In this document: in pieces, positions 1 through 64,000 of the stretch
Numbering within the stretch: the first letter of the stretch is position 1
How the letters are laid out: the number at the start of each line of letters is the position of its first letter
Assembly (NCBI RefSeq): GCF_000150275.1
Contig: NW_002060944.1
Coordinates: 9,574,556-9,638,555, forward strand
Reading direction: 5' to 3'
DNA from: Trichoplax adhaerens
Taxonomy: Eukaryota; Animalia; Placozoa
DNA: 64,000 nucleotides
Notes under the pieces: generated by a model
Seen by the model: the letters and a program-made list of their open reading frames with translations, nothing else
Told to the model about the DNA's origin: nothing
Database searches by the model: none
Translations under genes and position numbers: made by a program

Positions 1-1685
1 TTATGAAGCCAATCAAGCAGATGAACTATTTGGTAGGTTTAATCCGGCCATCATTCATCCAGCTTTTGCTGGCTATAGGGAAATAATCGAGCAAGAGGAT
101 GAAAAGGTTTCTCAGCTGTCTGTTGAACTACCAGATTCCAAAACGTGTAAGCTATAAAATAGGACTATCTCTATATCAACTAAATGAACTACCGTACTCC
201 TAAGTCAATTTATTAATATGTACGTACTGCTATATATTTAGTCTTGTATGGATTAATATTTATTATTTCTGATTGTAGTAGCATCTTTTAAACTGAAATT
301 TACGTAATATAAATAATTAGAATAGCTTAAATACTATTATTATATAAAAAGTATAGACTCTCAGCATATACGATTGCTTTAATCATGATAATACATAGGT
401 CCTCCCAAGATATATCTTGAGACGTATATATTTCCAGTTTTAATGCCTGCACTGAGGAATTTGATATTACAGGCAAAGAAAGACCGTGCACTAGAGGTAT
501 CTTGCCAGTAATTAGAAATTTCTATTCTCTTAAATTATTTTCATTGCAATTGAACATAATCCATTTTACGAAAAGCTTCTACGGCAAATTTTATTAAATA
601 ATTTACTTATCTATTGTACTATACTACGTCTGAATTAGGAGAGCAAACTTCAACATTTTTATATTTTACTTTTTAGAGAAGGCGAACTAAACTTAATGCC
701 TTGGAATGGCTGACGGAGTATATTTATAAGTAAGATTGAGTCAGTTTCAACTCGTTTCAATTAATTGATGATGCAGCTCTTGCAATTAAATATGTACGGT
801 TACTTTATTTGACGTATATAGCGGAATAAAGAGTGCTAATAGAACATTTTTAAGCAGTAGTAGCCATTTTGATTAGTTGACGATGATGTAGCTATTGGAA
901 TTTAGTTCAGATATTTGCGTTACTTGATGTATGTCCAGCGTAGTTAAGAGTGCCAATAGGATATTTTTAGACATGCTAGTAACTATTTCACATACTAATT
1001 CACCAGAAATAATCCTAATTACAAAGAAGAAAGAGAAAATATAGCTTTAGATGATATTCCATTCGTGAAGGAGGTGTTAGAAAAACAGTAAGTGTCTAAC
1101 TACAATTATCATCATGCTTATTAAAAATTTTCTTGCGTAAGATTCGGGTTATGAAGGACGCTTTGCGGATGTATGAGGATATATACATATATAATTAACG
1201 CCAGTATTTTCAAATTTAAGCTACGTTATGGAAGATCATTTTACTAATTTTAATTCTCATAGCCCAAGACCACCACTTCCACTGTCTTTACTGCTGAGTG
1301 ATGATGAAGCTGCAACTATCGTCCAGTCCGCATTCAGAGGATATTTGGTATGATAATCTTTAGTAATCACTTCCACAAAGAGTTTAGGTAATTGATTTGA
1401 TATTCGATTCCAAACTCGTAAATTGCTCTTTCTTACTTACCGCAGGTTCGTCGTGATGCTGAAGTGCAAGAGCTACGACAATATCAACGTGAAATGAAAG
1501 AAGTAAGACAAACTTAACTATCGCTTATACTGGTTTTTATCAATAGATGAAAAAATTTCATAGAAAGACATTAAATATGGCTGTATTATATATCATAGAT
1601 TCCTAAGGACAAAATTATATATGAACCAGTAGACTATTGGCTTGAAAATGGTGGTAAAGATAAAAAAAATAATGCAGAATCGTAA
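1..1685 (+). CDS. IQCK: IQ motif-containing protein K-like, 3' exons (5' end lies upstream of the window)
   Basis: Manually spliced GT-AG exons <1-146, 399-496, 677-729, 1007-1087, 1263-1347, 1446-1502, 1599-1685 give ...CPPKIYLETYIFPVLMPAL...RRRTKLNALEWLTEYIYKNNP...[59 protein letters not shown]...*. The IQ motif ([12 protein letters not shown]) and the YLExxIFPVLxP and PRPPxPLSL blocks match IQCK as I know it. The last exon is less certain. Confidence 0.85.
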
Positions 1686-4600
1686 CTAATATTATCACTA
1701 TAGAAGATATAATGAATTTTCTTTACGATACGACAACACTTGATCAAAAAGCATCGTTCAACCGCACGTATTTGTGTAAATAGATTGTTATATACGAATA
1801 TATAGCAATGCTTTACTGTAAAATTATCAACATTTGTATTTGGCTTTATTGCAAGAAATTTTTACTTATTATATTCTATATATATAAAAAATATTGTAAC
1901 ACCATAACATCAATATTTCTCAAGATCATTAGGCCATGATATTAATTTTCATTAAACTCTACGGAAATGTGCATGATATGTTCGTCTTAAATTCAAATTT
2001 TGGGTTTGAATGTGACCCAGTAGATAATGCAACCAATTATAGATGAAATGTGTTGACTAGCAGATTTCAAGCTAGCTTACCTGTAATAAAGTATTGTAAG
2101 GACCATGTCTCGTTTTAAATATCATTTTTATTTGATTGCTGATATACTGAAACAGATGATTATCTTAACTAAACTATAAATACATACAAATTAGAAGTCA
2201 AGTTAGACTTTAATTCAATACTTCCTGATTAAACTGTTGCAAATTAAACAATAACTGACAATTATGGATCGCATACTCTTTGCAGTTAATAAATTAAAAC
2301 CGGTAATTAAGGTTACAAACTGACAAAATCCCTCAGAGTCAAGCCAATGTAAGTAGGGAAAGATTCAAAATCTCATTCCGTATACATTAAATCTTTTATT
2401 ACTCATGGTAGAACATGTTTACAAATTTAAATTTAGCATTGCTATGTTAAATAACAACCAAGCAATCAAAAAAATTAAGTTATAATAACCTAGCTACTGC
2501 CGTACTGCTATTTGGAATCGTACCGCAGTATATTAATAGTTGCAAGAGTATATAGAGTATTTGGGCTGTCGCATCATTGGCCATACTCAACTAAAATGCT
2601 TTATTCTGTCAACTTACTGAAACAGAATTTTATTAAGGATAGTACTACTAAACTATCAGTATTAATATTGTAAAGTATAAATCTTATTATTTATAAACCA
2701 ATATGTACTTAAACAGAGGTATGTCCTAACATAAGGCCTTTATCTACTTTGAAAGTCTTAATTTTCATTTCCATTACTTCAAAAAGATTATATAGTGAAA
2801 AATTTTACCATCGTTGTATTTCTTCACCTTAATCTATAGAATATAGATTTAAACAATTTCTGATACTTGCTTTGATTTAGATGCATTACTTTATGTTTAG
2901 TAATACTTTGTTATAAAGAATTGAATTTAATGTGAACTTCTTTGTTGAAAAAATTTAATTAATAAAATAAAATGGGCACATTTAATAAGTTGCAAATATA
3001 TTACTTTGATATTCAAGAAGAATCTGCGAAATGCAATTTTACAGTTATTATTTCAACAATTAGCGTACATTAAATTTACATAAGATCCAAGACTTTATGT
3101 GAAAGTACGCTTTAGTTGGTACTAAATATCTACAGAGTTACAAGGACTGGTTTATCATAGACTAAAAGTCTGAGACTTTCTTTGCTGGAAGCCTTAGGAA
3201 AAGCTAACTTCTTAATTATAATTTGCAAAGATCTTGGCAATACTAGTGTGGTACTTTATTAAACGAAACGGTAAGTACCATTCTAAGTAAGATGGATCAC
3301 AAGAATAAAAGATCATTCCATCACCGAGTTTTGTATAGTGTACTCTCAGTGTATGCCAGGATCTTGCATCTGTGAAAATTGATATCCATTCGTATGGGTT
3401 GGCATGCTTAAAAATAATACGGCTACCTATTAGTTCTCATAATAAAGTTAAGGAACCTAGTTTGTGTGATATCTTTCTCTGCTAAGGAAATATCTTCTCA
3501 GTTTTACTTTGTCAATAACTTAAGCTACAAGAAGAAAAATTTTGTAATACTTTATTCCGCTGTCCTTCTTCTTTTGTCCTGTAGTGTTTCAGATCGCATT
3601 GTAAGCTCTTAACATATCTTTAAATATAGGTATATATTCTTCTTAATATAAATATCTTTTCAGTCCATTTCAACTATACTGAAATATAGCTTGTTAAGCT
3701 TATTTATTTATAGCATCTACAGTCTTCGCAATTTTCCACAATCGTTTGCTATAACATAATCCATTATGGCATACCTTGCATCTAATTCTAAATTCCTCTT
3801 CTCTGTATGTGCTCTATCTTAAGGACTATAAATACTGATAATTTCTGTCACAGATTTATTAGTTGCACTCGTTAGTGTTAGTATCTGCATACGTTACCTA
3901 CTACAGTTTATACATTGATCTTTGAGCAATCGCTACACTATACGCAGTTGCAATCTACAATATAGTATTCATTTTTCTGATAAAACTCCTTATATAATTA
4001 TGTTATCAACTTGGTTCTACTCAAAACATCAAATATGCTAACAATGGCTTCTAGTAAGGTAAGCAATTTTAAGCTACATCCTGTACGACATAAGCTTTGC
4101 AGTCCATAAAGGTCCTAATACATTTTTATTATAAACTACAGCATCGCACTATCTAAGACTATTAGCAGTCACAAACAACCTAGATTTAATGAAGCTAGAA
4201 CTGCACAATACTGCTAATTTGGCTGCTGAGATACTGTAATATGCAAGCATTATCTAATAAAAGGCACAATAATTCACTTTCACATAAGATTAGTATCTAA
4301 GTCATTACGCATTAAGTGCCGGCAATGATTTATTTGAATACCTTTATCTAATAAAGATGATTGAATTAAAATTTTTTCTATCTACTAGACAATTTACAGT
4401 ATATATGTCTCTGTAGTTCAACACTATTCAAATACTAATATACTTAATGCGCCATATATCAATCAAAATTTTACGGACTATGCAGTTATACTAAATAACG
4501 TAGTGTAACAATGCTGAATTGTGGCATGCAAATTCAATTTATAAATATCTCTTTAGTTCACTGTTACGCTAATACTAGCCCTACAACCCGTCACTTTGCT

Positions 4601-5599
4601 GTGTTAGCATGAGCCTAGTCTTGCTTGAAACTTGACATGATCTGCAACATCTTTATTTATAATATCACTTTTAACCTGTTAAAGTATATTACAGTGTTCT
4701 ATATATACCTTACAGTCTTACAGTTGCCAAGCCTGCGGTATAACATATTGCAGTTACAGTAGTAGAGCCTGTTGCCTTAGTGTAAATGTCGTGGTTTAAG
4801 TAACATAAGTAATTATTTACGACAAAACTAGGTCGTAACAACATGTCATTCAATATTTTATGTACTAATCAGTTATACTTAATAATACATTATAACAATG
4901 CTCTAATGTGGCTTACAAAATTAATTTATAAATATCTCTGTAGTTCACCATCTAAAGACGAATAGATCTAATATACTACATATCTGTAGTGCCGCGTAAA
5001 TTTTAAGGTTCCTTCAGTATTAACTAATTAAGTAATACTCTAGTGATAAGTACTTGGTATTATAGAAATAATAGTAATCCGTATGGCGATTCTGCAGTCC
5101 TAAGTACTTATCAGGATAATTATCCGGTTTATCTTAGCCAGGTGTCTTTTAAACAACGTTCTGTATTAAAACAGCACCCTCATACGAAATTGGCAACGGG
5201 AATAATCAATAATTACGAATTATTTGGAGTTCAGAATTTTGTCACGATCCAATGGTGTACCAATACTGTCTCACTTTGACTCACTTACGATAGTTACTCC
5301 ACAAAAGAGAGCAGTGTTAATCTGCAATAAAACTTATCGAAATCTTATGCAGAACCATGGTACTCTGCAATACTTATTTAAACTAGGGCAGGTTCCTGCG
5401 GTAAAATATAATAGGACATTGTTACGAGCTAGGAATAGACCTAGCTTGCAACAAGGATTGAAAGAGTGATTTCTACCCTTTGTTACTGTTAGTTGGAATA
5501 CCAGACAATTGGTATTCCAAGGCAGATAAGGTTTAAGACAGGGAGACCTTCAAGACTTACTAGAAAATCACAATCTAATTTATTGTCGGCGAACTCGCC

Positions 5600-5950
5600 G
5601 TTTATATAGGTTTCCCACCTAAAACCAGTTTAGCTACACAAATGACCTCGTCTATTAGAAATTAACCAAATTAATGCTCTAAAGAAATTCTATCTGCACA
5701 GATTAGGTACAGTCTAATTCTATTAAATTTACTATAATAGCATTAAAAAAATCAACGGTTATTAATAGTTTTACATATACATATAAAGCTATCCCACTAA
5801 GACATTTCCTCTAAAATTAGCAATTGTACTTTGAACCTTAATAACTATGGAGGTGATAGAAATGATCCATTTTAGATGGTTGGCAATTACTATTTTAGTC
5901 TATGTAATCCTAAATTAAGGATATTAACTGTTAACCACTAAAATTACAAT
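5600..5950. repeat. Interspersed repeat shared with ~50590-50940 (old element, boundaries unclear)
   Basis: AAACCAGTTTA..ACCTCGTCT.TTAGAAATTA.CCAAA.TAATGCTCTAAA and GGTGATAG...GCAATTACTATTTTAGT occur in the same order in both places. Confidence 0.6.
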
Positions 5951-5995
5951 TAAGGAGACCGTAAAAGATTTCTGAGATCTAAACATATATAGAAC

Positions 5996-6625
5996 TGTTA
6001 CAGTGTTATATACTGTATTAGAGTAGAAATATCTATGCTAGGATAATTCTGTTAGACTATCCTTATTTAGTTAACTTATAATTTGGATATACTGTGTTTT
6101 AATATAGCACTGACTTTTTATGACAGTGACACTTATACACATACTGAAATTAATAGTTATAATAGGGAATGCAAATCATCTACTTACAGTTCGAATCATT
6201 GTGATTGTAACTTACTTATGGTAGACTGTAAATTATCATGGAAATGTTCCGTGATAGGGCATATCGTAATCTGACTATTCTGTATTAGTCATTACATGTC
6301 TATATTCGTAAATACTGTTGTCTGCATTTAGGGAGCAGTAGCTAAAAATAATATCTAATTCAGTAAATGATTCTAATGTTAATTGTATTAACTATGACTC
6401 ATGAACTATTGAGGAGTAGTATATAAATGCAGTATATCGTGAAATAAAGAGAATTCCCCAACTTAGTGTTTAACGTAAAATACGAGGCGTTTAAGTCTTT
6501 GTGTAGTCTGCTAGTAGAGCAAAAGTGTTTGTGATAGTGCAGATATCGTTCCTTGATACGTGGTTCAAGGAATTGACTTATTGATCGTATATTGCGTTAT
6601 CTTGTTGCAAAGCTGTTTTGTGACA
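5996..6625. mobile_element. Solo LTR, family A (630 bp)
   Basis: TGTTA...TGACA termini, 5-bp TSD AGAAC (5991-5995 / 6626-6630); highly similar copies at 32771, 35345 and 22582. Confidence 0.9.
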
Positions 6626-8026
6626 AGAACGTAACATGAAAATTAAGTATACGTCGAAGATTACTTTCGTGGCAGACATGAAGACAGGTGTAGCAAACAG
6701 CATCATTTAAATAAAATAAATCAATAATATAATTGATTAAAAGAATAGAAAAATTAGTTAGTAAACAAATCAAATTAAAAATAGTAATCAACTGTAATTA
6801 GGACAATAATATAAATAGGTAAGAAGCCGAGAGTACGCCTCTATCTCGAAGTTAGGAAATGAAGATTTAATAAAAAGAAAATAATTATGTGACCGCTGCG
6901 CATATGTAATTTAATGTCTATACTAAATATACCTAATAAATTACGAATAAGATGAAAAGAAAACGTAATCCAAAAACTTGGAGTTATTTATAATTATGTC
7001 TACGAAATTGTTTTAAATGAAGAGAAGATATTATAAGAAGAAATGTTCATTCTATAATTACGAATAGGACAAACCTGTACTTACGCTTTGAAAGCCAATT
7101 ATTTTCTCTTAGTCTAGAAAAGACGATAAAATTCTACTAATATGCTTATGCTTTATATTTTCTATCAATAAGACTAGTGTATCAATGTCTATTGATTATA
7201 GTGTCTATTTTTCGTCCTTAATTATTTTAAGCTGTGTATCTTGAATGCCACGCCTTCTAATATAATGATAATATTGTAAAAGACTAAAAGCTCTAGTACC
7301 CATTGCTTTCTGTATTCGAAAGACTCATCTTGCAACGTAAAGGCAATTTTTAGTTATGCTAGAGCCTAAAAGAATATTGCTGTAGGAATACTCGGTATTT
7401 AAAAGTAATTGTAAGATCACCAAAGATTGTTCGATATCATAGGAAGGCAAATTCATGGATGAAGCTTTTTTTGCTTTTGTAAAGGATAATAGATTAAAAC
7501 AAGTAAATTCCTATTCTAGTAATAACCAAATAGCTGTTATTAACTCTGTTAAGATAGTGCATTCGTGAAAACATCAACCGAGTCATGGGACCCTTTAATA
7601 CTAGTTTTCTTTTAACAAGGCAATTCCAATACGCAGTAAAATTAATTTTTATTAAATTCAATATATTTTATTTCTTACACAATTTCCTAAATACAAAATT
7701 AGCGATAATAATGCTATATCAGTATTCCTTTAAAGAATTTGGCAGTTTATGTGAAGAAAAATTGGTTATTTACTATTAACCTAAGATAAACGCAATAAAG
7801 CCTCAGTGAATCAAAATGCTCGTAAAAACTATAAATTTAGTTTGACTCTTGTGCGCACATACATAGAAAAAGCTTTCAAAATATATAATTTTTTAGTAAA
7901 GAAATATCTTACTAGATAAAGTAGCCAGATAAAATGTATTATCATGATTATTGATCTTCTTATAAGGATACTAACATTATCTGCAATTGAATTACTTTAC
8001 ATACATGCCAGCTATTAGTACACTGG

Positions 8027-8114
8027 ATGACTTCTACAAGATTGATGATGATGAAGATATCAATCATATCGATTTGTTACATCATTTTGCAATTTAACCT
8101 TTTACAAGCATCAG
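8027..8114 (+). CDS. LRR-GPCR exon 1 (signal peptide)
   Basis: ATG at 8027, hydrophobic core ISIISICYIILQFNLLQAS, donor G|GTATGA in phase 1, compatible with the LRRNT exon. Confidence 0.7.
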
Positions 8115-11100
8115 GTATGAATAACATCTTTTACTTATAGTTCATTATTCAGAATTCTATTGATTACATAGAGAAATAGCGTAAATTAGCTTTTTGTTAG
8201 ATATCATTATAAGATATTATTCGTAACTTGCATACTCAGAAAAGCTACGGTAAAAGGAGTATATTAGAGCTTAAATATTTTTACGTGAATTTATAGTGCT
8301 ATTGATATGTTCTGAATTAATAATGCTAGAAGAGATTAATAGACTTATTCTAATAAAACCCTGAGTTATTAGTTTGAGATTGTGCTGTAATGATAAATTA
8401 CTACATACGTGCGTTGTTGTACTTTATTAATTACTTTATGAAATTTCTAATTGGTAATATGATACTGTACAATCAATTGAAATGAAGTATCTTTTCATTT
8501 ACCGCTTGGAGCGAGCTGCGTTCAAGATTTCATTTTGACTTCATTTCATCTCTTACGTGTATCTTCAGTCAAGTAAAATTTCTTTTTCTGTTAAAGTGGA
8601 ACTTTAGTATCAATTACAAATCTAGAGTACTGATAGCTCAAATCTGCATTGCAAGGCTCCATTTTTGCATTACTCTCAATAATATAGTCATAGTTGTGTG
8701 TATACATAACTAGTTTGAATGAATAAGTAATCTTGGTTCCCAACACTATCTGCCATTATTTACTTCGTAGGAAATATTAGTTTCGTTTAGAGGGTAAGAT
8801 ATATCCATTCTATTGAAAATATATAAGTCCAGGATCAAATATCGCCTCCATTATGAAACAGATGGTAGAATTACCCTAGACGTTTTAAAGCAACAATAGT
8901 AAAGTCTGCAAAAAGTGAAAATCAAAATTAAAGTAATAAATACCATAAAGTAAAAGTACTTTCGAATCGTAAAATTATGATGTGGTTTTGAAGCGTTACA
9001 TTATTAACATCACAAGTGAAAAGGGGCTAGCAGGGATCAATAGTATCAAGTAATAACACATTATTTTATGTAACTTTCTTATTATTGACACATAAAATCG
9101 TTCTTGTGCTCTAGTTTCAGAGTTTTGCTAATTTAATCGCTTAGTTGCAGTATTTTGCATGTATAACGAAGTGATACTTTTGATAATAGACTTATAATCC
9201 TTCGATATTAGTAGGCATTATTACTAGCAAGTTAAGAGGCTACGAGCAGTTTCTCATCATCCTTCTGAAAATCTTTCAATAATGATTAATTGTAAGCGTA
9301 CTTAAATCGATGTGCCAATTAAAATCGGCGGCAATTGCTAACTTTATATACGCGTACATGATGAAAAGGATGCATTACATTTACAGAACCTAACACCGAA
9401 CTCCTAAGGCTAAAATTTTGATTAAATATTAAACCAGTTATCAAATTCTGATGTTCATATACAAACGTAATATTGAAAAGTTGTCTCGCTTTTACTGTAT
9501 CAGCATAATTATGGTTATTTTGTCATTCTAGGGTCAGCTTTCGCTATATCCTTACTTAATGAAAGTTAATTATTACCAAAGATAAATCCTAGTACAAATA
9601 GATAAGGAATTTATGCTTGATATTATAGATTTACATATTGATTCTCGATATCTATTCACACTTTGGTGTTGATTACCTCTAAGATTAGCCGTGTATCTAT
9701 AGCAGATACTTCACTGCTTATAGTTCTCACTAAGCAATTATGAAGCGCGCGATAGTTATGTATTGCAATCTAATATTTAGATAGCAGTTCTGTCATACGA
9801 TATGTCAGTAGAAATTTTCGAATTGCCGTAGTTATACCCGTATGCTGTATAAAATTTGATCAAATGGGCTGCTATTAACATTCCTTAGTATTTTAGCACA
9901 CTCCTTTAAATAAAACAATATAAATTGAACGTCAGTATATTTAATGTCAATAAAATAACTAAGTTTAAGTTAATCAATCTACCTAGAGCCGCAATGTCCT
10001 CAAGAATGCCGTTGTCGAAGCAGAACCACCATAACTTGCTGCAATTCACTCATCGTCAAATTTCCAGTCACAAATATACCTATGGTTAATGTTACTGAAT
10101 TGTACGTACATAGCAATATCTTTTGGAGTACTTCCTTTAAATAATTAATATATCGCAATTAGCATGGATAGCTTTTTTATGTTTCTTATTTATTTCACAA
10201 AAGTGAGGATCCTAACCAATAAACAACGCTCCTTAAATTCAGTAACCTTAACGTTCTAATTTCTAATTGGCAAATTATTTACTATGCAATTTATGTTACG
10301 GCAAAGAAATATTTCTACAACAAGAATTCGAAGAATCCAGGATAATGATCTATATAACTATCCAAATCTGATGATATTGTAAGGAAATCAACAATTATCA
10401 TATTACCATCCACTTACGTACAATCTGTGCAATTTGCGTACTATTCATTTAGCTAATGAAAAGAAAATGATATTAACCTACTATTTTATTATTTTAGAAA
10501 ATTATCACATAATAAAATTGAACGCATTAATGACAAAGCTTTCGCAAACTTTACAAAGCTGCGATCAATGTGAGCAATTTTGAGATAACATGCTTGAATA
10601 TTCCTTATAACTTAGAAGTTGGTTTCCTTTTATTTATAATGTCGCAATAATCTATGATATTAAACTGTAGAGCAGCAAAGTATTAAATAGTAAATTTTTT
10701 TGCTATATTAAGCACAGCATCCTTCAGATTTTAAACCGTTATCATCCAAAAATACGTAACTAATTGATTACAATCTACCTAGTTGTAACATAACAGACAA
10801 ATGTTGCCGTTTTAATTGTAGCTGCAAATGCAAAAGGCACGAGTAAATCAACCAGTAAACTTAAGATAACTAAGTAAATACTTTCTAAGCTCTTAAGGGC
10901 TAGAGCGGAGTAACGAGTAATAATATCTTCGTTTCGTTAGTTAATGAACATATATCCTAATTTTTCAACAATACTTTCGAAATTTTTGGCACATACTATA
11001 TTAATTAATCATTAGACAGCTGTATGAGTTAATCTGCTTTCATTTTTGCATTAATATCTGTACTGTAAATTGATGCAGGTGGCTGTTAGGAAATTTGCTG

Positions 11101-14100
11101 CATTATTTAAGCTCCGTACGAATATTTCAAGGGTTATCAAACTTGAAATACTTGTAAGCAACATGTATTGTAATCATAGGTCTCAAAAATGAATAGTTGT
11201 ATTTCTATTTTTATACCGGCAATAAATGAGTAAGCTTAGACTAGACATAATGACAGAAATTTCTATGACCTTTGTAAAGTGATGGTAGTATTAGTCAGCC
11301 ACTGGTTCAATTGTAAATTTGTATTAGAAACATAATCTTACACTGTTCCTGAACATTTGACTACTACTAATTTACGATAATACTAAGTTCTCATCTTACG
11401 ATAAAGTAATACAAGCAGCACCTAGGAGATATTAAACTATAGCGTTAAAACTTTACTGCCCTACGATGATACTAAGAAACTCATGTTACCGTAAAGTATT
11501 ACTAGCAGCATCTAGAAGATATAGGACTTTATCGTTAAACCTGTAAATCATAAAGAAGGCTTAATATTCATTTACCTGCTTCGAGTAAAAAATATATGAC
11601 AAGAAATTTAATTGTGATTAATTAGATATTTAAATGATAATAAGATGGAAAAGATTGCGGACGGAGTGTTTGCGGATTTGGGTAATCTAGAAACGCTGTA
11701 AGTTGTTATAACACGATGTTATGTTCCATTGATAAATTTATTGCAATTTGTGAATAGTGTTCTTTGATACTTAAAGCCATCATCATCCTATGCTGTAACC
11801 TGCATATTTTATTCTTGTACTATATGTATATGTATACCATATTATTTGTGAAATAATTGCTTAAATCATATCATGTATACTTGTTACAGAGATTTGTCTG
11901 GGAATTTACTAAAGGTTCTAGCTTCTCCAAGGATGCTCGGGGGATTATCGAATTTGACTGAGCTGTAAGCAAGACATACATTTACATACAAAAACGAGCC
12001 ATATAGCCCCAAAATCACTTTGAGTAGCTTCTTAATTATAGATTGCATGCTTTAAATTTATCTGTTACTGCCATGTATAGTTACTGTATAATTAATTATG
12101 ACAATTATCATGGACTTGTCTATTCAGGCCGACAGTTAAGAGATTTATAATATTTAGAAAAATCGGATTAATTTTGTTTATAAGAAAACTATACACAATG
12201 TTTTTGCTATTTTGAATAATGTTAAAGTCATACATGTGTATAATATGAATAATCCTTATAAGAAATGTATGTATAATGATAATAAATTTTTAGCGATGAT
12301 CTAATTAAATCTAGATACCTTCATAAAAGTAAGATTGAGAAGATTGGGGATGAAGTTTTTGCAAGTTTACCTAAATTACAAATATTGTAAGTTCTGGCAA
12401 GGGATATCAGAAATTGTTACTTGAACACGTTATATTTTAAGTTTTAGAGTTTACCGAAGAATATTAAAGAAAAGTCTTTGTAATAGTTTATAAATATGTT
12501 TATCGTTTCTTTTCCGAAAAAGTAATTAAAATGCATTAATGCTTATAACTAACTGATGTAGATGGCTTAATGAAAATTTGTTGAGTGCATTAGCTACTCT
12601 AAAAATCTTCAAAGGATTGAAAAGTTTGAAAACATTGTAAGTGAGAGAAACTTTAATTTCCGGAAATAAGCATTTGATTAAAGAAAGATTAAGATGCTTG
12701 ATAGTCATTGGTTAAAATAAATTAATATTTAGTATTTCACGTCTTCTATGTGCAACGCTATTGCATTATAACAAGTACATTAAAATACAGGTGTAGAAAT
12801 AACCTTTTAATAACATGCAATTGAAAATCATTTTCCGTTTTAGATACTTAGGCAACAATAAAATACAGAGAATTAGCGATGGAGTATTTGCTGGTCTAAA
12901 TAGTTTACGGACACTGTAAGTTATTACATGGTTACTTCAATACTAATGAAAGAACATTAAATTGCAATTTAAGGTGCACAGTGCAGCATAGCTTCATCAG
13001 TTTATGTAATTGCTGTAATAGTATGCTCTGAGTACACTTAGTTCATCTGGCTATGTAGAATTGCTTTTGAATGATTTTATACTAATAATTGATGTAGAAA
13101 ATTAAATGGAAATTTATTGACTGCTTTAACCTCCCTAAAACTATTCAAAGGACTATCAAATTTGGAATCACTGTAAGTTTTAAATAATTTAGGCGTACAT
13201 TTAAAAATTATTAGTGCCAGTATATTACTTAAAATAAACATTAGATAATTTAATTAAACAGACCTTTCGAAACTACTTGAGTATTACTGATATCTAGTGC
13301 TTCTGCGCTATGGCTCTCTTATATGAATTCCTGGTATTTATATTTCATTCTACAGTGAAGAGCTGATGAAAAGTAATAAGTTATTATTTTGCAATATATT
13401 AGAGATATCATTAAAATAAAAGTATCGACTTGTCACAACCCTCACTTGTGGCAAAGGAAAGTAAAGAACTCTAGTGTAGTTACTTAAAACTTGGGCTATT
13501 TCTCCCAGTACTTTCAGTTTCTATGAGAGAAGTATTTGAGAACTCGATTTCTCGGCTGATCTCCACAGACAACTGACTAATTATTACACTATTCTTCACG
13601 ATATGAGTCTTGTCGTTTCTTGAGCAATTACTAACTTTATTCTACAACACACGCGCTTAAATAGGTTTCTACAGTGAATTCCAATATTAACGAGTGAGAA
13701 TTCATGCTTTACAAGTTACATTAATTAGTATAATACCATTACTAAATATACATGTCGATATTCTCAGACTTAGATAGCTACAAGCTATCAGGTGTTAAAA
13801 CGCTTAAACTTCGTCCATATACGGCTCAATTTTTAGAGATTAACACACCTAATAAACCTACAGTAAATTAACTGCTAACAACTTCTTTTTTTATCTCATT
13901 TCTACCATCCTATTATCAGCTACAAGCGCATTAAACATAGCACATAACCTTATATTATCTATTCAGAAGCATTCATTAATCAACAGTTACTTAATTAGTA
14001 ACGGCGTACCGTGACGCACGACTAAATTACGTTAGTTGCGATGGTCTTGCTCACCACCTCTAAGTAGTTATACACACGTCAAGTTTTACATTTGAGTGAC

Positions 14101-17100
14101 TAGTATTCTTGTAAAATTACTTGTCAGTCCATGATTTCTAGTATCTGTTACTCTAAAAGCTTTCTTCTGTATTTGGTAGAAAACCAGTAGTAGAATCTAT
14201 TCTTATAAATCCTTTTGTGATTTAAACATTGAGTATACTTAATGGAACAAGTTTATTAAAATTTTTATACATTATTAATGTGGCACTATTGGTAAAAATA
14301 TAGAAAAAAGTACTAATTGCATGAAACATTAAAATATATCAACTTAGAGAATTGTAAATGTTATGTTTCGAAAGGTTGAGAGTTCGGTAGTAGTCGCAAT
14401 AAAGTACAAAAGAATGGTTAATGGAAGAGTAATCTTTATTGAGCTAGTATAAGACAATAATCGAGTAAGATTATCGTGCGAGTAACGACATGACTACTCG
14501 AATAACTATAGTAGTGCAGGATAGGTAAAGCGTGCAAGCTTACCGTGTAACTACCAGAACTAACTAATGAGATAGGCGAAAGAAGATAGTTTTTATAATG
14601 TTAAGAGCATAGCAGGAGGAAATTACTTATAGCCACGAATGATTCTTAATAATATGTTACTTCTATGCAAGGGTTATGCTACGGTATAATCTAGCTAGAG
14701 TCTAAGAGATTTCCACAGTTTAAATTATTAAATATAAATTAAGCATATTTAGAGTTATGTCACAGTCTAGTGGAAATTAATGTTTTACTAAAATTGGACT
14801 ATACCGTACTTAGAAGTAAACACTACTGTAAATTCTATCTTTCATTTCTTAGAGATTTGTATCAAAATAAAATTGAAACGATTGGAGATAGAATTTTCGC
14901 AACTATGCCAAAGCTAAAAAGCCTGTAAGTTATCATAAAAGAAGAGCAATTGTGTATCGACCATTTTGTCTTGAGAAAGATTGGAACATAAGTAGATAAT
15001 ATGATTTGATTATATTTTTCCTTGATTAAATACTTGTTTTATTGATATTGTCCGTTCACTCTCTTTTTCAGTCTACAAACAGATTTCTAATCAATTTGCT
15101 GGATTTTACTTAAATTTGCTGTTATAACTTTATTCACAGCAGACTTATCAATAACTCAAAAATTTTTATTTATGAACAATTCCTTATTGTTCTACGGACA
15201 AATTTCTAATCATAACCTAAAATTTTACATGAACTAGTTATACCTCAATTCATAACTTAACTAATCAATCGCTCAAGTATATTTATGTTTGGAATAATTC
15301 GTTATTCTTCATTTTTCGAATAAATTCATGCAAATGGCGAATTTAGGAAATTATATAAGAATTCACTCAGTTCTTTAACTTATCCGAGAATATTTGAGGG
15401 ATTATCAAACTTGGAAACACTGTAAGCTATTCTATTGTACATATTGAAATATAAATACTTTTAGTTTTATAATATTATATTGTAGGTATAAAATTGCTAT
15501 CAAGTGATAGTAAAAGGGGCTTAAAGTTACGGAATTATCTTTTACACTTTAAGAGACTTAGAAAGCAGCAAGATTCAAAGGATTGGTGATAGAATTTTTG
15601 CAGGCTTACAAAATTTGACAAAATTGTAGGTTTTCACGAGATACAATAATTCTGTTTTAATTCTTATTGCATAGCCTTTAAAATCTTTTCTTCTAAGATA
15701 TTATTGATGATAAGTTATGATGAAGTATTTAAATCAATCAATTGAAGATTCATAATTTTAAGTAACAATTTATTAATGATTATTCCAGATCCTTAAATGG
15801 AAATTTGTTGGACTCTATATGTTCTTCACATATATTCAAAGAGCTATACAAATTAAAATATTTGTAAGCTGCCTAGTATTATGATCTTTAAAGCGTTATA
15901 AGTGCTTACTTGGGCTTTAGAGCTTCGGCTATAATAAATCAAAAGAATTTTTCATTGCTAATTAAATTGTAACAATGCATCATAAGGTATAAGTATCTCC
16001 AGATACTTCGCATTACATCGTAATATAATGTCTTTGAATTGCATTGTAAAATATTATGGTAAACGTGAAAAGTAATCCAGTCGGCTTAAAGCTAATTTTA
16101 TCGGTGCTAGATTAGCATTATTGATACTTTCAGTCTTAAAAAGTTACGTCTTGCTGTAAATTATTATATGGACACGAAAGGACAGGCTACTCATATATGT
16201 GAACTCTAAGGGAGAGGCTAACTTATTCTGTAATACCCTAGAACCACAGACTGTGAGAGTAAATAAGTACCTAGTCGTTCGAGTATCTTGTTTTAAAAGA
16301 TGTTTAGCTAATCGGTAATATACACGTGTATTAAATAATTATCGTATGATATATGATCCTAGCATGAATGTTAACCTTACAAACTAAGTGTTGTAACAAC
16401 TGAAGTTAGATACGATAGTTAAGGATTATCTTATTTATATAATTTTTTTACATTAGATAGAATACTTATAGCAATGCAAGTGTTATTTGTATTTGTGTAT
16501 TATATCTCAGCAAAGAATACAGAATAAGAATAATATCGAAAATTGAGAAGTTTCTTTATCTTTTAGGTACTTAAATACAAATAGGATAGAAAAGATCGAC
16601 GACGCAGCATTTATGGATTTGCAGAACTTACGAATACTGTAAGTTATTGCTATTTAGGTGCGATAGAGCTCTAATTAGCCTCTATGGCATTACAATTTGA
16701 AGAAAGTCTTCTAATGAAATTAGATAATATTGATATGAAAGTTTTTAGAGTTCACCGAGTTCAAACGAATACCTATTAGTAGCTTAAATGATGCATTCAC
16801 ATTAATATCTAAATCATTATGATGTTCAAAATTAATATCGAATTTGAAAAGATTTGAAACATAATTACTTAGATTCCAAATCTATAACATTAGCAGTTTA
16901 ATGAGGAACTGCTAAATATAGCTATCTGTTTGAAGATTCCGTTTTAGTTCGTTAGTCGGTTAGATAGTCAACTAGTTTTTCAATTGATATTTAATTGTAA
17001 AGACTATAATCTTGGGTGCCAAGATTCCTTCAGTAATAAATGATAGTAAATCTCTGACTATCTCGTCTGCATTAACTGTGACGCTATAATTATACCATAG

Positions 17101-20100
17101 TATTCGGTCGTTGGAACTGAATTATTTGGTGATATAGCTAATCTCGCCTCTTTAAGTTAGTAAGTGGCGTTCTCCGCAAGGGTTGGCGTGTGTAGACTAC
17201 TTTGTCACTAGTGGTGTGTGACTCTGTTTTATCAACTATTCAATAATTGCAATGTTATTACTATATTAGCGTATAGACGGTTCTGATATTATATTACAGA
17301 CTGTGCAACTAATCTTAGCTAAAATTAAGCGAATATAAGAAATAAAATGAGCTAATTTTACTGCAGTATCATGAGACGATACTATCTAGGATGCTTATCA
17401 TTTCTAGAAATTCCGTATAAAATCTTTAAATATATTCAAGCTTTTATGCAATATGAAAGCGTAACGATTGAAAGTTATATTTATTTAAATCTGTAAAGAT
17501 CTACAAGTTATTTCGTAGTATTGTAGATAACAACAAAATTAAGACGCTTATCTTTATCAGTAAAGCATTTTCCAATACTGTACTCCTTATACCACTAAAA
17601 TGAATTTACTAGTATACTCTAATTGGACTAAAACAGTTTATTAAAACACATAATTGCTGACAGAATGATGCTCATCATTCGGTTATCACACGGTGTTTAA
17701 TAGTACAATAACAATCTTAACTCTGATTCTTTCTGTATCGATTTCGTATCATTTGAAAATGACTTGAAATAAATTTCTTTTAGCGGACTGAAAGACAATA
17801 AGATAGAAAGAATTTCAGATAGAGTTTTCTCGAAATTACATCTTTTAGAGTGGCTGTAAGTTACCTACGAATTCCCAAAGAATACTTAATTAATAATATA
17901 TACTTGGTTCTTTTGAAATTGACGAAATTACCTCGTATTCATCCGTAGTAGATGACTGATTCAAATATTTTTGTATCATTTTATTTTACAGTTCGTTGGA
18001 AAAGAATTTATTAAATGATTTAACTTCTCCCAAAATATTTGAAGGATTGTCGAACTTGGAATATTTGTAAGCTATGCAATCGAATACTACAAATAAAAAT
18101 TGACAAATGAACAGTGCAGTAGTATTTAAAATCCATTTAGATATAAATTAATAATAAATATGCTTACTGCACCTACTGCATTTCGTTGACAATTGCATAA
18201 AAATTATACATGAAAACAGTATCAATTGAATGATTGAAGATGAAAATTAAACGTAGCAGGAAATTGATATACGACTGATTATTTGCATAGGTATTTAGAA
18301 AGTAATAGATTGGTAAAAATAGAAGATGGAGTTTTTGCGAGCTTGCCTAGATTAGCTAAACTGTAAGTTTTCGTGGAATACTGTAAACTTACCTACTTTA
18401 TTCTATCTAATTTCTTGTAAATGATAGTTGAGAAAACTATACTTTGAAAGCATGACCTTATAATAGTCATTTTTAAGTGACTTGCAGCTATATTTTGTTA
18501 AAAGATCTTCTAAGACTTAGTTTTCTTACTAATAACTTATACAGGGTGATGTACGAAAATTTATTGAGCTCTTTATCAGCAGGAATGTTTCAAGGATTAT
18601 CTAGCTTGACAAATTTGTAAGCTAAATAGAGATATTTAGCTAATGCATAAACTCTTTGACTATATTTTTTATTATAAATAGATTCCATATGCTAATGATA
18701 AGTTCTAGATTATTCCATTTTACAATTATTTTCTCTAACTTAGTTGAATATTATTCACTATATGATATTTAATGTAATTTAGCCTAAATACGTATGTTAT
18801 GCGCTATAACTGAGAAATCATACTAAGTGAGGGTATCTCGTGGTTTAGTGGAGTATTCCATGACAAAGTAAAAATAGGATAGTTAGACAACATATAAATT
18901 CCAAGAGGCTTAATTATTACACAACTTATAGCGATAAAATAAATAAGAACACTTTCTTCAATACATTAGAGACATAGAAAAAAATAACATAGAAAAAATT
19001 GAGGATGGGGCTTTTGCAGACTTAAATCAATTAGAAACGCTGTAAGTTTTCATAAGACAACATTCTCATTCGATCATCGCTCTGTTGTAATGTAATATTT
19101 CTATTTAAATATATGAGATAGTAAATTGCGTAATTTAAATTGCTTTTGGTTCTTCTGAAAATATCATAGGATTTGAACACTGTTATTTAGTTGTATACTA
19201 CTTTTACAGGAGCTTAAGTGAAAATTTATTGAATACTTTAACTTCTAAAAGAACTTTCGAAGGATTAATAAATTTGGAAAATCTGTAAGTAACGAAAACT
19301 ACTGATAATTATTTGTGATAATCATTAGATTAGACTGTTAAAGGTTGATGCCGAATAAGCTATTGATATGGATGGACAATTTAACTATTAATTATTAGTA
19401 AACTTAACGGTTCACATTTTATCAGACTACTCGTATGATAAAGTGGATATCATATACGGTATATGTATTGCTATGGAGAGCTAAATTGTAATTTCGAATA
19501 TTGCTTGCAAAATCGATTATATGAACAGCATGAATTGTATTTTAGCATTTCCATGCTATAATTACTACTATTTCACATTGCTTTTATTATTTAAATATAG
19601 TAATACCATTTTTTGTATCATACTATTAATCACTTAATTATTATTTACTGTAATATAAGTCTTGCTGATAACATCTTCAATGAGATATTTTGTGTATTAA
19701 TAAAAGTATGATACAATTCCGAGGTTAAACAGCATAGATGTAGTTATAGTTCTGGAACAATAGCTTGATCGTTTGATTAGATATAAGAAAGAATATAACA
19801 AAAAAATTTTGTGCTTTTAATGCAATGACTGGGTTTAATCATTTTTTATTCTATTTGATTGCTTCAGACACCTAAGAAATAATAGAATATCTTTAATTGT
19901 AAATGGGGTTTTCGAACCACTTAGCAAATTATCAAACTTGTAAGTTTTAATAAATCAAATGCATTGATTTAAAGCTCTATTTAATCGGCTTTTTTGTGAG
20001 TTTTATTTCTAATTTTACTACCATAAGGTATTGTACATTATTACGATATTATAATCATTAACCTAAGCAGTTACAATTTACACTACAATATTGCTGTAGT

Positions 20101-23100
20101 GATATAAATATCAAATCGTAAATTTAAATGCAATATTAGTAACTATAGTTAAAGCTCTTGCCCAGTACGTCCTGTTTAGTATTAGGTAACTAATTGACAT
20201 CATTAACCACACATAGGATATCATAATAAGCTACTAGGCACAGCTATAGAACAGATAATAATAATAATAATATACTAACTATATGATTACGAAAATAATA
20301 TTTCTAATAATATAATAATACTTATGCACAAGACAGATTTCCATAGCTTCATTAATAAAAATAGTTAAACAGGCTAACTACATGCTCAAACGATACCTGC
20401 TTCAGTTGCTTTTATACACTACATATATTACGAATCAAATAGAATACTGACTAATCCCAACCGGCACCATGTTAGCTAATAGATACGGATAATTGGACAA
20501 TTTATGTTTTAAGATGTTTCGTAATATTCTCAACTATCAAAAATGATTTATCCGTATGAATGGCTATTTAGGAATTTTCATGAAACATTAAAATGTTTTT
20601 TTATTAGACTTAATAAAGTAAAAAGGTCAAAATATACTTATACGCTGATATTTTTTCGTTTATACTCCATAATTTATTAATCTGCGATTATAAAGTATAG
20701 ATAGTTTGGTTATTTGATGATTAGAAATATAAAATCTTCTTTAAATCTAATACATTCTATTTGATATCATTGATTTATTTATAGACAATTATCCAAAAAC
20801 GAAATTCATAACCTGCGAAATATTAGCTTTATGGGTCTTAATCGGTTAACCACTTTGTAAGCTTGATTTATAAACATCTATAAAGGACTAGCAGATTAAA
20901 ATTTTCGTTTTGACTGACTCCATTCTGTTTTAGTTCGAATAAAGCTGTAAATATATTTAAATTGTTAGGTCACTATCGCGAAACAGAATAGCTGCAATAC
21001 CCAGCGGAGTATTTAGAAATATTCCTAAATTAAGGACTATGTACGACGTTTAATTGGCTTCAATAGCTAACTTTATATCAGCAGCTACAATACACTTGTA
21101 TCATTAATTTGCAATAGCTGCTTAAATTTTATAATACTTCAAATATGTAGGTATTAATTAATCGATTCTATGTATTGTATTCAGACGCTTATACGCAAAT
21201 TTAATTGAAAGCGTTAGCCAAGGGGTATGGGATGGTCTACAATACTTGCACGATATGTAAGTAAATGTACCTTGAGAATTTTTATAGTAGGATCGGATAT
21301 GAAGACACAACCTAGGGTTTTATCCTAACTTATTCAAAGGCTATAAAACTAGAAATATTTTCTAAGTTTAATTATTGTAGAGAATACTATAATTTTCCGA
21401 TATTCGTATAAAAAATTGTTATCACTTTGGAAAATGAGAATTGTAGTAATACTCGTATGTACATGCCTTCACGTCAACATTGCATGTTGATCAAGTTTTT
21501 TTATTAATTTGTGTAGTTATTATATATCCAATCGATATTGATGAATGCTTAGTAATGGAGCATTTCTAGAGTGTACAGTTTCTAATAATTATGGCTATCA
21601 AAAACTTAGCTTTCCTGGTAGTCTTTTTCATTAAAATAACTAAGAGCATCGGTTTCATACTTAAAAAAATAATAGAGAAATTCAAATCTAAATCTTTTTC
21701 CGGTTACACAGAGATTTAGCTAATAATATTATCAAAAATATCAGCGAAACGTACATTTCCAAAGTTAAAACAACAAAATCCATGTAAGTCTGCTTTCAAT
21801 TATTGTACTTTATATAAATTCATGTTACAGTGTTTATAATTACGTGAAAATGGTAGTAAGCTAGGAACTAACGACGTTCCTGATATACGAGACTTTGCAT
21901 TTTCCGAAATGTCTGAGGTTCACACTCTGTGAGTTTATAATTTTAATTTCTTAAATACGGAAATTGAACCGAAATGACAAATTTCTTAATTTATTGATTG
22001 ATTGCCTGATGAAATTTATTTCAAACTCGTTGCTGTTTTCGATAGTGAACTGTATGGAAACAACCTAAAAGTTATCCGAACCTACTCTTTTCATGGATTA
22101 CAAAGATTACAGGGCTTGTAATGCAGTCAATTTTATTATATATCAATTTATTAAATTCAACTAATTTTTTCTTAAATGAGCAGTACTGCTAGGAGATTTC
22201 TTTAAATTATAGCTGCAAATATATTTTTTTAGAAATATATATAAAGATAAAATATATGATTTCTTCTACATTAGGTACCTTTTCGATAATGAGATTTCAC
22301 TCATAAAACCAGGATCATTTGCTAACCTAAACAATCTAAGATTTATGTAAGTAACGTACTTAGTAACTTCATGTTAGCATAAAATACGAGCAAGATATTT
22401 AATTAATATTAGCCGGTACATAACTTACTATTTTTACATTCGACTAAATTCGAATGGTTTCAAATGCATGCATTTATTTATACATACGTTGCTTTTCATG
22501 GATATGTAGTAATATTATTCTCAACGTTGTAGTGTAGAACAATAAATTGAGATTTCTTTAGCTAATATTTTCTATAATACCTGAGACTATTATTGTGTCA
22601 ATACCTCGTGATAGGACATATCGTAATCTGATTATTCTGTATTAGTCATCAGATGTCTATGTTCGTAAATAATGTTGTCTGTATTAAGGAGCAGTAGCTA
22701 AAACTAATCTCTTATTCAGTGAACAATTCCAAAGTTAATCGTACTAACTATGACTCATAAACTATTAAGAGTATATAAATGCAGTATATCGTGTAATAAA
22801 GTGGATTCTTAAACTTAGTGTTTAACGTAAAATACGACTGATCTAAGTCTTTAAGTGGTCTGTTAGTAGAGTAAAAGTGTTTCTGATAGTGTAGATATCG
22901 TTCCTTGATACGTAGATCAAGGAATTGACTTATTGATCGTTGTCACAAATCAACTTCGTGACAAGTATAACGTAAAACAAATCTCTAAATTACTATAGTC
23001 TCCGGGATTCAGTATCCCTACTTACAAGAATTTAGACGCCTTTGATTCTACGTTAAAACAACTATACAATTGAGAACTGCTTTATTCAACTATCTGACGG

Positions 23101-26100
23101 GTTTATATACCCTTCTACAGCAGCTAACATTCACAAGTCATCTTATAATAATACTTGGGTGAGAACATCTTCTAACTAGTTTTTCACAGTCGGACTACAA
23201 TAGTCCATTCACAGAATCATTTCAGCACACATTACAGCACAGCAATAAATTTACTGTAACACATTTATAATTAGAGTAATTCCTATTGTAAGTAACTAGT
23301 TGTATATAATATCACTATACTATATTAACCAAATTTAGATAGCTATTTCTTCACGGTAGTTCGTACCGTGACAATCGTACATTACGTTATCTTGCTGCAA
23401 AGCTGTTTGTGACAATACCATAATCATATATGCTGTATAGATAATCTCAATTTATTACCAAAGTATCTATGCACTTATGTTAGACAGATCTTGTTATGCA
23501 ATTCAAGCTAAATTTTAGCTAAACATAATTTGACTACAATATTGGTACAAAGCGTACAGAAAAAACCTACAGTACAGTGTAATTACAGTATATATTTATA
23601 CCTTAATGTTATTGTACTATTCGATAAGGCCGTTATCAAAGTTAATAATTTTTTGATATCAATTTACGATGCAATGAAGATTAAGGCAGATACTAATAGT
23701 ACCCACAAACGAAAAGATTACAACTAAAGAAATAATATTTTGTCATCCTATGTATAATAGTGATATATCCCGAAATAAACTGCTCTCTATCAGTAATCGT
23801 ATCTTTAGCAACTTGCCATTATTGTCAGAGCTGTAAGTCTCATTTTATGACGTGGAATGCGCTTCATGTGGAAGTATTTATTGATAGGTCAAATTTGTTC
23901 AAATTTCAACATTTTAGATTAATTCCCGATAATTATATTGGCCATATTAGCTCAGCAGCTTTTGTCGGATCTCCGTTACTAAGCAGAATGTAAGAAAAAA
24001 TTTACAATTACACAAATTTTATTAAATTTTAGAAGAACTTTAGAAAGATTCTGATATGAAATTTTCCATGAAATTTTTTGAAGAGAATTATCAGGGAATG
24101 GAGTTGCACAAGTTTCTGACACCACATTTTCTTATGTTGCCAATTTAAAGAAGTTGTTAGTAATGAAACAGTTTAAAGTATTATAGATCGTAATAATTGT
24201 AATTAATATTTTGGAGTATTGATTACATAAGTTTTTGTATGTTTTCATATCCAGGGAGATTAGAGTTTGCTCTTTTAATAAAATTGGAACATACTTATTC
24301 TTAAACAACACTAAAATAGAATCTTTGTAAGTGGAAAATAATAATTTGAGAAATATTAATTTTTCTAGATCATGCATTAATTACAGATCTTATTATCATG
24401 AAAATGAAATCTAAAATTATGAAATGATTTATTATTCTTAAGAGATCTTAGTAGCTGCAAAATTACAGTGTTGTTCTCTGGTGCTTTTTCTAACTGTGAT
24501 ATTATGAAAATAATGTAAGACCACATTTTCTTAATTCTAAAAATATAAATTTAAATGGTATATATCGTAAATTATCATGAATTGGCAATAATATTATCAG
24601 TCTTACTTTAAGAATTAAAAAAATTCAGTCAATTAAAGTTACAAAAAACTACATGCTTCTATCCTAGCTATCGAATAATACCCATATTTAGGCAAAAACA
24701 ATTAGAAATTGCAAAAAACTTAAAAATATTAAAGCAATATCCATGTTATGATATATAGCTAATTTACTGTTAGAATTTTGAAGTATTAAGATTATTTTCT
24801 ATCTGTTAAATCACAGAAATTTGTCTTCTACCTTCATACGCGTCTTGCCACCCTATATATTTGGTTCCCAAAAGCAAATGACTTTGGAAAGACTGTAAGT
24901 ATGTCATTTTTTAAATTTCAGCGATTGCGAAAAATCACGTAACAAATTCATAAAGGCAGCGCAACAAAGATTTATCGTATTTTTATTTCTGACTTACATG
25001 AATCCATGCATACTTTACGATCATATTGAAAAAATTGCTTAGAAAATAGCTATTTTGAATCGGTTGTATTCTCTTGAGATATTCTAGTACCACAATAAAA
25101 TACAAGCGACTAAATATAAAACTATTCATGATCTAGGTATTTCAATGGCAGCTTGATAGATACCATAGACGAAATGGCCTTTTACGGACTTTATAGTTTG
25201 AAAATTCTGTAATTTTAAGTTCTATCGTAGTAACTTTGAAATTCTTAATCATTCATTCATTGAAATAACCAATATTTCAAAAATATCTTATGAACTAATG
25301 TATTTTAACAATATATTTTAGAAAATTAAATTCAAATAACATCCGATATTTGAATTTCAACACCTTTGAATCTCTTATTAGCTTGGACGAATTGTAAGTA
25401 AAAAATTGCCTAATGTTCATCATAAAAAATAAGAGCTATAACGACTTTATCCTAGATTGTTCTACTTTTAATGATCAACAATAACCGATTAAATTTTCAT
25501 CATTGAAATCAGATTTAATCAAAAACTAACATGCTCAATATCATACAATTAACTGATTAGCATATTAGCTGCTGCTTTCTAATAAAAGTCACTAATAAAA
25601 AGTTATATATATATATGTAAATTGCTACTGCAACTTATGAGTAGTTGCTTCACGCCAGTATTGCGCTGAAATAATTATAACTATAAGAATTTAATATCGA
25701 TTTCAGCTAAGACGATAAAGCTATAAATACCCGTTAAAAATAAATACATTCATACGATATTGCAGTACCTCTCTGTTTTACTATATTTTAAGTGAGTCTA
25801 GGTTCATTTATTATGCAATATTCTACATGAAATAAAATTTAGACATAAATTGTATACTCTAACATCAGAAAAATCACCTTATAATAGTAGCTTGTGAAAG
25901 TGGCTGTATTACAGTGAATCACAAATTTTAAATCATGATGAGAACTATTCCATTTATAAGTCAGCATTCCATTCCTATGGATATGTTGCCATTAACTGTT
26001 GACTAATGTATCACACTGTGCAAGTCATTGTAAAATTAGATGCGATAATTTAAGAAGCCAATATTAAATCATTTATCTCATAGATAATATTAATAATTCT

Positions 26101-29100
26101 AGAAATCTTAATCAAAACAAGATTAAATATTTGGAAAACTATGGGTTCAATCATCTTGTGTCTCTGAAAAAGCTGTAAGTAGCGATTCTTCGCCTCATTA
26201 TGCTTACAGAAAGCTTTAGTGAAGTACCGTTCTTACTTTGATATCAAATTATTTGCAAATATTTGTTGTACTGTCTAAAATCAGTTATAATAAGATCACA
26301 ATAACGGGGAGAGAATGTAAATACATTCTCTATCACACTAGTGCGGCCTTTTTAATAATATTATGGTAAAGAATTGATTATTGAAACTACTATATCATAA
26401 ATAAGAAAATGTAGAAAATATTGATTGCTTGATTGCTTCTATTTCAATATAGGTACTTAACTTCTAATGAAATCGATGGAATTGATGAAGAAGCATTTAC
26501 TGGCTTGGATGCACTAACTAATTTGTATGAACGCCATAAACAAACCCAAAGTGAATTATATTTATTTGGATTCACACGAGAGGAAATTGATTTTACTTGA
26601 TATAATTTAGAACTTAGTAATAATAAATTCGATCTTTGTATGCAAATGCTAAATTTGGAATATTTAATTTTTTAAATGCTGGGTAGACACATCAATAATA
26701 ACTATCTCACCTCCCTAAATCGGACTATCTTTCATAGACTATTAAGTTTAACATACTTGTAGGTATTAAATCTGATATTGTAAGTTTGGACATGACAGCT
26801 TATGAATTTACTTCGTTTTTGATAGCGTATTGTTTAAATGAACATAATCAATGCATTAAATTGAAAAAATACCTTTAAAATAAAGGAGCTGAATGTATTT
26901 ATTGGAAACGACATTAGATATTTATTTACTTTCGCTTATCACTAATTTGTATTTTTGATGGATCAATATATTGTAGATTAATGGATGAGAACCAATTAAA
27001 AGTAATTCAGGATTTTCAATTTGCTAATTTATCGACATTAGAATTTCTGTGAGTTTTTATTGTACTATTCAACCATGCAATACAAAAGATGGTCATAGGA
27101 AAACAGTTTTGTTCATCTAACATTATTTTTTGTAAACATTAGGTATTTAAGATCTAACAGAATCGAATTTATCCAACCTGATGCCTTTTACGGCTTGAAT
27201 AATATGAAAGAAATGTGAGAAATTAGACAAGCTTTTAAATAGATTTACCGACGTTGAAACTGAATTACGATTTAATTCTTCTATTGACTTTTATTACCCT
27301 AGACGGCTCGATGGAAATCTTCTATATCAAGTAGCTGATCTACCTTTGGGTATCTTTAAAATTCTTCAGCATGTGTAAGAAGTTATGGAATTACAGCCAT
27401 TAATGTATTAATTATATTAATCGAACAAATTAGCAAAATCATATAATACACATAATTCTATTATCACAACTTATATCATCGTCAATTTGCTAGTGGATTA
27501 TCAAAAAATAAAATGCGACGGCTCAGCATGGCATGCTTATCTAATATTACATATGATATTTACAAAATGTAAGTCAGTACGATCTCGTAATGTCAATCAC
27601 GACTAGCATTAGATCGGAATGCTATGATTTTAATTATGCACTGTATAGCACGCTAAGAAAATTTTATAAACAGCCCTAATTACAATAGGAATGCTTGTTA
27701 TCCAAAAGTAAGAACATTTAATATCTGTATCTATCATTCTTGGAATTAGAGATTTATCAAACAATCTATTGGAAGAGTTCCAAATTCCTAGATGCTTTCA
27801 ATGCCTGCGACATATGTAATTTTATGACTATTTATATATTATAAATCAGTTTAATTCCTCTTAAACTAATTAAATTTGATGTATTATTATCGACCGATGA
27901 ATACCTATACTTAGCTGATTTACCTGATTATCGAATATTACTTAGGCGCTACGCAGAAATTTAACTGAAGTAATCTCTTTTTTAGTAATATCTTTAATAA
28001 CAGGTTTGCCAGTGATAAAAGTTTATCGTTCCGCAACATTGACTGCGTTTCATCTATGTAAGTCGATTAGATATAATCGAAATCAATGGTAATAATGGTT
28101 TTTTATGCAAATATGTATATTGACAGGTTCATTATACGCATAAATAGCAATTGGTGTTTGAAAGCAAATCATTAATTTCCTTGTTCAGCGTTTCATTTAC
28201 AGTCACAGTTATAATATGTAAAAAATAGATATTAGCAGTGTATTGACATCATCATAACAAACAAAGTGTTGATTTACCTTAACGTTAGGATATTGTAATA
28301 GTGCAGTAGTAGCTTATATGAATAATATCCATATTTGTAGTGCTATGTAAGATAAGTAATGCTATTACGTGAATATTATTTTTGATATTTTATTAAATAT
28401 TTAATATTGATTGTGATTATGTTTAGATAGTAGTAAGATGATTCTAGTTCTAGCTAATGATTATTGAATTAGACAACATACATGCTTAGGTTAGGATTAG
28501 GCATGAGTAAGAGATTAAAATATTTACTGATAGAAAAGCTATATAAGGAGCATCTCAGTTGGAGATGTCTCTCCTAGCTGGGTATAATAATAATACTGTT
28601 GTTGTTTACAAATAAGACGGTTCCTATATAAACCGGAACGTTTGCCTTGAATTCTGTGATAAAAAGTTGTAGATGTGTCTATGCTAATAAAAGTTTTTTT
28701 TAAGGTACTTCGCTCTGAGTGTTTAACGTTTAGTAAAAGGGCGTTTAAGTCAGTAGTTAATTATAGACTTTTATTGTATATTTCCTTGTTGCAGAGTTGA
28801 AATTGTGACAGCGTTTAATTTAAAAACTATAGCCATGGCCTAGAGTACCAGACTTTTGTCATCTCATTTCTTGATAATACGTTTATAAAATCTATTTCGA
28901 TATATTGATCTTGACATTAATGAGAATAAACAGTGCATAGTTAAATAGTACATAACATAATCCTAATTAATTTATAGTAAGTTCAATACGAGATTTTTCT
29001 TTTACTCTCATGCCAATGCAACTAGCTTTATATTCAATTAAAATTTTTAATTTAATCCTCAGTTAAACGTTGCTTTTATATTGCAGCGACATCAGCCAAA

Positions 29101-32100
29101 ACAGAATTACTAAGTTGCAAACCGATATTTTCTCTTCATTGCAAGACCCAACTATTCTCTCAGCTCTGTATGCACGCACTTTATTACTATATATTCATCG
29201 TACCTTGCAACTCCTGCCTGTTCTTAATTTACTTTGTGGCTTATGATGATAGAAATATTTCCAATAATCGTCTAGAAAATATCGAACCCGACTTATTTAA
29301 TTCGATTTCAAGCTTAAAAGAATTGTAAGTAGCAACAGATAAAGAAAGCAAAGCACTACTAGTACCTATAATGAATTGATTCTAGCCCAGTAGTAAGAGC
29401 GATCTTCTTACTGTGCTTAAAAATCTACTTAATGACTGTTAGCAAGTTATTATGAATGAACCTCTTTTCTGAATTAGTCAAAATTGTTGTCTAATGGCAA
29501 GTATTATTAATGGAATGCTGTAATTGCTATTTAAATCGTAACATTTACAAATATTGGCTTTTACTTCTTAAAATACATTCAATGAACATGCACTGTATAG
29601 TAACGTTTGCTATAAATAAAGTTATACCCTAATTTACTGTACATTATAGAAACGAAAGTTACTAAAGCTTTTATAAAATTTATTTTTCATTGTTTGATCA
29701 GGATAATTCATAACAATCGTATTGATAAACTGGAATTTGTGAAACCGTTGCGTTACCTGAAAATACTGTAAGTTTGTGTTAATACTAATTGCAGTTACCA
29801 ACATTAATTGAAATTGGTATTTGTATGCTCTTGTAGGATATTATCAGTGACGCTATAACTATAATATAGTATTCGAATGTTAGAACCGATCTATTTGTTC
29901 ATATAGCTAATCATGTCTCAGTAGTATTGTTCGTCCAAAAAAACTTACGAAATTAAATTAAACTGCCAACGACTGAAGTCCAAACAAAATAAACTAGGGA
30001 AAAACACCAGTTTATTATAACTTTAACAACAATCTTAGCGAAACTTCTCAAATGAGCAACTAAATACGGGCAGAACTACTACCACAACCAACCAAACCAT
30101 CAATTAATGAGATGACTCATGATTATCCTAAGCTTTTCTTATCTTCTCACTAACTTACCGAACTATGCCATTTTTTATATGTTACGCAGAGCAGTTGGTG
30201 GTATTCGACTGTCCAACTATCATTCTAAAGTACTCCAAATTAAGCTAGTAATCAAACACACAAGATAAGATAAATTGTACCCTAGACTCCCGAAAATTAC
30301 TAAATTAATACTAAATATAGTTTAGCTTGAAACTGCACATTTCTGCAATATACACTATGACAAAATAGCAATCCGAGATCAAGTGCTTTAGGTTCATACT
30401 GTATGAAATTACAAAGTAACATCAACTTTTACCGTAATTAATGATCAAAATTAGCACACATATATTATATTAACTAAATACATCGCTTGAATTACAAAAT
30501 TATAATATATGTTTCTTAACAAAAATTATGCTACGGATTATATTAACTTCTAACCTGAATACAGCAGTCGAGTTTACAATATAACAAGATACTTAATAAA
30601 ATCTACTATTATAATCAACCAAATAATTCATATTTTTAAAGCAAGAATACTTATTATGATACAAAAACTAAGCTAGAATAGTTAAAATACAAGAACTTGA
30701 AGGAAAATTCTAAAAGTTGACCTTTCTTACATCTCTAAGTCAGTAAGAGGTAGTTTGTATTAGCATTGGCGTTTGTAGACTTGATTTCACTAATGGTATC
30801 TGAAATCGTGCATACACAATAGCTGGATTTCGGGCTTTAGCCGTAACGGCTATTCATGTATATTTGAAACTCGATTCGTGGCATTCTTTCATTTTAAATA
30901 AATCATTCAAATTACTCGTATTGGTTTAATTATAATTAAAATATGATACTATAATATGAAATATGTTTAGATCAGCTTCCAAAAATCGGATAAGGAACTT
31001 GAAAATTGGCCAATTTAAAAATTTCAGCAGTTTAACGCATTTGTAAGATTTGATATTTAGGAATATTTCCTAAAATTTAGACCCTAGATTACATGATATG
31101 TATATTTATAGCTAGTGAGGTATTTATAATATCTAACAGTAATTTCTCTGAATAATTGAATAAGATTTTTGAGCTACAACAAGCTAGAATCTCTTATAAA
31201 TGACATATTCAAAGGATGTAAGAATATGCAATACCTGTAAGTTGAAATGTATTAATAGAGCTATTTAGTTATTCTCTTCATTTTACTACGACATGCTATC
31301 TCTTTAGTGTGAACTGCATTTAACTTTATTCCTAATTTTATTGTTTTACTAACTTATCGTAAGGATGTTAGACCATAACCAAATTACAGTTATAGAAAAT
31401 CGATCATTTCTTGGTTTATCAAAGTTGATTACTCTGTAGGTTTCGGGCCTTCCTTCAATAGATATATCATAAAGATATTGTATGCAGAATCTAACGCCTT
31501 TATTTTAATCTGGTAGAGATATTAGCTATAATCGTATAATCTCTTTGAATGGAATTTTCCTCCAAGATTTAAATCTCTTAAATTTTTTGTAAGTTGTTAT
31601 TTCGTTGGTTACATACGAATACGTTTTAACTTTGTTTCATTAGCTTTCAATACCGTAGAGCTGTGTTCTTTGAAGCTAAAAACTATTTTTTAAAATTTGA
31701 CTTGTTGGCAAGTAACCTATACCATACATGAAATAATTTCATTACGCTTCCTTTATTAATATAAACATTCCTTACTTTGTGTAATTATGAATTTTGTTTA
31801 AAATTTATAGAAATTGTAATGGAAATCGGATTTCTTCCATCGCTGGAGCCCCATTCTATAATTTAACAAAAGTGACAACTTTGTATGTCCATTAGCAATT
31901 TTACATAGGTTTTGTAACAGATACTATATATATTTACCTTACCGAATGCAATAATGTTAAACATAAAAAGATTTTGTATAAGTGGATAAGTGTTGACTAC
32001 AGGTCCTTGGATTATAATTACTTGAGGAAGATTGCAAATGACAGCTTTACCAATTTGATTAAAATACGTAAACTGTAAGCAAATACGTAGTTTACCCAAA

Positions 32101-35100
32101 GATTGCTCAAAATTTAAGGCTTGTTAGACAGTCTAAAACTCTAACTATTCTGAATATTTTTATCTTAACTGTAGATCAATAAATTATAATAAACTAGAAA
32201 GTTTATCCTGTAACTCAATTTACAAAACCATTCAAGAATTGTAAGTAAAATCACGTATTATTACCAATGCTGCTGGTTGATGTCTTTAAAATAACAATAA
32301 CACTTACGCTCCTATCCATTAGCTGTTTAATTAAAATTTTCAATATTTTGAGTGCAAGTAACTGTATTCATTTACAAAAGAAGTATAGGTACCGTATTTC
32401 TTAAAGATAATTTAATGTTTTCAATTTACTGTAAAAGTATGCTGAATTAACTCTAGCTCAAGCACTCCCTTTTTGCCCTAAAATTGATGTTATGCTGACA
32501 ATGTTAACTCTATGCAAAGCTAATTAATGAATTTCACTTAGAGGATTTTACTCTGAACAAATCATCCTGCATTATCGCATCTGATACTTTAATATAACTA
32601 TAAACTAATAAATTTCTATCATTTAACGCAAAATTTAGAAGTGTTAGTCACAATAATATTTCCTATATATCACTTAGTTGTGATAAGACGTTTGGCAGCT
32701 TAACACTAAGATTGTAAGTACTAGCTTTCTTTTAAATATTAAGATGTTTGCTTCAATATTTGTCTACATCTGTGACAGTGTTATATGCTGTATTAGAGTA
32801 GAAATATCTATGTTAGAATAATTCTGTTAGCCCATCCATATTTAGTTAACTTCTAATTTGGATATACTGTGTTTTAATATAGCATTGACTTTTTATGACA
32901 GTTACACATATACACATACTGAAATTAATAGTTAAAATAGGGAATGTAAATCATCTACTTACAGTTCGAATCATTGTGATAGTAACTTACTTATAGTAGA
33001 TTGTAAATTATCGAGGAAATGTTCCGTGATAGGACATATCATAATCTGACTATTCTGTATTAGTCATCAGATGTCTATGTTCATAAATACTGTTGTCTGT
33101 ATTAAGAGAGCAGTAGCTAAAATTATATCTAATTCAGTAAATGATTCCAAAGTCAATCGTACTAACTATGACTCTTGAACTATTGAGGAAGAGTATATAA
33201 ATGCAGTATATCGCGTAATAAAGGGGATTCTCAAACTTAGTGTTTAACGTAAAAATACGAGGTGTTTAAGTCTATGAGTAGTCTGCTAGTAAAGCAAAAG
33301 TGTTTCTGATAGTGCAGGTATCGTTCCTTGATGCATGGTTCAAGGAATTGCCTTATAGATCGTACATTACGTTATCTTGTTGCAATGCTGTTTTATGACA
33401 ACATCTTATTTTTGCATTAATTTAGAAAATATTAAGATTAATAATAGAAATATCATGTTATCATATTTTGACTTCAAGAATTCTATCAGTAATTTAGTAT
33501 GCCAATAAATTAGTAGTAAGCTATTAACTAAATTAGTAAAGGTATTATTCATTTGTATTCGTACTGCCTATATTCCACACGAGTTTCACTTCGGCAACTG
33601 CCACCTTAAGGCAATATCAATTTTTTAGATTATAAAATTTAAGAATTACCATAACAAATAATAATTAAAATTTTTAAGTTATAAAATTTCATGTTTAATA
33701 TTTCTAGTTGTAATAGTTGTATAAATATTGTCAATATTCTATTTTCAGAGATATTAGCTATAATAATTTAGTAAGAAATGGAATCAGTTTAAATGAACAG
33801 ATCTTGTTCAAACTGATAAAGCTACCTCCTACTTTGTAAGTGTAAAAAAATTAAAAATATTAAGTTATAACTAAGTTTAAAATTGCATGTTTAGATGCTA
33901 CGGTAACATTTTGTAAGCATATTTTAGATCATATTTGTCTATTTTTGACATGCTCCATGGATAACATCAAATACGTGTATACAGAATATTGGCAGGCAAT
34001 GGCATTACATCCATACCACAATCATTTTTTAGATGGAATCTCTATCTGAGAGCACTGTGAGTGATACTCATAACTATTAAATTGACTCCATTTTAAATAC
34101 ATTTTAGTTAATATTCAATTAGATTAAAGATTCACTAGAGCATTGCATTTTCATACATATAATAAATTTATTTTTATTGCCGTTGCATTCAGTGGGCAGA
34201 TATAAATAGATTTTATTAGTATCTAAATTGTGAAAAGGCTGTCTCTGAAAATTCTGATATTATATTATCGTAATTCAAGTCGTTAATTCATTTTAGGTAT
34301 TAAATTATTACCATTTCAAATTTTAGATCCATAGGTCATAACAACATGTCACTGTCCACTATTAAGCAAACTATTCGAGGACTTTATGTTACCGATCTCT
34401 GCATACCACCACTAGTATCTTCAACAGGGAATAAATTTAAATGCTTTGATTATGCTATGTAGGTGGTTAAGCTGTCTATTATTCTGTATTACAATTTTAA
34501 ATTCAACAACTAAATTTGAAAGCCTGATACTGATACTTAATAGAAATTTTTTTAGGCATAATTAGCATTTTCTATTGCCTTCATTTATTTCTGATTATTA
34601 CAGCGACTTAAGCAACTGTAAATTGCAAGAAATTCCTGTTGATATTTTCGTTCATCTAAATGGCTTTTTGAAAGTATTGTAAGTTGAAGTAGCTAAAATG
34701 AAATCTATAGATTACTCATACTAATTCATTAGCGAATATACTGGTAATTTTTAAGACTTTCTATCGTAATTAGAAGCCCTTAGGAAAGAAATGATGGTGT
34801 TAAGTTAAAATTATTTATATAATTATTAGCAATAGTAGTTTGCTTGGTAGCTTATAAAATGTAGAATTAATAGGAAATACTTAAACTCCTTTATAATGAT
34901 GAAATTTTCCAATTACCAACATTTTACAAGAATTTTTTCCAATTTTACTATTTGATAATGACGAAATCTGTTATTTTTACGGTAATAGATCTTACTGATT
35001 AGTCAATTAACCAAGTGCAAAACAATGTTAAACAAACCGAATTCAATAAGATTACATGATTTTGTCATAAAATTTCTATTTTAGATTTAGATTGCTGATA

Positions 35101-38100
35101 AAACTTCCTGAGTAATATCAATATACATCCAACTTTTGCTAATTTGAATTTAGATCTTATGTACCATAGCATTAGCCATGCTAAGGACTACTCCATAATT
35201 TTTATCCAGTCCAAATCCAAATTCATAAAATGCCTAGCAATAAGAAGAAAATACGTAACCCTGAACGGACTCTACAATACAAATATTTGAGTCCGTTCAG
35301 AATCCCGCTTTTTCTTATTTTGGAATGTTGTGAATTTGGACTGGTGTTACAGTGTTAAATACTGTATTACAGTAGAAATAACTATGTTAGGATAATTCTG
35401 TTAGACTATCCTTATTTAGTTAACTTCTAATTTGGATATACTGTATTTTAATATAGCACTGACTTTTTATGACAGTGACACTTATACACATACTGAAATT
35501 ATAATAGTTATAATAGGGAATGCAAATCATCTGCTTACAGTTCGAATCATGTNNNNNNNNNNNNNNNNNNNNNNNNNNNNNNNNNNNNNNNNNNNNNNNN
35601 NNTAAAATTAATATCTAATTCAGTAAATGATTCTAATGTTAATTGTATTAACTATGACTCATGAACTATTGAGGAATAGTATATAAATGCAGTATATCGT
35701 GAAATAAAGAAGAATTGTCCAACTTAGTGTTTAACGTAAAATACGAGGCGTTTAAGTCTTTGTGTAGTCTGCTAGTAGAGCAAAAGTGTTTGTGATAGTG
35801 CAGATATCGTTCCTTGATACGTGGTTCAAGGAATTGACTTATTGATCGTATATTGCGTTATCTTGTTGCAAAGCTGTTTTGTGACAACTGGATAAAATTA
35901 TGGAGCAGTCCCTAGCCATGCAAAGTGCAAAAGCTTTCATATTAATGATTTATTAGTCTAATCTGAAGTTTAGAAATAGTTTTCATTACTAATATGTAAA
36001 ATCGTGACTGCGTTTAAAATAAGTAAAGCCTTTTTACATATTTTACCCATCTAATTTGTCTAATCAGCTAATGTTATATAATGCACGATTGTAGTTGGCT
36101 ATTGAGAAAATGATTGCTTTATACCTGTCTAGCTTTTAGCTCCATATTGCAAAGAATATGCATTGTCTGTAGCGCAATTAATCTTTTCTTCTCTCAATTT
36201 CGGTTATAAATTCCCCTTACATACTATATTATTACTTATTTTCGCCAAGCAGTAATTATATTACATCCTTTAAATTAGAATCTGTTCATTGATTGGCATT
36301 TAAGTGTTTAACAGTGTAATTGTACTTGCACATAATATTAAGATGAAAACTTACAATTTATTCTCCTCCACAAACGGACCACACTTTACGAATAATTCTT
36401 GATATTATTTCTTTTTATACATCAGAAAATTAAATTATAACCGCATAAAAGATGTCGATGCATCAGCAATATTTCGAGGAAGCAACTACAATTTACAAGA
36501 ACTGTAAGTTACTTCCTATATCATTCTTACATTTCCACGCATTCTAACGGCAATTTATTAAATTGATCTGGTATAATTGCTATAGAGTACTTAAGTTAAT
36601 TGTTAGCAGAATATTGTTCATAGATAAATAGAAAAATTAACTCAGATATTCTTTTCTGATATAGGCACTTAACCCATAACCAAATAGCTAACTTTACTAA
36701 TCCGAACAACGTACAATTTAACGCGCTTCGATTGCTGTAAGTGTTGCATTTATCTTTAATACAAATTTCAAGATCGTGTAGTCAATTAATTTTTGATGTC
36801 ACAATTTTATGTTTATTAGCAATTTAAAGCAAAATCAATTATCAAGCATCTGTGGCAGATCAGATTTGCTAGCAATAGCACCTAACCTAGTAGAGCTGTA
36901 TGTATTCTTTTTAAATATTTTCTGGATAAGTGGTTTAACTAATTAACTTATGACTTAAATTTCCGTAGAAACTTGGATTTCAATCAAGTCCGAATTCTAA
37001 CAAGCAGATGCTTTAGAGCACTTTCCAATTTACAGAAACTGTATGCATTGGTATTCGTTCGATTTATTAATTTCAAAATCTTTAGCTTTAAAATTCTATT
37101 TAAGCAAGCATGCTTAAATTGGCTGTTAAATTCATATAAGTCAAGTTACATTTCATTTGCTTATAGGTCAATAATATCAAATCCGTTAGTAATTTTAAAA
37201 GGTATTTCATTCTATGGATCTGCTACATTAACTTCAATGTAAGTAAGCCTACATTAATTACAGTTTTAATTCATTTAAATCGAAGTATTAATAAGTGTAG
37301 TAGAAATTTAGCCTCAATGTATGGTCAATTTAATTAAGCTTTTTGTTAAGCCTTGTGAAAAAAGTTTTCATATTGTAAAAAAAAACTTAATCAGCTATAC
37401 GGATTCACTAATTATGCCAAGAACTTGACATCGATTACAACGATATTATATCAATAGTTCATTAAATGAAAATATCATGCTAAAAATTTTCATATGCAAG
37501 TTCGCCATTTATCGAAAATAACTTCTGATATTGAGAGTCATAATTGGATAACAAATGAAGTTAGATTTCAGATTACCTCATAATTTTACATCTAAAATTT
37601 GTACAAATTTGCTTTAATATTTAATATCTAAAATCCTTAGAGGCTTTAATCTCAAACCTTTTAATCATGTTCATTTTCAAGTTTATGCTTTTTTATATTT
37701 TTAACCCAATATCCGTCATTAGAGCTTCCTCACGTGCTTATTTATGCTGTACAGTACCAGCTAAGATTACTGCGTGCACACCAGTTCCCGATTTAGATTC
37801 AGCATCAAGTTGTGAAAATATTCTCGCTCATACCTCTTTACAATTAGCTGTATGGGTTATGGGCATCACTGCTTTCGTTGGAAATATCCTTGTCATGTTT
37901 AAAATTCGTGCTAATAAAGATCGCAAAACAAGTAAGGCTACTGATCTAGTCTTTAACAGCTTAGCTCTATCCGATTTTTTAATGTCCATATACCTGTTTA
38001 TTATTGCTGTTGGTGATATAATTTATCGCGATCGTTATGCTCAATATGCAGAAGAGTGGCTGAGCAGTCCAGCATGTGTTATTGCATCATTTTTAGTGTG

Positions 38101-38719
38101 TACATCAAGTTTAATGTCGGTTAGTATGATGCTGTTTATTGCCATCGATCGTTATTCCCTCGTTGTAAATCCATTTTCATCCGACGGAAGATATAAGCGA
38201 ACTAAGACATCATTATTAATAGGATGGTTGCTGACTTGTATTTTCGTCGGTGTACCGATTATTATGGGTATTAATGAAACTGGAGATATGCGTTTATATC
38301 AGTTTAGTTCTATTTGCTCTCCAAGTAATCTAGACAATACATTCTATAGTGGTTGGATAGCTGTATTTGTAGCATTACAAATAATATGTTGGATATCAAC
38401 CGTAATTATTTATTTGTTCTTATTAATGACGGTCGGTAAATCGCAGCGCTCAGTTCGTAGCAATGCCCGATCTCGTAATTATGCTATTGCTATCCGAATA
38501 TCGCTTATTTTAATTACAGACTTGGTCGCTTGGCTACCCATCTATGCTATTTCTGTTATTGCTTTGATTAATGGCACCATCAATATATTTGTACTACAGT
38601 TTGCGGTTATTTTGGCAATACCATTAAATTCAGCGATTAATCCATATATTTATACAGCAACTGGAACGGCATGTTTTCTTCGATTAACTACTATTACGAG
38701 TAAAAAATCTTCGTCATGA
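8027..38719 (+). CDS. Giant leucine-rich-repeat GPCR (LGR family, RXFP/type-C-like hinge and 7TM), ~67 exons, ~2,000 aa
   Basis: Signal exon 8027-8114 (MTSTRLMMMKISIISICYIILQFNLLQAS); LRRNT exon 9987-10101 (QCPQECRCRSRTTITCC); about 64 phase-2/phase-2 exons of mostly 72 or 75 nt from 10307-10378 to 37167-37238, each one LRR (e.g. 12844-12915 YLGNNKIQRISDGVFAGLNSLRTL; 26453-26524 YLTSNEIDGIDEEAFTGLDALTNL); terminal exon 37723-38719 with hinge YLCC..CTPVPDLDSASSCENIL, TM3 IAIDRY, TM6 TDLVAWLPI and TM7 PLNSAINPYIY. Confidence 0.88.
9987..10101 (+). CDS. LRR-GPCR exon 2 (LRRNT cap)
   Basis: cctag|...|gtacgt; CPQECRC-x7-C pattern followed by IPMVNVTEL leading into the first LRR. Confidence 0.85.
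10307..19939 (+). CDS. LRR-GPCR exons 3-23: mostly alternating 72-nt / 75-nt LRR exons
   Basis: Exons 10307-10378, 10498-10569, 11079-11153, 11626-11697, 11890-11964, 12315-12386, 12562-12636, 12844-12915, 13098-13172, 14853-14924, 15347-15421, 15554-15625, 15789-15863, 16567-16638, 17784-17855, 17992-18066, 18291-18362, 18545-18616, 18970-19041, 19210-19284, 19868-19939; all AG..GT, phase 2, LxxNxL/I consensus. Confidence 0.88.
11373..11540. repeat. Diverged tandem repeat, 2 copies of ~89 bp
   Basis: TACGATAATACTAAG..CTCATCTTAC..TAAAGTAATAC.AGCAGCA.CTAG.AGATAT at 11373 and again at 11462. Confidence 0.7.
13431..14018. mobile_element. Solo LTR related to family B (588 bp)
   Basis: TGTCACAA...CGTACCGTGACGCA termini, TSD CGACT (13426-13430 / 14019-14023); shares terminal motifs with 22941-23373. 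Confidence 0.75.
17078..17222. repeat. Interspersed repeat shared with 29847-29919 plus ~30732-30803
   Basis: GTGACGCTATAA.TATA..ATAGTATTCG...ATATAGCTAATC and TAAGT.AGTAAG..TTGGCGT.TGTAGACT are contiguous here but separated by ~810 bp in the second copy. Confidence 0.6.
20785..37238 (+). CDS. LRR-GPCR exons 24-66: ~43 further single-LRR exons (66-132 nt, all 3n)
   Basis: Examples: 20785-20856 QLSKNEIHNLRNISFMGLNRLTTL, 22275-22346 YLFDNEISLIKPGSFANLNNLRFI, 27143-27214 YLRSNRIEFIQPDAFYGLNNMKEI, 29253-29324 NISNNRLENIEPDLFNSISSLKEL, 31364-31435 MLDHNQITVIENRSFLGLSKLITL, 34327-34458 (132 nt, Cys-containing), 36969-37040 NLDFNQVRILTSRCFRALSNLQKL. Confidence 0.85.
22582..23414. mobile_element. LTR family A variant (short 5' part) hosting a nested LTR
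   Basis: TGAGA...TGACA termini, TSD ATACC (22577-22581 / 23415-23419); 22607-22940 and 23374-23414 align to the 3' half of family A. Confidence 0.8.
22941..23373. mobile_element. Nested solo LTR, family B (433 bp)
   Basis: TGTCAC...CGTACCGTGACA termini, TSD ATCGT on both sides. Confidence 0.85.
32771..33400. mobile_element. Solo LTR, family A (630 bp), in an LRR-GPCR intron
   Basis: TGTGA...TGACA termini, TSD ACATC on both sides; colinear with 5996-6625. Confidence 0.9.
35182..35914. mobile_element. MITE (possibly hAT-like) with ~35-bp terminal inverted repeats, interrupted by LTR-A
   Basis: Left TAAGGACTACTCCATAATTTTTATCCAGTCCAAAT versus reverse complement of the right end TAGGGACTGCTCCATAATTTTATCCAGTCCAAAT (after removing the LTR); internal inverted repeat CTGAACGGACTC/GAGTCCGTTCAG; flanking duplication (A)GCCATGC, 7-8 bp. 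Confidence 0.8.
35345..35886. mobile_element. LTR family A copy spanning an assembly gap, inserted in a MITE
   Basis: TGTTA...TGACA termini, TSD ACTGG; near-identical to 5996-6625 on both sides of the N-run. Confidence 0.85.
37723..38719 (+). CDS. LRR-GPCR terminal exon: hinge plus 7 transmembrane domain (rhodopsin class)
   Basis: Inside the 350-aa ORF 37667-38719; the likely acceptor cattag at 37722 joins in phase 2; seven hydrophobic segments, DRY and NPxxY motifs, short C-tail. Confidence 0.95.
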
Positions 38720-40837
38720 TTTCTAAACCAAGAAGAAATGGTCTTGTGATGACATATGAGGCAAACTAGACATTATAGGTTCGTATTTTTTTAATTCGAA
38801 ACTCTTGTTGCGATGTAGTACCATAGTTTGTATAGTGTCTACAATATAAGAAATGACAAAACCATGCTTACATTGTACTTACTAGTATGCGAATTAATAT
38901 GCTATTGTAGCTTAAGATAAGCCATTCTTCATTCGAAAAATGACAGAGATAAAGGTTATTTGCAATATGATATACCACTACTGGCCAGTAAGACTTGAAA
39001 TGGCGTCCATAATCTATATAAGATTACACTTTAAAAATAAATTCAACTCTACATCTAATTACGTTATTAAGGTGATTCTGGTGATGATTGGATCAATCAT
39101 ATGATTAAAATAACTGATTAATAAGGTGTCTTCTGTTAAGAAAGCTGTCCATTCATAATTGCATTTGTTGCTTTAAACTAGTTGACTTTGATAGACTAGT
39201 GAATTAACCGAATAAAATCGTTCCAGATTAAAGTATAGAGTGACCATTGATTGTGAGCTTTATAAAAAGGCACGGGAGTTCTTAGGCGTTGTGGTAATAG
39301 TACGATATTTTTACTAGATGTTACGCAGATTTGGCTAGCCATCTAATAAAATAACTAAACGTTAGTGCTTTACGCTAGTCAATCAAACTTTTCAGGAAAT
39401 AATTCGCAAGAGTTGGAAACGCAAAATGAGGATAAGGTCTTCATGACTTATCCAATATTGTAATGGAAGTTCTCATGATGGCATAAGAATTCTTAGTGAC
39501 TTTAGCACATGGTCTAATTTGATATCGTATGACTGGAACTTTGAAGAATATAATCAAGAGAAGCAGCTTCATATCTCTACCGTGAATTGTAAAATATCAC
39601 CTTTCGAAGAGTTTATTAAATAACAGTTAATCTCGTTTATACGAAGGTCCAATGTTTGCAATATATTTAAAAGTCACTATTATAACGTAGTTATGTATGC
39701 AATAGTTAGTGCCTTAAACGCTTAGTGTATACAAATAGCGTTATTAAAGATTTAGCAGGACTTGAATCTTTAAATATTGGCATATTGTAATCGCCAAGCT
39801 AATGAGTGTTGTAGCGCAAAATAGTTTTACACCGCTTACTCGGAACGTCAATATTATACAGCTGGAAATGCATAGAGTAGATTCAAGTAATAATATGTCT
39901 GTATTTATAAACTTTAGATATTTTAAATCATAATCATTATTCACTGCTTGAATTTTAGGTCGTTTATTTTCTCAGTCATTAATAGATTATAAAAGCAACG
40001 TCATTATTATAAATTCAGTTCCTTGATGATAAATAACTGCGCTTATAAAGATATCATATTTAATGAAATTAAATAGGTTTTCAGTTAGTAACTCCTACAA
40101 TAGTGTCTAAATTAAGTGAGTGCATGGAGCTTATTAGCTAGTTTAGTTAGGTTTTGGCTATACCAACTTTAGTTAATAGTTAAGGAAGGAACTGATCACA
40201 ATAATTAATATGTGGTTTACTTTTCTTGAAAAACTTAATATTTTTTACCAGCTACTATAAAGCATAGTATTATATGTCAATCCATCCTTATCTTTTATTA
40301 CTTCAAGATGGGAAAGTCTAATTAAGTAAAATTAGTGGAAGTCTCTATAGCAATGGAACAGTTTACATTAGTAAAATCACTTTACATATAAGTGAATACT
40401 AACAAAGACAACAGAATTCGATTCTATTTTTAGAAGAGCAGACTTACATTCTGTAAGTCAAATCTGTAAAATATAACCTAAAAGGTAAATCCAAAACAGA
40501 TAAATCTACAAAGCAAATCTAAAAGCTAAATCAACACTAAAAGTTTTATAGGTTCAATAAGTAATACAATATAATATGGCCTATTTTCTGTGCTACAGTA
40601 TGTGATTCTTTCGTAGAAGTAGTTCATTAAAATAGAGATAAAATGAATCTTTTGGATACAATATTGTAGTAAAAGTGAATTAATCATATAGCGCTAAATC
40701 GATGCAATTAATCAATGGACCGAAAAGCTATCTATATTATGCAAGTTAATAATATTACAGTAAACGTAACTGCAATCAGTAAAATGGTATTCCTAATAAG
40801 AATGTTAAGAAAATATCCTGTTGTTATATTTACAACG

Positions 40838-43800
40838 TTATTTTTTAGTTATAATATGATTGATCGTAACAAAGACAACACATGCAATAGCCCAAATATT
40901 GATCACTGGAATCCATAGCCAGTGCTTAAAAGGCGATGAATAGATATTAACTTCATTTCCTAGTTTATCTCGAGCTTCTTTGCGTCCGTAATAAACTAAC
41001 GTAGAAGGAATGACATATTGAACTCCAACGCCAGCATACGAGCCGGTAATACCAGCTAAAAATTCCAAATTCTTAGTAATAAGAGCCAAAGTTACAGGTG
41101 GTATGAGGGCTAGTAATGGAAAGACGATGCGGTCTATCCAAAATGGATAAATTTTATCTTCTTTTAGGAGCAAAGATTTTAGATTGTTACGTAATGTGAC
41201 CCCAATAATTGGAAAATTAGAACTAAGAGTGAAAACTGGAAAGAGCGATAGGAAAAAACTGATAAATTTAACATGATAATGAGTAAAATTTAATGTATAT
41301 AAATCTTCCAGCGAGTGAATTGGAAATGTAAATATGGCAGTGTGAGATAATAGCGCATAGAAGGCTAAAACAGTAACGTAATCTCCTAATAGAATATACA
41401 TGACATGCTTTTTCTCACGAATGGGTGTAATCATCGATGGCAATGAATGTTGGCACATGAATGAATAAATACAGATGCCAAAAAATGTTGGAATACCAGC
41501 AAAATTAGCTACCGGTGGATGACCTCTAGCCTTACCACTACCTAGAAAGATGAATGTTATAGAGAGCATCATAGCAAAGGCTGAAGATTTGGAAATTGGT
41601 ATTTATGACGGATATTGTAGAAGGAAGAAACGTAAAAATGCAAAATTAGTCGTTCATCATTACAATATTCATGAATTCATTGCTATCTACAATGGAATAA
41701 TTTAATTTTATGTAGTGTAATGTAAAAAAATACACGTCTTATAAAATATAGGCGAATCTCTAATCGCCATAAATACTACTTAACTTCAATATTTTGAATT
41801 AAACTGTGATAAAAGTGATCATTAATTAAAGAAGTGATATTTAGCTCACCTAGCCACCGTAATATAGATGTTGTGACTTGCAAGTATTTTGTCTTTTGAA
41901 CATTGAAAAAGACAAATGGTCCAAGACAGATGGTAAAAGCGGCCTAATTAAATTTTTAATACTATTATTTACTCTTCAATATCTTTTTGGGACATTTAAC
42001 TGATGTACAGTCCTATTTAGTTTAGGAATTATTTCTGTTAGTGTGTTAGAAGGAATGCTTACTACAAAGATTCGATAAGCACCACCAACTGTAAAATTTC
42101 CCCAGCAGGGTAATGAAGTATTTAGTCCGGTTCCGTTTAAATCATTACTAACCAAAAATTAAATAATTAATAACAATAGCGGCACTTGGATAGTTAAGTT
42201 TTATTTAAATTATTAATTACGGATTGAAATTCTCTTGCACTTACCAAGCAACTTTGGTCAGAGATTTTGCAACGGCGACAGCATAAATTGCTAAATCGCC
42301 ATATAGGTAAATACAAATACACAGATAGAAGAAATTGTTGCCAACTATAAATTTAAGTATGCCATAATAGAGAATAATTTAGTAATGAAAATCATATATG
42401 TAGTAATTGAAAAAAGTCAAAAGATTCAAGAGGCTTCCTATATTACATCCAACTTGAAGTAAAACACTTATTGGTAAAAGCCTCATATCTTGCAAAGATG
42501 AAATACCTTTATTGTAAAACATTCCCGCCATTTTCCCCTAGTTTACAAAATTTAATAAAGCATGTCGATTTAATGATAACCTTAATCTGGCAATAGAAAG
42601 AGATAATGCTCGCAATAGGAAAAGGATAAAAAGTGGAATCAATTTGAAATCAATTAGTCACTAAATTTATAGCATACGAGTATACTAATCAAATATGGGG
42701 CAGTATTAATTATTACTAATAAGTTTTAATTGCAAAAGTCGATTATTAACCTGGTATTGAAACATGATCCAATATCTATAAAGGCAGTAAATCACAGAAA
42801 GATTTTAACCGATGCAGCTATGAAATTAATTGATGAAAAGCTCAAAAGCATAGTCATTTGCTAAACTTATTTTGCTGATAGTTGTTTTGAGAAAAATCTA
42901 TTAGTAGCTCGTTGTTTCTAATAGAAACGAGTTAGATGAAGATTTGAAATTTTGGCTTGCTAAATTAACTGATAAATGTCCAGGATTTATAAAAATATAC
43001 TAAATTAAAATAGTGTTATCTGCTGGTGCCAATACCAATCATTTTAACGATTTGTACCATACATTAAGTAATAAAAGCATTACTGAATTTATTCTTTAAC
43101 ACGACATGAGCTCGTTTGATTACAACTTGTAGAAGGATTTAACTTACTATTGACGTGGAGATTCATTAAAGAATCTATCTGGAACTACTCTATTAGCTAT
43201 TTTTGGCTGAATAACTTTATGTCAAGAATCAGATTGAAGATAGAATTCCTCTTAATTTCTTAATGCCTTAAATTTTTTTATCTGGCTATTGATTGTTGAA
43301 TTACAGTTACGGTAATTTCTGTTATCTAATATTTCAATAATAATAAATTGCTATACCATAGATTTTAGCTAAATGCAATAGTTTAATAAAATTTACCAAT
43401 TCTACTCTCTCTTTGATTTCAAATACATTGGATATGTATTCCCTCTTAATTTCTCCTAAAGTCCATATCAAATATATATGGATTAATCATGGCATTTATT
43501 AAACTTATAGCAAATGAGAAAGAGGATACTCTATTAAGATCAGCCACTTGTAATGTTTATCGTTAACAGAGCTTTATTATTTACATCAATTAGATTATAA
43601 GTCATAAATCTTACCATTAATTTCAATTTCGAGATACTTTCGAGTTTGAAGTACTGGCGTTCTTTCAGTATTGATTGATTTATCTGTTTCTCCTTCTTGA
43701 TCGCTATTCGACTATAGATAACAGTAATTAGATGAGATTCTTAAATAATTTAATTGTACACTGCACTATTAAATATAATCATAAACGAATTCAAGTATAG

Positions 43801-46325
43801 CTAATATCTATAAAAGCAACAAATAAGCAGATACACGAACCATCAAAGGCTGATAAGATATTTTGGCATAAGTTGGAATATACAATAAGAGAGCAAAAGA
43901 AAGAAAAGGATGATGAGCATATCTTTAATATTAAGCATTGTTCGAAATCATTTGAAAGATTCCTTTACCTCCGATTCGACTTGAAATTGACCTGTTTTAT
44001 CAAGTGCATTCGCAATTGCCATTGATTCCACAATAAATGTGGTAGTAATATAACTAAATCGAAATTGGAATGATTGAAATATATATTCAAATGTCTTCAT
44101 GATTAACGCACACGGGAAATTAAGTGATAAATACGAAAACTACAGATAAACAGTAAGTAGTAGCACGGATGACTGGATACTTTACCAGGTACAGTACAGT
44201 ATCTAGTAGTCAATAAATTCAGTAACTTATTTCGTATAGATTGGAATAATAGAAGCCAATACTGTCAGTTTATACTAAACACTGAAGATTAATATTCAGA
44301 GACTCCTATAAAGATTCATAGCTACCTGATTATTGCTAATAAGACTAGCATAATAGTGGCCAACAACCAACCAGTATGAGCAAAAGCTTTTGGCATGGTC
44401 AAAGCACCAACACCCACCACCAAATTAAAAACATAAATGAATCCAACCTAGTTCGAAAACAGAAACGGTGATCAATTTCGATTTTTGACTTACGAATGTC
44501 TGAACTAGACTCTTGAGTTTTGGAATGGAAGACACCAGAAATAGTAATGATATAGTATAGATGTGAATCTCAACGGTAGATTATAGAACATTTAGTTATT
44601 ATCGTAGCTTAGTTATTCATTTATGTCTGTTGTTTTAAATTGACTATGACTAAAAATGGGTCAGAAATGGATAGGTACTGATTTATTGAGTCTACTAAAT
44701 CCAAGTAGAAATTAAATCTAATTTTCCAAATAATTCAATATCCATCTTCGTATTATTCGTAGCGATAATCCAAATTGCGATTACAATTTGCTAATGAATA
44801 ATTTCTTGAAATAAATGCTGGACTCTTTTTTATTCGCGGAGAAAAAAGGGTAAGTGCTTCATTTAAGTTCATATAAATTATACATACGACTACCATCTAT
44901 CGACCAAATTTTATAACTTAACTAATGTTTGTAGCGCATTGGATTACAGTATCGTTTCTACATAGAAATAGATATGTAGAACTGTTACAAATCTTCTTCT
45001 TTGTAACAAGAAACCGGGTCTTAAACATTATCTTCACTAGTACTTGTGTTCCCAACTAACTTAGGGACCTATCGTAGTTGAACTAACTCTCAGCTACACA
45101 AAAAACTACTATTAAGTAATAGGTATAAATACTTTACTTTATTTTCGTTAACCTTAGTCGTAAAATGTACTAAAGAAAAAACGTAAGAATATTCTTAGCA
45201 ATAATAGTCAAAAGATCCTGCAAATGACTAACTGGAACTGAGAAGCTAAGCTAGTGCTCCGCTTTTTATAGTCTCGCCGATGGTACACTTGTGAATATTC
45301 TTGAAATAGCGGCTTACACTGTACAGTATACATATCCTAAAGGCTCTGCAAAGTAATTGATCTTACACTTAAAAACATCTATTAGGAAATTAAGAATTTT
45401 TTCTTCAAGGTGAAACAAATAAAAAGAAATTGAAACATATTGAAACTATGTAGGCGTCGAAATGAATCAGATTATTTTAGGATTTCTAATTTAAACCTTT
45501 ATTATTTATTATACTGTACACAAAGAGATCTTTACCTAATTTTTGCTATCGAATTCAATACTACTGTCAACTTGATGTTAACTTTTATGCCTTTAACACT
45601 AAATTACATCGTATTGCTTTCGATATAAAGTTGTTCATTGATTTGATGATGTTAATATAATGTGGGTCTGGTAAGAAGTATTCACCATTTCAAAAATTTA
45701 GAAAATGGTCCCTTTCCTGATCGGCGTATTAATCAACGTCACCTGGATTGTGATAGGGATGCATTTGGATACTTGTATGGAAAAGCAAATCAATAAATGC
45801 TAGCATAAAAGTACTTTATTCGAAGGCAAGTGACCTTTCTATAAGCAATCAGAAGATGAAGCTAAAATTTTTCGTTCATCAATCTTCCGATTAAAATTTT
45901 CCTATAGTTCGAGCTTCACCGAATTTTAATTAAAATTCTTTTTACATCTAATTCCTCATGTCTAAACTTAATCTAGACTATACAGTTGTAGGCACTGTAA
46001 TCTAAAAGAAATTGGCCAGCGTTATTCACTATTTAGCAAAGCAATGATTTCGACAAAGAAGAGAGAATTAATAAAGTGACTAAATAGTATCAGTAAAAAT
46101 CTTTCAAGTCGTACTAATAGAAAATTGACTATTTTTATCATCGAAGGTTTATTTAAAGCATGGATTCAACTCTTTTATATAAATTATTTGATATCATATT
46201 TATCGCAGCAGATAATTTTTGAATCCGTATTTCAAAAGAGAAAAAGTCAAGAAAACGGGTAGGGAAGAAAATTAACTTACGTAGGCCGGATAGCTCGATC
46301 CTACTTCAGTCAGTGACGAAGGCAT
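40838..46325 (-). CDS. TMEM104: Transmembrane protein 104 (SLC38A12 amino-acid transporter-like)
   Basis: Minus-strand exons 46325-46281 (MPSSLTEVGSSYPAY), 44447-44326 (VGFIYVFNLVVGVGALTMPKAFAHTGW), 44053-43969 (YITTTFIVESMAIANA), 43711-43615, 43455-43397 (FEIKERVEL), 42537-42507, ~42344-42245 (YLYGDLAIYA), ~42147-42064, ~41943-41850 (GPFVFFNVQKTKYLQ), ~41580-40838 (FGICIYSFMCQHSLPS, FPVFTLSSNFPII, GITGSYAGVGVQYVIP); motifs match TMEM104. Confidence 0.93.
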
Positions 46326-46888
46326 AATTTAGATTGAATATACTGAATGATGATCGAAATGGCTAAAATTGCCTTCGTTGTTGGATTCAATGCCCGAAGA
46401 AATTAAAATAAAATAGACTAGTCTACTAGGGCTACTCAAAATTCGACTAGTCCACTCTTTTCCTTCCAATCTTTCAGGTACGGTAATTAGGCAGAAAATT
46501 GTCGATTTAGTCGATGACTTAATTAAGAAATTAATTCAGAACGCTAGAAGTAGCCAATGTCGGACGACTACGCCGAATCAGGAGACTAGAAAAGACTCTT
46601 CATACTAATGCTTATATTTCATCGCTATCGTCATTAAGCTTGCTTATTATCCATTGAAATGGTAATCATGGCTTCTGTATATAGCCGTTTGATGGGACAG
46701 AGTTATGGATAAATATACATGTAAACAATAACCTGCATTAAAATTGGAAATCTTTTTAGCTATGTTATATCAACGTATTACTGTATTGTCATCTACTGTA
46801 CTTGTATACTGTTACTTCACAACAAGTTTATATAAAGGTATGAACTACCATATAGAAATTGACGGTAAAATTGCTTCTATCATATAAT

Positions 46889-47903
46889 ATTTGTGTATAC
46901 GTATAAATTTATCGGCCAGTGGTTTAGATATCAGATAGTCCTTTTCATGTTATTAGCAAGTATTTTTACTCTTTTACGGTTCACTTTCTTGAATTAAAAA
47001 TGATGAATTGTAAATAGGTAGAAAATGAGATTGAAATAAAATATTTAAGCTATCTTTTTATTTCATCTCTGCCTTGACAATTTATAAAATATATATTGAC
47101 ATGGCTAGGAGATTTGTTATTGCGTATACATATCGTCAGTAAATAAGGCTACAATGAAAATTCTTTCTCTATCTTTTATATTCTATTTCTGTCAATGTCA
47201 CAGATCGGATTTTTTTTATTGATGCTGTTTGGAGATTTAATATCACAGCACTTTGAACTATTGCTATACATAGAATATCGGGACAAATGAAGCATTGTGC
47301 CCATTTTGAATCTCTCTCGCTCTCCTGGAATAGCTGGTAAAATTGATTTACTCGTCCGTTATTTTGAGATCCATTCTTACTATTGATAACTGTAAGATTT
47401 GCGTATACGTATAAATTTATCGGCCAGTGGTTTAGATATCAGATAGTCCTTTTCATGTTATTAGCAAGTATTTTTACTCTTTTACGGTTCATTTTCTTGA
47501 ATTAAAAATGATGAATTGTAAATTGGTAGAAAATGAGATTGAAATAAAATATTTAAGCTATCTTTTTATTTCATCTCTGCCTTGACAATTTATAAAACTT
47601 ATATTGACATGGCTAGGAGATTTGTTATTGCGTATACATATCGTCAGTAAATAAGGCTACAATGAAAATTCTTTCTCTATCTTTTATATTCTATCTCTGT
47701 CAATGTCACAGATCGGATTTTTTTTATTGATGCGGTTTAAAGATGGTTTGGAGGCGGTTTAAACCATTGCTATACGTAGAATATCGGGATAAATGAAGCA
47801 TTGTGCCCATTTTGAATCTCTCTCGCTCTTCTGGAATAGCTGGTAAAATTGATTTACTCGTCCGTCATTTTGAGATCCATTCTTACTATTGACAACTGTA
47901 AGA
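46889..47903. repeat. Tandem duplication, 2 copies of ~508 bp
   Basis: 46889-47396 is repeated near-identically at 47397-47903, with a few SNPs and one replaced ~30-bp segment near 47733-47765. Confidence 0.92.
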
Positions 47904-48029
47904 ACGTAAGACTAAAATGGAATGTTTATTCCATCTTTCATTTCCGTCTGTGTTGCTAAAATGAAGAGATTTCCATTTATATGGCAAACCTGTGATTTCG
48001 ACATGATGTCAAAGAGTTGCTCCATTGAA

Positions 48030-48600
48030 TATACAGTACATACACAGTCTATCAGACCGAAATCGTTGCATTTCAATATGCAAAGTAGACAGTACTGCAC
48101 AGTCAGTGCTGACGCGTGGAATACTGTACTGTACACGTGTAATACTGTATAGTACTGTTCTGTTGCTCGCTTCTCTGTACTGTATGTGATTGTTGCATAG
48201 GGTTGAGAAAAAACACTATCTTAACTCTATGGATTCTTGTGAATAACCTGAATAAAAATCCGAATCCTTTTCAGAGTCTAAAGACGAGTCTGAATCACTG
48301 AGTTTCCTTTATACTGTACACTGTACAGTATGAAATACTGTATAACCAACAACAATCTCATAGAGATATCCAAAAACCGCTATGGGATTTCCATTTAGGA
48401 AAAGCAGTCCGACGCGTACCGCCCATCATAATGCAGTACAAGCACAGTACAGTACAGTACAGTACTGCAAGTAGGCTTTGTACTGTAGAAATTTTTTCTG
48501 TACTGTACACTGTACACTGTATTTCAGACTACTGCGCACTGTCAATGCAATGATTATGCAGTTCAGTACAGTACATGGAAATCAATTATTACTGTGCTCT
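48030..48600. repeat. Low-complexity region rich in TACTGTAC / CAGTA motifs
   Basis: Dense ACAGTACAGTACAGTACAGTAC and CTGTACACTGTACACTGTA arrays in both orientations. Confidence 0.6.
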
Positions 48601-48613
48601 GTCAATAAATACA

Positions 48614-49020
48614 CTATATAAAACATATAGGATATATAGGAAGATATAAAACATATACAACATATAGGATATAGGAGATGATTATGTGGTGCGTAGTACT
48701 GGTAGATGCTGACCAAGAAATATTGAAACGATGATGGCCTTCTACTATATTAGTTATTTGAGGTTGTGATGGTAATCCACCTGGAGTAGTAGTTGATACT
48801 GTAGTATCTCCTCGAGTAGTCGGAGTAAATGTTATTGGGTTCTTAGATATTGAAATGAATTCTCGTGGAGTTATTGAAGTAGATGATGTTAGACTAAATA
48901 CTATTGAGTTTTAGAGACTACAGAATCAACTACTGCTTGACTTGTTGAAATAAGTAACACTGGGCTTAGTGTAGTTGGAGTAGATATGCTTAAAGTAGAT
49001 GATGTGGCAGTACTCAAACA
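48614..49020 (-). pseudogene. Frameshifted Ser/Thr-rich (mucin-like) stalk followed by a truncated fibronectin type III-like domain
   Basis: Reverse strand reads CLSTATSSTLSISTPTTLSPVLLISTSQAVVDSVVSKTQ*, then a frameshift near 48910, then FSLTSSTSITPREF...TTVSTTTPGGLPSQPQITNIVEGHHRFNISWSASTSTTHHIIISY before running into low-complexity sequence; PxxPxI...ISWS...Y resembles FN3 strands A-C. Confidence 0.55.
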
Positions 49021-52000
49021 TGATTGAATTAAATGATGTTGAAGTAAAAATGGAACGGCGTACCAATACTTTGCACTGTATAGGCATATGATAATGAATC
49101 AGGTAATTTGAACTTTCATTACAATCATATTTACTAAATTTTCTTACTTCGCTACAGTTACAATAAAGAGCAGATAATCAATAGTTTTTGTGTCTTAATT
49201 CAAATAGTATAACCATCAATTATAATATGAGAACAATTAACAGTCTCTTGAGAGTTAAGAGGCACTGTGCCGTGCTAATTTTCGTGTAAATAACTTATTG
49301 GTTAAACCAACAGCATCATAACAAAGCTACGTTCCATTGCCTATAGTCTTATTTCAAGCCATTCAATAAAATTGACATTGAATATGGCAGAGCATGCACC
49401 TGCTTACTGATAATGAGCTGATATAAGGTCTGTAGTGAAAATTGATCGATAAACTTGGAAACAATTCTGGAAAAAAATTCTGTTTTATCACTAAGCTGTA
49501 ACAGCGCTCCATCGTCATTAAAAAATTTTACGAATCAGTTTTGTACCGGAAACTAAACTTTCGGGAATCGTTCGTAGATAACGACGTAGATCTCCAACTG
49601 ACTTTTAGAGACCTATATGGGTGAAAACGAACTCTTTTCTTCGCACAAAGATGACTCTTTCAAATATTTAATAGAGAATTCCTTTACTGTTCTAAGCTAC
49701 AATATGTGTAAAGCCGTCACTCACTAACATCAGCCGGAATTGATCAATTTATTACCATGATCGTTGTTATATATCCTAGTCACCTCAGCACAATGCGACT
49801 ATTAATATTTTAGTTGTGGCCGTTTGTAGGCCTCGGCATAGCGACGAGCTACTAAAGCTATAATAACTTATAGCGGCAGCTCGTAGACAAAGTTGATTCA
49901 AAATCGATTACGTTAGAGCCAAATTGGACATTATCCGGTGTTAATGAACAGACATAAATGATTACGCGTTCCAATTAGCAATTATGTTTTATTGCCAGCT
50001 CAGAAAAACAAACAAATAACAAGCTACATGAGGTAATCGAGTCACCAAATTATTACAAAGCTTAGCACTGTAACAGGGTATAAGGTTGTCAGAATTATGT
50101 TGAATGGATAAATTTATGTAAACGGCTGAAAAATTCTTATAAAACGATATATTGAGAATTTATGTGGTATGTAATTGCAACAATGTTTGTACATATTGTT
50201 GTGTGAAATCATCGAAAAATAAAAAATTACAGGGTAGCTTCAGGTAGAAAGTATTGATAGATTTTATGAGATGTACGTTTACTTTCCTTCCCTCTTTATC
50301 TATTCAATAGACTTAGGTAAACGTCCAAAGGTTTTAGTCTTGTAATACTACTTGTAAGTCGGAAAAATAATAAAAAATGCTCAGCCGGTTGTTCCTTGAC
50401 CTTTTTGAGCATTTTAAAATAAGGGAAGACACGGTAGTATTCTTCTATTGTAAAAATTTTTTTGTAAAGATCAATTTCAGATTTACCGTAAAATTTTCTA
50501 TTGCATCTGTTACGAGTTAGGAATAATCCTGACTTGTAACAAAGGTTGATTATGTATTTCGAATATACACGACTGAAAATTGAAATATCGGTTAAGGTTT
50601 CTTAAACCAGTTTAATCGTACAAGTCACCTCGTCTTTTAGAAATTATCCAAACTAATGCTCTAAAAGGTTTTCATGTATGTGTAGAATTAAATACAGTTT
50701 AGCACAACTAAATTCAAAGTGTCAGCATTACATTGATCACTTGCTAATAGTACGCTAGATTAATATACACGTACATAAGTGTATATTTTGCTATCCCATG
50801 AAGATGTTTCATTTAAACTTACAAACTGTGCTTGCAGTCATAAAATCATTCAAGGTGATAGTTATAATCTAGTTAAAGTAGTTGAGAAATGCAATTACTA
50901 TTTTAGTTTATCTAATTACAGGTTGCTAAAGTATCATTTGTTTAAGGCCAAAGTTACAGTTAAAGAAAGCGTGAACATTACTGACATAGAAGCGTATGCC
51001 CATATATCAAACGTAATATGAAAATAATATACATGTCACGAACATCATATAACAGATCTTTCCTCTACTTGTGCAAACTTATATTTTATGCTAACTAGTC
51101 ACGATACTGCTGTTATAGCAGGAACTATTTCTCATAAATGGTGATGTTGATAAACTAATTGTATTTCTCTTATATGTAGGATTGTGTTAATAATAACATC
51201 TTATTAGCCGGATACAGAACAATTACTACTTAGTAACAATACATTGCAATCTTCAGCAGTCAATGTCGCACTTTATAATGCTTTACTTCAGCCTGGTCAA
51301 TCACCTAGTAAATAAATTCTTAATTAATTACTACTAAAAGCCTTTTAAAAATGAAATATTGAATTAAAGATTTCTATTATGAGAATTCTATACTTCAGCG
51401 TAACAGTTAATTATCTAGGGAATAAATTTATGAAGCAATAAACACTGCAGGTCTTCAAAAAGTGAAATAATGAATTAGCATTTTCCCCATTCCATAAGAT
51501 AATATGCTACACATAAAACTGTACTATACAATAATGTTAGTATAGATAGTGTTGCGTTACATCAGGTAACTGTCAGAACATAGCAGTAAGATTATTCGTA
51601 TACCGAAGTAAAGTCTACAAAAACACTTGATAAATGATCTTACACACTCATCACCTAGATCAATTTTTAAATTAATTTACAGAAATTACCGTATCGTAAC
51701 ATCCTTATTTAAGATATTTCGTTAATTATTCTTTCTATATAATTTCTTTGAACTAGCCTTCAAGATTACTAATATATGTTTACTACATTGTTATTTTTTG
51801 AATACGATTCAAATTCGTCTGAATCTATCATCAATTTACAAAGAGTAGGATAACGAAAGAAATAACAGGGAATCTGCTATTTAAAAATAAATATATACAT
51901 AAGAACTTAATACAATGGTTTGACAGATTTATGGACGTCCTCGTTCCGCAGCTTTGAATAGTATCAGCTAAAATTAAACAAAAACATACAAATGCAAATA

Positions 52001-52614
52001 TTTTAAATCTTCAGAGAGTTGAACTTTAATTAAGTTAATGATTTGAGTAATCCATTTATTCATACATTGATTTTGAAATATCTAATTATATACTATCTTG
52101 AATAGCTTCAGGCACGGCGAATTTTTGATGCGTTGCAATCTAATTCCATTGCAAACTGCATGATTACGAATCTTTAATACGGTTTACTAAGAGAAAGTTT
52201 ATAAAGTAAAAGAAAATTTCTTGCGTTGCAATTGTGATTGTGACGTGGTCAAATCCCTTTGAGAATGACATAACCATGAAAACTAAAACGTATAAATAGG
52301 CTTTTACAAGTTAATTCTTGCCATTACTAACTCACCGCGATTGAATAATTTCTTGTTAGGAGTATATCAATTTTGATTTAGATTCATTTAGAAAGCAACA
52401 TATCTTGGAAAATGTCGAAAGTTATTCCTTCCGTTTTGCTCATCGCCTGCGTCCTACTGGCTTTCTTTCATTCTATTGAAATGTAATTAAGGCTAAGGCT
52501 AGAATTATCAAGTTAAATTTTGTTTTGCAAGTGGATTAACATAATCGACAAATTTCAACTGCTTCTCCGATTTTTTAATTTCATCTCACGTTTATATTTT
52601 CTGTTCTACACTAG

Positions 52615-55600
52615 GAATCCTCTCAGGTAAAATATGAAATATCATATAATAAAAGAACTTAACAGAAAATTCTAAGTCATGAACATCTTTCTTCTTTGCT
52701 TCAATTCATTTGATTTTTGCTGTCATCTAACTGTCGGAACATGTATCTGTAGCCTTAATGAAAACGAGATGTGAGTTGTAGTTGTAAGGGTACTATAACT
52801 ATCTTTTTCAGTGCAGTAACAAATAAACATTTACATTTGTACAGCGTTATTAATGTCCTTTTCCTCTTTTCTGTAATATCTTTCATGACACTCTTACTAC
52901 TGTCACTACTTGGCTTTTCACTGCAGAAGGGAACTATAGTAAGTTAAGCCAGTTTGATCAACTATAGATAGTGTGGTGCCTACATCGACTATAATGCACG
53001 TAGCTATGTAATCCAAATTGATATAAATGTTGAAAAATGACCACTCCCTCTGTTTCTGTCTGTATATTCCATTTATTCTCTTGGGACTCTACACGAAATA
53101 ACACAATTATTATAGCGAAGAGTAAGATTAAAATTATGTTTACTAGTATTAATCTCATATTCCGGCTAAATTTCAACTAATAATACAAATAATTTCTAAT
53201 ATTCTATGCATGGACCTGTTCGTGAAATTTAGATTTTCGGACAAAAGAAGAAGACCCACCAAGTACGATTTGAATAAATTCTGAGATATAAAACTTAATG
53301 TATAAATAATTATAGTAAATGATTATCTAATATTTTTACAGGACATGGTAAGTAGCTCTTCAGGATTCCTTTGATTAATACATTGGTGAAAAAGGTCTTA
53401 ACTCATTCTACTTGTCTTTACCAGTTACGATGGCCCATATTGCCTCGTGAAGTACGGAAAATCAGAGTTCTGCTTATAATACTTTGCTATATCGATATCA
53501 AATTTTTCTTACTATAAAAATAAGTAGCAAGAGTATATTGCAAGAAAATTGCGTACGAGACAATATTTGAAGATGTTTAACGATTGAAATTTTCATGAAA
53601 GCATCATAGCTTGATAATAAAATTAATTCATGCCTGAATACAGTGTTTTGTCATTACAGTACAAAACTATTATCAATTCAATTTGTTTTAGCATATATAG
53701 CATATGAAGATAACAACGTGTATGTTCATTTTTTTTTTATTTCTACTATAATTATCTACTGACTTATTACTGCAATGATCTGATAAATCCTTATTAAGTT
53801 GAAATTTATTTTTAGTAGTACCTGTAACGTAGAGCAAAAATAACCTCTAATTTTAGCAATGTGTACATAAATTTAAGTTTCCGATAGAGTAATAATTATA
53901 TATTTTCTTTTCTTTTATATGCTATTGCTACAATTGGGTATTAAATATAATCCGAAAACAAATACATTCTCAAATTGACAAACAGATCCAGTAGAAATTG
54001 GTAAGTATGATTGCTGTGTCTCATACAGTATACCTTGCTTCTAGTTACAATAATCTAATGAATTATCACTAAAGTAATCACATTTTAAATTATCTATCTA
54101 CCGAGAGAAATTAATCGATAAATTTCATTACATATGTAGTATTATCTTTGCAAGATATCTGACTAAAAATGATTGAATTTAATGTCTGATTGAAAGTTTA
54201 ATTTTAATTGCCCTTAAATATATCTTATGTTAAATGGTAAACATGATTCTAATTAAATGTTTATAAATTGAAACCAAAATTATAAGCTACTGTTAACACT
54301 AATAATGAAACTTATATTTTACTCCTATTCCATATCTTAATAAAAACGAATAATACCAAAGCTGGTAAGATAAATTTTACATACTTACATCCTGCTATTA
54401 TTCAAAATATTTGATTCAATTTATTATAGTCATTTATGGTAAAATTTTAAGACTCGCCATATTATACTATAAATATTTAATGCTTTACAATTGTCTTATA
54501 TGAAATTATGGAATGTTATCCTGTCGATACCAATTATATTTTATTTATTCCACCGTAGCTTCGGGTAAGTATATTAATGATTATGTTTCACGTGTAATTT
54601 CATTCTTTAAGCTATAAAAACAACATTATTTATTAAGAATTAAACTGCAGTCGAAGAGTTTGAAATATGCAAGTATGCATATAATGCTTTGGGTTAGCGC
54701 ACCTAAACTGNNNNNNNNNNNNNNNNNNNNNNNNNNNNNNNNNNNNNNNNNNNNNNNNNNAAATATGAGTTATACGCTATAGAGTATAACTATTTTTATG
54801 ATTACATACAGGCATAACAGTTAGAATAATGTCGTTGTCATTTTAAAGAGAAACCAAATAGTTAATTATTAAACCGAACAAAAGTTGAAATGTTACTATA
54901 ATACTAATCAATATTTGCTTTTAATCATTTATATTATTTTATACTTGATTGATGAACAAACGGTGGTAATTCCCATAGAACTTGGTAAGTGCTATACTGC
55001 TGATAAAAATAAATTAATGATGCATAATTTAGATAAAAATACTATTTTAGTTTTGTACAGTAATATCTTTTTAAAACTAAATACAGTTGCTTCAGCAACT
55101 TTGCTGAAGTGCCATTTTTAAGAATTCAGTTATTACTTATTTTACATAGAATGGCTGGCGATAACAGTTACAGTAAATTTGAGAATAATTGCAATTCGAT
55201 AGCAAGATGCTCTATTGTTTCTGAAATATACTCTAGTATAGCTCTTTCATTATATCTTATTTGAGAATAGATTAATTTAGTCAATCTTATTTGGGGATTA
55301 TTAAGAAAAAGTGGATAGTGTTTAGAATCATATTTGTTATTAACACAGCGTATTGCATAAATTATTAGACATTTCAATTAATTACTTACTAAATATACTT
55401 GTATAGCCACTAGAAGACTATTATATTACTCATTCTGAAATCATTAAGACATATAAATGAATATTAATGCGATATGATTACCTCTAACTATTAAAAATTT
55501 AAAAACAGTCAAAACTATTTTACTACCTTATAGCTCTGTAACAGTTGCAATATCATTTTTTCTATTTCTTTTCTGCTATGAATGCGAACTACTATTCTCA

Positions 55601-58600
55601 ACTACAAACACAAAATTTGCATTTAACAGCTAGTAAGTTATTATCTTCTTATATAATTGATTTCATTTATAATTTTTAACTCGTATATTACAATGTTATG
55701 ATAATAATCTTTCTGAAAGCTAGTATATGAGTATTGGAACGTATGACTACGATACTGTCGTTTGTGTTCTTAAAACAAGAGATTCACAGTAATTGTTATC
55801 AGACACTGTATCTCTAACATCAATTGAGGTTTTTCAATTACAAATTATATAGCAGTCCATGAATTTTAAAATAAAAATTAAATATCTATTGATACCTAAT
55901 CGGGTAATAATTTCGTTTTTTTTATGATCACATTGTTCTTACGATTCGCCATGATATCTTGGTACGAAATATTTATCTATAGTTCGTAAGTATGATGCTA
56001 ATAAGTAAAATAAATTGATAAGAATTGTACGCAAATATCAGAAAACCCTTTCAGAATTTAATATTAATCCATTTTATCAAATATACAATATCACAGTAGT
56101 TAAATAACTAATGCATAATATATAGGAATAATAATTATAGTACGGTCAATCTTTGACCATAATAAAATTCTTTTAGAACGAGTTACCGCGACAATTTCAT
56201 GTGTTTATACACGTATTATTTTAAACTAACATGCGTTAAATGTCACAATTATAATTAGTACTTTCAGTTTGCCTACAGTATCATCAAAATATTAGACGAA
56301 AATCATTATTTAGCTTTGAATTTTTATTGCATTTATAAACGGTAATGTGCAAAATTAAAACTTATCCATGGCATTATTTTAAAAGTGCTATGTATAATTT
56401 ATTTTGTTCCGTTTCATATGTTAACTGAAGTTATTATTTTAGATGCTCTTCCGCTATTAGTAAAATTCATGACTCGTCTAACACATTCTCTTTAATTTAT
56501 TTGTGTTATAAATATCATACCTATCTATTCCCTGGCAATGGTCGCATTAGGATGTAAGTAAAGCAATTAGATATAACTGTAAATGAGAAAATTTATTGTA
56601 ACATGGGTCATTACAGCTTCTAGTAAAAATTATAGTAATATCAATGCAGGATAAACTAATAACACTAATTGTCACTTGCAAAACATCGCAAAACATCGCA
56701 AAACGGAAATTGCAACTGTTGAGTTCGTCGTAACCAACATGCAAAATGCGAAGCTCTTAACTTATTCCTAGTGTTTGGAGCTAACAAAGTCTCTTTTAAT
56801 TGACGTAGTCGTACGATTTATAGTAACGCTAATGCAGTTAATTGAAATTCGGTGCAACATACTATATCATGATCCTTCTAGTTCAAGATCATAAGGAGTA
56901 GCTACTCNNNNNNNNNNNNNNNNNNNNNNNNNNNNNNNNNNNNNNNNNNNNNNNNNNTTATCTTGTTGCAAGCTGTTTTGTGACAGTAGAATATTGCTAT
57001 GAATTACAGTTAGAAAATCAATATGTTCATCACGTACAATAACAACATGACTTAGCAATATTGCTAATATGGAAAGTATATGAACTCAGAATTGTAATGT
57101 ACTTTAATCCAAATATGAGTTATACGCTATAGAGTATAACTATTTTTATGATTACATACAGGCATAACAGTTAGAATAATGTCGTTGTCATTTTAAAGAG
57201 AAACCAAATAGTTAATTATTAAACCGAACAAAAGTTGAAATGTTACTATAATACTAATCAATATTTGCTTTTAATCATTTATATTATTTTATACTTGATT
57301 GATGAACAAACGGTGGTAATTCCCATAGAACTTGGTAAGTGCTATACTGCTGATAAAAATAAATTAATGATGCATAATTTAGATAAAAATACTATTTTAG
57401 TTTTGTACAGTAATATCTTTTTAAAACTAAATACAGTTGCTTCAGCAACTTTGCTGAAGTGCCATTTTTAAGAATTCAGTTATTACTTATTTTACATAGA
57501 ATGGCTGGCGATAACAGTTACAGTAAATTTGAGAATAATTGCAATTCGATAGCAAGATGCTCTATTGTTTCTGAAATATACTCTAGTATAGCTCTTTCAT
57601 TATATCTTATTTGAGAATAGATTAATTTAGTCAATCTTATTTGGGGATTATTAAGAAAAAGTGGATAGTGTTTAGAATCATATTTGTTATTAACACAGCG
57701 TATTGCATAAATTATTAGATATTTCAATTAATTACTTACAAAATATACTTGTATAGCCACTAGAAGACTATTATATTACTCATTCTGAAATCATTAAGAC
57801 ATATAAATGAATATTAATGCGATATGATTACCTCTAACTATTAAAAATTTAAAAACAGTCAAAACTATTTTACTACCTTATAGCTCTGTAACAGTTGCAA
57901 TATCATTTTTTCTATTTCTTTTCTGCTATGAATGCGAACTACTATTCTCAACTACAAACACAAAATTTGCATTTAACAGCTAGTAAGTTATTATCTTCCT
58001 ATATAATTGATTTCATTTATAATTTTTAACTCGTATATTACAATGTTATGATAATAATCTTTCTGAAAGCTAGTATATGAGTATTGGAACGTATGACTAC
58101 GATACTGTCGTTTGTGTTCTTAAAACAAGAGATTCACAGTAATTGTTATCAGACACTGTATCTCTAACATCAATTGAGGTTTTTCAATTACAAATTATAT
58201 AGCAGTCCATGAATTTTAAAATAAAAATTAAATATCTATTGATACCTAATCGGGTAATAATTTCGTTTTTTTTATGATCACATTGTTCTTACGATTCGCC
58301 ATGATATCTTGGTACGAAATATTTATCTATAGTTCGTAAGTATGATGCTAATAAGTAAAATAAATTGATAAGAATTGTACGCAAATATCAGAAAACCCTT
58401 TCAGAATTTAATATTAATCCATTTTATCAAATATACAATATCAGAGTAGTTAAATAACTAATACATAATATATAGGAATAATAATTATAGTACGGTCAAT
58501 CTTTGACCATAATAAAATTCTTTTAGAACGAGTTACCGCGACAATTTCATGTGTTTATACACGTATTATTTTAAACTAACATGCATAAAATGTCACAATT

Positions 58601-61600
58601 ATAATTAGTACTTTCAGTTTACCTACAGTATCATCAAATATTATCATATAAATATATCAAAATATTAGACGAAAATCATTATTTAGCTTTGAATTTTTAT
58701 TGCATTTATAAACGGTAATGTGCAAAATTAAAACTTATCCATGGCATTATTTTAAAAGTGCTATGTATAATTTATTTTGTTCCGTTTCATATGTTAACTG
58801 AAGTTGTTATTTTAGATGCTCTTCCGCTATTAGTAAAATTCATGACTCGTCTAACACATTCTCTTTAATTTATTTGTGTTATAAATATCATACCTATGTA
58901 TTCCCTGGCAATGGTCGCATTAGGATGTAAGTAAAGCCATTAGATATAACTGTAAATGAGAAAATTTATTGTAACATGGGTCATTACAGCTTCTAGTAAA
59001 AATTATAGTAATATCAATGCAGGATAAACTAATAACACTAATTGTCACTTGCAAAACATCGCAAAACGCCGGAAATTGCAACTGTTGAGTTCGTCGTAAC
59101 CAACATGCAAAATGCGAAGCTCTTAACTTATTCCTAGTGTTTGGAGCTAACAAAGTCTCTTTTAATTGACGTAGTCGTACGATTTATAGTAACGCTAATG
59201 CAGTTAATTGAAATTCGGTGCAACATACTATATCATGATCCTTCTAGTTCAAGATCATAAGGAGTAGCTTACTCTTTCATCTTTAAAAATTTTGTCTGTG
59301 ATATGTCTGGTATTGTACACGGTACTATAACAGAGTATATATGTCTATTCGCGGAGAGTGATAATGTCTAATATTGCATCCATGCCCTATTTGCAAAGTA
59401 CATTATTATTTGCAAAACTAAGAAAGCGATACGATTTCAATGAGATACATTCCTTGTTTCATACATATTTTATCATTCAAGTAGTTACAGATATTACCGT
59501 TCGGTATCCTGTAGAAATTCAATCAAACCATATCGCATAAATTTTCGGTCATACTACGAACAACAACACTACTTTCTCTTACTATCTATGTCAAAACACT
59601 AAAGTTGTAATATGTTTAATTTTAACAGTACGGCACAGCTTAAGAAATTTATGATTATAGTGCACTTATTAATACAGCATTTGAGTTTCAGCAGAACCAA
59701 GTAGTAACATCAGCAGAACCAAGTAGTAATTTAAATGACTTCAATTAACTAAGAATTTCTGTTAAAATCTTGCACATTATTGGTATGTTTATTGATTTGA
59801 ATTAGAAGATTTTAATTGGATACGTTAAAATTAATTGTGTAAATAAGGTTGATCTATACTAGTTAATTCAGCAAGAAGAGCAAATACAATGCAGTTATTG
59901 ATTGTGAGTTCTTTAGAAGGATTCTTCTTGAGTATTTTAGTAATAGCTATCTAATCCAGTAGTTTCAGTTTAGGTTAGTAATTTAAGTAAAGTGACAAGA
60001 TAGCGGCTCTATATTATTTAGTAATATATTGTCAGGTATTCCCATACAAATCGATTATGTATGTATTACTATAAGATGTTCCATAATTTATGAATCAAAA
60101 GGAATGTAAAGTCTACAAGTAAATTAAGAATGTATATTTGCTTGCTGTTGTAACGAAAATATGCATATCATTTAATATTTTTTCAATTTAACTAACTTAA
60201 CGTTGTTGGTATTCAAATTTTATCTTAAACTTGAGGGTTTAACACCAATTCTATCATTAAAAGTTGAATGTATGTAATTTCAAACTAAATATTTAATAGA
60301 TGATGTCTATTAGGTAACTATTTTTAATTCCTTTTACTATTGCTCCGCTACCAACGCTGACACCATCTAATAATGCAGTACATCAGCGTAAGATATAATT
60401 ATAATCAATTTACTTAATGCTATTTCATATATTTTTTATGCTTTACTTAATATAACTCTTCATTTTGTTGTATGGTAAGTATTTTAAGCTTATCTTTTTT
60501 ATTAAGAATTATATACGATCGCATTAAGATTGCATTAGATAACTCAATCGTAGGAATGAAAATTATTGGTTTGAATTTTTTATAAATGTTTCAATAGTCT
60601 TAAATTAGGACTGATGTAATCTTTATTAGCACAAATAAATGTAAACCATTTCCGGCTAACAATTTTACATTAATTTCTAATTTGTATGGGCGATTAATAG
60701 CCTATCTAATCTTATTACTTTTAGCGTAAAATTGAGCCTTTAGGTATAGTAAACTTAGTTAGATGATCACAAAACCAGTAACGTGACCTTTTTGCTTATT
60801 ATTGATTATTATAATCACGGAAGGTGATGCAAAAGTCTTTTGGAAAATTATAGGACTGAGATACCATAGTTTATGAATATAATTGCAGATTTCATGCTCT
60901 ATATATTCTTTATAGTTAATGCATAGAAATTTGAAATAATTTATACTAGATATTAGATCGTATCATGCAATTGTCTTTGCATAGTTATGGTTAACTTACA
61001 TTAGGTACATTGCTTACGGTATACGAATACAGTATTATTGTATATATGAACGTATATACTGTTCCTTAACCTCAGTTGAAACTTGCAATAAAAATAAGTA
61101 CCTTTAGAATAAGAATCACATAATATTTAGGGCAGAGCACTTCAGTTTTAAAATAACAGACCTTAATAACATAATAGATGGAAATGTTTGTGTTAATTCG
61201 TATCAAGAAACAGCTTACAATAAATTGATCAGAATCATCAGCTACATATTACTAGGCTAATTTGATGAACTGGCAGTTTATAATATATTGTAGAGTAAGA
61301 TAAAAGATCTCTTCTCTACCTTACACAAAAAATATTATGCATTCATTGATTAAAGTTGTATCAGTTATCTTCAACAAATATTAAAAAAAAATGATTTTTT
61401 TAGACATTTGAAACAATTAAGATTTACTTTTATTTCTTTTTTATATCGACATCTCGTCTTTGCTTTCCTTTGGCAATTTACATTGAATTTACAGAAGCAA
61501 GTAAGTTGCCTATTTAGTATAGATAAATAATAAAGTGTTTAAGCTAGCTGTTCTTATGAGCGCGGTATTTCAGCAAGTATCTATGATCATATACTCGCTA

Positions 61601-63487
61601 AATTTACCTGAAGGAGAGCAAATAGCAGATTACTGATATAGATAATCATCTACACGCTAATGTGAAGTACAGTATCTATGACGTATTTGTTCGATTTATA
61701 CTTTAGTCTCTACGAGAAATTTTAGAGCAATCGACTAAGTGTTTTAGCTTGATAGCGATGTTATATCGATAATGTCTTGGACTGTTTGGGAATACTGAAC
61801 AATCATATATTGCTAGAGCATTGAAATTAATAAAGAATAGGACTAGGCTAGGATTAAATTCTGGAATAACAAAACAAATAATTTTTTAATTTTACTTCAC
61901 TTTTATAATTAATTTTTATGTACGATTCCGAAATTGGGCAATAAAGCGCGTAAGTACAATATTTTATTTACTTTATTTATTTAAATTCTAATAGTACCTT
62001 ATTTACTTATAATTGGATATTTGATATATCTTATTTCTGATATCAGTTACTATTGATAAAGATTTCGAACTTTATTTTAAATTGCTACGATATTAATGCT
62101 TTTATCAACTCTAGCGAAATTAATTGTTTGCATAAAGATTACATTAAACAAATTTGACGACGAGAAAATATGAATTTAGTTTCTACTGCCACACATTATA
62201 CAATTTTATCGCTAAACTACCAGTACTGTAGTTCGTGTGCTTAAGCTACGATAATACTTCACAAATTAGAGCGATATGCGAATAAATTTAATTTTATGCC
62301 TACTATTCAATCTTATGTATGCCATATATAATTGTCCTTCATGCAAAATTGATGATTTTCTAAAAACGAATTGGTCTATCATAAAGTGGGTAAGTATTAC
62401 TTCATAGATTGTTTACCTTTCCTGTCATAAGCGAGATTTTCGTGCAGAATAAATTTTATTTCAGGACTCTGTACCCTATATGTTTAATAATGTATTCATC
62501 CATGATCACGTTCAGTATTATATAGAATCGTAAGCAAGTTGAATTCGTGATTAAATAAGTTGTCATCACACTTTAATCATCTCTAAATAATAGAAGATAT
62601 TTTACGAACTGTTTTGTAAATTAGGTGAAGGTTTCAGAAACTTACCACATTTGCGACACTGAACAATGCTAGACTAAACTACAACGGTCACAGATTATTT
62701 CATTTCAGTCATTATAAAAACAGCAATGTAATGAAACTGCGATAATAGTACAAAGTGCTATACTATAACTTTTAGTATATCCGTAAAGTAAAAATTTCGC
62801 AAGTGGGTCTGTTTACCTAATTGTTAGATAATACGGTTTAGTACTAAGTCCGTTTACGTAATCTGATCATTAATAGTGATTTAGGCTACTCGCATTCATT
62901 TTCAATAATTAATTATATACAATTATTAATATCTTCCAATCATATTCTATGCATTTGAGACAGCATAAATTAAATTTATTACTATGCATAACCTGCGCTA
63001 TATTCTACATGGTCAAGAACGACTATCTATTAAAGTAACATACCTTTGTCAAAATTCAGATATTTTACGAAACTTAAAATAGTAAGATACTGATGTGATT
63101 ATGTATAACTATCAACTAATAGAATTGTCTTACTTTTTAAAATTGCACTTCTATGTCATGAACTGTATGACCATCAACGTCTCAGAGTGTAAGTTAAATA
63201 CTATCAAGCTGAAGTACATTTTACGACTAATTATTTATTGTTTGCTTTATATTATTCAGTATTAATATTCTACAATACGAAATTAATATAGCATTCTTTT
63301 ACCATTTGAACGTTCTGTACTTCATTGCCTATTTCAAATATTTTGCAACCATTCGTATACTACAATTAATCTAGTTTCTCGTAGATATTTTTTGTAGAGT
63401 ATCATTTTTATCTTTATTTTATTAATAATAACTTTCGTATTTTTAATTATGGAATATTTATACTATGCCCACTCGGAATGTTAGATG
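52615..63487 (+). CDS. Putative gene segment made of successive microexons (3-15 nt); both ends unresolved
   Basis: AG|n|GTAA[A/G] units: 52615-52626 (12), 53342-53347 (6), 53986-54000 (15), 54362-54364 (3), 54559-54564 (6), 54979-54984 (6), 55630-55632 (3), 55983-55985 (3), 56551-56553 (3), 60379-60387 (9), 61495-61500 (6), 61947-61949 (3), 62387-62389 (3), 63186-63188 (3), 63485-63487 (3). Phase-1 concatenation is open: xILSGHDPVEIAASELAIRLHQQATLEY. Confidence 0.65.
54761..59273. repeat. Near-identical ~2.15-kb direct duplication (54761-56907 vs 57111-59273); the first copy is flanked by gaps
   Basis: Offset 2350 bp; duplicated ORFs in the track (54885/57235, 55168/57518); scattered SNPs and small indels. 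Confidence 0.92.
56958..56984. mobile_element. 3' end of an LTR family A copy emerging from an assembly gap
   Basis: TTATCTTGTTGCAAGCTGTTTTGTGACA matches the family A terminus and directly follows the N-run. Confidence 0.7.
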
Positions 63488-64000
63488 GTAAGAATTGATA
63501 GAATAAAGGATTTAAAGTTTAGTACTTATCAAAAGTACTATATTTCAATTACATTTACGATCCCTCTTTCTCAATACTAAAAGAAATAGCTACATTTCTG
63601 ATGCCTTTCTCTAATGTCTTTCAGTGTCAATTAAATACTGCAGCATTAACAGAATTCAGCTGGTCATGCCTGCGATAGTATAGAATTAGAAGATCAGGAA
63701 TTGGTATGGTAATCGTTACAAGAAGAAGAGAACACTTAATTTAATCTGAAATACATCATGTATTGCAGTTGATTTTCTTGTAACTTTTAACAAAATTTAG
63801 TGGTAGGTTCTACCTAGCATAATTATAATCTAAGGATAATTTACAACATCTTATAGTGTAGGTTACATTGCGCACGTATTGCTCATAACCAGTAAAACCA
63901 ATGCTCGTTCTATTTTCGTGTACTGCAAGTACACGCACCTATTACTTGGACAACTAACGAGGTTTTGGTTTACTGCTCGTAAATTTGCTTCAATATTGCT

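Follow-up and report, generated by a model that had tools for sequence, protein, structure and literature searches.

Neural microexons of bilaterians, 3-27 nt long, depend on SRRM4, carry a UGC near the acceptor and are single cassette exons in large proteins. In long introns of Drosophila and of vertebrates, recursive splicing at ratchet points leaves no bases in the mRNA. In the micro-exon genes (MEGs) of Schistosoma, a signal-peptide first exon is followed by 10-20 very short symmetric exons separated by introns of 0.1-5 kb, and the product is a small secreted protein; exon size is mostly 15 nt, with a minimum of 6 nt given in the text and a range of 3-81 bp in the abstract (bioRxiv 10.1101/2023.06.21.545858).

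The locus described here lies in a stretch of 64,000 nt of Trichoplax adhaerens DNA (the window). With a probability of about 0.8, it is a micro-exon gene, predicted to comprise 15-17 exons of 3-15 nt over 11 kb; its product would be a small secreted peptide. No published description of such an architecture in Trichoplax was found.

The array of AG-3n-GTAAG units

Counting one copy of a duplicated block, 16 of the 19 GTAAG[T/A] motifs on the + strand of 52,615-63,490 are preceded by an AG at a distance of 3-15 nt that is divisible by 3, versus 22 of 72 such donors with an AG at 3, 6, 9, 12 or 15 nt elsewhere in the window (Fisher p 4e-5). When 500 first-order Markov simulations were used to set the expectation, the + strand of 52615-63493 was found to hold 23 GTAAG[TA] motifs against 6.4 expected (simulation maximum 14), 12 AG-NNN-GTAAG[TA] against 0.3 (simulation maximum 3), and 19 GTAAG[TA] with an AG at 3 or 6 nt against 0.6. 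Spacings of 1, 2, 4 and 5 nt are not enriched in this region (4, 1, 1 and 0 instances), and its minus strand is flat. Acceptor and donor never directly abut, AGGTAAG being absent from the region. The excess of units is local, since genome-wide AGNNNGTAAGT (3744 occurrences) is no commoner than AGNNNNGTAAGT (3907) or reversed controls; at the locus, 7 are observed against 0.16 expected (Poisson p 4e-10). The region has no repeat family besides the haplotype block considered below, and its units are not copies of one another.

The units number 15-17, each of 3-15 nt and at least eight of them of 3 nt, and are separated by introns of 130-1450 nt (Table 1). An earlier note on this DNA had proposed a chain of 15 units, all symmetric and eight of them 3 nt long, with a spacing bias to be sought modulo 3. 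All seven units that it quoted were found where it had placed them, and a recount of the 3-nt units agrees. The length of every unit is indeed a multiple of 3, and it is the 3n spacings, not those of 1, 2, 4 or 5 nt, that are enriched over simulated sequence. The observation of the array is confirmed; the chain left out two units of the same design, at 52927 and 53116.

Table 1. Features of the micro-exon locus, in window coordinates; a slash marks a splice junction
Feature	Positions	Strand	Basis or remark
CRE-like TGACGTGG and two GCGTTGCAAT sites	upstream		read from sequence
Second TATA-like box	52199-52207	+	read from sequence
TATA box TATAAATAG	52293..52301	+	read from sequence
Exon 1: 5'UTR, ATG 52412, 23-residue signal peptide plus AT, donor AT/GTAATT	52329..52482	+	predicted; exon start inferred
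Micro-exon, 12 nt, donor GTAAAA	52615..52626	+	predicted; good pyrimidine tract and AG
Candidate 105-nt alternative exon, donor GTGAGT, ATG ORF from 52679 ending in phase 2	52666..52770	+	lead only
Unit, 12 nt, gcag/../GTAAGT, absent from earlier chain	52927..52938	+	predicted
Unit, 6 nt, atag/CGAAGA/GTAAGA, absent from earlier chain	53116..53121	+	predicted
Micro-exon, 6 nt (GACATG)	53342..53347	+	predicted
Micro-exon of 15, 9 or 6 nt, depending on which of three acceptors is used	53986..54000	+	predicted
Micro-exon, 3 nt (CTG), donor GTAAGA	54362..54364	+	predicted
Micro-exon, 6 nt (CTTCGG)	54559..54564	+	predicted
Assembly gap 1 (N)	54711..54760	.	inside intron
Block copy 1, probably other haplotype of copy 2	54761..56907	+	contains units 54979-54984, 55630-55632, 55983-55985, 56551-56553
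Assembly gap 2 (N)	56908..56957	.	inside intron
Micro-exon, 6 nt (AACTTG), copy 2	57329..57334	+	predicted
Micro-exon, 3 nt (CTA), copy 2	57980..57982	+	predicted
Micro-exon, 3 nt (TTC), copy 2	58333..58335	+	predicted
Micro-exon, 3 nt (GAT), copy 2	58924..58926	+	final T agrees with first letter of RNA loose end; weak, one letter only
Micro-exon, 9 nt (TACATCAGC)	60379..60387	+	joined in RNA (X9, X11, X5 loose end)
Micro-exon, 6 nt (AAGCAA)	61495..61500	+	joined in RNA
Micro-exon, 3 nt (CGC)	61947..61949	+	joined in RNA
Micro-exon, 3 nt (TGG)	62387..62389	+	joined in RNA
Micro-exon, 3 nt (AGT)	63186..63188	+	joined in RNA
Micro-exon, 3 nt (ATG), donor GTAAGA	63485..63487	+	joined in RNA
Last exon; exon-1-frame stop TAA 63632-63634, remainder 3'UTR	63625..64000	+	RNA contigs; G>A at 63626

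The block at 54761-56907 differs from that at 57111-59274 by 11 mismatches in 2140 nt and by three indels. Because a contig from one RNA run has the indel state of copy 1 (61 of 61 letters) and then goes on into unique sequence that flanks copy 2 on the right, the two blocks are most likely two haplotypes of one locus. The counting of a single copy, on which the earlier chain was also built, is therefore justified. Further units could lie in the sequence concealed by the gap between 54710 and 56958.

The 3' micro-exons in RNA

In RNA assemblies of three studies, the last exon is directly preceded by the units at 60379, 61495, 61947, 62387, 63186 and 63485 (9, 6, 3, 3, 3 and 3 nt, respectively), joined in genomic order. 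The contigs, from X9 (on record as RNA), X11 and X5, have depths of 41, 116 and 135 and align from 63627 to the end of the window, whereas intron pieces have depths of 2-8. Their 30-letter loose end before 63627 consists of the last T of the preceding exon, the six units and two bases of the last exon, which itself continues for at least 71 nt past the window end. The joined form is not a retrocopy, because the assembly holds no second copy of the last exon. AG-NNN-GTAAGT units stand in a row on one strand of the locus, and the RNA shows its last six units spliced together in sequence. Of the junction string predicted beforehand, the final 28 letters are found exactly in these high-depth contigs of three studies, and the contigs support the original claim of a micro-exon gene missed by gene predictors.

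Within the 3' 6 kb of the locus covered by the RNA alignment, all six GTAAG[TA] motifs with an AG 3-9 nt upstream are used, the three remaining motifs (60475, 61295, 63082) are not, and the acceptor chosen at 60379 and at 61495 is the most upstream AG. In the 5' part, beyond that alignment, 10 of 10 GTAAG[TA] motifs share the AG-3n design. The contigs carry 314-339 nt upstream of the last exon, 50-100 nt more than the listed units together with an exon 1 that starts at the proximal TATA; the surplus reflects either a start site further upstream or exons missing from the model. The length gap between two RNA contigs (339 - 234 = 105 nt) equals the size of the candidate alternative exon, and a distal start site accounts equally well for it.

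Exon 1, reading frame and predicted product

A candidate signal-peptide exon lies 132 nt upstream of the unit array and ends in phase 2. The hydrophobic core of its ORF, which begins at ATG 52412, comes second among the 374 ATG ORFs of the window, and the stretch from about 52323 to 52412 is free of ATG. In 42-52 kb there is no large ORF that would turn the locus into the end of a larger gene.

Because exon 1 ends in phase 2, every 3n exon is read one base off the phase chosen in the earlier note. In the exon-1 frame the predicted chain is a precursor of 52-58 residues with five cysteines, and its stop falls 10 nt into the last exon; the predicted mature part has the pattern CxxCC-x3-C-x11-C, each Cys being split TG/Y across an exon junction. 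This frame is open only with the 9-nt form at 53992-54000, which uses the second of three acceptors, the first giving TGA. When the exons were placed in random order, the exon-1 frame was open in 8.9% of cases, held at least 5 Cys in 3.1% and did both in 1.1%; with shuffled letters at least 5 Cys were found in 0.08% of trials. Strain differences fit the exon-1 frame: 63626 G>A changes Val to Ile, and those at 63661, 63733, 63807 and 63936 are in the 3'UTR. The exon-1 frame and a cysteine-rich product are somewhat favoured.

The symmetry of all exons, by which the frame survives any skip, would also suit a generator of diversity that, like schistosome micro-exon genes, leaves out exons in many different sets, and the units at 52927 and 53116 and the 105-nt exon may be optional. 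Against this, skipping was not observed among the last six exons, for which the contigs of three studies, a source that drops rare isoforms and does not exclude them, show one identical joined form. Moreover, in the exon-1 frame the skipping of a unit rewrites the junction codons and often loses a cysteine. Extensive skipping thus appears unlikely.

The phase preferred in the earlier note would yield a helical, amphipathic peptide whose reading extends through 19 codons of the last exon and starts in an upstream exon yet to be found. The claim that, with the longest acceptors, only this phase is stop-free was borne out; it is the sole frame open with any acceptor at 53986, it stays open to 63683, and 63626 G>A is synonymous in it. 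The 50-100 nt of unexplained 5' contig sequence could include another exon. However, the signal-peptide exon had gone unnoticed, and joining it to the chain in this phase gives T/GA at the first junction, or, if the first unit is skipped, T/GA (to 53342) or T/AA (to 52927). This frame has no ATG in the chain or in exon 1, there is no other signal-peptide exon nearby, the 15-nt form chosen at 53986 does not fit the frame that exon 1 sets, and 63661 T>C becomes Leu to Pro. Its freedom from stops carries little weight, since it is open in 43% of random exon orders. In light of these conflicts the helical reading is quite improbable, and the peptide is probably cysteine-rich instead.

A short ORF might end early, either at the TGA of the 15-nt form at 53986 or, where the 105-nt exon is included, at its TAA, and leave most micro-exons untranslated. 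The first AG is usually chosen, as it is in RNA at 60379 and 61495, and the 105-nt candidate exon fits the length difference of the two contigs. Nevertheless, all 15-17 units are 3n, which has a chance of about 1 in 3^15 were lengths unconstrained; for the exon-1 frame, the genomic order stands out among random orders; and the mRNA is abundant, although a stop codon followed by a dozen exon junctions is expected to trigger nonsense-mediated decay. Early termination is therefore very unlikely.

Searches of the genome for paralogs with DNA (52200-54710, 52330-52640, 59300-64000), the exon 1 peptide and the 52679 ORF returned self matches only. When the exon 1 peptide (34 residues) was compared with 1.84 billion representative proteins, one spurious repeat protein was the only match, and neither of the two protein libraries searched held a predicted protein with the exon-1 signal peptide. 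An alignment of the exon 1 peptide plus a 56-residue open stretch of the 3'UTR, used as search query, gave no candidate, a 30-nt 3'UTR word had no match in JGI metagenome contigs, and Rfam had none on 51500-64000. The product is not basic in any frame, according to a script translation of the joined exons. Five is an odd number of cysteines, which counts against a Cys-rich product.

Splicing of one-codon exons and comparison with known systems

Transcription would start behind the TATA box near 52300, and exon 1, from ATG 52412, would encode the signal peptide and end two bases into a codon. Nearly all coding sequence past the signal peptide would then be cut into 15-17 micro-exons between ordinary introns. 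Each intron would be in phase 2, because every micro-exon is a multiple of 3, and the message would be read as a Cys-rich precursor of 52-58 residues. Of two splice sites that lie 3 nt apart, acceptor and donor, only one can be bound at any moment, and a 3-nt exon would not be recognisable as an exon. Since the two sites of such an exon are not occupied together, the introns would be defined singly and removed one after another, each micro-exon at first forming the terminal part of an exon that grows, in the manner of recursive splicing. The reading of the units as motifs that arose by chance, or as recursive splice sites of which the mRNA keeps nothing, is practically untenable: an AG beside GTAAGT is the design of a recursive splice site, but the region is without AGGTAAG, the unit statistics are far beyond chance, and the presence of 3-nt pieces in mRNA refutes this reading for the six 3' units.

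Unusual donor strength was rejected as a feature that sets the micro-exons apart, ordinary exons carrying GTAAGT just as often (78%, versus 71% of micro-exon donors). The acceptor comparison set 17 micro-exon sites, taking the 40 nt before each acceptor, against 37 ordinary LRR exons of the same window. The micro-exon regions contain less T (34% vs 48%, p 2e-4) and more G+C (31% vs 22%, p 5e-4); CG[AG]A is found in 7 of 17 as against 2 of 37, and TTGG in 6 of 17 as against 0 of 37, motif enrichments that were found post hoc on 17 sites. Within the locus alone, k-mers are weakly enriched (p about 0.002, uncorrected); setting the micro-exons beside ordinary exons gave a clearer result. A T-poor, G+C-richer stretch with CGRA and TTGG words is perhaps a dedicated intronic signal. 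A second locus, 215 kb upstream in the same genome, has 16 AG-NNN-GTAAGT units, upstream of which stands a related word, AATCGRA or AATTGGA. It is tentatively suggested that placozoans possess a dedicated splicing of one-codon exons, wherein a T-poor CGRA/TTGG element replaces the T-rich acceptor region and a whole class of secreted peptides is built from 3-nt exon chains. If this is true, such splicing would be a convergent, more extreme counterpart of that of schistosome micro-exon genes, and codon-level peptide editing by splicing would be possible.

Chains of 3-nt exons probe the limits of splice-site recognition and, because acceptor and donor are not bound together, the gene offers a natural case, from an early-branching animal, in which to test ordered, recursive-like splicing. 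Catalogues of placozoan secreted peptides, a basis for reasoning on signalling before nervous systems, may be incomplete, because predictors miss such genes and two libraries lack this signal peptide.

With neural microexons the Trichoplax units share exon sizes from 3 nt up, strong donors and routine omission from annotation. However, they form an array that makes up nearly the whole product, whereas neural microexons are single cassettes in large proteins, and TGC near the acceptor is not enriched (5 of 17 micro-exon sites vs 9 of 37 ordinary sites, p 0.74). With ratchet points they share an acceptor immediately before a strong donor and, likely, stepwise intron removal; unlike ratchet points, which keep no bases, they keep 3-15 nt of coding sequence in the mRNA.

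The Trichoplax gene also resembles the Schistosoma MEGs: in each, a signal-peptide exon (a candidate in Trichoplax) precedes tandem symmetric micro-exons, and both are difficult for gene predictors. The two differ in exon size, half of the Trichoplax micro-exons being of 3 nt and those of MEGs mostly of 15 nt, and in isoform variety by skipping, which is documented for MEGs and was not seen in the Trichoplax contigs. MEGs occur in families and in schistosomatids only, whereas the Trichoplax gene is placozoan and without a paralog. Exon-wise protein searches gave no relationship to MEG proteins, and an independent origin is likely; a micro-exon gene outside flatworms would mean that the architecture arose more than once.

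Donor spacing and RNA across the 3' micro-exons

Between 52,615 and 63,490 on the plus strand, nearly all strong donor motifs have an AG upstream at a distance that is a multiple of 3. GTAAG[TA] occurs 23 times in this region against 6.4 expected, and AG-NNN-GTAAG[TA] 12 times against 0.3 expected (500 Markov simulations gave at most 3). Within the same region, AG-to-GTAAG[TA] spacings of 1, 2, 4 or 5 nt show no enrichment, and the minus strand is flat in the same motif test. With the duplicated block entered once, an AG stands 3-15 nt upstream, in steps of 3, at 16 of 19 donors, compared with 22 of 72 in the rest of the window (p 4e-5). The excess (7 observed vs 0.16 expected) is local, since AGNNNGTAAGT is not commoner than its controls in the 105.6-Mb assembly (3744 vs 3907 for AGNNNNGTAAGT, with reversed controls likewise no rarer than AGNNNGTAAGT). 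The 3n spacing noticed in an earlier note from the sequence is thus confirmed against simulated sequence; the coordinates it quoted and its count of eight 3-nt units among 15 are all correct.

RNA contigs from three studies (runs X9, on record as RNA, X11 and X5) were compared with 58001-64000. Contigs of depth 41, 116 and 135 cover 63627 to the window end, whereas pieces lying in introns have depths of 2-8. Immediately before 63627 all three carry an identical 30-letter loose end, which reads T, the units at 60379 (9 nt), 61495 (6 nt), 61947, 62387, 63186 and 63485 (3 nt each), and two last-exon bases that include G>A at 63626. The last 28 bases of the junction string that the earlier note had predicted are found letter for letter in these contigs. 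A retrocopy is excluded as the source of the joined form, because the assembly contains no second copy of the last exon.

In the RNA-verified stretch, the six GTAAG[TA] preceded at 3-9 nt by an AG all serve as exon donors, and the remaining three (60475, 61295, 63082) are unused. Exon skipping was not seen in the three contigs, which can miss rare isoforms. Further 5', ten out of ten GTAAG[TA] share the AG-3n design, and from the sequence they are therefore very probably exons too; the RNA comparison covered 58001-64000. Support for the proposed micro-exon gene comes from RNA in its 3' third and from design in the remainder.

Reading frame and predicted product

The proposal had missed the probable beginning of the gene, with its TATA box and signal-peptide ATG. 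By its hydrophobic core the predicted signal-peptide ORF ranks second among 374 ATG ORFs in the window, and no ATG lies between the proximal start site and its own. The predicted exon 1 (52329-52482) ends two bases into a codon at the donor AT/GTAATT, 132 nt before the first unit; all units being multiples of 3, it would fix the frame for the entire chain.

Features of the micro-exon locus and its neighbours
Feature	Position	Strand	Remarks
LRR-GPCR gene, large	11626-38719	+	about 37 or more successive 72-nt exons, one leucine-rich repeat each, ending ...CT/GTAAGT
LRR-GPCR final exon	37667-38719	+	350-residue 7TM; relatives TRIADDRAFT GPCRs and GRL101-like receptors; nearest named relatives of the ORF are TRIADDRAFT proteins of Trichoplax adhaerens
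Transporter-like ORF	40838-41572	-	244 residues, several hydrophobic helices; between GPCR gene and micro-exon gene
TATA box	52293	+	upstream of ATG 52412
ATG opening signal peptide	52412	+	textbook layout: one Lys, then 16-residue hydrophobic core
Antisense ORF	52958-53176	-	72 codons (TTG start), within a micro-exon-gene intron; N-terminal stretch more hydrophobic than any other in window; may be chance in AT-rich DNA
Candidate unit	59895-59903		weak donor
Stop (TAA), exon-1 frame	63632-63634

In the exon-1 frame the predicted chain encodes a 52-residue precursor, or one of 58 residues with extra units at 52927 and 53116, which would contribute Arg-Arg and an acidic stretch. The joined exons indicate that the product is probably Cys-rich: the predicted mature part contains five cysteines (CxxCC-x3-C-x11-C), and every cysteine codon is split, TG closing one exon and a pyrimidine opening the next. 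This frame depends on the order in which the exons lie in the genome: of random exon orders, only 8.9% are free of stops, 3.1% have five cysteines and 1.1% combine the two, and when the letters are shuffled five cysteines arise in 0.08% of trials. Differences between strains that appear in the RNA are in keeping with the exon-1 frame, one being Val to Ile and the others lying in the 3'UTR. This frame is weakest at the unit 53986-54000, where three acceptors are present and the middle one (9 nt) is required, the first (15 nt) leading to TGA. Exon-wise protein searches for a route to a transcript reached none. The amphipathic-helix peptide of the earlier note, one base away, is probably in the wrong frame, given that it reads T/GA at the exon-1 join, has no ATG and is open in 43% of random exon orders.

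Assembly gaps, probable haplotypes and the 5' end

Two runs of N (54711-54760 and 56908-56957) each lie between units, inside introns, and therefore cannot break a frame; sequence missing between 54710 and 56958 could hide further units. The blocks 54761-56907 and 57111-59274 differ by 11 mismatches in 2140 nt and three indels. An X9 contig has the copy-1 indel state (61/61 letters) and continues into unique DNA right of copy 2, which justifies the single-copy use of the block in the original reading. Most simply, the assembler placed two haplotypes of a single locus next to each other. All three RNA runs depart from the reference in the same way at five last-exon positions (63626, 63661, 63733, 63807, 63936), and intron contigs differ from it by 1-3%. 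The haplotype that is expressed or kept in culture differs from the one in the assembly.

In the contigs, 234, 314 and 339 nt precede the last exon. All listed units together with exon 1, counted from the proximal TATA, add up to 235-265 nt, which leaves two contigs 50-100 nt longer than expected. Either transcription starting behind a distal TATA-like box at 52199 or inclusion of a 105-nt exon (52666-52770) would fit this, the two equally well. Inclusion of the exon would account exactly for the 105-nt difference between the contigs with 339 and 234 nt, both of which would then start at 52329; read as an internal exon, the stretch contains stop codons in all frames. An ATG ORF from 52679 within it likewise ends in phase 2 and contains CC...GTC; this exon is a lead only. 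The promoter region (52100-52300) contains two GCGTTGCAAT (C/EBP-like) and one TGACGTGG (CRE-like) between the two TATA-like boxes.

Splicing of 3-nt exons and comparison with known systems

By the established principles of splice-site recognition, factors bound to an AG and to a donor 3 nt away would collide, and a 3-nt exon should therefore not be definable as an exon. Probably each intron would instead have to be recognised separately, with the introns removed in turn as in recursive splicing, but with 3-15 nt staying in the mRNA. Seventeen units were set against 37 ordinary LRR exons of 72 nt from the receptor gene nearby. Special donors are rejected as a mark, GTAAGT being present at 71% of micro-exons vs 78% of ordinary exons. 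Over the 40 nt upstream of micro-exon acceptors, T is scarcer (34% vs 48%, p 2e-4) and G+C higher (31% vs 22%, p 5e-4); CG[AG]A precedes 7/17 vs 2/37 acceptors and TTGG 6/17 vs 0/37. This T-poor element bearing CG[AG]A or TTGG is a candidate intronic signal. Unlike SRRM4-type microexons, which are marked by a UGC word, the Trichoplax micro-exons show no UGC enrichment at their acceptors (17 vs 37 exons).

A second stretch of the genome, 215 kb upstream (L002 2965-8594; G000:C1413:9352964-9358593, plus strand), holds 16 AG-NNN-GTAAGT units 180-900 nt apart, downstream of a signal-peptide ORF (L002 1589-1733). Each follows a conserved word, AATCGRATTAAATAG or AAATTGGAC..ATAG; the words AATCGRA and AATTGGA before these three-base units are related to CG[AG]A/TTGG. 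The L002 units are copies of one another, whereas the present locus has mixed exon sizes, no tandem repeat, and a product that is probably Cys-rich and not basic. Tandem repeats also occur on two small contigs, with AGGATGTAAGT every ~165 nt (G000:C645:737-1579) and AGTACAGTAAGT every 72-83 nt (G000:C862:2017-2736); from its sequence, the former looks like a further array of intron-plus-3-nt-exon units.

No paper was found on nuclear micro-exon genes in placozoans or on runs of 3-nt exons, and the trichoplaxins, Trichoplax peptides known from cDNA, are unrelated in sequence. In contrast to the schistosome micro-exon genes (MEGs), this gene has 3 nt in half of its exons, belongs to a placozoan and showed no paralog in the same genome; it is not a member of the MEG family. 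It nevertheless works like a MEG: as in the schistosome genes, 10-20 symmetric micro-exons separated by long introns follow a signal-peptide exon and encode a small secreted product, the signal-peptide exon and the product being predicted here.
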